In this document: positions 1 to 64,000 of the stretch, one piece after another
Position numbering within the stretch: position 1 is the stretch's first letter
Layout: each line of letters starts with the position of its first letter
Source: an uncultured Verrucomicrobiae bacterium
GTDB taxonomy: Bacteria > Verrucomicrobiota > Verrucomicrobiia > Limisphaerales > Palsa-1400
DNA length: 64,000 nt
NCBI GenBank assembly: GCA_963764165.1
Contig: CAVXRD010000002.1
Location: forward strand, 992,001-1,056,000
Direction: 5' to 3'
The notes under the pieces: generated by a model
Told to the model about the DNA's origin: nothing
The model's input: the letters and a program-made list of their open reading frames with translations, nothing else
The model's database searches: none
Made by a program: the position numbers and the translations under genes

Positions 1-410
1 GCCTCGGCCTGGGCCATCAGGACCCCCAATTCCTGCTCCGGACCAGCCAGATGAAGCGTTTGATTTTTCTTCATGGCGGATATGGAATCACGCGTGGCAA
101 TTTCACCCGGCGGCAGCGCAGTATTGTCAATACGAATATACGGATCCTCCTTCGCGTAATCCTCCAGCAACTTCTCGCCATTCTTGGAGACCACCGAAAT
201 TTTCTTCAGCAGCTCGCGCACTTCCGGCCGTTCCTTTTTTATGAAGTGTATCAGGTTCACTTCCTTTTCCTCGTGCAGCAGTTGGTGCAGCAGGCTGAAG
301 GCATTGTTGCGCGTCTCGACGGAAATGGGCGGCGGCTTTGCTTTCGGTGTTTGACAGCTCATGGCCATCGCGCCGAACACAAGCCCGAATAAAATTTTTC
401 TGAGGTGCAT
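1..410 (-). CDS. Putative lipoprotein, 3' end outside window
   Basis: Manual minus-strand translation from ATG at 410: MHLRKILFGLVFGAMAMSCQTPKAKPP..., open to the window edge; signal peptide ending in a lipobox-like AMS-C. Not in the ORF track because it has no stop in the window. Confidence 0.7.
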   Translation of the reverse strand, partial: MHLRKILFGLVFGAMAMSCQTPKAKPPPISVETRNNAFSLLHQLLHEEKEVNLIHFIKKERPEVRELLKKISVVSKNGEKLLEDYAKEDPYIRIDNTALPPGEIATRDSISAMKKNQTLHLAGPEQELGVLMAQAE

Positions 411-897
411 TTTGGCAAGCCGGACTGGTCCTTCACGTAAAATCCCGGCTGTCAAAAAATAGGCGCAAGCAGACTCTTTGACCAATGGGGTGTTTCCATT
501 ACGGCAAGCGAAGCGAGGTATGAAAACCCCGCCGAGGCGTTGCTGCCTTCCAAGACTCGCCAGGCGCAAATCAGATTTTGTAAACTCATTTGCTCCCCCC
601 ATTCCGATGGCTGCGATTTGGCCTGCTTGGATTTGATTCGCAGCCGCAACCAATGCACATGCCATAATGGCGCAGTTGTTGCGTGTTCAAGAAAAAAGAA
701 AAATTCTTCCCGGAAGGCGACTTGACTCAAATTAAGAGACTCCGGGGAGATAAACTGGGAAGGGGCCAATTCAACCTTTAAACCGGCCGGACGGGGCTGC
801 CACGCCGTGGCGACGGGTCAGCGAGCGGAGTCGACTCTGCCAAAAGATGATCTGCGCCCGACTCGCCATTTCGCATAAACCCGCTAAAATGCCCCGC

Positions 898-1704
898 ATG
901 CCGTGCGTGCAATGCCTGCTTTTTCCAGACCCGCGCCCGCTGGTGGAGCGGTTGGGAGTGGAGTTCTTCCGCCGTTTGCCGGAAGCGCCTGGGGTCTATC
1001 TCATGCGCGATTCGGGCGGAAATATACTTTACGTCGGCAAGGCAAAAAATCTTCGCAAGCGCCTATGCAGCTATCGCGTGGCCAACCCGGATCGCATGCC
1101 GCGACGGCATTTGCGCATGCTGCGCGCCGTCCATCGCATTGATTTGGAGGAGTGCGCGGATGAGGATGCGGCGCTCTCGCGTGAATCACAATTGCTGCGC
1201 GAAATGAAACCGAAATTCAACCGCGCGGGAACGTGGCCGTCGCAAAAAACGCGCTTTCTCTGCTGTCAATATAATAGCTCTCATATCGAACTTTCTGTCA
1301 AAGAAACGGTGTCTGAGGAAAAACTGCAATTGGGCCCCCTCGGCGGGGGAGCTGTCTTCGTGCGGATGGCGCTGGCGCGGCTGCTATGGTTCGCGAGCCA
1401 CGCGGACCGCGGCATCGGCGCGATGCCTTCCGGCTGGGTGCATGGGCGCATGGATAATCCCGCGCGCGTCCATCGCGGGACATTCGATGAATCGGCGGAA
1501 AAAATTCTGAAAGAACTTTTCGCAGGGGAAGTCGAGGCTTTTTGCGATTGGGTGCGCGCGCGAACCACTGCCCTCACCCACCCTGTCGAGAAAACCGTGA
1601 TCGACACGGATTTGGAATATCTGGACGACTATTTTGGATCGCTGATTGTCGACGCCACCGGGAAGTTCGTTTTCGATTGGCCCACGGGCCAGAAGGCGGA
1701 GTAA
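898..1704 (+). CDS. GIY-YIG nuclease, UvrC N-terminal/Cho-like
   Basis: LPEAPGVYLM...ILYVGKAKNLRKRLCSY...E..L....KPKFN motifs; start placed at ATG 898, 7 nt after TAAAAT (ORF track start 847). Confidence 0.85.
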   Translation: MPCVQCLLFPDPRPLVERLGVEFFRRLPEAPGVYLMRDSGGNILYVGKAKNLRKRLCSYRVANPDRMPRRHLRMLRAVHRIDLEECADEDAALSRESQLLREMKPKFNRAGTWPSQKTRFLCCQYNSSHIELSVKETVSEEKLQLGPLGGGAVFVRMALARLLWFASHADRGIGAMPSGWVHGRMDNPARVHRGTFDESAEKILKELFAGEVEAFCDWVRARTTALTHPVEKTVIDTDLEYLDDYFGSLIVDATGKFVFDWPTGQKAE

Positions 1705-1895
1705 TTTAATCAGGAACGACCGAACTCAGGGACAGAGCCTGAATGCGGTATCCCGCTAATCTTAAGGCTCGTAGCCCTTCGATAAAACTCGCTTCTGAAA
1801 TCTGTCCCATAGTTCACATCACTCCCATGATTGGGGAAACTTGGGTGAATTTCTTTGAGAGCCTCTTTTCCTGAGTTCGGTCGTTCCTGATTAAA
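1705..1895. mobile_element. MITE-like element with 26-bp perfect terminal inverted repeats
   Basis: TTTAATCAGGAACGACCGAACTCAGG at 1705-1730 and its reverse complement at 1870-1895; same repeat flanks the GxxExxY gene. Confidence 0.8.
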
Positions 1896-1909
1896 ATCAT
1901 CCGTCTTCC

Positions 1910-3370
1910 CTACAACAACTTGATCTGCATCACTTCATTCTCGATGCCTTCGGTCAGGCCTTCGGCGCGGGAGCGGCGGCGTTCGATGATGTGCTTGTCC
2001 ACCTGCTCGTCGTAGGCGACGGGATATTTGCCGTTGTAACAGGCCATGCAAAATGAATTTGACGGAAGCCCGGTCGCCTTCACCATTCCCTCCTCCGACA
2101 AGTAGGCGAGCGAATCGGCGTTCAAGTAGCGGCGGATTTCATCGATGGTGTTATTCGCCGCCATCAGTTTCGAGCGGTCGGGAAAATCAATGCCGTAATA
2201 GCAGGGATTTCGGTGCGGCGGGCAGCTCACCAAAACATGAACCTCCTTTGCGCCGGCTTCCTTCAAACTGCTCACGCGCGCTTTGCAGGTGGTGCCGCGG
2301 ACAATTGAGTCATCCACGATGATGACGCGTTTGCCGCGCACCAGTTCCGTGATCAAATTCAGTTTCACCCGCACGTTGAAGTCGCGAATGAGCTGCGATG
2401 GCTGCAGGAAGCTGCGGCCGACGTAGTGATTCCTCACGAACGCCATTTCAAACGGGATGCCGGATTCGAGCGAATAACCAAGGGCGGCGCAGTTGCCGCT
2501 GTCCGGCACGGGGACGACGAGGTCGGCCTCAATCGGAACTTCGCGGGCCAATTGACGCCCCATTTCCACCCGCACTTTGTAGACGTTGCGCCCGGAAATG
2601 TTGCTGTCCGGCCGCGCGAAATAAACATATTCAAAAATGCAAAAGGCGCGCTCCGCCTGGGCCGGGAAAGCCTGGAGAAAACGCGGGCCGTTTTTGTCAA
2701 TAATAACGATTTCGCCCGGCGCTATTTCGCGCTCCAATTTGGCGGAGATCAAATCCAGCGCGCACGTTTCGCTGGCCAGCACCCAGCCGCCGTCAATCTT
2801 GCCGAGACACAGCGGGCGAAAACCAAACGGGTCGCGCACGCCAATCAATTCCTGCTCGGTGAGAATCACCAGCGAATACGCGCCTTCCAATCGGCGCACA
2901 GCTTGCAGCAGATTGCTCTCGTTGCCATCGGGTGACGGCTGGCAGAGCAGATGCAGGACGATTTCGCTGTCGACGGTCGTGTTAAATATCGCGCCGCGCT
3001 CCTGCAGTTCGTCGCGCAATTGGGCCGCGTTGGTCAAATTTCCATTGTGCGCAATGGCAATTTGGCCGCGCTTGCCGTCGCCCGTCAGCGGCTGGGCGTT
3101 GCGGAGATGCGACGAGCCGGTGGTGGAATAGCGCGTATGGCCGACCGCTGAAGTTCCCGGCAACGTTTTCAGAACATCACCCTTGAAAATCTGCGACACC
3201 AGACCCATCCGTTTGTGCTCATGGAACCGGCGGCCTTCGCAGGCGACAATTCCCGCGCTCTCCTGGCCGCGATGCTGCAGGGCGTAGAGGCCATAGTAGG
3301 TCAGTTCCGCCGCGTTGGGATGGCCGTAGACACCGAAGACGCCGCAATAATGTTTAGGATAATTTTGCAT
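1910..3370 (-). CDS. purF: Amidophosphoribosyltransferase
   Basis: Short propeptide then CGVFG, QHRGQESAG, GHTRYST, HNGNL, PRPP-binding VDDSIVRGTT, CMAC Fe-S motif. Confidence 0.97.
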   Translation of the reverse strand: MQNYPKHYCGVFGVYGHPNAAELTYYGLYALQHRGQESAGIVACEGRRFHEHKRMGLVSQIFKGDVLKTLPGTSAVGHTRYSTTGSSHLRNAQPLTGDGKRGQIAIAHNGNLTNAAQLRDELQERGAIFNTTVDSEIVLHLLCQPSPDGNESNLLQAVRRLEGAYSLVILTEQELIGVRDPFGFRPLCLGKIDGGWVLASETCALDLISAKLEREIAPGEIVIIDKNGPRFLQAFPAQAERAFCIFEYVYFARPDSNISGRNVYKVRVEMGRQLAREVPIEADLVVPVPDSGNCAALGYSLESGIPFEMAFVRNHYVGRSFLQPSQLIRDFNVRVKLNLITELVRGKRVIIVDDSIVRGTTCKARVSSLKEAGAKEVHVLVSCPPHRNPCYYGIDFPDRSKLMAANNTIDEIRRYLNADSLAYLSEEGMVKATGLPSNSFCMACYNGKYPVAYDEQVDKHIIERRRSRAEGLTEGIENEVMQIKLL

Positions 3371-3501
3371 TCGCAGAGCGCTTTGCAACGCCAATGAAAC
3401 AAACCCGAATCCTCCCGCGCAAGCTCATTCGATGGCGCAGTTTGCGTTGCGCCCCAACATAGGTCTTGCAGCGATTCCCGCAACCTGCTACGCATTCGGG
3501 C

Positions 3502-3918
3502 GTGGCGCAACTTGAGATCCTGCACGTCGAAGACGACCCCGACGACGCGTTCTTTTTCCGGCGGGCGCTGCGCCTTGCTCACCCGGATTTTAATCTGCAC
3601 CTCGAAAAAAATGGCGAGGGCGCCATCAAGTATTTGGGCGAAGTGGAAAGCCGCCAGACGGACGATTCGCCTCCAGTTCCGGACTTGATGCTGCTGGATC
3701 TCAAACTTCCCGGGCTCTCGGGTTTTGATGTCTTGTCCTGGACGCGAAGCCGCGAGACGTTCAAGGCCCTGCCCATCGTCATCCTGAGCGGCTCCTCACT
3801 CGCCAATGACCGGAAAAAAGCGGACGAACTCGGTGCTTCCGATTTTATTGTCAAGAATAGCAACTATGATCAGATCGCAGGGCATATCCTCCAATTTTTA
3901 GCGAACAGCAGGCAGTAA
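3502..3918 (+). CDS. Single-domain response regulator receiver
   Basis: ILHVEDD, LLDLKLPG, IVILSGS, ASDFIVK; GTG start at 3502 is a guess (ORF track 3466). Confidence 0.88.
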   Translation: MAQLEILHVEDDPDDAFFFRRALRLAHPDFNLHLEKNGEGAIKYLGEVESRQTDDSPPVPDLMLLDLKLPGLSGFDVLSWTRSRETFKALPIVILSGSSLANDRKKADELGASDFIVKNSNYDQIAGHILQFLANSRQ

Positions 3919-3927
3919 TTCCAACCC

Positions 3928-6039
3928 ATGAACAAACGGAACGCGTCCGTGATCCTTGTTTGTCCTAAATTGAACCGAACTCTCCAGGGCTTCGCATTTG
4001 CGATGGCGCTCTGCGGGCTTTTGTCGGGCCGCCTTGATGCGGCAGACGCGCCGCAGCCAACGAATCCCCCGCCAGCCGGAGAGGCAGACCGCCTCTCGGC
4101 CTTCAAGAGGATGAGCCTCGAGGAATTGCTGGACCAGCCGGTGACCTCCGTCTTAAAGACACCCGTCCCTTACGGACAGGCTCCATCCGCCATTCAAGTG
4201 ATTACTTCCGAGGACATTCAGCGCTCGGGCGCGATGACGATTCCCGAAGCGCTGCGCCTGGCGGACAACTTGGAAGTGGCCCAGATCAACGCGCACGATT
4301 GGGCCATCAGCGCGCGGGGATTTAACGCGGACCTTGCCGACAAGTTGCTGGTGTTGATTGATGGCCGCGCCGTCTATACGCCTCTTTACGGCGGTGTTGA
4401 ATGGAATGTGCAGGATTACGTGATGCAAGACATTGACCGCATCGAGGTCATCAGCGGCCCCGGCGGCACGCAATGGGGCGCAAACGCCGTCAACGGCGTT
4501 ATCAATATCACCACCAAGAGCGCCAAAGACACCCAGGGACTTTACCTTGAGGCGGGCGGAGGAAATGAATGGGACGATTTTACCAGCGTCCGTTATGGAG
4601 GCATGCTGGCCTCGAATGTTTATTTTCGCATCTATGGCAAATATTTCGATCACGACAGCGAAGAACTGTTGGATTACAAAAGCGCGGCGGATGACTGGGC
4701 CATGGGTCGCGGCGGTTTCCGCATAGACGCGCAAGGAACAGCCCAGGACTCCCTCACGGTGCAAGGCGATTTTTACAGTGGCTCGGAGGACCAGAATCCT
4801 GCCGCTCTGGAAGGGCTGGCCGGCGGAAATCTGCTGGCCCGCTGGGTGCACACATTTTCAGAGGATTCGGATATTAATTTGCAGGTCTACTACGACCGCA
4901 CACACCTGGCCCAACCGTTCAACGCCATCGCCCCTGACCCGGGCGTTTCGAGCGGATTTCCAGCCAGCGCGCTGGTGGATGATCTCAACACGTATGATAT
5001 TAATCTTCAGCATCGATTCCCTATCGGCGAATACAACAAAATCCTCTGGGGAACGGGCTACCGCTTCACCCATGAAGTCGACACCGACGCTTCGTTGATT
5101 CAATTTCTCCCTCCTGAGCTGGATCAAAACCTGTTCAACGCCTTTGTTCAGGACGAAATCACTCTCTACAAAAGCGTGACCCTGACCCTCGGCACCAAAT
5201 TGGAGCACAACGATTACACCGGCTTCGAGGTCGAGCCCAGCGGGCGGCTGCAATGGAAAATCACCGACAAGCAAATGGTGTGGGGAGCGATTTCGCGAGC
5301 GGTCCAAACACCCTCGCGTTATGATGAAGATTTGTATCTGCCGACGCACCTAACCATCGTCTTTCCGCCTTACCAATTTCCCAAGGCGTATTTGCAGGGC
5401 AATCCGGATTTTGATTCTGAAACGGTGATTGCGTATGAACTTGGCTATCGCGCGCAACTTGCCTCAAAGCTCTCCAGTTCCATCTCCGCATTTTACAACG
5501 ACTACGGCGATCTCCGCAGTGTCAGCGCGACGCCCACCAGCGAATACTATACGCTCGCCCTGCCAGATTATTTTGCCAACAATTTGGAAGGCGACACCTA
5601 CGGCTTCGAATGGACCGGCACTTATGAAATTCTCCCGAACTGGCGCCTGCATGCGGGCTACGATTTGCTCAAGGAGGATATTCACCCCAAGCCCGGAACG
5701 GTTGACATAACGGACGGCTATTACGGAAGGTCCGATCCACAGCAGCAATTCTCGATTCGCACTTCGATTGATCCCATTCCAGCCATAAGCCTCGACGCCG
5801 CCCTTCGCTGGGTCGACGAGCTGCACACGGTCGATTCGCCGACCACCGGGCCGGCTCTCGGAACAGTGCCAAGCTATTTCGAGCTCGATTCCCGGATTGC
5901 CTGGCGAGCGACAAAACACTGGGAATTTGCGATTGTCGGCCAGAATCTTTTGCACAGCCAGCACGTCGAATTTGGCTACCCCACCAGCCAGGAAGAAATT
6001 GTGCGAAGCGTTTTTGCCAAGGCCATTTTCCGCTGGTGA
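3928..6039 (+). CDS. TonB-dependent receptor
   Basis: Signal peptide, plug domain (VITSEDI, LVLIDGR, IDRIEVISGPGGTQWGANAVNGVINIITK-like), beta-barrel ending in aromatic W. Confidence 0.92.
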   Translation: MNKRNASVILVCPKLNRTLQGFAFAMALCGLLSGRLDAADAPQPTNPPPAGEADRLSAFKRMSLEELLDQPVTSVLKTPVPYGQAPSAIQVITSEDIQRSGAMTIPEALRLADNLEVAQINAHDWAISARGFNADLADKLLVLIDGRAVYTPLYGGVEWNVQDYVMQDIDRIEVISGPGGTQWGANAVNGVINITTKSAKDTQGLYLEAGGGNEWDDFTSVRYGGMLASNVYFRIYGKYFDHDSEELLDYKSAADDWAMGRGGFRIDAQGTAQDSLTVQGDFYSGSEDQNPAALEGLAGGNLLARWVHTFSEDSDINLQVYYDRTHLAQPFNAIAPDPGVSSGFPASALVDDLNTYDINLQHRFPIGEYNKILWGTGYRFTHEVDTDASLIQFLPPELDQNLFNAFVQDEITLYKSVTLTLGTKLEHNDYTGFEVEPSGRLQWKITDKQMVWGAISRAVQTPSRYDEDLYLPTHLTIVFPPYQFPKAYLQGNPDFDSETVIAYELGYRAQLASKLSSSISAFYNDYGDLRSVSATPTSEYYTLALPDYFANNLEGDTYGFEWTGTYEILPNWRLHAGYDLLKEDIHPKPGTVDITDGYYGRSDPQQQFSIRTSIDPIPAISLDAALRWVDELHTVDSPTTGPALGTVPSYFELDSRIAWRATKHWEFAIVGQNLLHSQHVEFGYPTSQEEIVRSVFAKAIFRW

Positions 6040-6043
6040 TTCC

Positions 6044-6703
6044 GTGAGACAATCGATCACATGCCGATTTTTCCACGCAGTGGCGTTTGCCATGATCATT
6101 GCCCTTGGGCCATTCACAGTCACCCAAGCGCGGGCCGACGATGAACCCAACGAATACGAGTTGAAGGCGGTCATGCTTTTCAATTTGGCTCGCTTCGTCG
6201 AATGGCCGCAAAGCGCCTTCGCCACCTCCAACGCGCCCATCGTCATCGGCGTGATCGGCCGCAATCCTTTCGGCGATGCACTCGAAAAGGCGGTCAAAGG
6301 AGAAACCGTCAGCGGTCGGAAGATCACGGTGGAGCATTACGACAGCGTGAAGGAACTCCAGCGGTGCCACATCCTTTTTGTCTGCTCGAGCGAAAGGCCC
6401 CGGGTCAGCGCGATCCTGGCGAAATTGAAAGGCGCCCCGACTTTAAGCGTTTCTGAAATTGACGGATTTTCCAGAATGCGCGGCGGGATGGTTCTTTTTT
6501 ACACCAACAACCAAAAAAGAATTCGATTGCGGTTGAATTTGGAGTCGGCTCGCGCGGAAGGTCTGATCATCAGCTCCAAATTGATTCAGGTTGCGGAACT
6601 CGACAAGACAACCCTGCTCTGGCCGCGCGAGCCAATGTTGGGCGCCTCGAGCCTTTTCGCGGCCGCCTCGATGACCGTTCCAAATCCGGCGGCGCATCCA
6701 TGA
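6044..6703 (+). CDS. YfiR-family (DUF4154) periplasmic protein
   Basis: EYELKAVMLFNLARFVEWP, CHILFV, GGMVLF, LNLESARAEGLIISSKLI; start uncertain (6044 or 6092). Confidence 0.88.
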   Translation: MRQSITCRFFHAVAFAMIIALGPFTVTQARADDEPNEYELKAVMLFNLARFVEWPQSAFATSNAPIVIGVIGRNPFGDALEKAVKGETVSGRKITVEHYDSVKELQRCHILFVCSSERPRVSAILAKLKGAPTLSVSEIDGFSRMRGGMVLFYTNNQKRIRLRLNLESARAEGLIISSKLIQVAELDKTTLLWPREPMLGASSLFAAASMTVPNPAAHP

Positions 6704-8163
6704 GGCTGCCGTCGCTCAGACGCCGTTTGCGGGGGGCGATGATCGTGACCAGCGCGACTTCGCTGCTGGTTGTCTGCGTCACTCTCCTGGCCTACGAACA
6801 CGCGGCCTTCAAGCGCGTTGAAGCGCAAAGCCTGGCCACCCTCGCGCGAAGCATCGCCATCAATTGCACCGCCATCCTCCTTTACGGCGATCCAAAACGG
6901 GGCGATGAATACCTGGCTTCGCTCAAGACCGAACCGGCCATCGTTGATGGGGCGCTCTACGATAAAAGCGGCCACCTGTTTTCGTTTTATCCAAGCACCG
7001 CCCCGCCAAGCCAATTCCCAAAATCTCCCGGCCCGGACGGTCTCGAATTTTCCGGGCTCAATCTGACGATAGTGCAACCCGCGATGCAGGACGAAGGCCG
7101 CATGGGAACCATTGTCATCCACGAAGACCTTCACGGAATGTATGGGCGCTTTGGCCTCTACGCGGTGGTGGTCGCGCTCGTCATGGCGGCGGCCATCGGG
7201 CTGGCATATCTGATTTCCGACTTTTTCCAGCGGCGCATTTCCCAGCCAATCCTAAACCTCGCGAGCGTCGCCCGGCGAATTTCGGAAAAGAACGATTTTT
7301 CCGTCCGCGTCGAAAACAGTTCGGTGGCCGAAGAGATCGACCTGCTCAACAAAGCCTTCAACGACATGCTCGAGCAGATTCACAGCCGCGACATTTCTTT
7401 GGAGCAAGCCCGCGCCGCCCTGGAGCAGCACGCCAAAGCGCTCGAAACCCGGGTGGCCGAACGCACTCGCTCCCTCGAAGAGACGACCCGCCAGCTATAC
7501 GATTTCTGCTATTCGGTGGCGCATGATCTCAAGGCGCCGATTCGCTCCCAAGCCGGCTACGCGCGGATTCTCATCCAGGATTTTTCACAGCAGCTCGGCC
7601 CCGAGGCGACAGAATACGCCGAACGCATTGCCGCGGCGGCGGACCGGCAGGACCGCCTTGTTTCGGACTTGCTCACGCATGTCAGCCTCGGCCGCAGCGA
7701 AATGCCAATGGAAAGCGTCGACCTGGCCTTGCTCGCGGAGCAAGTGAAGATGGATCTGACCGGCGAAATTCAGCGCTTGCAGGCGACCGTTAATTTGACA
7801 GATGTCAAAGGGGCCGTGGTGGCCAACCGCTCCTCGCTGAATTTGGTGATGATCAATCTTTTCACCAACGCCCTGAAATTCATCCCCCGCGGGCGGACCC
7901 CTCAGGTCAAGGCTTGGACGGAAGTTCGCGATGGCTGCATTCGGTTTTGGGTGCAGGATAACGGCATCGGCATTTCGCCGCAGCACATCGGAAAGCTATT
8001 TGCCGTTTTCCAACGGCTTCACACCCGCGAGGAATACGCCGGAACCGGAATTGGCCTTGCCATCGTCAAGCGCGCCGCCGAACGCATGAACGGCCGCGTT
8101 GGAGTGGAATCGGAAGAGGGAAAAGGCAGCCGGTTTTGGGTTGAGTTTGCCGCGGCGAAGTAA
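6700..8163 (+). CDS. Membrane sensor histidine kinase (periplasmic sensor, HAMP, HisKA, HATPase)
   Basis: Two TM segments, HAMP (EEIDLLNKAFNDML), H-box SVAHDLKAP, NLFTNALKF, DNGIGI, GTGIGLAIV; ATGA overlap with the yfiR-like gene. Confidence 0.93.
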   Translation: MRLPSLRRRLRGAMIVTSATSLLVVCVTLLAYEHAAFKRVEAQSLATLARSIAINCTAILLYGDPKRGDEYLASLKTEPAIVDGALYDKSGHLFSFYPSTAPPSQFPKSPGPDGLEFSGLNLTIVQPAMQDEGRMGTIVIHEDLHGMYGRFGLYAVVVALVMAAAIGLAYLISDFFQRRISQPILNLASVARRISEKNDFSVRVENSSVAEEIDLLNKAFNDMLEQIHSRDISLEQARAALEQHAKALETRVAERTRSLEETTRQLYDFCYSVAHDLKAPIRSQAGYARILIQDFSQQLGPEATEYAERIAAAADRQDRLVSDLLTHVSLGRSEMPMESVDLALLAEQVKMDLTGEIQRLQATVNLTDVKGAVVANRSSLNLVMINLFTNALKFIPRGRTPQVKAWTEVRDGCIRFWVQDNGIGISPQHIGKLFAVFQRLHTREEYAGTGIGLAIVKRAAERMNGRVGVESEEGKGSRFWVEFAAAK

Positions 8164-10279
8164 CTACGGAATCCACACTGCCCGCCAGAATTGGACGCCT
8201 GCCCCCGGGGCAATGGCATTTGTCACATTCATCGGCGAGTTTGTCAAAGCTATGGATGAAACGGTCGTCCATGAAAGCAGATTTGTCGACTTTTGCAGGA
8301 ACGTAAGGCGTGCCGGTTTGACCACTGACTTGCAACACGAGTTGATTGGAGGAGCTTGAGAGAAATTCGAGCGTCGGCGCCTCGGGTGGAAATGACAGCA
8401 CGGTGAGGGAATAGGGAGAAAAATTGTAATATAAATTGGTGGTTGGAATGCTGTTCGTGGAGATGTCGCAGGCACTGCTGCCTGCCTCGGCGGCGTTGTC
8501 CTGAGCCATGCCGTAGGAATAAATGGTGGCATTTGAGCCGGGGAGGAAGCCCTGGAGCGAAATCTGGCCGGTCAGATTTGTCACCGAATCCTTGCTGACC
8601 ACCAGCATGCTGAGCGATCCGTTTGTCCGCCTTGCCGCGTAAGTGGTGAGCAGCCTGTAACTGCTGGTGGCGGGCAAAATGGAATCGCCGGGACCCAAAA
8701 AAAGCTTCATCAGCTTCGCGGCGAAGTAAGTTGGGTAACGATCCGTCAAATTTGTGGCGAGGCCGTCCATCACACCAAGATCGCCATACATGCGCCAACC
8801 GTAGAGCGTGGAGTCCATGTCGCCCGATTCATCGACGCCGTTGCGAAGATCCCACCAGACAAACGAATTGAATTCCGTTTGCGTCAACATGCCAAAACTG
8901 TCGGCGCGGAAAAGCGCGTTGACGAGGCTGGTTGACTGTTTGCCCTGCGCGCCAGCGTCGCTGTTGTTTTCGGTGCAGAGCAGCTCGATGTTCGTGCCGC
9001 CAGCCCCGAAATAATTGCTGATCATTCCGCGCAAATTGCCCGCCGCGCCGATCCAGTTGGTGGTCACATCCAGCAGCCCCATATCGCTGTCGTTGCCGTA
9101 TTCGGGGTACCAGTGATAGATGGCAAAATCCGGCGTGACACCTAATTGCTTTAATGTGCTCATCACGACAGGCGTCCACCCGTAATGCACCTGGCCGGTG
9201 GTCTGATTGGTGGCTGGATGAGCGCTGTATCCGTTGCTGCTGGAGTCCTCGCCGGTGATGGTGACCACGCCGACTTTGATCGTTGGATCGACGGCTTTCA
9301 TTTGCTGGATGTAAGTTGCGGCGCGCGTCGCGTAAGTGAAAGGATCGTGCGGGTTGGCGTTGCTGTCGGTTTCCCAGGTTCCGTAAAGTTCGTTGCCCAC
9401 TTCCCAATATTTGAAGCCGTAATGGTTGGTGACATTCGCGCTCCTCACCCACGCCGCCGCCTCGGCTGGAGTGCCCGTGCCGTAATTGGCCGTGATGATG
9501 ACGTTTGCGCCGACGTTCGTTGCCACTGAGGCAAATGTTCTGAACGAGGTGGCCCATTGCCAAGTGTTGGAATCGGAGGTGTTCGAAGCCCAGTGGTAAT
9601 CATCCGCAGCCGACCCACCCGGAAATCGGAGGAACCGCAACCCCATGTCGTTCAACTCGGAAATGGTGGCAGACGTCCCAAAATCGCCGTCCCAGATTGC
9701 GGTATTAATTCCAAACCACCGGGCGTCGGCGGTGCGCAGGGATTTGGAGGCGTTGACGGAAAGGTACGTAATTTGGGGCGGCGGAAGCGGATTGAGCTGG
9801 ATCGAGTCGAGATAGAAAGTTGGGGCCGCATATGGAGAATTTAACTGCCACCAAAACCCATTAAAATTGCTTTGATATGCGACACCGAGCGACGAGAGCG
9901 GGATAGTGATCTGTCGCCATGCATTTGAAGCAAGCGTCGGCAGGGTCAAACTGCTTGCGGGGCTTCCGCCTAACACGCCGTGCAGGGTTATGTTCTGGCC
10001 TCCGACCGGCCCGCCGTTAATCCAGAAACTGACAGTTGTGTAAATGGAAGTGTCGAGATTGGGCGTATAAAGCCAGAGCGCGGAATAATTCGACGCCGTG
10101 ACACTGATGGAATCCGAGCCGGAATAGACGGGTGATGTATTTGTTAGATTGTTGGTGGCCCAGCTCCAATTTTGAAACCCATTGACGAGGCTGTCTGAAT
10201 AAATCACCAGCGGCGCCTGCGCCTCCACCCGCCCGACCCAAAACAAACCAACAGCGATCAGCAGGACGCGAAAAGACAT
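8164..10279 (-). CDS. Secreted glycoside hydrolase (clan GH-A, arabinofuranosidase-like) with N-terminal CBM-like domain; frameshift near 8300
   Basis: Signal peptide, LRFPGGS, YWEVGNE (acid/base), LCTENN (nucleophile). The C-terminus continues in another frame (LQKSTNLLSW...QFWRAVWIP) to a stop at 8164. Confidence 0.85.
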
Positions 10280-10324
10280 GCTTACTTATAGCTCATTCCA
10301 CTGGGAACGCGCAACCTGAGCGTT

Positions 10325-11287
10325 CTAATCCTTCAGCGCGGACGTAATTGGCGCGAGAAAGAAGCAATCGCGGTCGTCCGGCGTCTGCTTGGTGGCGGTT
10401 GATCCCGTGCCGGTGTCGCCGATGGCGCTATAGGTGCGAGAGTCTGTCCATTTGTGGATGATGGAATGGCCGTCCGCGAATGAAATGCCCGCTGCCTGGT
10501 CATGGTTGCCCGCCGGGAAATCGATCAAATACGTCGCACCGGGCGAGGCGGCGGCGGAGATGGCCAGCGATCCGTCGTTGATCGACATCGGGTTTTCATC
10601 CATGGTTACAAATGTGTTGGCCGGACCGGGTTTCGTGAAAGAGGACAATTTGCCGTAAGTAAGATAATTATTGGCGGTGTAGCTTTGTCCATCCAGCCAC
10701 TCTCCTAGCACCGGGGATCCCAAGGGCGGCCCACCCGAAGTGTAAGCGCTGCTGCTGTTCCATACCGTGCCAACAGCAGAATTCATGGAAATGCTGCGCA
10801 CATGCACGCTCTTGGCTGGCGCGTCGAAGTAATTATCAGCCGGGCAATGGTAAACGTAGGCATTCGGCAGGTAATGGGACAAAGCTGTGCCGATCGGATC
10901 CGTCAGTTCGCTCAACATCGCCGCGTCGATCGGCTGCTCCATCGTCCCGCAAACCCAATTCTTCATGGAAATTTTGTTGCCAGACGTGTAATAGCATGTC
11001 TCGTAGGGAAAGTCGTTTGGGGCCAGCAAATCGTTATTGTCATCGGCATACATGTGCCATGCCAGCATTATCTGGCGGCCGTTGCTCATGCATTGGGTGG
11101 ATTGAGACTGCTGCTTGGCGTGCGACAGCGCAGGAAGCAGCAGCGCAGCCAGAATCGCGATAATGGCGATCACCACCAGCAGTTCGATAAGCGTGAATCC
11201 ACCTCGCAAAGGCGACGGCGGGCGCGAACCGCAACCCATGCCATGGGTTGCAGCCCTCGCGCCCGCCGTGTGACGACCTGATCTCAT
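10325..11287 (-). CDS. Prepilin-type N-terminal cleavage/methylation protein with H-X9-DG motif
   Basis: [29 protein letters not shown]...CMSN; C-terminal [14 protein letters not shown]. Confidence 0.92.
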
Positions 11288-13311
11288 GGATTGATGTTGA
11301 AAGCGGTGCTATTGGCCGGGGCGATGTTCGTGCTGGTCACGTCCGTCGCGGTAACGACCACATTGTTGCCGGTGCTTCCAAAGTAGATGGTATATTGGCC
11401 AGAGCCGTTGACCAATGCCGCGTTATTTGGATCAAACCCGCCGCCATTGTCCGTGATCTGAATCGTGTCGTTGATCCCGGGAACCGGATTGAAGTGGGCG
11501 TCCGTCGCCAGAACCGTCACGGTCAACAGTCCGCCGCTGGCGCTCAAGCTGAATGGCGTCGGTGTGCCCACCTTTCCAGTGGACGTATTAGGCGCGTTGG
11601 TCTCGCCGGGCAGCAGCACCAGCAATTGAGAGAAAGTGCGCTGCACCACGGCGAAAAACGCATCCTGCCCTGCGGGCAATGAATTGGTCGAGAGCAAGGC
11701 TTGGTAGGTGGCGCCGTCTTTAATGGTCAGCGTCGGCGTGATGTTGCCCCATCCCTCGGTCAGATTGGTAGCGGCCGCCAGCGCATAATTGGGCGCGGGC
11801 AAGGACCAGCCAACCCAGTAGGCTGCGCTGCTAGGTATCAAGAGACAGCCGTTGGTATCGTTCGAAAGATCTTCCCAGTAATTGGTGTTCAAGGAGCTGT
11901 CCGTTGTGAAGTTGTCAGTAAAGGCGGCCGATGTCCCTGTTAAGGAGAAGCTGCTGTAAATCACAGCCTGGGTTTCTGGCAGGCCCGTGTAGCCCGCAGT
12001 GTTCGGCTGTGCGCCGAGAATCAGCGTAACCGGGTCGGCAAAGAGCGCCGCGGAGGCTGCATCCATGGTGAAATTCGTCGACGCCCCGCCAGGCGCGGTA
12101 AGTGTTATATTCGTCGTGTCGGAGAACGTCAGGCTCCAGGTGCCCAGCAATGGCGCACTGTCAAATCCAACAATCGGCATCACCGGCCAGCCATTGGGGT
12201 CGCCGGCGGCATTTGTCGGCGAGGTGGTATTGAACAACATGCCGTTGCCGGCGATTTCATTGGTCTTGTATCGGAAATTAGCAATGCCGCCACCGTTGCC
12301 ATCGGATTGAATCGTCAGGAAAATGCAGTTGGCTAGATTGTAGTCAGCCGCTTGATCGTAGGGGCCTGGATAGTAGGTCTGCGTGGTGGTGCTGTCGCTG
12401 CCCGAGACCATGAAAAAATGCGCCTGATAACTGTAGGCGGCATCATTCGTCGGGAACTTTTTGATGGTCCACGAATAGGTCACGCTGGATTGCCCCACGA
12501 ACGACAGCCCGCCTGCGCCATCATTTGTATCGGCGATTTGGTAACGGTTGTACTGCGCGCTGGGGCTGGTGTCGATCAAGTTGAGTCCTGTGACAGGCTT
12601 CTCAATAGTCAGTGTTGGTGGTGGAGGCGGAGGCGCCACGGAGCCGTTGATCGATATATTATCAATCCAGTTGGTGATGGTGAAAAGCGGGTAGCCACCG
12701 TACGAGTTAATATCCAAGGCGATCCCGGGAACATCGCCAAATCCCTGGGTTTGGTCGATCGGAACAGAAACATGAAACCAGTTGGACGAGGCACTGGCCG
12801 GAATCGTCACGGTCCCGCCCGTAATCGCCTCGTAGCCGTAGCCACTGCTGATGAAGCCCACCTGGATAGCCCCATAATTGCCGCTGGAACTCAGCGGCGT
12901 ATTTGACGCAACCAATATATCAAACGAGACAGAGCTGAACTTGGTTGTATCCGCCTCCGTGCTGAAATTATAAGATCCGCTGTCCGCAAAACAGCCGAAG
13001 AACACGTCCTGGGTGTACCCCGCCAGCGGACTGATTACCTCCAACGATCCTGAATCAGACGTGTTGGCGCCTGCCACAGGGTTCGAAGCATCGGTCGTCG
13101 GGTCGGTTATGATGGGTTGGTTCCCGCCGGGAGAATTATACCAATAGATCCAAGTGGGATCGTAAAACTGCCCTTCGTCGGGGCCACTGGTGGGGAATGT
13201 AAAAGCATAGGTGTTGGTGATGATGGTCTGGGCGTGAGTTGGTGAAGGCGAACTGGCCAGAGCCAGCATGGCGATGGCTGATCCAGACAACAGGCGTTTA
13301 AGCGTATTCAT
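11284..13311 (-). CDS. Large secreted beta-rich protein of unknown function
   Basis: 675 aa; signal peptide (THA-Q), Thr/Asn/Ser-rich, poly-Pro linker; ATGA overlap with the downstream prepilin-like gene. Confidence 0.85.
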
Positions 13312-13581
13312 AGATTTTGAGTGAAGGGACGGGACGACGTGTTTGCCGTGTGCATAACATGGATTGCGGTGATCATGCGCTATTGCGATCCATTTGTCAC
13401 CAACGCATTTGGTTTGGTTTGAACTACGCCTTTAGTATAGGTTTTTTGCCCCCTGAGTGCGTGGTTGCCCTGCTGGCGCGACTTTGCGAGGCTCACAGGC
13501 ATCATGCCCGTCATCAAGCCAGCCTCCGCCGCATCCCTTTCCGGCGTTGAAGGTTCCCGGATTCTCTGGCAATATGACCCC

Positions 13582-15717
13582 ATGTTCACTCTGCATCTCC
13601 GGGGCGCGGCCACTCCGTTGGCGCTGCGCGCGGCCTTTTTGGGAGGTCTGCTCCTTTCCATTTCCGCGCGGGCTGACACCAACAACGCGCCATCCGCTCT
13701 TCCAGTCTTGACGTCCACTCGCGAGATTCGTGAAATGGCGCCGGAACAGGCGGCGCGGCGCTATCCCGCGCTCGTGAGGGGGGTCGTGACATTTTGCGAT
13801 GCCAAGGCCGACTGGGCCATGTTCATTCGCGACGCCGTGTCTGGAATTTACGTCAAACTCGGTGACGGCAGGAATTTTGAGGTGGGCGATCAAGTGGAGG
13901 TTTCCGGCTACAGCCAGGCTGGCGATTTTGTGCCGTTTGTCTATGCGACCGAGGTGAAAGTTCTTGGCCACGGTTCGCCGCCCCCTCCGACGCCGGTTTC
14001 CTTCGAACAACTGGCCACCGGCAAGGAAGACAGCCAATGGGTGGAATTGCGCGGGAAAGTCCGCTCGGTTGTGCCCAGCACCCAGGGCAAAACACGCTTG
14101 GACCTGTTGGTCGATGGCCAGCGCCTGAGCGTATTGATCACGCGATTTGATTGGACGAATCCTGGCGAACTCATTGGCGCGACAGTCCGCATTCGCGGAG
14201 TCTGCCGGACCCGCTTTAACAATAAACGCCAGATTTGCGCCCCCTACATCAGCGTCACGAGTTCGTCCGACATCACGGTGGATATTCCCGCCACAGGCGA
14301 GCCTCCCACCGTATCGTTGACTCGATTGTTGTGGTTTAATTCGGATGGTTACTATGGCCGGCGGGTCAAGGTGCCCGGCGTGGTCACGGAACAAAAAGGC
14401 ACCACGCTTTTCATCCAGGACGGCGGCGACGGGCTTTACGTCAAAACAGACCAGACCAACGACCTCAATCCCGGCGACATGGTGGAGGCCGAAGGCTTTC
14501 CGCTGGTCGGCCAGTATTCGCCAATCCTCGAGGACGCCACTGTAAAATGCGTCGGGCACACTTCTCCTCCCCAGCCGATCAACGCGCGCCTTGATCAATT
14601 ATTTTCGGCGGATTACGAGTGCGAGCTGGTTCGCGTGCGCGGAACGTTGATGAACGAAGTCCACCGGGCAGGCGAGCAGGTGCTGATCATTGAAGGAGAC
14701 AATTTGATTCTCAACGCGCGCCTCGACGCGGCCAAAGCCGACCCGCAGTTCATGCACCTGGAAAAAGGAACCCAACTGGAATTGACCGGCGTCTGCCTTG
14801 CGCAGCCAATGGAGAATTGGAACCCTTCCGTCGCGACCCGCCCCGAGACGTTTCAGCTTCTGCTCCGCTCCGCCGGCGACGTCGTCGTCATCCAAAACCC
14901 GCCATGGTGGACATTGTCGCGCCTGCTTTGGACGCTGGGAGCGATGAGCGTGGTCCTTTCCGCCGGCTTTGCCTGGGTATTTATTCTTGACCGCCGCGTC
15001 CGCCAGCAGACGACGATCATCCAGCAGAAACTCCACCGGGAAGCTGTGCTGGAGGAGAGAACGCGCATCGCCCGCGAATTTCACGACACGCTGGAGCAGG
15101 AATTGGTCGCCATCACCATTCAATTGGAAACGGTCGCGGCCAAATTTGACGAATCGCCGCAGACCGCGCGGCAAATGCTGGAGCTGGCCCGCAACATGAG
15201 CCGCCGCAGCCTCTTCGAAGCCAAGCGCTCCGTCTGGGATTTGCGCTCGCACCTTTTGGAAAACAGCAGCCTGCCGACCGCCATCTCAGAAGTGGCAAAG
15301 CTCATTACGCGCAGCTCGGGACTGCAAATCGAAGTCGAGACGGCCGGCCTGCCGCGCCGTCTGGCGCCGCAAATCGAAAATAATTTGCTGCGAATCGCCC
15401 AGGAGGCCCTGGCCAATGTCTTGAAACACGCCCGCGCCACCCGCGTGGCCGTGCGCCTCGAGTACCAGCCGGTCAAGGTTTCGCTCAGCATCATTGACAA
15501 CGGCGTTGGGTTCGACACCGCCAGCCAGGCCGCCGCCTACGGCGGGCATTTTGGTTTGATGGACATGGGTGAACGGGCCGAGCGCATGGGCGGCCGTTAC
15601 ATCATGCTCAGTTCGCCGGGCCAGGGAGCGGAAATCCGCGTCGAGGTGAATTGCAAAGATGAACTTTTCCCCGTCGGCGGACCGATGTCCGAGTTAGACG
15701 CGCGAACGGCCGCGTAG
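13582..15717 (+). CDS. Sensor histidine kinase (HisKA_3/NarX type) with repeated extracytoplasmic domains
   Basis: Signal peptide, repeated V.GVVT...FIxD...G units, PPWW-TM, ERTRIAREFHDTLEQ, RIAQEALANVLKHA, DNGVGF, GHFGL. Confidence 0.92.
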   Translation: MFTLHLRGAATPLALRAAFLGGLLLSISARADTNNAPSALPVLTSTREIREMAPEQAARRYPALVRGVVTFCDAKADWAMFIRDAVSGIYVKLGDGRNFEVGDQVEVSGYSQAGDFVPFVYATEVKVLGHGSPPPPTPVSFEQLATGKEDSQWVELRGKVRSVVPSTQGKTRLDLLVDGQRLSVLITRFDWTNPGELIGATVRIRGVCRTRFNNKRQICAPYISVTSSSDITVDIPATGEPPTVSLTRLLWFNSDGYYGRRVKVPGVVTEQKGTTLFIQDGGDGLYVKTDQTNDLNPGDMVEAEGFPLVGQYSPILEDATVKCVGHTSPPQPINARLDQLFSADYECELVRVRGTLMNEVHRAGEQVLIIEGDNLILNARLDAAKADPQFMHLEKGTQLELTGVCLAQPMENWNPSVATRPETFQLLLRSAGDVVVIQNPPWWTLSRLLWTLGAMSVVLSAGFAWVFILDRRVRQQTTIIQQKLHREAVLEERTRIAREFHDTLEQELVAITIQLETVAAKFDESPQTARQMLELARNMSRRSLFEAKRSVWDLRSHLLENSSLPTAISEVAKLITRSSGLQIEVETAGLPRRLAPQIENNLLRIAQEALANVLKHARATRVAVRLEYQPVKVSLSIIDNGVGFDTASQAAAYGGHFGLMDMGERAERMGGRYIMLSSPGQGAEIRVEVNCKDELFPVGGPMSELDARTAA

Positions 15718-15727
15718 CACGCATTTT

Positions 15728-16360
15728 ATGACAACGAAAGATAAAATCCGGATCATGGTGGTCGACGACCATTTTGTGGTGCGGATGGGATTGCGGGGTT
15801 CCATCAATTTGGAGTCGGACATGACAGTCATCGCCGAAGCGCCCAATGGCGACCAGGCAATCGCGCTCTACCGGCAGGAAAGACCCGACGTCATTTTGAT
15901 GGATTTGAAGCTGCCGGGAATGAGCGGCGTCGAGGCCACGCGGCTGATTTGCAAGGAATTTCCCGGCGCAGCGATCATCATGCTCTCCACCCACGACGGC
16001 GAAGAGGATATTTATCGCTCCCTGGTGGCGGGCGCGAAAACGTATTTGTTGAAAACCGCCAGCCGCAGCGAATTGATCGACGGCATCCGCGCCGTTCACG
16101 GCGGCGAACGCCACATCTCGCCCGCCATTGGCGCGCGCCTGGCGGAACGCATGTCGCACCCGGAATTAACGACACGGGAAATTGAGGTGCTTGGCTTGAT
16201 CGTCAAAGGGCGCAGCAACAAGGAAATTGCCTCTGAATTGGCGATCGCGGAAGTGACGGTGAAATTGCACGTCGGCCATGTGCTGTCGAAATTGGGAGTC
16301 AACGACCGCACGCAAGCCAGCACCACCGCATTGCAGCGGGGAATTATACATTTTGACTGA
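15728..16360 (+). CDS. NarL/FixJ-family response regulator
   Basis: VVDDH, LMDLKLP receiver; LTTREIEVL...GRSNKEIA...TVKLHV LuxR-type HTH. Confidence 0.95.
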   Translation: MTTKDKIRIMVVDDHFVVRMGLRGSINLESDMTVIAEAPNGDQAIALYRQERPDVILMDLKLPGMSGVEATRLICKEFPGAAIIMLSTHDGEEDIYRSLVAGAKTYLLKTASRSELIDGIRAVHGGERHISPAIGARLAERMSHPELTTREIEVLGLIVKGRSNKEIASELAIAEVTVKLHVGHVLSKLGVNDRTQASTTALQRGIIHFD

Positions 16361-16441
16361 AGCACGGCTGGGCGAGAATCCATCGAGCCCTGATTGAAAC
16401 ACGGAATTTACAGAACCATCTCAATACATCGAGGCAATCCT

Positions 16442-17356
16442 ATGCAAGCGATTATCAAAATCCATAATGGGCTCGACAGAGTCTCGCCCTGCCGGGAATG
16501 GAGGGAGAAAGAGGGGCGGGCTTTCACCCTCATCGAATTATTGGTGGTCATTGCGATCATCGCCATTCTCGCGTCGCTGCTGCTGCCGGCCCTTGCCCGC
16601 GCCAAGCAGCAGGGAAACCTCTCCAAGTGCGTCTCGAATCAAAAGCAGCTCGGCGTGGGGTTCAGCCTTTACCTTGGCGATAACAATGACGTTTATCCCG
16701 CCGCCGCCTGCGACGGCGCCGATAATTCTCAATACACTTGGGACACATCGCTGAACCATTACATTGGCGGAAATCCCGCTTTGAACAAAGCCGAATTGGA
16801 CAGCGGCGCAGTCTCAAACGTATTGACGCCGCAGGTGCTGCGCTGCCCCTCGGATATCGGCCCCGACTCGTATTGGGCGGCGGGCAGCGGTTATGGGCGC
16901 CGCACCTACTCGATGAATGCGATCAGCCAGACTGAGTATTCCGCAACCTTGGGGGCCGCGCTGCCGACTCCGGTCAACGGATTGGGAATTTATTGGAACG
17001 CCCCAACCACCGTGCAGGGGGCTCCGGGCTACAAGGCGGGCGTGGTGCAGGATCCCGCCGGCACGATCAATTTGGTGGAGGAACCGGCCGGCGACAACAT
17101 GTGCGGAAACGTCTGGCCTTCATTCTGCCTCGGTCCGGTCAACGATCTGTATAGCGGCCAGGGCGTGGGAGAATGCTACCAAATCGGCACCCACGATCCG
17201 AACAACCAGGGTCTTGCTCTTTACCAATTGCAGGGGAACAAATTCAGCTACCTCTTCTTCGACAACCACGTTTCGATTCTCTCCGTCCAACAAACGGTCG
17301 GAACCGGCACCACAAACATTCCAAAAGGGATGTGGACGCTGACCGCTGGAGACTAA
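16442..17356 (+). CDS. Prepilin-type N-terminal cleavage/methylation protein
   Basis: [29 protein letters not shown]...CVSNQKQLG; LRCPSD; C-terminal FSYLFFDNHV. Confidence 0.92.
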   Translation: MQAIIKIHNGLDRVSPCREWREKEGRAFTLIELLVVIAIIAILASLLLPALARAKQQGNLSKCVSNQKQLGVGFSLYLGDNNDVYPAAACDGADNSQYTWDTSLNHYIGGNPALNKAELDSGAVSNVLTPQVLRCPSDIGPDSYWAAGSGYGRRTYSMNAISQTEYSATLGAALPTPVNGLGIYWNAPTTVQGAPGYKAGVVQDPAGTINLVEEPAGDNMCGNVWPSFCLGPVNDLYSGQGVGECYQIGTHDPNNQGLALYQLQGNKFSYLFFDNHVSILSVQQTVGTGTTNIPKGMWTLTAGD

Positions 17357-18222
17357 CGCGTCGATGGCGCGCCGGGCGTCGCCGGATAATCGTTTGAGGT
17401 CAGCAACCGGCGGCCACCGCCGACAAACACATGGCCGTCATCGGTCAAGCGGAGCCGCGGGCGGGATTCGGAATATTCGTGATACTGGCGGGCCAGGAGA
17501 GTCCCGCTGGTATTGATTTCGCAATAAGTGAAGACACGGGCCCCCGTTTGAACCAGGACATGGAAATGGTTGAACCGATCCATCTCCGCCTCCGGATCAC
17601 GGAAATCAACAATGCGCGCCAAAGGATAGACACGCAACGGACGGCCGGTTCCGTCAGACAACTGGAAATACAATCTCATCTGGTCAAGAAATGAGACGCG
17701 AAGGAGGCCATAACGGCGAATATCAGGCGGCGCGTTGGTCACGCCAGCGGGAAGCGGCACGCCGAAAGCGAGATCGCCCAGGCCGGTCAAAGGCGTTCCC
17801 TTTTCCACCGTAAAAATAGCGGGCTTGCACGCCATTTCCTGTTTCCATTGCGGAATCCGGACGACGGCCCGCAGCGAATACCGTCCCGGTTTGCGGAAAT
17901 CGAAATAGGGCGTGATGTTGAATTCGCGCACGATGGTTTGCCCGGTCATCAGCGTAAATGCCTGCTTGACCGGCATCTCTCCCAATTTATGGGCGACGTA
18001 TTCATGCTCGCCGATGACATCAAAGCTGATCCAATTGGTCGTCGCGCCCAGAATGAGCGGCTGGCCGGAGCGATTCACAATCGTCAGGGTGGCGCGGACA
18101 TCTTCGCCGGACAGGTATTGCTGCTGGTCGATTTCGAGATCGAGCGTAACGCCGTTGTGCTGCGCCATCACTGTGTGAGCCATGGCGCAAAGCAAGACAA
18201 ATACAATGGCGAATTTCCTCAT
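17353..18222 (-). CDS. Secreted hypothetical protein
   Basis: Signal peptide MRKFAIVFVLLCAMAHTVMA; TACACT 6 nt upstream of ATG 18222. Confidence 0.8.
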   Translation of the reverse strand: MRKFAIVFVLLCAMAHTVMAQHNGVTLDLEIDQQQYLSGEDVRATLTIVNRSGQPLILGATTNWISFDVIGEHEYVAHKLGEMPVKQAFTLMTGQTIVREFNITPYFDFRKPGRYSLRAVVRIPQWKQEMACKPAIFTVEKGTPLTGLGDLAFGVPLPAGVTNAPPDIRRYGLLRVSFLDQMRLYFQLSDGTGRPLRVYPLARIVDFRDPEAEMDRFNHFHVLVQTGARVFTYCEINTSGTLLARQYHEYSESRPRLRLTDDGHVFVGGGRRLLTSNDYPATPGAPSTR

Positions 18223-18307
18223 GGGACGAGTGTAGAGAGGCGGCGCCCCGATTTCAAGCTGGATAAAGACCTTTCGCAGGCGCTGCACAAATTTCTCGCC
18301 CACCGCC

Positions 18308-20839
18308 CTATCCTGCGGCGGCGGAAGCTGGCGGCGTGACGGGAACGGATTGTCCGAACAACATGTGCAGCGCTGTCAATAATTTCTCCGTTCCGTACGG
18401 CTTTGGCAGAAACGTGGTGACTCCGAGCGCCTTCAATTCCTGGGCGCGAAAACTTCCGCCCATGTCCGTCCCCAATCCGCTGGAGGCGATGATTTTCAAA
18501 TCGGGCACGAGCGGGCGCAATGTCCGAATCAGCGCCACGCCATCCATCCCGGGCATCATGATGTCGGTGATCATGGCATCAATCTTATGCCCGCCGCGGG
18601 CAAAGAATTCCAGCGCAGCCTCGCCGTTGGGAACGGTGAAGACGCGATAATTGTGCTGCTCGAGCAACTCCCCGATGCCCGCCGCCAGCTCCGGTTCGTC
18701 GTCGACGATCAGAAGCGATTCGCCCGAGCCGCGCGGCAGGGGCTGCATGATGCGCGCCGTGCTCTTTCGCGGCGCCTCCGGCGTGGCCGGCAGCCAGACC
18801 TTGAAACTGGTGCCGCGGCCAACTTCACTGTCAACTATAACAACGCCGTGGTGGCTCTGCACAATTCCCAGCGCGGTTGACAATCCCAGGCCAGTCCCCT
18901 TCCCCACCTCCTTGGTGGTAAAAAATGGATCAAAAATCCGCTCGCGGTCGGCGGCGGGAATTCCACTGCCGTTGTCAGCCACTTCAAACACCACGTAGGT
19001 GCCTGGCGCGGCGGGAGCCGGGAGGGCGTGCATGGGCTCCGCGAGCGTGGCCATGCTGGCCCGCAAGATCAATTGCCCGCCACGGGGCATGGCGTCGCGG
19101 GCGTTGACGCAAAGATTGAGCAAGACCTGGTGGATCTGCGTGCGGTCGCCGATCAGCGGCCACATGTCCGGCTGTTTTTCCACCGTGAGCGCGATGTTCT
19201 TGGGGAATGTCTGCCCAATAATCGCGGTAATTTCCGACAACAAATCGGCTGGCTTCACGGCGATGCGCTCGCCATCGATGCCCTTGCCAAAGGTCAGCAC
19301 TTGCTGGATGATCTCGGCTCCGCGCTTGACGCTTAATTCAATGCGGCCAATGGCCTTGTCGCGCTCATCGGGCGGGATGTCCCAGCGGAGGTAGCCGGCG
19401 GACATTAAAATGGGGGCCAGAATGTTATTGAGATCATGGGCCATTCCCGTGGCCAGGGTGCCGATGCCTTCGATGCGCTGGGCGCGGAGAAACTGGGCTT
19501 CGAGGCGCTTTTTCTCGGTGATGTCCGTGTCAATAATCAGGATGGATCGCGGTTCGCCCTTTTCGTTCCTCAGCAAGGTCCAGCGGCTGGAGACCACCAC
19601 CTCATGGCCGTCCTGATGGTGCTTTTTGAGTTCGCCCGTCCATTCGCCGCGCGCCAGAAGCTGGCGTTCGGCGGCGGCGACGTCCGCCTTGGTTTGCTTG
19701 GGAAACAAGGAAGGCCACAGGTTTCCAACTGCTTGCCCTGAGTTCCAGCCGTAAAGGCGTTCCGCGCCTTTGTTCCAGAATCGCACCCGGCCGGTGAAAT
19801 CGCGCACCGCAATGGCATCGCTGGCCATATCCAGCAACGCGGCCTGCTCGTGAATCCGATCCTCGGCTTTCTTCCGCTCGGTGATGTCGTTGGCCAGCGA
19901 CAGCTTGGCTTCGCGTCCCGAAAATGAAATCAGGCGGCAGGCAATTTCCGCGTCGATATATGTGCCGTCTTTTTTCAGATGCCGCACAACCAGCCCGTCG
20001 ACGGACCGCCGGGCGTTATCATCAGAAAAGCGATCCTCCACAAACGAGTAATCCTCCTGCGAATGCAGATCATGCACCGTCATGGCCGCAAACTCGTCCG
20101 CCGAATAGCCGTACTTATCAACGGCCGCCTGGTTCACCGCCAGGAATCCGCGCGTTTCCAGGTCCACCACCCACATGGGCAGGGGGTTCCTGTGGAAAAG
20201 GAGGTGATAGCGTTCTTCCGTTTCAGAAAGGGCGTCCGCGGTGCGTTTGCGCCGGATGATCTCCGTCTTGAGAGTGTCGTTGGTCTGGCGCAGGACCTGA
20301 GTGCGATCCGCCACCAGCATTTCCAATTGATCCGTCCGCAGCTTGGATTGCTGGAGCAGGCGCCATTTCTCCGTCAGCGCGGAGGCCAGCTGCAATACCT
20401 CGATGCCATCGAAGGGCTTTTTCAGAATGACGACCTGGTCGCGTCGCGGCAATTGCTGCGTCATCTGGCTCCACGAATAATCCGCGTAAGCGGTGCAAAT
20501 GACAATCTGGAGATCCGGGCACACTTGCCAGAGCCGCGTGATGGTTTCGATTCCGTCCCAGCCCGGCGGCATGCGCACATCCACGAATGCCATCCAATAC
20601 GGCCGGCCATCTTTCAGGGATTTTTCCACCAAGGCCAGACCCTCCTGTCCTTGATACGCGGAACTCATTTCAAACGCCGGAGGTTTGGACGGCTGCCCTT
20701 GCGGGCCAAAAATCGTCGCCTCCAAGTCGTCCAGCGCGGCTGAGGAGCTCGGGCAGAGAATCTTGGCAAAATCCTGGTGGATGGATCGGTTATCATCGAC
20801 GACGAGGATGCGCGGGATGGATTTTTCCGCCAGGCTCAT
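18308..20839 (-). CDS. Hybrid histidine kinase REC-PAS-PAS-HisKA-HATPase-REC
   Basis: N-terminal receiver (VVDDN, FVDVRMPPGWDG), two PAS/PAC (DITE), AHDLNN, FDPFFTTK, GTGLGL, C-terminal receiver (TDIMMP). Confidence 0.94.
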   Translation of the reverse strand: MSLAEKSIPRILVVDDNRSIHQDFAKILCPSSSAALDDLEATIFGPQGQPSKPPAFEMSSAYQGQEGLALVEKSLKDGRPYWMAFVDVRMPPGWDGIETITRLWQVCPDLQIVICTAYADYSWSQMTQQLPRRDQVVILKKPFDGIEVLQLASALTEKWRLLQQSKLRTDQLEMLVADRTQVLRQTNDTLKTEIIRRKRTADALSETEERYHLLFHRNPLPMWVVDLETRGFLAVNQAAVDKYGYSADEFAAMTVHDLHSQEDYSFVEDRFSDDNARRSVDGLVVRHLKKDGTYIDAEIACRLISFSGREAKLSLANDITERKKAEDRIHEQAALLDMASDAIAVRDFTGRVRFWNKGAERLYGWNSGQAVGNLWPSLFPKQTKADVAAAERQLLARGEWTGELKKHHQDGHEVVVSSRWTLLRNEKGEPRSILIIDTDITEKKRLEAQFLRAQRIEGIGTLATGMAHDLNNILAPILMSAGYLRWDIPPDERDKAIGRIELSVKRGAEIIQQVLTFGKGIDGERIAVKPADLLSEITAIIGQTFPKNIALTVEKQPDMWPLIGDRTQIHQVLLNLCVNARDAMPRGGQLILRASMATLAEPMHALPAPAAPGTYVVFEVADNGSGIPAADRERIFDPFFTTKEVGKGTGLGLSTALGIVQSHHGVVIVDSEVGRGTSFKVWLPATPEAPRKSTARIMQPLPRGSGESLLIVDDEPELAAGIGELLEQHNYRVFTVPNGEAALEFFARGGHKIDAMITDIMMPGMDGVALIRTLRPLVPDLKIIASSGLGTDMGGSFRAQELKALGVTTFLPKPYGTEKLLTALHMLFGQSVPVTPPASAAAG

Positions 20840-22560
20840 AGATTGGGATCCTCAGCCGTGTCCTGCGCGGCAATGGGAAGCTTGAGCACGAATGTCGCCC
20901 CCGTGCCGGGGCCGTCGCTGACAGCCGTCAGGCTCCCTCCCATTTCGCGGGCCGCCAGGGCGCCGCTGTGCAGCGCGAAGCCGTGGCCGTTCCTGCGGGT
21001 GGTGAAGCCGTGCTCAAAAATGCGCGTCATATTCTTGGGCGCAATGCCGCAGCCGTTGTCTTTGACGTAGAGCATCACCATGCCCTCGCCGCCCGGCCCG
21101 ATTCCAAGCGTGATTGTTTTGTCGTCACTCTTCCGGTCTTCCAATGCGTACTTCGCATTGCGGATGAGGTTGACCAGAATCTGCAGCACTTTGTGTTTGT
21201 CAACTAGAATCATGGGCACGGGCGCAAACTCGCGAACCAGATGGATGCGATGGCGCTCGCACGCCCCGGCGTTGAGCCGCAGGGAATCCTCCATCAGGTC
21301 CGTCGGATTCAACATTTCGCGGACGCCCGCCACTTTGGCGTAGGCTTGCTGCATCGCGACAATTTCTTTGATATGATCGATATTGGCCCGGAGCGAGGCC
21401 AGCTCCCGCAGCACCTCCTGCTGCTCCGCAGCCAGGCTGGCGGCAAGCGCCCCGAGATACTCCGGCAGCTTGGCGCCCTTGGGGTCCTTGGTCAGAAACT
21501 CCGGCAAATCGGTCTCGTGCTCGCGAAACATGCCCGCCACCCGGCTGAGATTCGAAATCTTGGAATGCTGTATCTTCTCGGCCACCACCGACGCCGAGAT
21601 ATTGACGCTGTTTAGAACGTTGCCGACGTTGTGGAGAACGGTCGTGGCGACTTCCGCCATGCCCGCGAGCCGGGAGGTTTCAATCAGCTTCCGGTTCACC
21701 TGCTCTAATTTGACCTCGGCCTCCTTGATGAAGGTGACATCCTTGGAAACGCCAAACGTCCCGATGATTTTTCCATCCGGGCCGCGCCACGGCATTTTCG
21801 TGGAAACCACCCAGCGAAGGCGGCCGTCGGGGCGGACGCTTTTTTCGAGTTTGCCGGGGATGGCTTCGCCGGTGCGGATGATTCTCTGCTCATCTTCGAA
21901 GGCGTCACGGGCGCGTTCTTCGCTGAAGGTGTCGAAATCGGTCTTGCCGAGGAGGAATTCGCCAAATACGGCCGGATTGGCCAGATGCTTCGGAAGCTCC
22001 GCGCCGCCTGCGGTGTCATAACCCGCCCGCACGAAATCCAGCGTGCTCTCCACCTTGGAACGGCTGACACGGATGAAACGCGACTCGAGATCCTTGAAGT
22101 ATATAAAGTCCGGCGAATTGTCCAAAAGCGTCGTCAAAAGATCACGCTGATAAGCCAGGTTCGTTTCCGTCTGCTTGAGGTCGGTGATGTCTTTGTTGAC
22201 CCCAAAGGTTCCTATGATCTGGCCGGCCGTGTTGAAAAGCGGCATTTTGGACGTCAGCGCCCAGCGCTCGGTGCCGTCCTTGAGAACTTCCCGCTCTACC
22301 TGGTCCTTGAATCCCTGCCCAGTTTGCATGATGCGCTGCTCATCCTCAAACGCGCGGCGCGCGTGAACTTCATCGAAAAAATCGAAGTCCGTCTTCCCCA
22401 AAAAATCATTCAGGGTCAATCCAAAACGCGCGTAAACGGCTGGGCTGCAGCGCAGGAATCGCGACTGGCGATCTTTGAAATAGATGAAATCCGAGGAATG
22501 GCCCAGCAGCGCTTGGAGAAACTCATGGTCGTTGCCCCAAGCGGGGTTTGAGTCATTCAT
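20836..22560 (-). CDS. Cytoplasmic PAS-PAS histidine kinase
   Basis: Two similar PAS units (DFIYFKD..SRF, GKTDFD), VLHNVGNVLN, NLIRNA, FEHGFTTR, GHGFALH. Confidence 0.92.
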   Translation of the reverse strand: MNDSNPAWGNDHEFLQALLGHSSDFIYFKDRQSRFLRCSPAVYARFGLTLNDFLGKTDFDFFDEVHARRAFEDEQRIMQTGQGFKDQVEREVLKDGTERWALTSKMPLFNTAGQIIGTFGVNKDITDLKQTETNLAYQRDLLTTLLDNSPDFIYFKDLESRFIRVSRSKVESTLDFVRAGYDTAGGAELPKHLANPAVFGEFLLGKTDFDTFSEERARDAFEDEQRIIRTGEAIPGKLEKSVRPDGRLRWVVSTKMPWRGPDGKIIGTFGVSKDVTFIKEAEVKLEQVNRKLIETSRLAGMAEVATTVLHNVGNVLNSVNISASVVAEKIQHSKISNLSRVAGMFREHETDLPEFLTKDPKGAKLPEYLGALAASLAAEQQEVLRELASLRANIDHIKEIVAMQQAYAKVAGVREMLNPTDLMEDSLRLNAGACERHRIHLVREFAPVPMILVDKHKVLQILVNLIRNAKYALEDRKSDDKTITLGIGPGGEGMVMLYVKDNGCGIAPKNMTRIFEHGFTTRRNGHGFALHSGALAAREMGGSLTAVSDGPGTGATFVLKLPIAAQDTAEDPNL

Positions 22561-22938
22561 GCCTTCCACCCCGGCCCCATGTTCTTGGGTTTTATCCACG
22601 TGATACTTAGGATATAGTGTCAATACCCCGCCTGTTTGCAAGCTAATTCCAGCCTAGGGGGGGAGGCTGGCGCTGCCCCGTTATCGGCTGTCTGGACCAA
22701 AGACTTGAATGATTTCGGAAACGCTGTCAGGACCGATAATTATCAATTTTTGGAGAAAAACTGAGGGAAATTGAATCTTGAACGACCAAACTCGCAAAAG
22801 AGGCCCCCTGAAACGATCCAAGCGGATTGGGAGCGCGGCCGCCCTAGTCGTCCAATCCTGAGTTCTTGAGTAAATTCGGCGTTGACTTGGCAGGCGGGGA
22901 GTTTCAATTTCCTCACAGCCGTGCAGCGGCTCAAACCC

Positions 22939-23929
22939 ATGAATAGCACCGAAGCCATGTTTTCCAATAAAGCCCCGTCGACCTCGGGAGCAAAAGATGT
23001 GTTGGTTCACGTTGACGATTACACCCAGCCCACAGGCTGGGTGAACCCGGCAGACGCGGCCAGCCGCTCCCGTGAATGCTGCGCGCAATTGGAAGCGGGC
23101 AAAGTGCTTTGCTTCGAACGCATACCGTATCTTTTCCCACGCGAGAACCAGGAATTCCTGCTGTCGCAGCGCCAGACCGAATCGCGCCTGCACAAAAATG
23201 TCTCTTATCGACCGGCACAGGACATTTTGCGCGGCGCGGCCGGCGATGCCGTGGAAACGACCCGCCTGCACGACGTCATGCGGAAATATTTCGGCGGAAG
23301 TGGCGCTCTTCATCAAGCAGCTGCTCGCGCCTTACGCGGGCGAAATGGCGCTCGATTACGCCAGCTTCCGCCCCGAAGAGGAAAAAGGCCGCGACCTGCC
23401 GGTTCACAAGCGCAACGATTTGCTGCATTGCGATTCCTTCCCGACCCGCCCGATGAACGGCCGCCGGATTTTGCGCTGCTTCACAAACATCAACCCCACC
23501 GCCCCGCGCGTCTGGCACACGACCGAGGATTTCTCCAAACTCGCTTCAAAGTATGCGGAAAAGGCGGGGCTGGCCGGGTTCGCAGCCAAGGGAAGCCCCA
23601 AGGCCAATCCGCTGGTGAAGAGCATCAAGAAAGCGCTCGGCCTCAAGGCGGTGGATCATTCGGCCTATGACCGTTTCATGCTCCGTTTTCACGATTACTT
23701 GAAGGAAAATGGAGATTTTCAGGAGAACTGCCCCAAGACACGCCTTGAATTTCAACCCGGCTGGACTTGGATTTGTTACACCGATTCCGTGGCCCACGCG
23801 GTTTTGTCCGGCAGATTTGCGCTGGAGCAGACGTTTATCATCTCGGTCAATTCGCTGGTAACGCCGGAGAAAGCGCCAATCCGAATCCTAGAGAAGCTCG
23901 CTGGCAAATCACTGGCGCGCGCCGCTTGA
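22939..23929 (+). CDS. Kdo hydroxylase family (KdoO-like), frameshifted at ~23290
   Basis: HKNVSYRP in the first frame; ASFRP.EE.GR, KRNDLLHCDSFPTRP, RILRCFTNINP, YDRFMLRFHD.LK, TDSVAHAVLSGRFALEQTF in the second frame. Confidence 0.82.
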
Positions 23930-24002
23930 GAATCTTTGTCAGGCACCGATGTAACATAACCGTAACAATCCTGATTGACGGCTATGCTATTATTGGGAGC
24001 GA

Positions 24003-27000
24003 ATGCTAAACCATCTCGTTTCCTGCGCAAGGCGCCGCATTTTTTGCCGGGTCCATTTTACTGAGGCACTCATTTTCTTCAGTTTTGCCGTCCTGATTTT
24101 TGGCCTATCCGCCGCAAAAGCGGCGACGAACATGATGCCGATCAGCCTGACCGGCTGGAATGCCGATGTCGTCATCGAGGCGGCTGCCGCAGGTCCGCCC
24201 TTTAACAGTTACGCCTCGGAAGTGAATGCGGGCGAAGGAAATGCATATTATCAAACAGGGCTGCCGCAATACGCCTGGGGCATGCCCCCTTCGGGAACCC
24301 TTGCCAGCCTGGTTGGCGACCGGACCATATTTCAATTGCAGCCGTATACGGCCAATAACGCCCTCGTCCTTAGCCCCGACACAGGGCTGACCAATGGCAC
24401 GCTTTATTTGACAAATCCGGCGACTTACGCGCGTCTGGCGGTCCTGGCGAATTCAGCCAACGGCACCAATCAAACAGGGTCGGTCACGCTTAATTTCAGC
24501 GACGGAACGGCGGTGACCAACACGCTTTTCGCGCCGGATTGGATGAACGGCACGGTCAATGTCGCATGGTTTGGGCCGGGCCGCGTCAATTTGAGCAGCG
24601 GCGCGGACACGACCGGGCCCGAGAATCCCTGCTTTTACCAGACCACCATCAACGTCCTCGCTCTGACGGGCGGCACGAACAAAACGCTCCGCAGCCTGAC
24701 GTTCGGCAAGGCCCAGGCCAATTCGACTTTGATTTACGCCGTGAGCGGATTGCTCGCGGGCAGCACGCCACCCGGCGGGACGCCCGTCGCGGTCACTGGC
24801 TGGAATCGGGACATCATGATTGAAAACACCGCCAGTGGGCCGCCCTACGGGAATTACGCGCTGGAATTTAATCCCACCGAGGGGACCGCCTTCTACCAAT
24901 CTGGCCTGCCCGGCACCACTTACGGATTGCCGCGCAATGGCGCATTCGCCAGCGCGGTGGATTCGACGCTGTTTCAATTGCAGCCTTACACTGCCAGCAA
25001 TGCGCTGGTGATGAGCTCGGAAACGGGAATTGCGCAAGGAACGCTGACGCTCGTGGCGCCAGCGATCTACAACAGCATTGATATTCTCGCCAATTCCGCG
25101 GGCGGCGGCGGGACGCCGATGGCCACGATTTACTTTTCCGACGGCACGAGCCTGACGAATGCCTTCAATGCGCAAGACTGGTTCCTGGGATCACCGGAGA
25201 CGGCGCTGCAAGGCTTCGACCGCATCGTCATGCAATCCGGGGTGACGCAGGGCGGCCCGGTCAATCCGCAGTTTTACCAGACCACCGTCGATCTTGTCGA
25301 ACGGCTGGGAGCCGGCAACAAACCGATTTCGAGCATCACCTTCAATCAGGCAGCCGGCGCGGGCGCGACTGGCATTTACGCCTTGAGCGGCGTCCTTGCG
25401 AACCAAACCAATGGAAATTATTCGCTGCCGGTGGCGTCCATGGATGCGGCTTCGGGAATCTCCCCGCGCTCCGCCACGCTGACCGGGACGGTGACGGCGA
25501 CTGGCGGGGCCGCCCCGGAAATTATTATTTACTACGGCACGGCGGACGGCGGCACGAATGCCAGCGCGTGGGCCGCGAGCGAATTTCTCGGATTTCAATC
25601 CGGCAATTATTCCCTGCCGCTGGCCGGATTGTCTGTCAATACAACTTATTATTACCGCGCCATCGCGATTAATCCGGCAGGAGCGAGTTGGTCGGCGTCG
25701 TCGCAGAGCTTCGTGACAGCGTCAGCTTCCGACCCGGCGGTGACCAACATACCGGCATTCAACGTCGGAGCGGTGTCGGCGATTCTCTCGGGAATGGTAA
25801 CTTCCACCGGCGGCGATGCGCCTGCCGTCACGTTGTATTACGGCCTGTCCAACGGCGGAACAACCGCCGGCTCGTGGGCGAATAGCTTCACTCTGCCAGG
25901 CGTGCAGAGCGGCGTCTTTGCCGAGGCGGTGGCCGGACTCGCTCCGAATACAACCTATTATTTTACAGCCCAGGCATCCAATGCGGCCGGCACAGTGTGG
26001 GGTTCGCCGGTTCAAAGTTTTACCACTGCCTCCAACGCCATTTCGCAGACAAATCTCTTCGCCGTCCTCACGGGCCGCGACGACAACGCGCGAACGGGCC
26101 AGAATACGAATGAAACGATCCTGACTCCGGCCAATGTGAATTCAAACAGCTTTGGCAAACTGTTTTCCTATGGGTTGGATGGTTACATGATGGCGCAGCC
26201 GCTCATCCTGCCGAACGTGAACATTCCCGGGAAGGGCGTCCACAATCTCGTCATCGCCGCCACCGAGCACGACAGTGTTTACGCGTTTGATGCCGACAGC
26301 AACGCCGGTCCTAACGCCCAGCCGCTCTGGCACACCAGCTTCATCGATCCCGCCGCGGGAATTTCGCCGCTCCAATCGGCGATCGATCTGCAAGCGAGCA
26401 CATCACCGAGCTTTTACGGGCCGGAAGTCGGCATTCCCGGGACGCCGGCGATTGATGCGGTGACGGGAACCGTTTATGTCGTGGCCAAGACGAAGGAGAT
26501 TTCGGGAGGCACGTCGAATTTTGTGCATCGCCTGCACGCGCTGGACGTTTCGACCGGGGCGGAAAAATTTGGCGGGCCGGTTGTCATTGACGGGACGGTG
26601 TTCGGAGTGGGAGATGGTCTTTCGCCGCTGGATACGGTTCCGTTCTCGTCCTACAAGCACATGAATCGACCGGCGCTGCTCTTGCAGAACGGAGTTCTTA
26701 CGGTGACGTTCACCTCGCACCAGGATTTTCCGCCGTACCACGGATGGGTCTTCACTTACAACGCTTACACCTTGCAACAAACCGGTGTCTATAACACGAC
26801 TCCCAACGGTTCGGCGGGTGGTCTCTGGCAGGCGTCGAGCGGCCCCGCGGCGGACGCGAATGGGAATATTTATTTTGAAACCGGCAACGGAACTTTCGAC
26901 GCTGACAATCAAAATTATGGCGACAGCGTGGTTAAACTTTCGACGGCGGGCGGCGGATTGGATTTTGTGGATTATTTCACGCCCTACAACCAACTCATGC

Positions 27001-28694
27001 TCAATCTCCAGGACCTGGACATCGGCTCCGCCGGGTTGATGCTGCTGCCGGATTCCGCCGGGAGCGCGGCGCACCCGCATTTGCTGGTGGCGGGAAGCAA
27101 GTCTGGCGTTTTCTGGCTGCTGGATCGCGATAACCTCGGGCAATTCAACCCCTCCGGCGACACGCAAATCGTGCAGGAAATTTCCGGCGAGACGGGCGGC
27201 ATGTGGGTGACACCGGCGTATTTTAATGGCGCGATTTATTATTCCGCCACTGGCGATTATGCCAAGGAGTTCGCCATTTCCAACGGGGTGATCAACACGG
27301 CGCCATTGAGCACCTCGACAGTAAAAATTGGCTATCCAGGCTCCTCCCTGATGATCTCGGCCAACGGCACGAGCAATGCGATTGTTTGGGGAATGGAAAC
27401 CGGGGCCAACCGAAGCGGGCCTGTCGTGCTGCACGCCTACAATGCGACGAATCTCGCCAATCAGCTTTACACCAGCAGCCAAAACCTGGCCCGCGACAAT
27501 CCAGGACTCGCTGTAAAATACACGATGCCGGCGATTGCCAATGGCAAAGTGTACGTGGGGACGGCCAATTATCTTTCGGTGTTCGGCAACATCAGTTTTC
27601 TTCCTCCGCCGGTATTTTCGCCCGCGGCGGGAGTGTTCACCAATTCCGTCACCGTTTCGCTTTCAGCGTCAAATACAACATCCATTTATTACACCCTGGA
27701 CGGCAGCGTGCCGACCACCAATTCGGCGCATTACACCGCCCCGTTGGTGATCTCCAACACAATGACGGTTCAAGCCATCGCGGCGATTGCGGGCCAGATT
27801 AACAGCCCGGTCTCGACCGCCCGCTTCATCAACAGCGCCTCGCTCAGCCCATATGAATCAGCCGTGGTCGCGGCCGGGCCGCTCGGATATTGGCCCTTGA
27901 ATGAAACAGCCGGGTCAACCGCATTCGATATCGCGGGTGGCCATAATGGAACTTATATCGGCAACGTCACGCTTGGCCAGCCCGGCATTCCCGGTGAAGG
28001 ATTTGGCTCGGCTGATTATTCCGCGCTCTTCGATGGGGCAAGTGGTTACGTCGATATTCCGCCGGGGCCGTTTAATATCACCGGCGCCGTGACGGCGATG
28101 CTTTGGGTCAATGTGCCGTCGACTCCCACCCATTTTTCAGGAATGTTCGGGCATGGGGACGCTTCGTGGCGCACGAGCATCAACGGCAGCGGCCAGCCCG
28201 GGGCCGCCGACGGCGCAGCCCCGGATGCCACAAGCGCAAGTTCGATTGTCGGAAGCGGCTGGCATCTCGTCGCATATTCTTACACGGGCGCTGCGGGCGT
28301 TACAAACAGCGGCTCGCTCTATGTCGATGGCGTGTTGGTGGCTAACAACACCGTAACGACACCGGCGGGGAGCGCGATGGATGTTTGGATTGGCGGCTCG
28401 CCGGATTATGGCACGCAGCGGCTGCTGGCCGGAAGCGTGGCCAACGCGGCAATCTTCACCCGCGCGCTGACGCAAGCGCAGATTCAATCGATCTTTCACG
28501 CGAGTTCCATGGCGCTCACCGTCCCGCTGAATATTTCACGCGCCGCCGGTGGAAATATCCTTTTGACATGGCCGCAAGGAATTCTGCTGGAGTCCACCAA
28601 TCTCATCGGCCCGTGGACGACGAACAGCGCCACCTCGCCTTACATCGTCGCGCCAACTAATTCGCAGACGTTTTTCAAACTGTCGGTGAATTAA
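24003..28694 (+). CDS. Large secreted multidomain protein (duplicated N-terminal domain, two FnIII-like repeats, beta-propeller-like region, FN3-associated domain, LamG-like domain)
   Basis: 1563 aa; duplicated TGWN.D...FQLQPYTA.NALV...FYQTT unit; TYYY/TYYF repeats; ATEHDSVYAFDA, LHALD.STG.EK; YYTLDGS.PT; YWPLNE...WHLVA...LYVDG. Confidence 0.88.
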   Translation: MLNHLVSCARRRIFCRVHFTEALIFFSFAVLIFGLSAAKAATNMMPISLTGWNADVVIEAAAAGPPFNSYASEVNAGEGNAYYQTGLPQYAWGMPPSGTLASLVGDRTIFQLQPYTANNALVLSPDTGLTNGTLYLTNPATYARLAVLANSANGTNQTGSVTLNFSDGTAVTNTLFAPDWMNGTVNVAWFGPGRVNLSSGADTTGPENPCFYQTTINVLALTGGTNKTLRSLTFGKAQANSTLIYAVSGLLAGSTPPGGTPVAVTGWNRDIMIENTASGPPYGNYALEFNPTEGTAFYQSGLPGTTYGLPRNGAFASAVDSTLFQLQPYTASNALVMSSETGIAQGTLTLVAPAIYNSIDILANSAGGGGTPMATIYFSDGTSLTNAFNAQDWFLGSPETALQGFDRIVMQSGVTQGGPVNPQFYQTTVDLVERLGAGNKPISSITFNQAAGAGATGIYALSGVLANQTNGNYSLPVASMDAASGISPRSATLTGTVTATGGAAPEIIIYYGTADGGTNASAWAASEFLGFQSGNYSLPLAGLSVNTTYYYRAIAINPAGASWSASSQSFVTASASDPAVTNIPAFNVGAVSAILSGMVTSTGGDAPAVTLYYGLSNGGTTAGSWANSFTLPGVQSGVFAEAVAGLAPNTTYYFTAQASNAAGTVWGSPVQSFTTASNAISQTNLFAVLTGRDDNARTGQNTNETILTPANVNSNSFGKLFSYGLDGYMMAQPLILPNVNIPGKGVHNLVIAATEHDSVYAFDADSNAGPNAQPLWHTSFIDPAAGISPLQSAIDLQASTSPSFYGPEVGIPGTPAIDAVTGTVYVVAKTKEISGGTSNFVHRLHALDVSTGAEKFGGPVVIDGTVFGVGDGLSPLDTVPFSSYKHMNRPALLLQNGVLTVTFTSHQDFPPYHGWVFTYNAYTLQQTGVYNTTPNGSAGGLWQASSGPAADANGNIYFETGNGTFDADNQNYGDSVVKLSTAGGGLDFVDYFTPYNQLMLNLQDLDIGSAGLMLLPDSAGSAAHPHLLVAGSKSGVFWLLDRDNLGQFNPSGDTQIVQEISGETGGMWVTPAYFNGAIYYSATGDYAKEFAISNGVINTAPLSTSTVKIGYPGSSLMISANGTSNAIVWGMETGANRSGPVVLHAYNATNLANQLYTSSQNLARDNPGLAVKYTMPAIANGKVYVGTANYLSVFGNISFLPPPVFSPAAGVFTNSVTVSLSASNTTSIYYTLDGSVPTTNSAHYTAPLVISNTMTVQAIAAIAGQINSPVSTARFINSASLSPYESAVVAAGPLGYWPLNETAGSTAFDIAGGHNGTYIGNVTLGQPGIPGEGFGSADYSALFDGASGYVDIPPGPFNITGAVTAMLWVNVPSTPTHFSGMFGHGDASWRTSINGSGQPGAADGAAPDATSASSIVGSGWHLVAYSYTGAAGVTNSGSLYVDGVLVANNTVTTPAGSAMDVWIGGSPDYGTQRLLAGSVANAAIFTRALTQAQIQSIFHASSMALTVPLNISRAAGGNILLTWPQGILLESTNLIGPWTTNSATSPYIVAPTNSQTFFKLSVN

Positions 28695-28699
28695 CGGAA

Positions 28700-29689
28700 T
28701 CAAGCCGCCGGCCCGAAATGCTGCCCCCACTTAGGGGCCAGTTCCTGTCCGCGAGTCCGCAATTGGTCTCTTTCCGCAAGGGCCAGGGGCGAATAACGTT
28801 TCGCCCATTCGACGCTCTTAAGGACTTCCTCGGTCCCGTAAAAACCGATCACCGCGGCGGTGACGCCCTCAATTCCGAGGCTGTAACGCATCGCGCTTTC
28901 GAGCATGGCCGGGTCGATTTTGGAAGGGCCGCGCTGCGTGTAGCCGCCAGTGGCGTGGCCGCCGTAAACCTTCATGGCGAGGATGCCGCAATTGTGCTTG
29001 CGGGCGACCGGCAGGATTTGCTCCTCGAAATGATATTGGTGGTAGTCAACAAAATTGAGCGCCACCATGATGACATCCACCTCTCCGCTATCGATCACCG
29101 GCGCAAAGCGCGGAACGCGGTTGTGCCCGGTGACGCCGACGAACCGGGCCAGCCCCTTTTCCTTCATCTTCTTGACAAACTCAAGCGGTCCGCCCGGCGC
29201 CATCACATGGGCGGGATCGCTGTCGCCAATGCTGTGGACATGAAGCAAATCGACGTGTGAAGTCTTCATTAATCGCAGGGAGGCTTCAAATTGCTGCTGC
29301 ATTTCGGCGGCGGCCTCGCGCGGATTTTCCTTGGACGAAAGCGCCTTGGTGGTGAGAAAAATTTTGTCGCGATAGCGCGGCACGACATCGCCCAGATACA
29401 GCTCCGCCTCGTCGTAGGCATGGGCGGTGTCAACGTAATTGACGCCCGCGTCCAGCGCCGCTTCATAAACCTTTGCAGCAGGTCCGGCCCCTGCTTTGCT
29501 TAATCCCATCGGCGCCGTGCCGAGACCGAGGACGGTAATCTTCTCGCCAGTCCGCCCGAGCACGCGCAGCGGAATGCCCGCGGAATTCTTCCCCGCGTCC
29601 GCATTCATGGCATTGATGAGATTCGGGGAAGCAACAGCGGCGGCCCCAGCCACGGCACTGACGTTCCGCAAAAATGTGCGTCGATTCAT
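28700..29689 (-). CDS. Aldo/keto reductase with Tat signal
   Basis: MNRRTFL Tat motif; LGRTG, GVNYVDTA..Y, FLTTK, DLLHVH, GVTGH, AMK. Confidence 0.9.
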   Translation of the reverse strand: MNRRTFLRNVSAVAGAAAVASPNLINAMNADAGKNSAGIPLRVLGRTGEKITVLGLGTAPMGLSKAGAGPAAKVYEAALDAGVNYVDTAHAYDEAELYLGDVVPRYRDKIFLTTKALSSKENPREAAAEMQQQFEASLRLMKTSHVDLLHVHSIGDSDPAHVMAPGGPLEFVKKMKEKGLARFVGVTGHNRVPRFAPVIDSGEVDVIMVALNFVDYHQYHFEEQILPVARKHNCGILAMKVYGGHATGGYTQRGPSKIDPAMLESAMRYSLGIEGVTAAVIGFYGTEEVLKSVEWAKRYSPLALAERDQLRTRGQELAPKWGQHFGPAA

Positions 29690-29877
29690 CGGGGCATTAG
29701 ACGAAGGTAATGGAACGAAATTCAGTTCAAACGCTAGGCGAAGGATCAATTTCAAGCGCCAATTAAATCGGAGCGAGCCAAATCTGAGCCCATGGTGTGG
29801 AGAAGCGCAGACCAATTCAGATTAGTGCTCTGCCGAAATCCTCGCATTCGCGCGGTGTTGCGCTACATTGCGCGGCG

Positions 29878-31746
29878 ATGGTTTCGGCGGAAAAATCATG
29901 GCTCGAAATGCTGAAGCGCTACTTCGGCTTCACTTCCTTTCGCCCGCTCCAGGCCGAAATTATTGGTGACACGCTGGCCGGGAAGGACGTGTTTGCATTG
30001 CTTCCCACCGGTGGTGGAAAATCACTCTGTTTTCAATTGCCAGCCCTTATCCGGCCTGGCTTGACCGTTGTCGTTTCGCCTTTGATTGCGCTGATGAAGG
30101 ATCAAGTCGATGCGATGCAGGCGGCGGGCGTGGCCGCGACGTATCTGAACTCCACTCTTTCAGCCGACGAATCAAGGACGCGTTTGCGCGGGTTGCACCA
30201 GCAGCAATATCGCCTGCTTTACGTCGCGCCGGAGCGTCTCATGCTGTCAGGATCGCTCGATGACCTGCAGCGTTGGAATGTCAGCATGATCGCGGTGGAC
30301 GAAGCCCATTGCATCAGCGAGTGGGGCCACGATTTTCGACCGGAATACCGCCAGCTTGCCGAATTGCGCGGCCACTTTCCAAACGTCCCCATGATGGCTC
30401 TTACCGCTACGGCGACTGAGCGCGTGCGGTCCGATGTCATTAATCTTCTGCAATTGCGCGAACCGAGTTGTTACGTCGCCAGCTTCAATCGGCCAAACTT
30501 GTCGTATCGCGTGGTGCCGCGGGCCAAGCCGACCGATCAGGTCTTGAAATTTCTGCGAGACCGCCGCCGTGACAGCGGCATTATTTACTGCCATAGCCGG
30601 AAGGGAACCGAGACGCTGTCCCAATTTTTGGCGGAGCACGGTGTTCCCGCCCGTCCCTATCACGCGGGGCTCAGCCCGAAGGAGCGCAACGACAACCAGG
30701 ATTTATTCCTGCGCGATGAAGTTCGCGTGATCTGCGCCACCATCGCCTTTGGGATGGGCATCAACAAGCCGAATGTCCGCTTCGTCATCCATTACGACTT
30801 GCCGAAGAACATCGAAGGCTACTACCAGGAAACCGGGCGCGCTGGCCGCGACGGTTTGCCGAGCGAATGTGTCTTGTTATTCAGCGCCGGCGACGTCGTC
30901 AAGCAACAGCGGTTCATCGAGGAAAAATCGCCGGAGGAGCAAGTCCACGCCCGGCAGCAGCTCCAGCAAATTGTCCATTACGCAGAGTCCGGCCAATGCC
31001 GGCGCGTGGAATTGCTGCGGTATTTCGGCGAGACGTTCGCCGCGGATAATTGCAACGGTTGCGACAATTGCCTCACGCCCCGCGCGACTTTCGACGGCAC
31101 GGTGGCTGCGCAAAAATTCTTGTCGTGCGTTTATCGGATCCAGCAGCGCAGCCATTTTGATACGGGGTTGAACCACGTTGTGGAAGTTCTTACCGGCGCG
31201 GACACAGACAAAATTCGCAATTGGGGCCACGACCAGCTTACCACTTACGGCATTGGCCGCGAGCATACGCGGCCCGAATGGCAGGCGCTCGGGCGGGAAT
31301 TGATCCGGCTCGGATATTTGCGGCAAGCCCCCGGCAAATTCAGCACCGTAAGCGTGACACCGGAAGGTTTCGCCGCGCTGCGCGAACGGAAAAAAATCGT
31401 CCTGACCACGCCTATGACGCCTGCCGCCGCGCCCGAGAAAGCGCCACGCACCGGAGCCATCAGTTGCGACGAGGCGCTTTTCGAGCGCCTGCGCCAGCTC
31501 CGCAAAACCCTCGCCGACGAGCGCTCCGTACCCGCCTACATCGTGTTTTCGGATGTCGCCCTGCGTCAGATGGCCCGCTACTACCCGGCCACGGACGAGG
31601 AATTCTCGCGCATCAGCGGAGTGGGCGAAAAGAAACTGGCCGAATTCGGAAAGGTGTTTCTTGAAGAAATCGCCACTCACCTCCGAGCCAATCCCCGCCA
31701 AATGTTCGCCGAGGAATCATTCCAGCCGCCCGGAAGACGGGCCTAA
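29878..31746 (+). CDS. recQ: ATP-dependent DNA helicase RecQ
   Basis: PTGGGKS, DEAHC, TATA, ATIAFGMG, YYQETGRAGRDG, Zn-binding C..CDNC, RQC and HRDC domains. Confidence 0.97.
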   Translation: MVSAEKSWLEMLKRYFGFTSFRPLQAEIIGDTLAGKDVFALLPTGGGKSLCFQLPALIRPGLTVVVSPLIALMKDQVDAMQAAGVAATYLNSTLSADESRTRLRGLHQQQYRLLYVAPERLMLSGSLDDLQRWNVSMIAVDEAHCISEWGHDFRPEYRQLAELRGHFPNVPMMALTATATERVRSDVINLLQLREPSCYVASFNRPNLSYRVVPRAKPTDQVLKFLRDRRRDSGIIYCHSRKGTETLSQFLAEHGVPARPYHAGLSPKERNDNQDLFLRDEVRVICATIAFGMGINKPNVRFVIHYDLPKNIEGYYQETGRAGRDGLPSECVLLFSAGDVVKQQRFIEEKSPEEQVHARQQLQQIVHYAESGQCRRVELLRYFGETFAADNCNGCDNCLTPRATFDGTVAAQKFLSCVYRIQQRSHFDTGLNHVVEVLTGADTDKIRNWGHDQLTTYGIGREHTRPEWQALGRELIRLGYLRQAPGKFSTVSVTPEGFAALRERKKIVLTTPMTPAAAPEKAPRTGAISCDEALFERLRQLRKTLADERSVPAYIVFSDVALRQMARYYPATDEEFSRISGVGEKKLAEFGKVFLEEIATHLRANPRQMFAEESFQPPGRRA

Positions 31747-31898
31747 AATCTGAGCCGCAGATGGACGCAGATAAGAAAAGACGGGGAAGAGTTGGGATAG
31801 GAGCCGGACTTTCTAACTTCATTGGATTGCTGTTTGTCAACCGAATGTCTTTTTCAGAAAATCTGCGTTGATCTGCGTCAATCTGCGGCTAAGATTTT
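31745..31898. repeat. Paired inverted repeat of the CGCAGAT 10-bp-period family
   Basis: aaaatctgagccgcagatggacgcagat (31745-31772) versus the reverse complement of 31871-31898: 26/28 identical. Confidence 0.85.
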
Positions 31899-31901
31899 GG
31901 C

Positions 31902-32930
31902 ATGCACTCAAAACATGGCGTTGGCGGAGCCGTTGGTTTGGCGATTTTGGCGGGAGCATTGGCGTTTGCGGGTTGTGGGAAGAAGACTGACGAAACTCCC
32001 AAGCAGCCGGGCGAAAAGACGTATGCCATTGCGGTCATTCCCAAGGGCACGACGCATGAGTATTGGAAATCTGTGCATGCGGGGGCGGTGAAGGCGCAGC
32101 AGGAATTGGCGGCGGCGGGGACGAAGGTGGAGTTGATTTGGAAGGGCCCTTACCGCGAGGATGATCGCGACCAGCAGATTCAGGTGGTCGAAAATTTCAC
32201 CAGCCGAAAAGTCGATGGCATCGTGCTCGCGCCGCTGGATTCGCAGGCCCTGGCGCCTGCCGCCGACAATGCGGTTGCGGCCGGCATTCCGGTGGTGATT
32301 ATCGATTCGGCGATTAAGTCGGACAAATGCCTGAGTTTTATCGCGACCGATAATTTCAAAGGCGGCGCGATGGCTGGAGATTTCCTGGCCAAATTGCTGA
32401 ATGAAAAGGGAAACGTGATCATGCTTCGTTACGCGGTCGGTTCTGCCAGCACGGAGGCTCGGGAAAAAGGCTTCATGGCGGAGATGGAGAAGTTTCCCAA
32501 CATCAAGCTCGTATCAACCGATCAATATGCCGGAGCCACACAAGAGACGGCTTATCAGGCGTCGCAAAATCTGTTGAATCGGTTCGGGAATGATTTGGAC
32601 GGCGTATTTTGCCCCGCTGAACCGATCACCATTGCGATGACGAAAGCGGTGCGGGACATTGGCAAGGCGGGTGGTAAGGTGAAAATCGTGGGCTTCGACG
32701 CCGGCACGAAATCGGTCGAGGATCTCAAGAACGGAGACGTTCAAGCGCTGACGCTGCAAAACCCGGTGCTGATGGGTTATGACGCCGTGATGTCCCTGGC
32801 GCGCCATTTCAAAGGCGAAAAAGTGGAATCCCGAATCGACACAGGGGCGGTGATCGTGACGCGGGAAAACATGGACCAGCCCGCGAATAAGGATTTGCTT
32901 TATCCGCCTCTGGAAAAATACCTGAAATAA
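31902..32930 (+). CDS. Sugar ABC transporter substrate-binding lipoprotein (RbsB-like)
   Basis: Lipobox FAG-C; IAVIPKGTTHEYW, DGIVLAP, GIPVVIIDS, ATDN, VGFD, QNP. Confidence 0.92.
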   Translation: MHSKHGVGGAVGLAILAGALAFAGCGKKTDETPKQPGEKTYAIAVIPKGTTHEYWKSVHAGAVKAQQELAAAGTKVELIWKGPYREDDRDQQIQVVENFTSRKVDGIVLAPLDSQALAPAADNAVAAGIPVVIIDSAIKSDKCLSFIATDNFKGGAMAGDFLAKLLNEKGNVIMLRYAVGSASTEAREKGFMAEMEKFPNIKLVSTDQYAGATQETAYQASQNLLNRFGNDLDGVFCPAEPITIAMTKAVRDIGKAGGKVKIVGFDAGTKSVEDLKNGDVQALTLQNPVLMGYDAVMSLARHFKGEKVESRIDTGAVIVTRENMDQPANKDLLYPPLEKYLK

Positions 32931-32958
32931 AAAAAGGATTAATCAGGAACGACCGAAC

Positions 32959-33399
32959 TCAGGAACGGAGATCTATCGGCCTGGCGTTCGCCGCGGCGAA
33001 GTTCGTGGCCTTGAGTTCCCTGGTGACGCGTTTCATGGTTAACGGCATGGTGGCGAAATTGAGCAACAAGCCGTCGCGGAGATGCAGTGCCTTCATATAC
33101 GACCGAGTTATTGAAAAGAAAATGTCATCAAGGGCTTTAGCCGCTTTCAACTCCACGACCAGCACGCCCTCGACAAGCATATCAAGTCGATGCTCGCCGA
33201 TTTGGCGACCGCGGTAAGTGATTGGCACTACCTTTTGTCGCTCATACCGGATGCCTTGAAAATCAAGTTCTATCGCCAAAGCTGATTCATAAATCGATTC
33301 GAGAAACCCCGGGCCAAGGGCTAAATGAACTTGGATGGCCGCCCCAATGACTTTTCCGCTCAATCCTTTGTTGCCTAGATTGTTTGACTCAAATGCCAC
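32959..33399 (-). CDS. GxxExxY protein (PD-(D/E)XK nuclease-like)
   Basis: VHLALGPGFLESIYESAL, HRLDMLVE, VVELKA, GLLLNF. Confidence 0.93.
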   Translation of the reverse strand: MAFESNNLGNKGLSGKVIGAAIQVHLALGPGFLESIYESALAIELDFQGIRYERQKVVPITYRGRQIGEHRLDMLVEGVLVVELKAAKALDDIFFSITRSYMKALHLRDGLLLNFATMPLTMKRVTRELKATNFAAANARPIDLRS

Positions 33400-33405
33400 A
33401 GCCGC

Positions 33406-33433
33406 ATCCTAAAATCCCCGGTTATGTTGTCAA
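33406..33433 (-). promoter_or_regulatory. Sigma70-type promoter of the GxxExxY gene (leaderless spacing)
   Basis: Minus strand TTGACA-N16-TAGGAT, then 6 nt to the GTG start at 33399. Confidence 0.6.
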
Positions 33434-33510
33434 CGAAACTTCCGGAGAACCGGGGGCAAACATAAGCCCCTAAGTCCTCCGTTTCCTGAGTTCGGTCGTT
33501 CCAGATTAAA

Positions 33511-34062
33511 TCATCTGAATTCTTCCCGAAAAACCTTCCAGTGCGCCAAGTCCAACGGCGTTTCACCCGAGTCAATCTTTCGGATCTCCTCAATCACCTC
33601 GTCGATGCTTCCAAAGATCTGATTGGTGCGCAGCGTTCCGAAGATCCAGAACGGACAGGCGTTGCGGCCTTCGGCGACGACTAGAAAGATTGGCTTCTTC
33701 ATGCGGTTGGCCCAGAAGACCTCCTCGGCCGTTCCCCAAGAAGCGGTCTTGGCCGAAATGGACGCTATCAGGAAATCCGCCCGGTCCACCAAGCTCAAAT
33801 CCTCCACGCGGATTTTTCGCATGATCTTGGACAGTTCGTCGAATTGGCCCTCTTCCCGAAGCTTGGTCAGCTTGGCCATGTGTTCTTTGTCCTCATTCAC
33901 GGAATCCATGAACGGCTTCTTGAGCGGATCGAAGAAAATGATGCCGGTGCCGGCCAGCTCGGTTTTGGTTTTCTCACGCCAGGAGCCGGGCGCGTTGCTG
34001 TTCTCGATGTTGCCGGCGAGGTAGCATTTTGTGCGGTGAAGATTGTGCGTCGTCATTTCCAT
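33511..34062 (-). CDS. Nucleoside 2-deoxyribosyltransferase-like protein
   Basis: YLAGNI...WRE...FFDP...D...VDRADFLIA...SWGTAEE...KPI pattern of the NDT/DNPH1 fold. Confidence 0.7.
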   Translation of the reverse strand: MEMTTHNLHRTKCYLAGNIENSNAPGSWREKTKTELAGTGIIFFDPLKKPFMDSVNEDKEHMAKLTKLREEGQFDELSKIMRKIRVEDLSLVDRADFLIASISAKTASWGTAEEVFWANRMKKPIFLVVAEGRNACPFWIFGTLRTNQIFGSIDEVIEEIRKIDSGETPLDLAHWKVFREEFR

Positions 34063-34312
34063 TGTTTAAGAGGCGCCACGCTATATCAGCGGTCACCCAT
34101 AATAAAGGCGATTCGGGCAGCAGACGCCAAGGAGGTGGGGGTGGGGAACCCCGCTGAAGAAACGTACCGCTACCCGAATCAAACCCGCGCCCATCGTAAA
34201 GATTTCGAGGGTTTTGTCAATGGATAAAAACCGGCATTTTGCCGGAATTGTCGCGGATATTTTGTGATGTAAACCCCTACAAACCATACAGAACAGCACG
34301 ACAGAAGCGGTC

Positions 34313-35398
34313 TCAAAGTCCCATGACTTTCTTCACGGCGGAGATGTCCGCGGGAACTATGATCGGCTCGAATCCCGCCGTGGCAATGGCACTGTCTGGA
34401 TCCTTCAAACCGTGGCCGGTCATGGTGGCGGCGATCACGCTGCCCTCGGGAATCTTACTTGCTTTCACGCAACGAATTAGACCCGCCAGGCATGCCGCCG
34501 AGGCGGGTTCCACGAACACGCCATCGGCGCGGGCCATCAGCTTGTAGGCAGCCATGATTTCTTCATCTGTCACACTGTCGATAAAGCCGTTGGAATCCTT
34601 CAAAACCTGGGTTGCCACCGTCCAACTGGCTGGATTGCCGATGCGAATGGCGCTGGCCACCGTTTGCGGGTCTTCGATAATCCGCCCCAAAACCATTGGA
34701 GCCGCCCCCGCCGCCTGAAACCCGAACATTCTTGGCAAGCCGCTCGATTTCCCGGCGTCCTTGTATTGATTGTAACCGCGCCAGTAAGCGGTGATATTTC
34801 CGGCGTTGCCCACGGGCAGGAAATGAAAATCCGGCGCGCGGCCAAGCTGGTCGCAAATCTCGAACGCCGCCGTTTTCTGCCCTTCGATGCGGACGGGGTT
34901 AATGCTGTTGACAATTTCAATCTCCGCCACCTTCCCCAATTCGCGCACAATGGCGAGGGCTTGGTCAAAGTTGCCTTCCAGCGAGAGGGTCACCGCCCCG
35001 TACATGAGAGCCTGAGCCAGTTTGCCAAGGGCAATTTTTCCGTGCGGCAGCAGCACGACGCATTTCATGCCGGCCCGCGCCGCATACGCCGCGGCGGAGG
35101 CCGAAGTGTTGCCGGTGCTGGCGCAAACAACAATTCCCGCTCCGCGCTCCTTAGCCTTGGAAACAGCCATCGTCATCCCGCGATCCTTGAAGGAGCAGGT
35201 GGGATTGACGCCTTCGTATTTGAGCCACAATTCGAAACCGCCGCCCAGCGCCCTGGCAAAATTATCCACGCGAATCAGCGGCGTGTTTCCTTCGTTCAAT
35301 GAAACCACCGGCGTGGCATCCGTGACCGGCAGCCATTCGCGATACGCGTCAATGACCCCGCGCCAGCGATTTCCCGCGTTGGGAAGAATGGAGTTCAT
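34313..35398 (-). CDS. thrC: Threonine synthase
   Basis: EGNTPL, NPTCSFKDRG (PLP lysine), CASTGNTSAS, PVGNAGN, TGHGLKD. Confidence 0.96.
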   Translation of the reverse strand: MNSILPNAGNRWRGVIDAYREWLPVTDATPVVSLNEGNTPLIRVDNFARALGGGFELWLKYEGVNPTCSFKDRGMTMAVSKAKERGAGIVVCASTGNTSASAAAYAARAGMKCVVLLPHGKIALGKLAQALMYGAVTLSLEGNFDQALAIVRELGKVAEIEIVNSINPVRIEGQKTAAFEICDQLGRAPDFHFLPVGNAGNITAYWRGYNQYKDAGKSSGLPRMFGFQAAGAAPMVLGRIIEDPQTVASAIRIGNPASWTVATQVLKDSNGFIDSVTDEEIMAAYKLMARADGVFVEPASAACLAGLIRCVKASKIPEGSVIAATMTGHGLKDPDSAIATAGFEPIIVPADISAVKKVMGL

Positions 35399-35410
35399 GG
35401 CAAAGATAAG

Positions 35411-36721
35411 TTACGCAAAATTCTCGACTCGCAACATCATCGGCGGGCCTTTGACGACGGGCAACCGGGCAATTTTACCCAGCGCCTTTTGCACCGCGCC
35501 ATCGGTCGCCCGATGGCTCATGAGCACCAAGGGCACGCTCTTGCCTTCGCGGCCTTCCGTCTGGATGACCGACGAGATGCCAATCTTCGATGCCGCCAGG
35601 ATCGAGGTGATGCGCGCCAGTGAACCCGGCTTGTCAACAACATCGAAGCGCAGATAATACCGCGAGACCGCCTCGGAAATGGGGAGCACCGTCGCATCGT
35701 CGTCGTGCGATACGAACGATGGGACGCGGCCATGGGAGCCATATTTCAAATCCAACGCGGCATCCGCAATGTCGCTCAGCACGGCGCTGGCGGTCGCGTC
35801 CTTGCCCGCCCCGCGCCCGTAAAATAGCGTGTCGCCCACCACATCACCGCGGCAGAAGACGGCGTTGAAAACATGATTGACGCTGGCCAGGACGTGGTCG
35901 TTGGGAATCAGAGCTGGATAAACCGAAACTTGGATGGTTTTGCGCCGCCCGCCCGCTGCCGCCTTGACCACCCCGAGCAGTTTGATGGTGTAACCCATCT
36001 TTCCCGCAAATTCAATGTCCGCTTGCGTGACATTGCGAATGCCTTCCACATGAATCTGGCTCGAATTGACCCAAAATCCGTGCGCCAGCGAGGCGAGGAT
36101 GCCGATCTTGTGCTCCGAATCGTAACCGTCAATATCAAGCGAGGGATCTGCCTCGGCATAACCCAGCTTTTGCGCCTCGGCGAGCGTTTGATCAAACCTC
36201 AGCCCCTCCAACTTCATCCGCGTGAGGATGTAATTGCAGGTACCGTTGACGATTCCGTAAATATGCGAAATATGATTTCCGACAAACCCCTCGCGCAGCG
36301 CCTTGATGATCGGAATGCCGCCCGCCACGCTCGCTTCGTAATAAATATTTGTGCCGGTTCCTTTTGCGGCAGCGAACAATTCCTCGCCGTGCGTCGAGAG
36401 CAGCGCCTTGTTCGCGGTGATGACGGGTTTTCCCGCCGCCAGCGCTGTCAAAATCATTTTCTTCGCCACGGTCGTTCCTCCGGCCAACTCGATGACAACA
36501 TGCACCTCTGGATCATTGACAACAGAGAGCCAGTCAGTAGTCAGCAGCGAAGCGGGGATGGGGTAGGCGCGAGTTTTGGCCGGGTCCTGGACGGCGATTT
36601 TCCGCATGGCAAGCTTCACGCGCAGGCGGGATTCCATCAGGGCCCGGTTTTTATGCAAGTGATGATAGACCCCGCTGGCGACGGTGCCTCCTCCAATCAT
36701 ACCCAGATTGATCTGTTGCAT
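35411..36721 (-). CDS. hom: Homoserine dehydrogenase with C-terminal ACT domain
   Basis: GGGTV, VITANK, YEASVAGGIP, NGTCNYIL, GYAEADP, GRGAG..TASAV, DKPG. Confidence 0.96.
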   Translation of the reverse strand: MQQINLGMIGGGTVASGVYHHLHKNRALMESRLRVKLAMRKIAVQDPAKTRAYPIPASLLTTDWLSVVNDPEVHVVIELAGGTTVAKKMILTALAAGKPVITANKALLSTHGEELFAAAKGTGTNIYYEASVAGGIPIIKALREGFVGNHISHIYGIVNGTCNYILTRMKLEGLRFDQTLAEAQKLGYAEADPSLDIDGYDSEHKIGILASLAHGFWVNSSQIHVEGIRNVTQADIEFAGKMGYTIKLLGVVKAAAGGRRKTIQVSVYPALIPNDHVLASVNHVFNAVFCRGDVVGDTLFYGRGAGKDATASAVLSDIADAALDLKYGSHGRVPSFVSHDDDATVLPISEAVSRYYLRFDVVDKPGSLARITSILAASKIGISSVIQTEGREGKSVPLVLMSHRATDGAVQKALGKIARLPVVKGPPMMLRVENFA

Positions 36722-36985
36722 AGAAACACTGACTTTGGCGAAATCAGGCGGCCAAGACAATGGAAAAACAAAAATCGGCGCTCTGATGGCGCCGGAAAAA
36801 ATTCATCTGCCTCTGGGGCGGCCGAGGCGTCTCGCCTCTGCCGGGCTAATTCTGCGGCGGGACGCAGCTGCCATCTTGTGCATGAAGATTTTGTCCTGGA
36901 CCGCGCTTTGAGATCCAACCGGAAAAAGCTCCCTTACTGAAAAGAGGGGTTGACGGGTGAAAAATGCGTGATAGGTTCCCTAACT

Positions 36986-37288
36986 ATGAGTGCTAGAAAA
37001 GTCCAGAATAGTTCTCTCGATTTAACCTCCAGTACAGCCCAATGCCTTACTGTTGTGGCTGACTCCGTGCGCGTCCGCAAGAACGGCATCGAATTCCGCA
37101 ACGAGCAGCGCATCGCCCCCTGGACAGAAATGACCGTCACGCTGCAAGGCACCGGTCTGGCCAAGAAAGTGAATTTCACCGGCGTGGTGGTCGCCTGCAG
37201 CGGAAACGCCCGCGAAGGCTACGAGATTTCGATGCTCTTTACCCGCGTCACCCGCCTGTCCCAGGCCAGATTGCTCGCGTATTCGTGA
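36986..37288 (+). CDS. Small hypothetical protein, possibly PilZ-like beta-barrel
   Basis: 100 aa, GIEF...WTEM...GVVVAC pattern; TTGACG...TAGGTT promoter-like sequence upstream; directly before the pilT-family gene. Confidence 0.7.
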   Translation: MSARKVQNSSLDLTSSTAQCLTVVADSVRVRKNGIEFRNEQRIAPWTEMTVTLQGTGLAKKVNFTGVVVACSGNAREGYEISMLFTRVTRLSQARLLAYS

Positions 37289-37359
37289 CGCGGGCGCGGA
37301 TTTAATTTTTTGCCAGATCCTAGTTGGCAAAATTTCCGCCTTCTGTATAAATTTCCGGC

Positions 37360-38448
37360 ATGGAAACGTTTCGCCGTATTTTAATGACGGCTGTGCAAGG
37401 AGGCGCCTCTGACATTCACATCAAGGTGGGGGGGCCTATTATTTTTCGCATGAGCCGCAAGCTGATCGCCATCGAGGCTCCCATTCCCACGATAGAGTGG
37501 ATGAACACGGTTTTGGATTCGATCATCCCAAAACATGTGCGCGCCTATTACGACACGAATCACGAATGCGATTTCTCTTACTTTCTTGAGGGCGCGGGCC
37601 GCTTTCGCACAAACTGCTTTCATGAGCGGGGCTCCCCCTGCCTGGCCATGCGGTATGTGAAAAACACGGTGCCCAGCTTCGAGGATTTGGGCTTGCTGCC
37701 GCAGTTGAAGCAGATTGCCGAGTCCCCGCGCGGCATCGTCCTGCTGGCCGGCACCACGGGCTCCGGCAAATCCACCACCCTGGCGGCGATGATCGAGCAT
37801 ATCAATTCCCATGGGCGGAAACACATCGTCACGCTGGAAGATCCGATCGAGTACGTTTTTGAGGACAATCAGTCCATCATCGAGCAGCGGGAAATCGGTC
37901 TCGACACCATGAGTTTCGCGCTGGGGTTGAAAGCGGTGCTCCGCCAGGATCCAGACGTCGTGATGATTGGGGAAATGCGCGATTCCACCAGCTTTATGGC
38001 GGCCATGAGCGCCGCCGACACGGGGCATTTGATCTTGTCTACCTTGCATACAACCAACGCGGCGCAATCTGTCGGCCGCATTTTGGATTTCTTCAAGGCG
38101 GACGAGCGCGACCAAGTCCGGCGCCAGCTTGCCGGCACGCTGCAAGCGGTGATTTGCCAGCGCATGGTGCCGCTCGTTGCGGGCGGGATGACCCCGGCGC
38201 AGGAAATTCTGATTAATTCGGCCACGGTTCGGAAATTGATCGAGGAAAATCGCCTGGAAAAATTGTCGGCGGCCATTGAAACCGGCAGCGAAGAAGGCAT
38301 GATCAGCTTCAACCAATCCCTGTTCAAATTGGTGCAGGAAGGCAAGATTACCCAGAAAGAAGCGCTGCTCAAAGCCACCAACGCCCAGGCGCTGGAAATG
38401 AATTTCCAAGGCATCTTCCTCACCGAAGGCAAGCGCATCCTTGGCTAG
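37360..38448 (+). CDS. pilT: PilT/PilU-family type IV pilus ATPase
   Basis: ASDIH, GRFR, GTTGSGKSTT, TLEDPIE, LRQDPD, GEMRD, TGH..STLHT; PilT versus PilU paralogue not resolved. Confidence 0.9.
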   Translation: METFRRILMTAVQGGASDIHIKVGGPIIFRMSRKLIAIEAPIPTIEWMNTVLDSIIPKHVRAYYDTNHECDFSYFLEGAGRFRTNCFHERGSPCLAMRYVKNTVPSFEDLGLLPQLKQIAESPRGIVLLAGTTGSGKSTTLAAMIEHINSHGRKHIVTLEDPIEYVFEDNQSIIEQREIGLDTMSFALGLKAVLRQDPDVVMIGEMRDSTSFMAAMSAADTGHLILSTLHTTNAAQSVGRILDFFKADERDQVRRQLAGTLQAVICQRMVPLVAGGMTPAQEILINSATVRKLIEENRLEKLSAAIETGSEEGMISFNQSLFKLVQEGKITQKEALLKATNAQALEMNFQGIFLTEGKRILG

Positions 38449-38636
38449 GGAGCGATGAGAAGGGGTGATGTGCGCCGGAGGTTTGGTGTCCTCGCACACT
38501 GCGAATCGCGCCCTGTTGGTCGTTGCCAGAAAATGCTTGTTGTCAAAGACGCAATTTGCTACCAAATGACCTGTCCGAGGTTCTGGCAGCAAAAAGTAAC
38601 ACAACATTAACGCATTTTTTTGACAGGAATAACAAT

Positions 38637-39062
38637 ATGAAGACTATCAAGACTCTCTGTGCCGTCTTTTTGGCTGGAGCGGCGCTGGCCGCCCAGCCAG
38701 TCTTGGCCCAAACGGCCCCCGCGCCTTCCACCAACATGGCCGGCACTAATGCCACAGGCAAAGCCGCTCGCCCCCCCCGTGCGCCGCGATACAGCGGCAC
38801 TGTCGCCAGCGTGGATGCCTCCACCATGACCATCACGCTCAAAGCGAACAAAACCACCGGGACGGAAACGAAAATCAAAGTGACTTCCTCAACCGCGATC
38901 AAAAAGGGCAAGGAAGCGGCCCAATTTTCGGATATCACGGCTGGCATGCGCATTGGCGGCGCCGGCAAAAAGGGTGAAGACGGTGTTTGGACGGCCACAA
39001 CCGTGGACATCCTGCCCCCGAAGGCTGTTGCTCCCGCGCCGGCTCCAGCCGCCAAGGAATAG
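38637..39062 (+). CDS. Small secreted hypothetical protein
   Basis: Signal peptide MKTIK...VLA-Q; GTVASVD...TITL OB-like beta pattern. Confidence 0.8.
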   Translation: MKTIKTLCAVFLAGAALAAQPVLAQTAPAPSTNMAGTNATGKAARPPRAPRYSGTVASVDASTMTITLKANKTTGTETKIKVTSSTAIKKGKEAAQFSDITAGMRIGGAGKKGEDGVWTATTVDILPPKAVAPAPAPAAKE

Positions 39063-39175
39063 TTTAATCCACTTTCACGCGAGGCGGAGAGCGTGTCTTC
39101 ACCACTCGCTTTCCGCCTTTATCTTTTGAATTCTTAGCCGGCATGGGCTCGACGCAGTCTCGCCTTGCCGGCCCA

Positions 39176-39661
39176 CTATGGGCGAGCCAGGGAATACCGG
39201 GCCGACAACGCCCGCCCCGCCCCAAACAAAAGCCACACCGAAAGCAAAATCAGCCCCGCATTTTCCAGCAATTTCCCGCAAATAAACACTTCCCCAGTCC
39301 CGCAGCCGCAGTCGAATTTGACGGCGCAGAACGGTATCCCCTTGGCCGCCTCCAATTCCAATGCCCGACGCCAGACCACGCCTGTAAATGGAATCAGAAT
39401 CGCGGTCAGCACCAAGGCGGTCCCGCGCACCGCCACGCCGGCCAGCAGCAGAATTCCGCAAAAAAGCTCGAACCACGGCAATGCGGCCGCCACGGAATTC
39501 AGCAGGCAGGACGTCTGGAAAATCTCGTATTGACGCACCAATTTGAGGAAGGCAACCGGGTCCATCGCCTTTTGCAATCCAGCGCAAATGAAGATCGCGC
39601 CCAAGACCCAGCGGGCGGCGATGGCCGCAAAATCGAGGGCTTTGCGCGTCGGCTCGGTCAT
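39176..39661 (-). CDS. DoxX/MauE-family membrane protein
   Basis: RWVLGAIFICAGLQK.DP..F, LPWFEL..G.LL, DCGCG. Confidence 0.88.
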   Translation of the reverse strand: MTEPTRKALDFAAIAARWVLGAIFICAGLQKAMDPVAFLKLVRQYEIFQTSCLLNSVAAALPWFELFCGILLLAGVAVRGTALVLTAILIPFTGVVWRRALELEAAKGIPFCAVKFDCGCGTGEVFICGKLLENAGLILLSVWLLFGAGRALSARYSLARP

Positions 39662-39696
39662 GGGTGCAATTCAGCTATTGACGGCGAAGCCGGCAA

Positions 39697-39798
39697 GGCA
39701 GGGACGCCTCGCCGGGGCGTCCGGGGTGAGGCATTATACACGCAGATGCCACGGAATTTTTCTGGCGCCACTGGACCCCTCGGCGAGGCGCAGCTGCC
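39697..39798. repeat. REPIN-like doublet, family A
   Basis: ggcagggacgcctcgccggggcgtccgg and a degenerate inverted partner ctggacccctcggcgaggcgcagctgcc. Confidence 0.8.
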
Positions 39799-39821
39799 TA
39801 AAACCAGATTGCGCTGCCCGG

Positions 39822-40478
39822 TCATTTGGCTTCGACGCCGCTGTTGCGCGCGCCCTGCTCCAGCGGAAGATGTTTCGCCGACCACTCGTCAAAGCCGCCG
39901 CCGTAGACAAAAATCTTCTGGGCTGGCACGCCCGATTTTTGCAGCATTATCGCCGTGCTCTCCGCATCCTCGCATTCTCCGCCCGAGCAATAGACCACCA
40001 CCTGCTCGGCGTTATCGCATGGGGCGATATCATCCGCGAGATCTTTTTCCGGATGGTAATAGTCGAGCGGATATGCGCCGGTGATATGGCTTGCGGCGTA
40101 ATATCCCCCCGTGCGCGCGTCGATAAAAATGACCAACCCTTGCATGTAACGCGGGTCGTGAAACAGCCTCTCCACCTCCGCCAGATCAAGCGGTTGAAGA
40201 CCCTTCCCGCGAATGCGCTGGTCGGCTTCCGCAATCTCAGGATTCTCGTTGGCGGCGGCCGCTGGCGCGACAGTTTTCGACGATGTCCCCGGCCGTGGCG
40301 GCAGCGAAACCGCCACATTCGTCGATTTTGGAAAATAATCGCGGGCAAGAAAAAGGCCGCGGGGCGAAAGTTCGTTGGCCGCAAAGGCGAAACCCGCGCC
40401 AGCCAAAACCACCGCCATGGCTTCAACAAAAACGGCGGTAAGCTTTCGGCAGGCCACGGCGCAATCCGTCAATTCCAA
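39822..40478 (-). CDS. Membrane-anchored rhodanese-like protein
   Basis: N-terminal TM; FIDAR, HITGA, VVYCSGGEC, YGGGFDEW; start uncertain. Confidence 0.88.
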   Translation of the reverse strand: MELTDCAVACRKLTAVFVEAMAVVLAGAGFAFAANELSPRGLFLARDYFPKSTNVAVSLPPRPGTSSKTVAPAAAANENPEIAEADQRIRGKGLQPLDLAEVERLFHDPRYMQGLVIFIDARTGGYYAASHITGAYPLDYYHPEKDLADDIAPCDNAEQVVVYCSGGECEDAESTAIMLQKSGVPAQKIFVYGGGFDEWSAKHLPLEQGARNSGVEAK

Positions 40479-41720
40479 TTACGGCTGGGCTTGGGCCTGG
40501 GCGGGCGCCGGCGCCGTCTTCGGCTGGTTCAGGCGCGCCTGCACGTTGGTCGTGGCCACCGGCGGATGCGCCATATAAGTCCCGCCCGGACGCGCGCGCG
40601 CGGGGTAGACCATCACCGGAACGTGAATCGTCGGCGTGTGCGGATCGTTCGAATTGGCGGTGATCTCCGGCCGTTTGCCCGGCTCAGTTTGAAAGCCGGG
40701 AGGAAATGCGACCTCGAGAATAAACGCGCCGGGCATCGAGCCGGGCTTCAAATCCAAGACCAGGCGCGGATCGGTTGCCATCAAGTTGGTCAATTCCAAC
40801 AGCCGTTTGCCCATGCCTCGGATGTTGATCTTATTCGTCGTCCATGTGTCTGGGGAGCCGTTGAAGAAAATCTGCGGCGGCTGCACTTGAAGAGTCGGCT
40901 CGACCCGCGCCAGCGCATTCAGCGTCACCGAACCGATGACCGGGTTGGACGTGTCAATTTTGATCAACCCGCTCGTCGTGTTCTGGGGAAAAGGCGGGTT
41001 CACCGTGATGGCCAGCTCCCACTCCATGCCGGCCCGAAGCTCCTTAAGCCGCACGACAAAATTTGAATTGACGCTTGTAATCTTGCCGAGTGACACCGGT
41101 TTTTCCATCTGGTTCACGAGGCGCACGGTGGTGGAAACTGAATTAGTGGCATCCGCCGCGATGGAAAGGAGCGGGTTGGAAGGCGAGATGTCGATGGCCT
41201 TTGTAATCGTGCCCGTCAGCGTCAGCATCCGCATTGGCGGGCCGTCGACAGCGTTGCAATAGACGTCGACATGGCGGGTAATGGGGCCGTTGAACCCCGT
41301 CGAATCAAATTGAATCGAAATCCCTCCCGTCTGTCCCGGTTCGACGGCATGAGACCAATCGCCCAGGGCGGTGCAATGGCAGCCGGGATGAACATTGGTA
41401 ATGATGAGGGTCGAGTTGCCCGTATTGGTCATGATATAAGTATGGCGCACCTTCTCGCCCACCAAAATCTTGCCAAAATTGAACGACATATTATCAAAAG
41501 CAATCTTCGGCCCCGCGGACGCCATTCCGGGCTTGCCCGCCATCGCCGCCGCCCGAGGGAGAGCAGGGGCGCCCACCGCAGCCGCATTCGACGCCGCAGG
41601 CGCGGTGGCGGAGGGCGCGGGCGCAGTGGGTTGCGCCGAGACGCGGGACCCCGAGAAAGCCGCGGCCAGAAAAACAAGCGCAGCGCAAAAGCGAAAGAAT
41701 TTCATATACGGCATCAACAT
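40479..41720 (-). CDS. DUF1573-domain secreted protein
   Basis: Signal peptide; FNFG...NTGN..L.I..V..GCHCT...PG..G.I motif followed by further Ig-like units. Confidence 0.85.
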   Translation of the reverse strand: MLMPYMKFFRFCAALVFLAAAFSGSRVSAQPTAPAPSATAPAASNAAAVGAPALPRAAAMAGKPGMASAGPKIAFDNMSFNFGKILVGEKVRHTYIMTNTGNSTLIITNVHPGCHCTALGDWSHAVEPGQTGGISIQFDSTGFNGPITRHVDVYCNAVDGPPMRMLTLTGTITKAIDISPSNPLLSIAADATNSVSTTVRLVNQMEKPVSLGKITSVNSNFVVRLKELRAGMEWELAITVNPPFPQNTTSGLIKIDTSNPVIGSVTLNALARVEPTLQVQPPQIFFNGSPDTWTTNKINIRGMGKRLLELTNLMATDPRLVLDLKPGSMPGAFILEVAFPPGFQTEPGKRPEITANSNDPHTPTIHVPVMVYPARARPGGTYMAHPPVATTNVQARLNQPKTAPAPAQAQAQP

Positions 41721-41979
41721 GACATGAGCAAATTACGGCATCCCAATAAATGGCTAAACACGGCCAAAGTCAAGCGGGGAAGGGCAATTGCCCTTGCTAG
41801 CCTATACTGCCGCCCAAAAGGCGTTCATCGTAAGCCGCGATTGAAACGGCCCTGAAGAGAAGACCAAAATCAATAATCTCTTGGACGGGCACTTCCTTGA
41901 GACTGTCTACGAGAGCGCGCAGAGGAACACCAACACAAATCCACACCCACTGAAAACAGCGTGGAACCGCTTTTCCCAA

Positions 41980-42010
41980 GTCTGCGCTGATCTGCGCCCG
42001 TCTGCGGCTA
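41980..42010. repeat. Solo arm of the CGCAGAT family
   Basis: gtctgcgctg atctgcgccc gtctgcggct resembles 31861-31890. Confidence 0.7.
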
Positions 42011-42724
42011 TTTCCCGCCCCCCTAGATTCAATTTTCGCCATTTTTCTTCCAAAAACCGTGCCCAAAACCTCTGGTAGGTTTTCCATGCCGCGCCATCCG
42101 TGCCAAAGTGCGCTCATGTGTATTGCAAATATCGGGGCCACAGCGACGGAGTTTCCACCGCCTCCCACGCGGGTTCCTCACATTTTCAGTCGGATGAAAT
42201 ACGGCCAACGCCGCTTTTGCGGGAAAGGAACGTTGCACTCTATTGCACCCTATTGCACCTACGGTTTTTTGCGCCCAGCTTGCACCCTCCAAAACAGGTC
42301 TCCGGCAAAAAGCTGGCACAAAGCCGGCACCATGCTGTTGAGAGGGAAACGGCTGCGCAGCAGATTTTTGCGCAAAGCGAGGAGTGAGCTGCAGGCATGT
42401 CCGCCATGGACCTGTAAGCCGCGAAAGACGAAGCCTTTGCGAAAAGAGATCAAGCAGACACTCCCGATTCAACTGGATGGCGTCGGCTACGATTCTCATT
42501 CCACGGAAAAACAGCGAGGAAGGCCTTGTTGCCTCTTAAACGCCTTACAATCAATGATGCCGCGCAGGCCGGCGCTTTTTTGGAGATAATGTGATCTGGA
42601 ACTTTCATGAGGCATACGCCAAAAGGCGTATTGAGGTTGGGGCCGGGCTTGTTGCAATTTGCCGGTCGCCGACAGTATTCTTGGCCCGAACTATGAACGC
42701 CGCCAAAACCTAATTCGACGCGGT

Positions 42725-45397
42725 ATGCTCAAATTGAGAGACATCCGCCGCGCCGCAATTTTGTTCGCGTGGTTTATTGCCGCCGGCTACTCCTACGCCC
42801 AAACAAATTCCCCGGGGCCAACGAATGTGCTGACGACGGCCCGGCAAGTACTTGACCTGGCTTTGGAACGCGCGCGTCCCGGAAACATCCCTGTTCACAT
42901 CCGGGGTGTTTTGACGCACCAGGATGTTTTTACACCGCGCTGGATTTTTCTTCAGGATCAAACGGCGGCCATCCTGTTGCGTCTGAATGAAACCAACTTT
43001 CCCTTTGTGCCCGGCCAGTTGATTGAGGCGGAGGGTGTTGCGGAAGCGGGCGGGATTTTGCCGATCGTTCACGTCTCAAAGTATCGCGTGATCGGGGAAG
43101 GCGACATGCCGCGCCCCAAATTCATCGATGCGCCGCACCTGGTGGTTGGAGACGATTACGCGAACTGGTCCAGCATCGAAGGGACTGTGCGCGATGTCGC
43201 AGTGACCAAGGGCCGCCTGGTTTTGCTGTGCGCCGATGGAGCCGACCATTTTCAAGTTTGGATCACGCACCGGCAAGAAATGACTCTTCCCCTTGACCTT
43301 CTTGACGCGCGGGTGCGCCTGGAGGGGATTCCATTCCTGGCGATTGATGACGATGGCCGCGCCTCGGGTTTCATTTTTCATCAAAATGGCACCAACGACA
43401 TCACCATCCTCAAGCCAGGCACATCAAACATATTCATCCGGCCACTGGCGGCCATTGAGAACCTGCGCGGGCGCGTCGCGGACCGGTCCTCCCGCGTGAG
43501 AACATCCGGTGTCGTGACATTCTCGTCGCCGGATGGCTGGCTGGCGATCCAAAACGGAACCGAACCGCTGGTGGCGCATTTGCTCAAACCCATTCATCCC
43601 GATGAAGACACCAAAGGGCAATTTCCCAAGCGCGAATTTCCGCCGTTGAAAGTGGGAGACCAAATCGAATTGGTTGGCGCGCCTGCCTTGACCAATTCAA
43701 GCGTGCCCGATCTTCAAGATGTGGAATACCGCATCATCGGCCACGCGCCTGTTCCTGCTCCAGAGGAAGTTTCTATCAAGTCCCTGGCATCCGGCAAGCA
43801 CGACGGCGAGCTGGTGACGTTTCAGGCCCAGGTGGTCGATGCTGAGAACCATTATGTGGCCCACGTCATTGACGTGGAACGGCATCACGACGTCGATCTT
43901 TATCAAGACAATGTCTGGCTGCAAACCGACGGCGCCATTCTTGAAGGGATTTTGGAAACGGAGAGAGCGGCGCCCCTGCCCATCGCGCGGAATGAATTTG
44001 TAACCGTCACCGGCATTTGCCGCGTTGAACCGGGCCAGCCCGAACAGGCGCGGCCGGTGAAGATTTACTTTCGCGGCGCGGAGGACATTGTGCATCGCGA
44101 TCCGCCGCCTTGGTGGCACTCGCGCCGAACGGTTACGATACTTTCGATCACAACGGCCGTGGCGCTGATGACGGCTGCGTGGATAACCCTGCTGCGCCGG
44201 CGGGTAAGCCAGCGCACGGCTCAGCTTCGCGAGGAAGCCATCGAGCGCCAGAAGGCGGAGGTTCATCTCGTGCGCTTCAAAGCTGTTATTGACGCAACGA
44301 CGGACCTGGTCGGCATTTCCTCGCTGGATGGCAAAACCATTTATATCAACGAAGCCGGGAGGAAAATGCTGCAAGTTCCGGACGACGTTGATGTGACGGG
44401 GCTGCCCATGTCCCGATTTTATCCCGAGGATGTGAACCGCTTTTTCACAAAGGTTGCCATTCCGCAGGCGATGCGGGACGGCTTTTGGGCCGGTGAACTG
44501 CGTTTGCGCGGCTGGCACGGACAGGAAATTCCGGTTTCGTTCGTCGGCAGCGCGGTCAAAGGCGACGACGGCAAACCGCTGCATTTGTCCTGCATCGCGC
44601 GCGACATTTCCGAGAGGAAAAAGATCGAGGACCAATTGCGTTGGGCGCTGGCGGAGGAAAAGGAATTGAACCGCCTCAAGAGCAATTTCATTTCGATGGT
44701 CACCCACGAGATTCGCACGCCCTTGGCGCTGATTCTCAGTTCGTCGGAGATTTTATCGCGCTACCTTGAGCGGCTGCTCCCGGAAAAACGGGCCGGCCAC
44801 TTGCGCAACATTGATGCGGCGGTGCTGCGGATGAGCGCGCTGATGGAAGACGTGCTGCTCTTCAGCAAGGCCGAGGCGGGGCGGATGGAGTTCAATCCCA
44901 TCACGATGGACTTGCGGCATTTCTGCGGGCAAATCGTCGAGGAAATTGCGTCCGCGACCAATCACAAGTGCCCCGTTGAATTGTCGGTGGCGCCCTTTCA
45001 CGAATCCGCCCGCGGCGACGAGCATCTGCTTCGCCACATCATCGCGAATCTTCTTGGCAACGCCATCAAATATTCGCGCGCCGGCTCGGCGGTGAAGCTT
45101 TCGGTGACACTGGAGGATGGCGACGCGCATTTTGTGGTGAAGGACCGCGGCATGGGAATTTCGCAGGAGGATTTGCGCCGACTGTTCACGCCATTTTATC
45201 GTGGAAAGAATGCGGCGCCCCAGCAGGGGACGGGATTGGGCCTCGTGATTGTCAAACATTGCGTTGAGCGCCACGGAGGCGTCATTGAGATCGAGAGCAT
45301 CCAGAACGCAGGCACGACTGTCAGTGTGCGGCTGCCGCTTTTTTCGCCGAATCACACGGAGTTCATCAAGCGGATTTCGAAACAGGAAACCACATGA
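42725..45397 (+). CDS. Sensor histidine kinase (repeated ectodomain, TM, PAS, HisKA, HATPase)
   Basis: Signal peptide, VLTTARQV, PPPWW-TM, PAS ending RDISE, THEIRTPL, NLLGNAIKY, GTGLGL. Confidence 0.92.
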   Translation: MLKLRDIRRAAILFAWFIAAGYSYAQTNSPGPTNVLTTARQVLDLALERARPGNIPVHIRGVLTHQDVFTPRWIFLQDQTAAILLRLNETNFPFVPGQLIEAEGVAEAGGILPIVHVSKYRVIGEGDMPRPKFIDAPHLVVGDDYANWSSIEGTVRDVAVTKGRLVLLCADGADHFQVWITHRQEMTLPLDLLDARVRLEGIPFLAIDDDGRASGFIFHQNGTNDITILKPGTSNIFIRPLAAIENLRGRVADRSSRVRTSGVVTFSSPDGWLAIQNGTEPLVAHLLKPIHPDEDTKGQFPKREFPPLKVGDQIELVGAPALTNSSVPDLQDVEYRIIGHAPVPAPEEVSIKSLASGKHDGELVTFQAQVVDAENHYVAHVIDVERHHDVDLYQDNVWLQTDGAILEGILETERAAPLPIARNEFVTVTGICRVEPGQPEQARPVKIYFRGAEDIVHRDPPPWWHSRRTVTILSITTAVALMTAAWITLLRRRVSQRTAQLREEAIERQKAEVHLVRFKAVIDATTDLVGISSLDGKTIYINEAGRKMLQVPDDVDVTGLPMSRFYPEDVNRFFTKVAIPQAMRDGFWAGELRLRGWHGQEIPVSFVGSAVKGDDGKPLHLSCIARDISERKKIEDQLRWALAEEKELNRLKSNFISMVTHEIRTPLALILSSSEILSRYLERLLPEKRAGHLRNIDAAVLRMSALMEDVLLFSKAEAGRMEFNPITMDLRHFCGQIVEEIASATNHKCPVELSVAPFHESARGDEHLLRHIIANLLGNAIKYSRAGSAVKLSVTLEDGDAHFVVKDRGMGISQEDLRRLFTPFYRGKNAAPQQGTGLGLVIVKHCVERHGGVIEIESIQNAGTTVSVRLPLFSPNHTEFIKRISKQETT

Positions 45398-46023
45398 AGA
45401 GAATACTCGTAATTGAAGACGAACCCGGAATGCTGTCGAATCTGCGCGACATCCTGGAAATGGAGAATTTCGAGCCGCTGCTGGCGCCCGACGGCGAGGA
45501 GGGAATCGCCGCCGCAAAGCGCGAACTGCCCGATCTCATCCTGTGCGATGTGCTCATGCCAAAGCAGGACGGCCACGAAGTCCTCACGGCGTTGCGGGCC
45601 GAAAACGCGACTGCGCGCATCCCGTTTATATTTTTGACAGCAAAAGGCGAGCACGCGGACGTTCGCATGGGCATGACGCTCGGCGCGGATGATTATCTCA
45701 TCAAGCCCGTGAAGGTCGACGATTTGCTCGAGGCCATTTCCGCCCGTCTCGAACGCGCCCAGCAGCAATGCGGATTCGAAGCCAGTTTCAGCTCGCCCAA
45801 ACCGCTGGAAGGATTGGGAATTTCGCCTCGCGAATCGGAAATTCTATTCTGGGTCGCACAGGGGAAAACAAATTACGAGGCGGGAGTCATTTTGAACATC
45901 AGCACGGCCACGGTGAAAAAACATCTCGAGCACATCTACGAAAAACTGGGCGTGGAAGGCCGCAATGCCGCAACGCTGATCGCGCTAAAAACACTGGGGA
46001 CACATACGCAAACCCAAAGGTAG
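45394..46023 (+). CDS. Response regulator, receiver plus LuxR HTH
   Basis: VIEDE, LCDVLMP, FLTAK, KP; ISPRESEIL.W...GKTN...TVKKH. Confidence 0.94.
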   Translation: MKRILVIEDEPGMLSNLRDILEMENFEPLLAPDGEEGIAAAKRELPDLILCDVLMPKQDGHEVLTALRAENATARIPFIFLTAKGEHADVRMGMTLGADDYLIKPVKVDDLLEAISARLERAQQQCGFEASFSSPKPLEGLGISPRESEILFWVAQGKTNYEAGVILNISTATVKKHLEHIYEKLGVEGRNAATLIALKTLGTHTQTQR

Positions 46024-46118
46024 ACGCCTCGCCGAGGTGTCCGGTTGCGCGTGGTTTATGCGACAGCTTTCGCATGCAGAGAGCCTCACCCCGGACGCCT
46101 CGGCGAGGCGTCCCTACC
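46019..46118. repeat. REPIN-like doublet, family A
   Basis: ggtagacgcctcgccgaggtgtccgg ... ccggacgcctcggcgaggcgtccctacc; GTAG end overlaps the regulator stop codon. Confidence 0.85.
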
Positions 46119-46232
46119 CGCTTCGCGGCCAGAATCCCGCCGACGTTCTCTTCGAATTACGAAATCAGACCGTTGACATTCGGGTTGTTTTGGCTACGTT
46201 GTCTGTCCTTTTAATAGAAAACGATTTTAAAT

Positions 46233-46526
46233 ATGCCTAATACGAAGTCAGCCGGGCGCCGGATGAGAAACAGCGCCCGCAAGCAGTTGCAAAACCAAAC
46301 GGTGAAATCCCGTCTGCACACTTTGGAATCGAGCTACGCCAAATTCCTGGCCGCGGGCAAGAAAGACGACGCCGCCAAGACGCTGCGCTCGCTCGTTTCC
46401 GCCCTCGACAAAGCCGTCAAGACCGGTGTCATTCACAAGGCGCGCTCCAGCCGCCATAAATCCCGCTTGAGCATCCGCTTGAACGGCCTCAGCAAGGCGC
46501 CCGCCGCCGCCCCCGCCGCGAGCTGA
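46233..46526 (+). CDS. rpsT: 30S ribosomal protein S20
   Basis: MPNTKSA.RR.R, LDKAVKTGVIHK...R.KSRL; TTGACA-N16-TACGTT upstream. Confidence 0.96.
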   Translation: MPNTKSAGRRMRNSARKQLQNQTVKSRLHTLESSYAKFLAAGKKDDAAKTLRSLVSALDKAVKTGVIHKARSSRHKSRLSIRLNGLSKAPAAAPAAS

Positions 46527-46550
46527 CGCTCCCCCGTGGGTCGGGAGATC

Positions 46551-47363
46551 ATGATCCACCCCTCAGCCATCGTCAGCCCGGGCGCGCAACTGGATTCATC
46601 GGCCGAAGTCGGGCCTTATGCGGTTATTGACGCGGGCGTTTCCATTGGGCCGCGCTGCCGGATTGGGCCGCATGTTTGTTTGACAGGCCGCACTTCCATT
46701 GGGCCGGACAACTCATTTCACGCCCATTGCGTCATTGGGGACGCTCCCCAGGACGTCAAATATAAGAACGATCCCACCGGCCTTCGCATCGGCGCAAACA
46801 ACGTTTTCCGGGAAGGCTCGACAGTCCATCGCTCCAACAAAATGGAGGAGGACACCGTCATCGGCTCAAATTGCATGCTGATGGTCAATTCGCACGTCGC
46901 GCACAATGTTCATATGGGCGACCACGTCACGCTGGCCAACGGGGCGCTTTTGGCCGGCCACGCGCAGGTGGGTGACCGCGCGTTCATCTCCGGCAATTGC
47001 CTCGTGCATCAATTCGTCCGCATCGGAAAGCTGGCGATGATGCAGGGCGGTTCTGCCGTCAGCCGGGATTTGCCGCCGTTTACCATTGCGCGAGGAGGAA
47101 ACAATATATGCGGGCTGAACACCGTCGGACTGCGCCGCGCTGGACTGAGCGCCGACGATCGAATGGAATTGCGGCGGCTTTATCACAAGCTATTCCGCTC
47201 GAGATCGAAATTTTCGCAGACTCTTGCCGAAGCCAAAGAGGAATTTCACACGGAAGCCGCGCGCGAATTGTTGAATTTTGTCTCCTCAAGCAAAAGCGGC
47301 GTGTGCCATGATCATGGCGCGGTCTACGGGCAATCCGTCTCGGATGAACCCGGCATTGACTAA
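46551..47363 (+). CDS. lpxA: UDP-N-acetylglucosamine O-acyltransferase
   Basis: MIHPSA, hexapeptide repeats, PQDVKY, FRE..TVHR, HVAHN, LAGH, HQF, GLNTVGLRR. Confidence 0.95.
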   Translation: MIHPSAIVSPGAQLDSSAEVGPYAVIDAGVSIGPRCRIGPHVCLTGRTSIGPDNSFHAHCVIGDAPQDVKYKNDPTGLRIGANNVFREGSTVHRSNKMEEDTVIGSNCMLMVNSHVAHNVHMGDHVTLANGALLAGHAQVGDRAFISGNCLVHQFVRIGKLAMMQGGSAVSRDLPPFTIARGGNNICGLNTVGLRRAGLSADDRMELRRLYHKLFRSRSKFSQTLAEAKEEFHTEAARELLNFVSSSKSGVCHDHGAVYGQSVSDEPGID

Positions 47364-47431
47364 CCTTTTTGTCCCGCGCAAATTTGGGAAAACGTGTGGC
47401 CCTGAACCTGGAAATTTGAACGAAACATTTT

Positions 47432-48511
47432 ATGCCCCCGAAAGCTGAAAAATCCGCTGAGAAGTCTGCTGATAAATCCACCGACTCCAAAAACACGCCC
47501 GCTCGCCAGCGTGACCTGGATGCTGCCATTTCCTCCATCACGAAAGCCTACGGCGATGGCAGCATCATGCGCCTTGGCGACGCGCGCGCCAAAGTCGGCA
47601 TCGAGTTTATCCCGACCGGCGCGCTGGCTGTTGATCTCGCGCTGGGCATTGGCGGCGTGCCGCGCGGGCGCGTCGTGGAAATTTTCGGCCCGGAATCCTC
47701 CGGCAAAACGACCCTCATGCTGCACGTCATCGCCAACGCCCAAAAAGCGGGCGGGCTGGCCGCGTTCATCGACGCCGAACATGCTCTCGACCCCGCATAC
47801 GCCAAGAAACTTGGAGTCAACCTCGACGATTTGCTCGTTTCCCAACCCGACAGCGGCGAAGAAGCGCTGAGCATCTGTGAAACGCTGGCCCGCTCCAACG
47901 CGCTGGATGTCATTGTTATTGACTCTGTCGCGGCGCTCGTTCCAAAGGCGGAATTGGAAGGGGAAATGGGAATGGCCACGATGGGCATGCAGGCGCGCCT
48001 GATGAGCCAGGCCCTTCGCAAGCTGACCGCCATCCTCAACAAGTCCAAGACCACCTGCATTTTCACCAACCAGTTGCGCGAAAAAGTCGGCGTGATGTTC
48101 GGAAATCCCGAGACGACGCCGGGAGGCAAGGCGCTGAAATTCTACGCCAGCATCCGCATCGACATCCGCCGCCGCGACACGTTGAAAGACGCCGCCGGCA
48201 ACGCCATCGGCAACGCCGTCAAGGTGAAGATTGTCAAGAACAAGGTCGCCCCGCCCTTCGCGGAAGCCGAGTTTGAAATCATCTACAATCACGGCATCAA
48301 CAAAGAAGGAAGCATTATTGACATCGGCATCGCTCAAGGTGTTGTTGACAAGAAAGGCGCCTGGCTCCAATTTGAGGGCGACTTGATCGGCCAGGGCAAA
48401 GACGCCGCCCGCCAGGCCCTCGCCGACAAGCCGGAGCTGGCCCAGAAGATAATTGCGGCCATCATGGCGAAGCGGTCGGGCGCAACGGCGACCGCGGCGG
48501 AAACGAAGTGA
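47432..48511 (+). CDS. recA: Recombinase RecA
   Basis: [55 protein letters not shown]. Confidence 0.99.
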
Positions 48512-48513
48512 GG

Positions 48514-48543
48514 CACGGTAGGGCGAGGCTCCCGCCGAGCCGT
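48514..48543 (+). repeat. GTAG-type REP, family B
   Basis: cacggtagggcgaggctcccgccgagccgt, identical to 59581-59610. Confidence 0.85.
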
Positions 48544-48816
48544 TCCCATTATTCGCATAGAACAGGATTTGCAGGATGGGGAACAAGCGGGAAGGACATC
48601 TGCCTTGTGTGCGAAAAACTTTTCAACACCGGCAAAATTCGGCATGATGCCCGAAGTTTCCGAAATCAATCGAAGATTGTTGCGAGCGCGACGGCGGGCA
48701 AACATTTTGCATGACGAAACGAAAAACAAAACGCGCAAAAAGCGACGACTGACGAATGGCCCTGATGGTCCCGGATTCGCGCTTGATTTTGAACGCGAGG
48801 ACTTTAATTTATTGGC

Positions 48817-49068
48817 ATGGCTGAAACGATTCCACTTTCTGTCCCGGATGACCTGCTCAGTGAAGTCAAAGAAACGGCCAGATTGACAAATCTGTCCGTC
48901 CAGGACGTTTTTCGACAATCCGCCAAAATCGCCAAGCCTGTCTTGCGGCAATCGGCCCGCCCGCCGCAGCCGGGTCAACTCTCTGCGTGGGATGCGTTGG
49001 CCTCGGGACGCGGACTCAAATTGGAGTTCACTCCCGCTGCCGGGAAGGTCAAGAAGATCTCCTTGTGA
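48817..49068 (+). CDS. Putative antitoxin (ribbon-helix-helix-like)
   Basis: 83 aa, IPLSVPDDLL..V...A....S..DV.R; GTGA overlap with the PIN remnant. Confidence 0.7.
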   Translation: MAETIPLSVPDDLLSEVKETARLTNLSVQDVFRQSAKIAKPVLRQSARPPQPGQLSAWDALASGRGLKLEFTPAAGKVKKISL

Positions 49069-49244
49069 TCTTTCTGCTCGACACCAATGTTCTCAGTGAA
49101 AATGCCAAGGGTTCATTGGAACTCCGCGATTCGTTCATTGCCGCAACCGCTTCCGCCAGGAATTGGACGGTGGCCACGAGCAACACCCGTGATTTTGCGC
49201 TGCTCGGAGTCCAGACATTCAATCCTTGGATTGAAAAGCTCTAA
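49065..49244 (+). pseudogene. VapC/PIN toxin with large in-frame internal deletion
   Basis: FLLDTNVLSE fused almost directly to DSFIAATA...VATSNTRDF...G....NPW; only 59 aa. Confidence 0.8.
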
Positions 49245-49379
49245 GGACCCTTTCCCGCTTGAACCCGGAAACGAAGGCGCAGATGACGGCGGCGCAGACT
49301 TGGGGCATGGTTATGAAGCTGCCCGGAGAAAAAGCAAATGACAGAAGTCGCATATGTGATTATGTCGGTCTGACACCTT

Positions 49380-49585
49380 CTTCGGCGGGACTGTCTTCTC
49401 TTAATCTCTGGCGGATGCGGGCTTTTTATTCTGCTTACCGGGATCGAGTCGAAATTCTATCACAAGCTGTGACAGAATCCTCCCCGCAAAAACTGTCACA
49501 AGCTGTGAAAGATTCCAAAAGGGCAATTCTCTCACAGCCTGTGAGAGAATCGGCTTCATCGGCTCCGCCAGCGACACAGGAATGA
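49380..49585 (+). pseudogene. DUF1016/YhcG-like fragment
   Basis: GLSSLNLWRMRAFYSAY followed by ILSQAVTES-type repeats; N-terminus and nuclease domain absent. Confidence 0.72.
49454..49550. repeat. Three 25-bp palindromes at exact 36-bp period
   Basis: attctatcacaagctgtgacagaat (49454), aaactgtcacaagctgtgaaagatt (49490), attctctcacagcctgtgagagaat (49526). Confidence 0.85.
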
Positions 49586-49639
49586 TAAATTTTTGCCTTG
49601 AGAAAAAATTATAAGCACTCGATCACGTTACAGTTGGTT

Positions 49640-50071
49640 ATGGTTTATAAAACGCCCCTCATACTCAGCTTGGCAGTCGCACTGGTCTGCGGTGGGCTGG
49701 GGTGCGCGACGAAGCCGGACTCGATCGACCGGCTTGTCGCCGCTCTTTCGGCGGCTTCCGGCCTTTATTTGAACGGTTTTCCACGCGGTTCATCTCTCCC
49801 TCAGTCTGCGTCGAATGAACAATTGGTTATAGAGGCTTTTCGCACGACCGAATTCGATCCCGGGCGCGTAACTAAATATCGGATTTTGAAGATTCGACAT
49901 GTTTCCGTGGGGGAAGGTTCCTTTTCACACATGTATACCGCGATTCTTGCAGATACAAATTTGGGCAAAAAGATTGTGTTGACGTGCTACGTTAAAGGCG
50001 ACGGCTCAACAGCCGGGTATTGGTGGCGCCGAATTTACGGCGTCGATCCATCAAACCTTCGCTACTATTAA
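49640..50071 (+). CDS. Hypothetical lipoprotein
   Basis: Hydrophobic N-terminus ending GLG-C; no recognised domain. Confidence 0.65.
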   Translation: MVYKTPLILSLAVALVCGGLGCATKPDSIDRLVAALSAASGLYLNGFPRGSSLPQSASNEQLVIEAFRTTEFDPGRVTKYRILKIRHVSVGEGSFSHMYTAILADTNLGKKIVLTCYVKGDGSTAGYWWRRIYGVDPSNLRYY

Positions 50072-50170
50072 AATGCGCATCTCCATCCAACAGCCAATTT
50101 CAGGAGGTGTCGGCTCCAGCGTAACTTTAGTTGTAAAATAGTGTTAAAATGCAAGGTTAGCGATCAGCGC

Positions 50171-51064
50171 ATGAGATTCATATTGTCAGCTATCTGGAGA
50201 ATCTGTCTGGCGACGAATTGCCTGGTCGCCGTTCTCGGCGGCGCCCAATGCCACGCAGGGCTTGTTTTTCAGCCCGCCCCGCCCGATCAACAGAAAGCGG
50301 TTGAGAGTTGGTGCAAGAAACACCTGCCGGGTCAGTCGTGGCCTGCTTCCGCCACAAATTGGCTTGCTGAAGATATTAAGACTGGCATAGCCGTCCAATC
50401 TTATTACGTGGAACCTAAAGACGTCGCCGCCGGTCGGCTTTTTTCCGCAGTGAAGCGAGGAGCGTGGACTTTTCTTATCACGGACAAAGACATCGTTATC
50501 GGTTGCGCGTGGTGCGCTGCCGACTCGGCGTTATGCACCGGTTTCGGAACAAACGTTGATCCGGCGGCGCTTAGCGTCGTCGAACAGTTACCCCAAACAA
50601 AAGCGCAGGATTATGAAGTGCGGGATTTTGGGGCCGGCCTTTTCCGCGGACTCTGGTTGCATGGAAAAACAAACGAAATTCTCATCCCAGCCGACTCTGG
50701 CTACGGTAGCTGGGTTCCGTATCGCCCCATCTCGGAGGCTCAACTGCTTAAAATCTCACAGCCCTATGAACGAAAGGCGATTCCCATGGCGAAAAAGGCG
50801 CATGATCAGTTCATTCAATTCAGGGAAGGAATTCTAAAGTATGAACGGGCCATGATGCGCTTTGAGAAGGCGCACCGCGGAAGCTCAGATCGAATTTCGC
50901 TCTTTCACATATCAGATGTGCAGTCGATCAGCTCAACCGTCGAGGTCGTCAAATTGGAGGGAAAAAGGGTTGATGAAAGCTCCGTTGGTTACAGTGCGCG
51001 AGTCGTCTTCAAAGACAAACGTCACTCTATCGTGAAACATGTGCAAATTCTGACGAAATTATGA
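50171..51064 (+). CDS. Hypothetical secreted protein
   Basis: 297-codon ORF with signal-peptide-like N-terminus; no recognised domain. Confidence 0.65.
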   Translation: MRFILSAIWRICLATNCLVAVLGGAQCHAGLVFQPAPPDQQKAVESWCKKHLPGQSWPASATNWLAEDIKTGIAVQSYYVEPKDVAAGRLFSAVKRGAWTFLITDKDIVIGCAWCAADSALCTGFGTNVDPAALSVVEQLPQTKAQDYEVRDFGAGLFRGLWLHGKTNEILIPADSGYGSWVPYRPISEAQLLKISQPYERKAIPMAKKAHDQFIQFREGILKYERAMMRFEKAHRGSSDRISLFHISDVQSISSTVEVVKLEGKRVDESSVGYSARVVFKDKRHSIVKHVQILTKL

Positions 51065-51392
51065 ATGGCTCGCCTCGCAGTTGCGCCGGTTTTGGTTTGT
51101 CACTGGCATTATGGGCAACGCTCGATTTGCACCGCAAGTATACCATCCAAACCGCAGGTCGACTCCCGGCGGTGTTGATAGTCGCTGTTTTAGCCAAAAA
51201 AGGCGTCACCAACATAATTGCATATTTCACAAGGGCCACCCGCTCCAGCCGTGCTTTCTCAATTTTCGTCGCAAGCGTCAGTCCTCACTTTTCGCACTTT
51301 TGTTTCTCGCACGGTTCGACACATGCCTCCAACTGACCATTTCCGCGAAAGTGCGTTGAATCCAGAAAGCTTTATATGACAGCGCACCCAAT

Positions 51393-51809
51393 TCAATGCA
51401 GCAGTTCCACCAGACCCGTTTCATTCGCAAAGCTTTTTGCCAACGGTTCATCGAGAGTTGCCAGGCTGAATCGATATTGCCGGGCGAGCGCTACAAGATA
51501 GCGGTCGGTGATTTGATTTGCGCCCGCCATCAGTTCCGTTCGCACGGCGCGGTCGGTGCAGCTCAAGTCGTCGGAAATGAATTCATGGCGCGGGTCACTG
51601 ATGAATTGGCGGAGAACGCCAAACGCCAGTTCGGGCGTCAAGCCGTAACCGAGCAGGGGATGCGAGGAGACGCGCGCAAAACCAAGCTGGACAACCGGGC
51701 AGGTCGCAAAGGCGGAAATGCCCCTGAACCACGAACGGGCCCGGGAGTGATGCTCGTGATTTTCCCAAAGCAACGCCATGAGCAAATTGACATCAAGCAA
51801 TCGGGTCAC
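51393..51809 (-). CDS. vapC: VapC-family PIN ribonuclease toxin
   Basis: LLDVNLLMAL....HEHH..A..W, ATCP..QLGF.R, TD.YLVALA, LATLD. Confidence 0.88.
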   Translation of the reverse strand: MTRLLDVNLLMALLWENHEHHSRARSWFRGISAFATCPVVQLGFARVSSHPLLGYGLTPELAFGVLRQFISDPRHEFISDDLSCTDRAVRTELMAGANQITDRYLVALARQYRFSLATLDEPLAKSFANETGLVELLH

Positions 51810-52015
51810 GGGGTCCGGCTTTCAATCTCGTGAACAAGTTGCGAAGTGATGGTTCGGCCGTCGGCGCGGATGACGGGCAAACCGTCCCCTTCGGTGCCAA
51901 CGGAAAAATGGTGGCGCGTCATTGAACTGCCGTTTTCTGCGATAAACTGCGCGACTCGCGCCTGTTCATTCGCGGACAATTCTTTGATTCGCTCAATGAT
52001 TTCAACGGCACTCAT
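51806..52015 (-). CDS. Putative antitoxin
   Basis: 69 aa, DGLPVI...ITS.LV C-terminus; GTGA overlap with vapC. Confidence 0.72.
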   Translation of the reverse strand: MSAVEIIERIKELSANEQARVAQFIAENGSSMTRHHFSVGTEGDGLPVIRADGRTITSQLVHEIESRTP

Positions 52016-52099
52016 GGGTTAATTGTCCGGAAAAATTCATTTTTGGCAAGCGCATTGCCCTTCGCACGCAAGTGTCGGCCATTACTTTTCGCACTTCTT

Positions 52100-52526
52100 C
52101 CTTTCCTGCTTTTATCCGTCGTCCGCAGGCCCAGGAACCGTGGCGCAAACGCCCGCCGGTGGAAGGCGATTCGCTACTGCGAAATCTGCTGGACCTCAAC
52201 TGTCTACGGCACCATCTGCAAGACAATGACATCTCGGGGACATTCGGCGTGGAGGCGAAGGGTTGTCGGCTGCAGGTTTGTGAAGGTTGGCAAATCGAGC
52301 ACGACGCGGATTTCTTTTTGACTCGGCTGGAACAACGCCGGGTCCCTGCAGACAGCGGTAACCACAACTTCCTCGGGAATGAAACTAAACGAATGGGTCT
52401 TGCCTTCAGCGAATTTTGTCGTGATGGGCGCGCGGATGTCGCGGGCGTGAGCGAGTTGGACTCGTAGAGTATGTCGGCTTTGCCTTGTCCCGCCAATAAT
52501 GTCGCCATGACTATGACAGCGGCCAT
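52100..52526 (-). pseudogene. Possible degraded secreted-protein gene
   Basis: Signal-peptide-like AAVIVMATLLAGQGKA-DILYESNS, then no frame stays convincingly protein-like. Confidence 0.3.
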
Positions 52527-52574
52527 ATCCGAAGCCCACCCGCCCCAACCTTGGGATCTCGATTTCCGGTCGCT

Positions 52575-54329
52575 CTACCGGCTCCGTTTCCGTTTCAACT
52601 CCTGCCGCAATTTATCCAGCGGCAGCGTGTTGATGACATCTGCAGCCTCAAGCCATCCCTTGCGCGCCACTCCCGCCCCAAGCCGCAAATAGCTGGCGTG
52701 CTCGTTGCGGTGGGCGTCGCAGTTGATGACGCACTTCACGCCTTTTTCCTTCGCGCGATGCCATAGCCGCCAATCCATATCGAGCCGCATCGGGCTGGCG
52801 TTAAGCTCAATCCAGGTGCCCGTCGCGGCGCATGCGTCGATCACGGCGATCTGGTTGATCTTGTAAGCCTCACGCTCCAGCAGCAACCGGCCCGTCATGT
52901 GGCCGAGCATGTGGACGTATTTGTTTTCCACCGCGGCGATGACGCGCTTGGTCATTTCCGCCTCGCTCTGCGTGAAACCCTGATGGACACTCGCCACCAC
53001 CACGTCCAATTCCGCCAGCAAATCGTCGTCAAAATCCAGTTTGCCGCCTGCCAGAATATCCACCTCGGAGCCTGTCAATAATCGGAAATCGGTTCCGTCG
53101 GTTTCGAGTTTCTTATTGACTGCGCGGACAGCCTCAAGTTGCTCGCGCAGGCGCTCGGGCGTCAAGCCGTTCGCTTGAAAGGAGGCCTTTGAATGATCCG
53201 TGATGGCCCAATAGGCGCAGCCCAATTCCATCATGTAATCGGCGATTTGCTCCAGCGTGCATCGCCCGTCGCTCCAGTTGGAATGGTTGTGCAGGGAGCC
53301 TTTCAATTCTGTCCAATCCAGCAGGCGCGGGATTTCGCTTTTCTCGGCGGCGGCGAATTCGCCCGCGTCTTCGCGCAATTCCGGCGGGACATAGGCCAGG
53401 CCCAAGGTCTGGAAAACCTCTTCCTCTGTCGCGCAGGCCACCAGCAAATTTGGGTCGCGCGTTTCCACATCCGACTTGAACAATCCGTATTCGTTCAAAC
53501 GCAAGCCGCGCTGGATCGCGCGCTGGCGCATGATGATGTTGTGCTCCTTGCTGCCGGTGAAATAAAGCAGGGCGAAGGGAAATTCGCTGTCGCTGACGAC
53601 GCGCAAATCCGCCTGGATGCCGCCGGTGAGGATGACGCTCGCCTTCGTCTCGCCCTTGGCAGAAACAGTGAGCACGCCCGTTTGTTTGACGAAAAAATCA
53701 ATCACTTCCGCCGGATTTTTCGACGAGGCCAGAAAATCGATGTCGCCGATAATCTCCTTCGACCGGCGCAAGCTGCCTGCATTGCTGCAGCGGATGACAT
53801 CCGGATGCGCCCGCAGGCTGTCAAGTATGGGGGCGGCGGCGGCGAAGGCGGCCCCGAGCAAATGGCGCGAGGCGTATAGCCGCATAAATTGAATGCCCTC
53901 CAAAATCTTCGCCTGCGTCTTCTCGCCGAAGCCGTCGAGCACCGCTACTTTGCCGGTGTTGCAGGCGGCCTCCAGCGCCTCGATCGTTTCGATGCCGAGT
54001 TTTTCATTGAGCGCCTTGACCTTCTTGGGGCCGACGCCGGGAATGTGCAGCATTTCCAGCAAGCCGGGCGGCACGGAAGCCTTGAGTTCGTCGTAATAGG
54101 CGAGCTTGCCGGTGGTGGCGAGTTCGGTGATTTTCTTTTGCAGCGCCTCGCCGATGCCCTTGATTTCGCCGAGGCGGTCTTCCTCAATCAATTTTTCGAG
54201 CGGTTCGCCGAGGCTTTCGAGGGTGCGGGCGGCATTGGCGTAGGCGCGCGTTTTGAACACGACCTCTCCCTTGAGTTCCAGCAGGATCCCAATCTCCGAG
54301 AGAATCTCCGCAATCTCGTCCTTTGTCAT
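52575..54329 (-). CDS. polX: DNA polymerase X / PHP 3'-5' exonuclease
   Basis: FKTRAY..AA, HhH GIG and GVGPK, AGSLRR...GDIDFL, QADLR, YFTGSKEHN; PHP HNHS..SDG, TDHS, G.EVDI, DAH. Confidence 0.95.
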   Translation of the reverse strand: MTKDEIAEILSEIGILLELKGEVVFKTRAYANAARTLESLGEPLEKLIEEDRLGEIKGIGEALQKKITELATTGKLAYYDELKASVPPGLLEMLHIPGVGPKKVKALNEKLGIETIEALEAACNTGKVAVLDGFGEKTQAKILEGIQFMRLYASRHLLGAAFAAAAPILDSLRAHPDVIRCSNAGSLRRSKEIIGDIDFLASSKNPAEVIDFFVKQTGVLTVSAKGETKASVILTGGIQADLRVVSDSEFPFALLYFTGSKEHNIIMRQRAIQRGLRLNEYGLFKSDVETRDPNLLVACATEEEVFQTLGLAYVPPELREDAGEFAAAEKSEIPRLLDWTELKGSLHNHSNWSDGRCTLEQIADYMMELGCAYWAITDHSKASFQANGLTPERLREQLEAVRAVNKKLETDGTDFRLLTGSEVDILAGGKLDFDDDLLAELDVVVASVHQGFTQSEAEMTKRVIAAVENKYVHMLGHMTGRLLLEREAYKINQIAVIDACAATGTWIELNASPMRLDMDWRLWHRAKEKGVKCVINCDAHRNEHASYLRLGAGVARKGWLEAADVINTLPLDKLRQELKRKRSR

Positions 54330-54405
54330 CATATCAAGATAACCCAAGCCCAAGTGCCCAATTCAACACTTTCTTGCGCGGATGCGTGACCATATTGGGG
54401 AAAAA

Positions 54406-54543
54406 TTGAATCTGGAACGGCCGAACTCAGGAAATGAGACTGAAGATGGATTCACACGCGCCGTTTATTTGGGACGGAGCGCCACCGGGCTTTTTTTCAA
54501 CAATGATCTTTTCACTCCGCGTCCTCGGTCTTCCTCCTGTTCA
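54406..54543. repeat. Hybrid repeat pair: GxxExxY-type left arm and related right arm
   Basis: ttgaatctggaacggccgaactcaggaaatgag (54406-54438); inverted TGAACAGGAGGAAGACCGAGGACGCGGAG (54515-54543) similar to 58991-59021. Confidence 0.7.
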
Positions 54544-54560
54544 TTTTTTTCCCGGCCCAG

Positions 54561-54703
54561 GGCAGACGCATCTTAATTCCAAGGCACCGCCTCGCCGAGG
54601 CGTCCGGAGTCAGGCATTCGTCACGCGCCAGCCGTGGCATTATTCCCGCGCAACCGGACGCCTCGGCGAGGCGTCCCTGCCTCAGAATTTAGATGCGTCT
54701 GCC
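54561..54703. repeat. REPIN-like doublet, family A, with extended arms
   Basis: ggcagacgcatcttaattc...cgcctcgccgaggcgtccgg pairs with ccggacgcctcggcgaggcg...gaatttagatgcgtctgcc. Confidence 0.85.
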
Positions 54704-54750
54704 TGTTTCCCGGCCAGCCGCCCATTGACATTTTTGATTTTCGTGAGACG

Positions 54751-56775
54751 ATGGACGCCTTAGTGAGGCGGTTGTTCATCTTATTTTGTGCGGCGGTTTG
54801 CGCTTTGGCCGTGCTTTCCCAAGTGGCTCGGGCGCAGGATAGCGATGAGGTTATCACCAATTTTGCCGAGGCGGATGCCAATATCGGAGAGCGCCTTTTT
54901 CTGGAGACTCGGTTTTCGCAGTATTTCTACACCAACTCCGGCGGAAACGCGAATGCGGACATCCCCGGCGATCCCACCGTGGCAATGCTGCTGACCACCT
55001 CGAACCTTGTCACCGGGCCGTTTGCCGGACAGGCGATGAACTGCCGGCAATGCCATATCGTGGATGAGAAAGGCTATGGGCCGTATGGCGATATGACTCT
55101 GGGCAACCGAACATACGCTGACTTCGCCCAGCGCAGTCCCATTCCACCCCGCGACGATGGGCGCACCCAGACTCCTCGCAACGCGCAGCCGCTGGTGGAT
55201 GCGTTGATTCCGCGCCCGGGGCCAACGTTCCTTCACTATGACGGCCAATTTGCCACCGTGCATGACCTGATCATCGGCACGATGACGGGCCGAAATTACG
55301 GCTGGGAGCCGCAGGAATACCAGACGGCCATCCATCATATCGCCCAGATTATCCGAAACGACGATGGCATGGGTTATCTGGCCACCGAGGAACGGGGCGG
55401 GCGTTTCGACACGCTGCCCGATGGGATGGCGCTTTCCGGCGAGGTGTCCTATGCCAATATCTTTTCGGGATTCATGCACAACGGCAGCTACATGTATGAT
55501 CCGCGGACGCTGACGCCGATGCTCATTTCCCCGCAGTACGTCGTAAACATCGACAGCCCCCAGACTACGGACGTGCAAATCGTCGATACCGCGGCTTCGC
55601 TCATCGAGGCGTATTTGCTGAATCTCTTTTTCTCGCAGGGCACCAATGGATTGAATTTTGTCGGAGCCGGGACGCCGATCTTCAACGGCTCGCCGTTCGA
55701 CACCTTTCTGATCAAGAACGGGCTGCCGCAAGTCCCGGCGCAAAATGAAACGGCCATTCAATATTCGCAACGGCTGCTGACTCTGGTCGAAACGCAGACG
55801 AACCTGCAATTCGTCACCGATCCGGATGACGGTTCGTTCACCACCCTGGCGCAATCGTTCACGTTCGGAACCAACGAATTGGAGGGATTGAAGATTTTCC
55901 TGCGCAACACGAATGCCCTGGCCGCGAACCATTCCGTCAACGTTGGAAATTGCGCCACCTGCCACACGCCGCCGGCCTTCACGGATTTTATTTTTCACAA
56001 CACCGGCGCGACGCAGGAGGAATACGATGCGATCAACGGCGCGGGGGCGTTCGCGAATCTGCCGGTGCCGGATTTGGCCACGCGGAACTCGAATTATAAC
56101 GCCTATCTCCCGCCCACGCCGCAGCATCCGACCGCGCTCGGGATATTCGAGATGCCGCCCTCCACGAATCAGCCTGCCGCGGTGGATTTGGGCCTGTGGA
56201 ATGTGTACGCCAATCCCGACTTCCCCGCGCCGCAAACCAACTTCGCGGCGATCGCCTACAAGTTCCTAGGCTTGAGCGTGCCGCAATTGGTCAACGAGCA
56301 GGCGGGCGCCACGAATTTTACTTTCACTGGAACGAATGGAACGCCCGGCGCGGCCTTTAGCATTCTGTCCGCCACCACGCTGGGTTCGCCCTTCAACTGG
56401 AGCGTCGTCACCACCGGCGTCTTCGACACGAACGGCGCCTTCCAAGCCAGCTTTCCGATCCTCACTAACGCGCCGCAGCAGTTCTACAAGGTTGAATTGC
56501 AAGTGCCGGGCCGGGACGTCGTCCTGCCCCACACCATCGCCCTTTTCAAAACATCCAACCTGCGCGACCTCGCCATGTCGGATCCGTATTTGCACACCGG
56601 CCGGATGGGTTCGCTGGAGCAAGTGATCCAGTTCTACCAAACGTTTTCCGAAATGGCGCGCACCAACCAAGTCCGCAACGGCGACATCGAGCTGCAAAAC
56701 ATTTCGTTGAATACCAACGCCGTCGCCCCCCTGGCCGCCTTCCTGCGGGCGCTCAACGAAGACTACACGGATTGA
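54751..56775 (+). CDS. Di-heme cytochrome c peroxidase/MauG-superfamily protein
   Basis: Signal peptide, GERLFLETRF, CRQCH (55042-55056), RNAQPL, CATCH (55951-55965), FHNTG, FKTSNLRD, PYLHTG. Confidence 0.85.
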   Translation: MDALVRRLFILFCAAVCALAVLSQVARAQDSDEVITNFAEADANIGERLFLETRFSQYFYTNSGGNANADIPGDPTVAMLLTTSNLVTGPFAGQAMNCRQCHIVDEKGYGPYGDMTLGNRTYADFAQRSPIPPRDDGRTQTPRNAQPLVDALIPRPGPTFLHYDGQFATVHDLIIGTMTGRNYGWEPQEYQTAIHHIAQIIRNDDGMGYLATEERGGRFDTLPDGMALSGEVSYANIFSGFMHNGSYMYDPRTLTPMLISPQYVVNIDSPQTTDVQIVDTAASLIEAYLLNLFFSQGTNGLNFVGAGTPIFNGSPFDTFLIKNGLPQVPAQNETAIQYSQRLLTLVETQTNLQFVTDPDDGSFTTLAQSFTFGTNELEGLKIFLRNTNALAANHSVNVGNCATCHTPPAFTDFIFHNTGATQEEYDAINGAGAFANLPVPDLATRNSNYNAYLPPTPQHPTALGIFEMPPSTNQPAAVDLGLWNVYANPDFPAPQTNFAAIAYKFLGLSVPQLVNEQAGATNFTFTGTNGTPGAAFSILSATTLGSPFNWSVVTTGVFDTNGAFQASFPILTNAPQQFYKVELQVPGRDVVLPHTIALFKTSNLRDLAMSDPYLHTGRMGSLEQVIQFYQTFSEMARTNQVRNGDIELQNISLNTNAVAPLAAFLRALNEDYTD

Positions 56776-57059
56776 CGCCCAAATCGTAGGCGGGCGTGGC
56801 AGGCCGAGGCTCCAGCCGTTTCGTTGTTTTCGCTCCTGGATTAGATGTGAGGAAATCCGCCGGCACAACGGGCTGTGACTCGGTGCCAAGCACCTGTCGA
56901 ATCACGCATTGCAAACTATAACGGCTTGACTTGCGGCCTCTTTGGCTGACCTCGAGACATGGCTGGGCCAAACCCCTCGGCCGATCATCCCGGATTGAAT
57001 CGACAACCTGTGGTATCAGGTCGGATCGAACCATTAGGATGTGATGGGCGTCCAACTTC

Positions 57060-58973
57060 TCAAGAAATAATCCCGCGCTTGCGAAGCATGGCGTCCATCG
57101 CTTTGTCCATTAGCAATTGCGCGAGTGGACCGCTAGCTTGATCGAGGGCGTCCACAGCGGATTTCAATCGGCTGACATCGCCCGTTTGTTTTTCCACGTT
57201 TTCGCCGGATAGGACTTCTTCAACCGCTTTCATTGCCTGTTCAACTTGTTCCTGATTCGCGGCGTCCAACTCGCCTTCGCAGGCGGCAAGGCCCTTGCGG
57301 GCGGCGGCCAGAGTTTCGGTTGCCCGCAATTTCGCTTCGATCCACTGGCGGGAGCGCATGTCGTCGAAGGCGTGTTCGACAGATTCTTCCACCATTTTTT
57401 CTACCGCCGCGTCGGACACGTCCACCGCCGACTTCATCTCCACAATTTTTTGCGCGCCGGTGCGGGTGTCGCGGGCCAGCACGTGGAGGATGCCGTTGGC
57501 GTCGATCTCGAATTGAACGCCAACGCGCGGCACGCCTTTTGGCAGAGGCGCGAAGTCGAGGGTGAATCGGCCCAGGGTCCAATTGTCCGCCGCGCGCTCG
57601 CGCTCGCCTTGGAGGACGTGGATCAGCATGTCGCGCTGGTAATCGACGGCGGTGGTGAACATCTCGCCGGCTTTGATGGGGATGGTCGAATTGCGTGGGA
57701 TGAGCACATTCATCAAACCGCCAAACGTCTCCAAGCCGAGCGACAACGGCGTTATGTCAAGCAACAGGAGATTGCGGAATCCGCCCGAGAGAATTTCCGC
57801 CTGGATGGCTGCGCCCAGCGCCACGGCCTCATCGGGATTCTGCGATGTGTTCAGCGCGGGCCCGGCGGATTTGTGGTAATCCTGGCCCAACCGGAGATCG
57901 CCCCGAGCTTCGTCGAATTCCGCGCAGCCAAAAATCTCGGACACCATCCGGCGAACGAGCGGCATCCGCGTCTGGCCGCCAACCAGAATCACTTGGTCCA
58001 AATCCTTGGCTTCCAATTTCGCGTCCGCCAGCGAGCGCAGGCAATGCGCGCGCGTCTTGGCAACGAGGTCCGTCGTGACGGACTCCAACTCCGTTCTCGT
58101 CAGCGTGTAGTCAAAATGAAAATCCGGGGTGAGGAATGGCAGTGAGATTTTTGCTTCCTCCTCGGAGGATAGGCGGATTTTCGCCTGTTCGGCCGCTTCC
58201 CGCACGCGGGCCAGGACTGGCGCATCATGCGAAAGGCCAGGCCCACCCCCGAGTCTGATTTTGTCAAATATAAGCTGAACCACCCGCTGATCCAAATCAT
58301 CGCCGCCGAGGCGCGTGTTGCCGTTGGTGGAAAGAACCTGGAACACGCCTTCGTTCAACTCCAATATGGAAAGATCAAATGTCCCGCCGCCTAAATCGTA
58401 AACGGCGATTTTCGATTTCTCGCGCAATTTTGCCAGGCCGTAAGCCAGCGCCGCCGCCGTCGGTTCATTGACGATGCGCTCGACCGTGAATCCCGCGAGT
58501 TCGCCAGCTTTCTTGGTGGCATTGCGCTGGGCGTCGTTGAAATAGGCCGGGACGGTGATGACCGCGCGGGTCACCGGCTCGCCCAGCGCAGCCTCGGCGT
58601 CGGCCTTAAGTTTCTTCAGCACTTCCGCCGAAATTTCCTCTGGGGTCAGCAAGCGTCCGCCGAGATCAACAGTTACCGGCCCTGCTCCGCTTCCGGCGAC
58701 CGCATAGTTGACCTGCCGTTCTTCGGGCGAAATCTCCGAACCTCGGCGGCCCATGAATCGTTTGATGGAATAAATGGTCTCCGCCGGCTTGAGAATTCGG
58801 ATGCGATTCGCCTGCTCGCCAACCACAGGAGCGCCGCCATCGGAAGGAAAATGCACGACCGAAGGCGTCAATCTCCGGCCTGTGCCATCGGCGATCACGT
58901 AAGGGACGCCGGAATCCACGGTTGCGACCAGCGAGTTGGTTGTGCCGAGGTCGATGCCGATGATTTTGCTCAT
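57060..58973 (-). CDS. Hsp70-family chaperone (DnaK/HscA-like paralogue)
   Basis: [67 protein letters not shown]. Confidence 0.93.
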
Positions 58974-58990
58974 GTGCGAGTAAAATAAAA

Positions 58991-59021
58991 TTCTAACAGG
59001 AGGAAGGACGAGGAAACGGAG
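58991..59021 (+). repeat. Solo AACAGGAG-type repeat arm
   Basis: ttctaacaggaggaaggacgaggaaacggag; 23/27 match to the reverse complement of 54515-54541. Confidence 0.65.
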
Positions 59022-59043
59022 CCGGAAATCCTACTAATTCCGG

Positions 59044-59502
59044 TTAACGGGAAATATCGGCCTGCCGCAAAACCCGGAATCCGTGGCGGGTCAGGATTTT
59101 TTCGCCCACTTCATCGTCCTCCATGCTGACCCCAAGCAGCGATTTGCCCTGCGGATGCGGAATGAAGCAGTACATATAGTTGACGTTGACTTCGGCTTCG
59201 AGAAACGCTGCCATCAATTCGGGCAATTGCGTCGCATCGTCAATTTCCACCACGACGAGGTTGCTCTCGGTGAACGCGAAATGGTTGTCCTGCAAAATGT
59301 GGCGGGCCGCCTGCGGATCGTCCACCACGATGCGAATAATGGCCGTCTCTGAAGTATCCAAAACCGTGACGGCCAGGACATGAACCCCGCTCTTGCTCAG
59401 CAGCGCGATCAAATCATGCAGACGCCCCATCCGGTTTGCGGTGAAGATGGAAAATTGCGTTACCCATTCTGGCTGCCGTCCCCGAGCTGTTTTCGTCGTC
59501 AT
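59044..59502 (-). CDS. Tandem ACT-domain protein
   Basis: QFSIF..NR.GRL..L...L...GV.V.A....DT....IIRIVVDDP; second ACT with VNVNYMY. Confidence 0.88.
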   Translation of the reverse strand: MTTKTARGRQPEWVTQFSIFTANRMGRLHDLIALLSKSGVHVLAVTVLDTSETAIIRIVVDDPQAARHILQDNHFAFTESNLVVVEIDDATQLPELMAAFLEAEVNVNYMYCFIPHPQGKSLLGVSMEDDEVGEKILTRHGFRVLRQADISR

Positions 59503-59580
59503 GCCCTCAATAAGCCACATGAACGCCCGAAGTTCAAAGTTCAAAAATGCAATTTGTGGCAGGCGTGCGGCGGTAAAAAT

Positions 59581-59610
59581 CACGGTAGGGCGAGGCTCCC
59601 GCCGAGCCGT
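59581..59610 (+). repeat. GTAG-type REP, family B
   Basis: 30/30 identical to 48514-48543. Confidence 0.85.
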
Positions 59611-59774
59611 CCCACGGGTCCCCTTAGTCCCATTCCTCCCACCAAAATGAGAGGAATGGGAATTATGGGACGGATGCGCTCGATGACCGAAGTGAACGAC
59701 AATTTCAAAATTCTGTGCTAAAAAAATCTTTTTCTCTGGTCTTCGCGACGCCCCCGGCGTCATCTTAAAGACCT

Positions 59775-61115
59775 ATGACCAACGATGTTTCCGGGCCACC
59801 CCGCTTGAGCCGGCGAAGTTTTCTAAAAGTCACTGGAGCGGCCGCCGCCGCCGTGGCGTTCCCGACGATCATTCCCGCCTCCGCCCTCGGGCGCGACGGG
59901 CGTCCCGCCCCGTCGGAGCGCATCAACATCGGCGCGGTCGGCTGGGGCATGCAAGGGCCCTATAACATTGAGGAGTTCATGAAGTTCAATGACGTCCAGG
60001 TCATGGCCACTTGCAATATCGACAAAGAGCATCTCAAAAAATCCGTCAAGGCCATCAATGATCACTACAAGAAAAAGGTGGCCAAGACATTTTCCGATTA
60101 CCGGAAAATGATGGCGCACAAGGATATTGATGCGGTGATGATCGCGGTGCCGGATCATTGGCACGAATTGATCGCGGTCGAAGCGGCGCGGCACAAGAAA
60201 GACATTTGGGGCGAAAAGCCGCTGGCTAAAACCATCGCCGAACAGCAGCGCATCGTACAGGCCGTGCATGAAAATGGCTGCATCTGGCAGACCGGCTCGT
60301 GGCAGCGTTCGAGCGGAAGTTTTCACAAGGCGGCGGAAATCGTTCGCAACGGCTTGATCGGGAAAGTCACGAATGTCGAGGTCGGGCTGCCTTCGGGCCA
60401 TACAGATTTCGCCAAAACCGCGCAGTTTGACCAGATCACCAAACCGCCTCGGAACTTGAATTACGAGCGCTGGATCGGCCCGTCGCGCATGATGCCTTAC
60501 ATCAAGGCGCGGACGCACATGAACTGGCGCTGGAATTACAACACCGGCGGCGGCCAATTGCTGGATTGGGTCGGCCACCATCTGGACATTGCGCATTGGG
60601 GGCTTGGCTTCGACTTGAGCGGGCCTTACGAAGTTGATGGCACCGGGGAATTTCCTCCGCACGATGCGATGTGGAACACCGCCACCAAATTCACGGTCGA
60701 GATGAAATATCCAGATGATATCCACATCACCATGGCCGGAGGCCGCGACGAAATCAAGGGTGGGACAAAATGGATCGGCACGGAGGGATGGGTTTATGTG
60801 GATCGCGGCAAGTTCGAAGCCTCCAACGAGGATTGGAAGGACATCAAGGAACTGCCGGAAGACGAATTGAAAATCAAATTGGTGCGCTCGACGAACCATC
60901 ATCGCAACTTTATTGACAGCGTAAAATCGCGGAAGCCGACGCTCACGCCGGCAGAAGTGGCGCATCACTCCGCAACTCCCGGACACCTTGGTTACATCTC
61001 GATGGTTCTCGGACGGAAACTCCGCTGGGATGTGGCGACTGAAACCATTCGCGACGATGAAACGGCGACGGCGATGATGTCGCGCATGTTTCGCGCGCCT
61101 TACAACGAGTGGTAA
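59775..61115 (+). CDS. Gfo/Idh/MocA oxidoreductase with Tat signal
   Basis: SRRSFLK; G.VGWG..G, DAVMIA.PDHWH, EKP, D...HHLD. Confidence 0.93.
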   Translation: MTNDVSGPPRLSRRSFLKVTGAAAAAVAFPTIIPASALGRDGRPAPSERINIGAVGWGMQGPYNIEEFMKFNDVQVMATCNIDKEHLKKSVKAINDHYKKKVAKTFSDYRKMMAHKDIDAVMIAVPDHWHELIAVEAARHKKDIWGEKPLAKTIAEQQRIVQAVHENGCIWQTGSWQRSSGSFHKAAEIVRNGLIGKVTNVEVGLPSGHTDFAKTAQFDQITKPPRNLNYERWIGPSRMMPYIKARTHMNWRWNYNTGGGQLLDWVGHHLDIAHWGLGFDLSGPYEVDGTGEFPPHDAMWNTATKFTVEMKYPDDIHITMAGGRDEIKGGTKWIGTEGWVYVDRGKFEASNEDWKDIKELPEDELKIKLVRSTNHHRNFIDSVKSRKPTLTPAEVAHHSATPGHLGYISMVLGRKLRWDVATETIRDDETATAMMSRMFRAPYNEW

Positions 61116-61387
61116 AAGGCATCGCAAGGCGCATCTATTGAAGATGCCGAAGGCATCACAGCTTGCAGCCGGTGGTTTAGCAAAGCAATGCCACCGGTTG
61201 CGGTGAAATAAATAAATCGCCCCGGCAGGGGTGACAGGCGGCGCGCTGGCTCCGAGCCTGGCACGCATTTGTTTCCTTGGTGTTAAGGAATTTTGAACAG
61301 AAGGACGCGAAGATCACGAAGGGGGAAAAGAGTTCCTTCGACGGAAACGCTTTGACCGATGTTGCATTGGTTGCAAATTGCGTTTCC

Positions 61388-62788
61388 CTACTTAGAAACG
61401 CATTTCTTGAGGACGCCACAGACTTCTGTCGAATCTATTTGCGGCGGGAGCGGAAGGCCGGCCTCCTGGCAAATCAAAACCGGCTGTTCTCCGGGCGCGG
61501 TCACGCGCCGTCCGTGCGATCCCTTCACAAGTGTTGCGTCAAGAGGAATGACATCCATCAACATTCTGAAGCCGAGCTTCTTTTGCAAGAGACGCTGGAG
61601 AATCCGCAATTTCACGAGCGGAATTTTTGGGTCGAGAAATAATTCCACTGGATCGTAGCCGGGCTTTCGATGGATATCCACACAGCGCGCAAAATCCGGC
61701 GCAACGGCATCATCAAGCCAGTAGTAATAGGTGAACCAAGCGCGTTCGGAGGCGACGGCAATCAAGTCCCCTGCCCTCGGATGATCGATTCCGATGGCGC
61801 GCTTTTCTTCCGCGCCTAGAATTTGCTCAATGTGCGGCTCTTTGCGCAGAACTTCGCGCACGCGTGACGCGAGCGACGGATCGTTGAGGTAAATGTGCGC
61901 CACTTGATGGTCAGCCACCGCAAAAACCTTGCTCGCGCCGCAGTCCAATAGTTCGAGGCCAAGTTCTTCCTTGATCGTGATCCAACCTTCGCGCCGAAAA
62001 ATCCGGTTCAAATGCAACGGCGTATCGACCTCGGATATTCCATATTCGGAAAGCAACGTGACCGACACTTCGCGCGATTGAAAAAATGAAATCAAATCGC
62101 CGACGATGGCGTCGACGCGGCGCAAATCGGACGGAATTTGCGGATGGGCCGGCCCAAGCCGCTGCAAAGCGTAGTCAAGATGAGGAAGATAAACGAGATT
62201 CAGCGTCGGAGAATATTTTCGCTCAATCCACTTGGCTGATTCCGCAATCCAGCGCGACGCGGCATCGGGGGCTCCTTGTGGACTTTCCACACCTGCAGCC
62301 GGGCCCCAAAATGTCGGGAAAGGAAATTCGCCCAACTCCGCCTTGATCTCGGGGCGAATCAAGGCGGGGCCGGTGTAAATATCGAAGACTTTTCTGCCAT
62401 CCGCCGGATACGCGGGCCGGGGCGTGATGGAATAATCGACACTGGCGTACATGTTGTACCACCAGAAAAGCTTGGCGCAGGTGAAGCAGGGATTGCCCGC
62501 GCGAAGCTCATCCCAAATTTTGCGCCCGGCCACCACGTGGTTGGACTGCTTCCAAAAATGCACCTCGGACAGCGTGCGGTCGTACCAGCCATTGGCGACA
62601 ATGCCGTGCTCGCTGGGAGTTTTCCCCGTCAGATAGTTCGATTGCGCCGTGCAAGTGACGGCGGGAAACGCAGGGACAATTCCCGATTGCGAACCAGCTT
62701 CGCGAAACTTCAAAATGTTCGGCATGTCCGGCCCGATGAGAGACCCGGTCAACCCGACAACATTGATGACAGCCAATCGCTGCGGCAC
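61388..62788 (-). CDS. Alkaline phosphatase/nucleotide pyrophosphatase family protein (EboF-like)
   Basis: INVVGL, PAVTCTAQ, HGIVANGWY, FWKQSN, FWWYNM, YLPHLDY, LSEYG, DHQ.AH, DIHRKPGYDP.EL, GSHG; GTG start at 62788 is inferred. Confidence 0.88.
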   Translation of the reverse strand: MPQRLAVINVVGLTGSLIGPDMPNILKFREAGSQSGIVPAFPAVTCTAQSNYLTGKTPSEHGIVANGWYDRTLSEVHFWKQSNHVVAGRKIWDELRAGNPCFTCAKLFWWYNMYASVDYSITPRPAYPADGRKVFDIYTGPALIRPEIKAELGEFPFPTFWGPAAGVESPQGAPDAASRWIAESAKWIERKYSPTLNLVYLPHLDYALQRLGPAHPQIPSDLRRVDAIVGDLISFFQSREVSVTLLSEYGISEVDTPLHLNRIFRREGWITIKEELGLELLDCGASKVFAVADHQVAHIYLNDPSLASRVREVLRKEPHIEQILGAEEKRAIGIDHPRAGDLIAVASERAWFTYYYWLDDAVAPDFARCVDIHRKPGYDPVELFLDPKIPLVKLRILQRLLQKKLGFRMLMDVIPLDATLVKGSHGRRVTAPGEQPVLICQEAGLPLPPQIDSTEVCGVLKKCVSK

Positions 62789-62824
62789 GGCCCCATTATC
62801 CCGCAAGACGGAATCGCCGCAAAT

Positions 62825-63757
62825 TCATTTCAAGCCGATCCCATATTTTTCGAGCGCCAGCAAGGCAACGCCCGCGACGGCAATCAGCCCGCCGATCACC
62901 GCGCGCCGCTGCACGCGCTCGCCCTCCCAATAATGCGCGAAGGGAATCACGATCAGCGGCGTGGTCGCCACAATCGCAAGCACAACGCCCGTCTTGGTGG
63001 TTCGGAGCGCCCATTGGTAACAGGTCACGCCCAAAGTCTGGCCCGCGAAGCCGTTGGCTAGCACCCACGGCCATGCGCGCTTCCATTTTTCGGCTTGCGG
63101 CCAGCGCGGCGCGGACGGATTTTGCCATTGCGCGGCGATTTCGCGGCGTTTAACGATCAACAAGCAAACGCCTCCCACAAATAATCCGCCAATCAAACGC
63201 TGGTAAGCTGCGGTGCCGCCATCGACGCTCTGGTGGTATTTTTCGGCGACGGCGTAGGCGAGCCGGCTCAGGACCGCGCCAAAGGCATTTCCCACGGCCG
63301 CCAATGTCGCAAAACAAATTCCTACGACTAAGGTCGCGCGTTTGACATTGAGATGTTTGGAGGGCGCAATCGCCAGGGCCACGCCAGCCAGAATAATGAC
63401 GCAGGCGGCAAATTGCCGTGTCGTCAATTTGGTTCCCAGCCAAGCCCACTCCAGCGCAGATGCGAAGAGCACCGACAGGCATTGCAACAGCAATGTGCTC
63501 AAACGCGATCCGATTCGCGGCAGTGATTGAAACAAAAAAACATCCGACCCGACGCCGATGATTCCGCTTGTCAAGAAGAGCGGAAACGAAGCCCCGCCGA
63601 GACCGCCGCCGAAAAGATGCGCCCACAGCGCGAGAAAAATAATGGCGGTGGAGAGCCGCCAGAAATTAGCCTCCGAGCCTCCAAGGATTCGCGCGGATTG
63701 AGTCGCGCAAACGATGGAGCCCGCAAACAATATGGCGGTCAATACCGACGGAAACAC
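62825..63757 (-). CDS. DMT/EamA-family transporter
   Basis: About 10 hydrophobic segments in two repeats; G.KL and GERV motifs. Confidence 0.9.
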   Translation of the reverse strand: MFPSVLTAILFAGSIVCATQSARILGGSEANFWRLSTAIIFLALWAHLFGGGLGGASFPLFLTSGIIGVGSDVFLFQSLPRIGSRLSTLLLQCLSVLFASALEWAWLGTKLTTRQFAACVIILAGVALAIAPSKHLNVKRATLVVGICFATLAAVGNAFGAVLSRLAYAVAEKYHQSVDGGTAAYQRLIGGLFVGGVCLLIVKRREIAAQWQNPSAPRWPQAEKWKRAWPWVLANGFAGQTLGVTCYQWALRTTKTGVVLAIVATTPLIVIPFAHYWEGERVQRRAVIGGLIAVAGVALLALEKYGIGLK

Positions 63758-63896
63758 GGCGGGATAATGGCCACAGATTTACACAGATCAACACAGATTT
63801 CCCAAAAAAGCGTTCTATTAACGAGTGTCACCTTGCTTCTGGCACCATCGTGTGCGCCAATTCTCATCTGTGTTGATCTGCGGCTCATTCCCGCCG
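63757..63896. repeat. Paired inverted repeat of the CACAGAT/CGCAGAT family
   Basis: cggcggga..gccacagatttacacagatcaacacagat versus atctgtgttgatctgcggctcattcccgccg. Confidence 0.8.
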
Positions 63897-64000
63897 GACC
63901 CACGAACTTAATTCGGCCACTCCCAATTGGAATTTTCGCGCGTGCTCACGCAGCAAAAATGGAACGTCCAAACGGTGGCGCAATTCAAAGTGCGGAGTCA
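63885..64000 (-). CDS. Possible 3' end of a gene entering from the right
   Basis: Open frame TPHFELRHRLDVPFLLREHARKFQLGVAELSSWVRRE-stop; too short to identify. Confidence 0.4.
   Translation of the reverse strand, partial: TPHFELRHRLDVPFLLREHARKFQLGVAELSSWVRRE

Follow-up and report, generated by a model that had tools for sequence, protein, structure and literature searches.

The window, that is, the whole 64,000-nt stretch of DNA from an uncultured Verrucomicrobiae bacterium analysed here, contains between two convergent host genes a cassette of 571 bp (32939..33509, unstranded), in which a single small gene is enclosed by inverted repeats, referred to below as arms. Outside the element, family matches identify a gene for an RbsB-like sugar-binding periplasmic protein on one side (31902..32930, + strand) and a gene for a nucleoside 2-deoxyribosyltransferase-like protein on the other (33511..34062, − strand). 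Between the left arm (32939..32970, +, 32 nt) and the right arm (33477..33509, −, 33 nt) there are one mismatch and one indel, as stated in the initial annotation of this DNA. The right arm lies 1 nt past the stop of the convergent gene upstream. The unit that it outlined is real, with a length of 571 bp instead of 572 bp, base 33510 being unpaired. Its single GxxExxY ORF was likewise found in place (32959..33399, −, 146 aa), matching both TIGR04256 and PF13366, with a TGA stop (32961-32959) that lies inside the left arm, in its third unit. The hexamers taken for a promoter are present as a sigma-70-like site (33406..33433, −) whose −10 element ends 7 nt ahead of the GTG start, and a transcript initiated there would possibly be leaderless; however, one match against 0.6 expected in shuffled sequence is not above chance, and a promoter-like site at similar placement was seen at 2 of 83 loci (this cassette and L024).

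The GxxExxY protein scores 120 bits against TIGR04256 (cut-off 35) and 116 bits against PF13366 (cut-off 22), the latter being the only match among domain families; it does not fall into the GIY-YIG family cd10448. Its structure model (pLDDT 88) has the PD-(D/E)XK core fold, and the best fold matches are Cas4, lambda-type exonucleases and restriction enzymes, at a middling level of similarity (Z ≤ 7.9). Searches of solved structures by sequence gave no real match, and the ESM Atlas returned GxxExxY clusters only. The predicted catalytic residues E34, D73, E83 and K85 are all intact; all 112 proteins compared have E34, D73 and E/D83, while K85 is conserved in 109 of them, and the median dN/dS among close relatives of the gene is 0.06 over 28 pairs. 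There is no separate DNA-binding domain. The family is listed with function unknown in the available part of one source (PMC3424549), and we found no literature linking GxxExxY to repeats in a search that was thin on subscription journals. We also noted a divergent branch of longer GxxExxY proteins, about 270-300 aa with a C-terminal extension, at eight loci (L192-L198, L200), none of which showed typical arms.

The left arm is built of a 3-nt A/T end, three 8-bp units and a short purine-rich tail, two of the units being of the CAGGAA type and the middle one lineage-specific; arms of the family likewise consist of three 8-bp units preceded by an A/T end. Single arms barely fold (−1.4 to −1.7 kcal/mol) and are therefore not REP palindromes. 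Elsewhere in the window, a gene-less arm pair of 189 bp (1706..1894, unstranded) agrees to within a base at either end with the element annotated at 1705-1895, and occurs at the same site in a sister lineage (L368). The degenerate arm reported at 54406-54438 corresponds to a solo arm (54407..54433, +) with 3 mismatches to the left arm, and a decayed arm that had escaped the earlier annotation lies at 22772..22798 (+), with the remnant of a partner visible by eye near 22857-22880. The gene-less pair begins 1 nt past the stop codon of a 271-aa GIY-YIG-domain gene (889-1704), which was considered as the enzyme and dropped, having arms on one side only. In the sister lineage (L368), the GIY-YIG gene is preceded closely upstream by a GxxExxY gene that belongs to another branch and is not found here. 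The window also holds gene-less arms made of triple repeats with a period of 10 (31745-31898, 41978-42010 and 63770-63895), akin to those at the third GxxExxY gene of the genome and at a gene fragment described below. Three further segments (39697-39799, 46023-46118 and 54588-54682) are copies of the most abundant palindromic repeat of the genome, which has 16-mers in up to 330 copies and flanks no Y1 transposase match.

The search of the whole genome for the arm, which the initial annotation had proposed, placed the cassette within a large dispersed family. At up to 6 mismatches, 153 copies were found in the 7.0-Mb genome, as compared with 0, 1 and 0 matches at up to 7 mismatches for three shuffled arms. 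A profile recovered 195 arms and the reversed profile none, and gene-bearing, empty and solo copies could be counted: 62 inward pairs, against 2 outward and 3 direct ones, and 71 solo arms. The cassette at 32939-33509 is the single gene-bearing copy of this family of about 200 arms. Only 1% of the arms lie inside called genes, compared with 81% coding DNA in the genome (gene calls were made with a simple purpose-made caller). Most inward pairs (46 of 62) span 140-200 bp and 24 of 62 lie between divergent genes; their spacers are homologous and far diverged, with scores above 30 in 19.7% of 1035 comparisons versus 0.1% after shuffling. As many as 116 of the 195 arms are within 3 mismatches of the arms of the gene itself, and arms paired together differ by 5.45 mismatches, versus 6.87±0.26 for random arms. 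Where a co-directional gene ends within 60 bp of an arm (51 arms), the arm begins at −4 to +1 of the stop codon in 16 cases. A decayed inward partner was recognizable for only 3-4 of the 71 solo arms. GC skew in the genome is too weak for the arms to be sorted by replication strand.

Over the 62 pairs (k=2-8, nine boundary offsets), no target-site duplication of at least 3 bp exceeded expectation, in keeping with the earlier remark that no clear duplication was seen; the one exception in the scan was a self-complementary 4-bp end (14 vs 9.1). Among the ten inward pairs lying 250-5000 bp apart, only the cassette at 32939-33509 tightly encloses an intact gene, and no transposase was apparent by eye in any of them. 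One arm pair (G000:C1:983468-984163, G000 being this genome) encloses other cargo, decayed as judged by eye, which we take to be the remains of a VapBC-type toxin-antitoxin pair. The initial annotation had named arms flanking a conventional transposase as evidence against its proposal; none of the 10 Y1 transposase (PF01797) matches in the genome has an arm within 700 bp, and several of them carry palindromic repeats of their own. Such RAYT-like Y1 genes with their own palindromic families (G000:C1:293973, C2:390390, C2:1942606, C2:3187467, C4:1840 and C5:52626) coexist with GxxExxY systems in this genome.

We found three intact GxxExxY genes in the genome, each beside a different triple repeat, the periods across these genes and a gene fragment being 8, 9 or 10. 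Arms of the three intact genes number 129, 59 and 121, and those of the fragment 34; the 59-copy family, with a period of 9, belongs to the gene at G000:C2:709769-710116 (L020, L213), and the 121-copy family, with a period of 10, to the one at G000:C2:1601711-1602052 (L214). Two GxxExxY fragments of other branches (G000:C1:65156-65308 and C1:453374-453565) are still adjoined by their own arm types. When arms from cassettes of other genomes were used as seeds (n=18), 13 gave 0 copies here and the remaining five gave 2, 3, 11, 14 and 29, the last being the family of the fragment, a control biased toward zero because foreign seeds are lineage variants.

The association extends well beyond this genome. 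We assembled 170 GxxExxY loci, 90 from among the matches listed for 41 genomes and the best 80 of 289 relatives, and used the 165 with full flanks for counting inverted repeats. In line with the enrichment envisaged at the outset, an inverted repeat spanned the gene at 102 of the 165 loci; the controls gave 2 of 87 for shifted windows and 6 of 200 for small host genes. A profile built from the arms of this genome alone, applied to 79 close relatives (one locus without the motif having been dropped), detected this arm type on either side of the gene in 73 and enclosing it in 58; no arm was detectable in the other 6, and the type was found at 0 of 86 other GxxExxY genes. In a tree of 112 proteins, for which one in four of the close relatives was retained, the repeat unit is particular to each supported branch, the units coming from an automatic extractor that missed many arms and mis-called a few. 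The arm thus co-varies with the protein tree, as had been proposed for examination: the nearest-neighbour score was 16.1, versus 11.5±0.3 after shuffling (reached in 0 of 300 trials). To separate host from protein, we compared the 78 loci with a detected repeat. Arms were alike (at least 16 of 20 positions) in 2 of 79 same-genome gene pairs, as opposed to 103 of 221 different-genome pairs with at least 55% protein identity, indicating that the arm follows the protein branch and not the host. This branch occurs in several phyla; in 250 genomes of the phylum it is carried by 9, and at least five exact arm matches were found in 6 of these 9 versus 1 of the 241 others, kin among them not being independent, which overstates the significance of the contrast. 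In the three gene-bearing genomes without exact matches, variant arms enclose the gene. The lineage-specific middle unit is common to the arms of the gene itself and to the commonest dispersed arms, and is present in 0 of 171 arms of relatives. We regard the pairing of gene and arm as practically certain.

Four congeners have no arm matches, compared with 128 here, and this protein branch, represented in the genome by one gene copy, is found in 1 of 40 near relatives, so that gene and arms expanded in this lineage; genome G004 yielded a single profile match in 1.6 Mb. The middle unit was detected in one metagenome assembly only, at 51 loci of a sister lineage of roughly 85-92% identity. At these loci, 17 sites are shared with our genome (counting two loci that overlap on a single contig and L375, whose match may stem from repeat-derived similarity), 5 have no arm here and 29 lack a unique flank. 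In 11 orthologous pairs, arm cores are identical at 503 of 528 positions (95%), spacers at 924 of 1201 (816 of 1010 without two inverted spacers), outer flanks at 496 of 612 and four-fold codon sites at 1189 of 1628; the arm value is inflated on the sister side, where loci were chosen by exact arm pattern, and unselected on ours. Arms at inherited sites are therefore conserved above the neutral level. Two of the 11 spacers are inverted between the lineages, an arm of the old type has been replaced in place by one of the new type in one case, and copies have been gained or lost since the lineages separated. At one site (L371), the arm pair of the sister lineage and a two-gene module here (G000:C2:2905211-2906015) are alternative occupants; we presume this module to be of the PIN-type toxin-antitoxin kind.

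Several observations on insertion sites speak for mobility. The 79 close relatives occupy 48 neighbour contexts; 28 of them, however, sit at one shared junction, presumably nuoF-nuoG, which argues that this branch has mostly been inherited and has not been jumping. Seven cassettes of other branches occupy junctions that are empty in our genome (gap −32 to 38 bp), and cassettes of some other branches split tightly coupled operon genes. Within the window, the 12-bp junction before a threonine-synthase-like gene (35398-35411) is the empty form of a cassette site in genome G015 (L019). For one gene-less insert, which begins immediately behind a stop codon, the empty site is present in G004; the insert extends 20-30 bp past the arms, so that the arms may not be the true ends. 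For the cassette at 32939-33509, the empty site that the initial annotation suggested looking for was not found: relatives that possess the two flanking genes do not have them side by side, the sugar-binding gene being present in 4 of 5 genomes searched and the deoxyribosyltransferase-like gene in 2 of 5, with no arm after either stop codon. Four further element sites likewise gave no empty site. The idea of elements as markers of rearrangement breakpoints drew a mixed answer in G004 (1.6 of 5.3 Mb covered), where 1 of 31 arm junctions is syntenic; this does not differ from arm-free junctions of like length (1/24 vs 32/304, p=0.49), but does differ from short junctions (99 of 350 syntenic, p=0.001).

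Arms were also encountered apart from the gene. Genomes G031 (96% complete) and G012 (98% complete) have 23 and 8 arm matches, respectively, and no GxxExxY match, while G146 has 8 arm matches and only distant GxxExxY genes; no decayed GxxExxY sequence was seen next to the arms at 20 loci in G012, G031 and G028. In addition, 119 viral stretches hold arms with no GxxExxY gene inside them, and none was present in the 5 whole viral records checked. Eight viral contigs (L378, L430, L431, L434, L438, L443, L447 and L449) carry as many as six arms within 5-7 kb, interspersed with triple repeats of other families and in some cases bracketing small ORFs. Arms without the gene are compatible with loss of the gene or with its acting in trans, and also with some other driver.

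We read these data as pointing to a repeat system of the RAYT/REPIN or Ssn kind that would be run by a third enzyme fold, and would give this reading a probability of roughly 0.6. Of the two layouts suggested initially, RAYT plus REPIN agrees with the enrichment of flanking repeats, the covariation of arm and protein and the lack of arms at Y1 genes, whereas an autonomous element plus MITE fits less well, given the missing target duplications, fuzzy ends, diverged spacers, numerous solo arms and single gene copy. On sequence evidence, the GxxExxY protein probably binds or cuts its own arm, and we lean slightly towards its being also what spreads the arms. Direct recognition is the simplest account, because the arm sequence is conserved and changes in parallel with the protein, its spread being confined to places where the protein's branch is present or was likely present before. 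The protein would act as a sequence-specific DNA nuclease that binds the three-unit arm, each 8-bp unit serving as one protein-binding site, and nicks or cuts beside it. The host may mend such cuts through recombination or template switching between arms; this would account for homogenized arms, inverted spacers, the existence of solo arms and the missing target duplications. Occasionally, repair might place a copy of an arm pair, or of the complete cassette, in an intergenic gap not occupied before, frequently just behind a stop codon.

The arms could instead be sites adopted by the host, bound by GxxExxY or by a host nucleoid protein to the benefit of the cell, for example to restrict incoming DNA or to organize the chromosome, with new copies arising passively by recombination and the nuclease not being the driver of spread. 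Their conservation well above neutral at inherited sites and their persistence in genomes without the gene agree with this, as does the scarcity of GxxExxY on mobile replicons (8 of 72,556 plasmid records and none among 50,697 phage records). There are also precedents, as far as the available texts go: paired triple repeats in Geobacter were read as IHF/HU-type regulator sites (PMC2700814), and SsnA limits transformation in Neisseria (PMC11893778). However, the gap between this genome and its congeners, together with the single match in G004, points to a lineage-specific burst that a conserved host protein leaves unexplained, and this one genome has three different arm families, each of which goes with a GxxExxY gene of its own. 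As the full explanation we consider host adoption unlikely, although it and a nuclease-run repeat system can both hold in part.

Alternatively, the cassette might operate at the RNA level, the arms forming a stem in read-through transcripts that would be processed by RNase III or by GxxExxY acting on RNA, and the repeats being kept for mRNA processing as in ORF-bearing 23S rRNA intervening sequences. Indeed, the cassette and the gene-less copy fold as long stems (z −5.9 with 20 shuffles and z −8.9 with 200 shuffles), paired arms are more alike than random ones, 46 of the 79 close relatives are co-oriented with both neighbours, and the splitting of tightly coupled operon genes by other cassettes points the same way. 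The Coxiella intervening sequence, as described in the available text (PMC4990558), is comparably built, with 428 nt, a 28-bp terminal stem, tandem heptamers and a loop ORF. This account is weakened by the lack of any G:U bias toward the transcribed strand in arm mismatches (37 vs 45, 48 vs 61, 12 vs 18), by the solo arms, so few of which have a decayed partner, and by the pairs located between divergent genes; moreover, the arm sequence itself, beyond its pairing, is conserved and branch-specific, and the neighbours of 32939-33509 are convergent. We judge it rather improbable. It is most improbable that the arms are terminal inverted repeats of MITEs moved in trans by an ordinary transposase encoded elsewhere, with GxxExxY as a passenger: inverted ends, homologous spacers of similar length, the pair with other cargo and the arms in phage contigs would suit it, but there are no target duplications, no arms at Y1 genes and no transposase seen within the wider pairs of this genome, of which only one tightly holds an intact gene; moreover, co-evolution with the arm across phyla would not be expected of a passenger.

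The widespread GxxExxY family gains a testable substrate, the cognate sequence being readable from the DNA beside each gene, and the three systems of this genome make cross-specificity directly testable. The dozens of natural enzyme-arm pairs constitute a panel for studying specificity change in a tiny single-domain protein, and the family might supply small site-specific nucleases, as Ssn has done. If the nuclease-run reading is true, it adds a third enzyme fold to the repeat-associated nucleases, after HUH in RAYT and GIY-YIG in Ssn, and accounts for a type of intergenic repeat that is abundant in Verrucomicrobiota and other phyla. More tentatively, and at somewhat less than even odds in our estimation, GxxExxY proteins could form a very large, little-studied family of site-specific nucleases of ~130 residues, every member adapted to a triple-repeat arm of 24-30 bp of its own, that without a transposase copy arms and themselves into gene junctions, homogenize the arms and deliver arms even to phages, which would make them a third, independently evolved REPIN-like replicator, on a restriction-enzyme fold.

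Comparison with known systems shows that the closest resemblance is to REPIN-RAYT and Ssn, and that neither includes the present one, because the enzyme fold is different and the arm is not palindromic. In the available description of REPIN-RAYT by Bertels and Rainey (10.1101/2021.07.10.451892), extragenic inverted pairs number in the hundreds, their arms conserved and their spacers variable; the repeats also flank a single gene for the cognate enzyme, more than one such system can share a genome, and the enzyme gene is rare on plasmids. These features have counterparts here, where the repeats are inverted, conserved, extragenic, variably spaced and present in many copies (62 inward pairs). 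In contrast, RAYT is an HUH/Y1 enzyme and GxxExxY a PD-(D/E)XK one, and the arm is a non-palindromic triple direct repeat and no short palindrome, with a fold energy of about −1.6 kcal/mol, as opposed to −6 to −12 for two repeats that flank RAYT genes in the same genome. The GxxExxY gene, single-copy here, occurs at many sites in several phyla and may not be strictly vertical, although 28 of the 79 relatives share one site. With Ssn and its NTS/SRM repeats, as presented in the available text (PMC11893778), the system shares a small single-domain nuclease flanked by its own dispersed repeat in a repeat-gene-repeat layout, many enzyme-repeat pairs each with its own specificity, and no transposase. 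Ssn, however, belongs to the GIY-YIG fold, its repeat is a hairpin-forming semi-palindrome, and its cleavage of ssDNA is proven.

The other similarities are more partial, and are given as far as the respective sources are available. The Coxiella intervening sequence with S23p (PMC4990558) is alike in size (about 430-570 nt), in a terminal stem near 30 bp, in tandem short repeats within the arm and in one small loop ORF; it differs in that sites here are intergenic between protein genes instead of in rRNA, the ORF has a nuclease fold, gene-less and solo copies are abundant, and there is no sign of selection for RNA pairing. The regulator sites of classes 1-2 in Geobacter metallireducens (PMC2700814) similarly form opposite-strand pairs at variable distance, each with three or four tandem 8-9-bp repeats, but have another unit sequence and are described as IHF/HU sites, with no nuclease-gene link in the available portion of that account. 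Finally, TIRtrons with TIRYTs (PMC3733652) also have an enzyme gene within terminal inverted repeats that form a dispersed family, the enzymes in that case being tyrosine (HUH) transposases.
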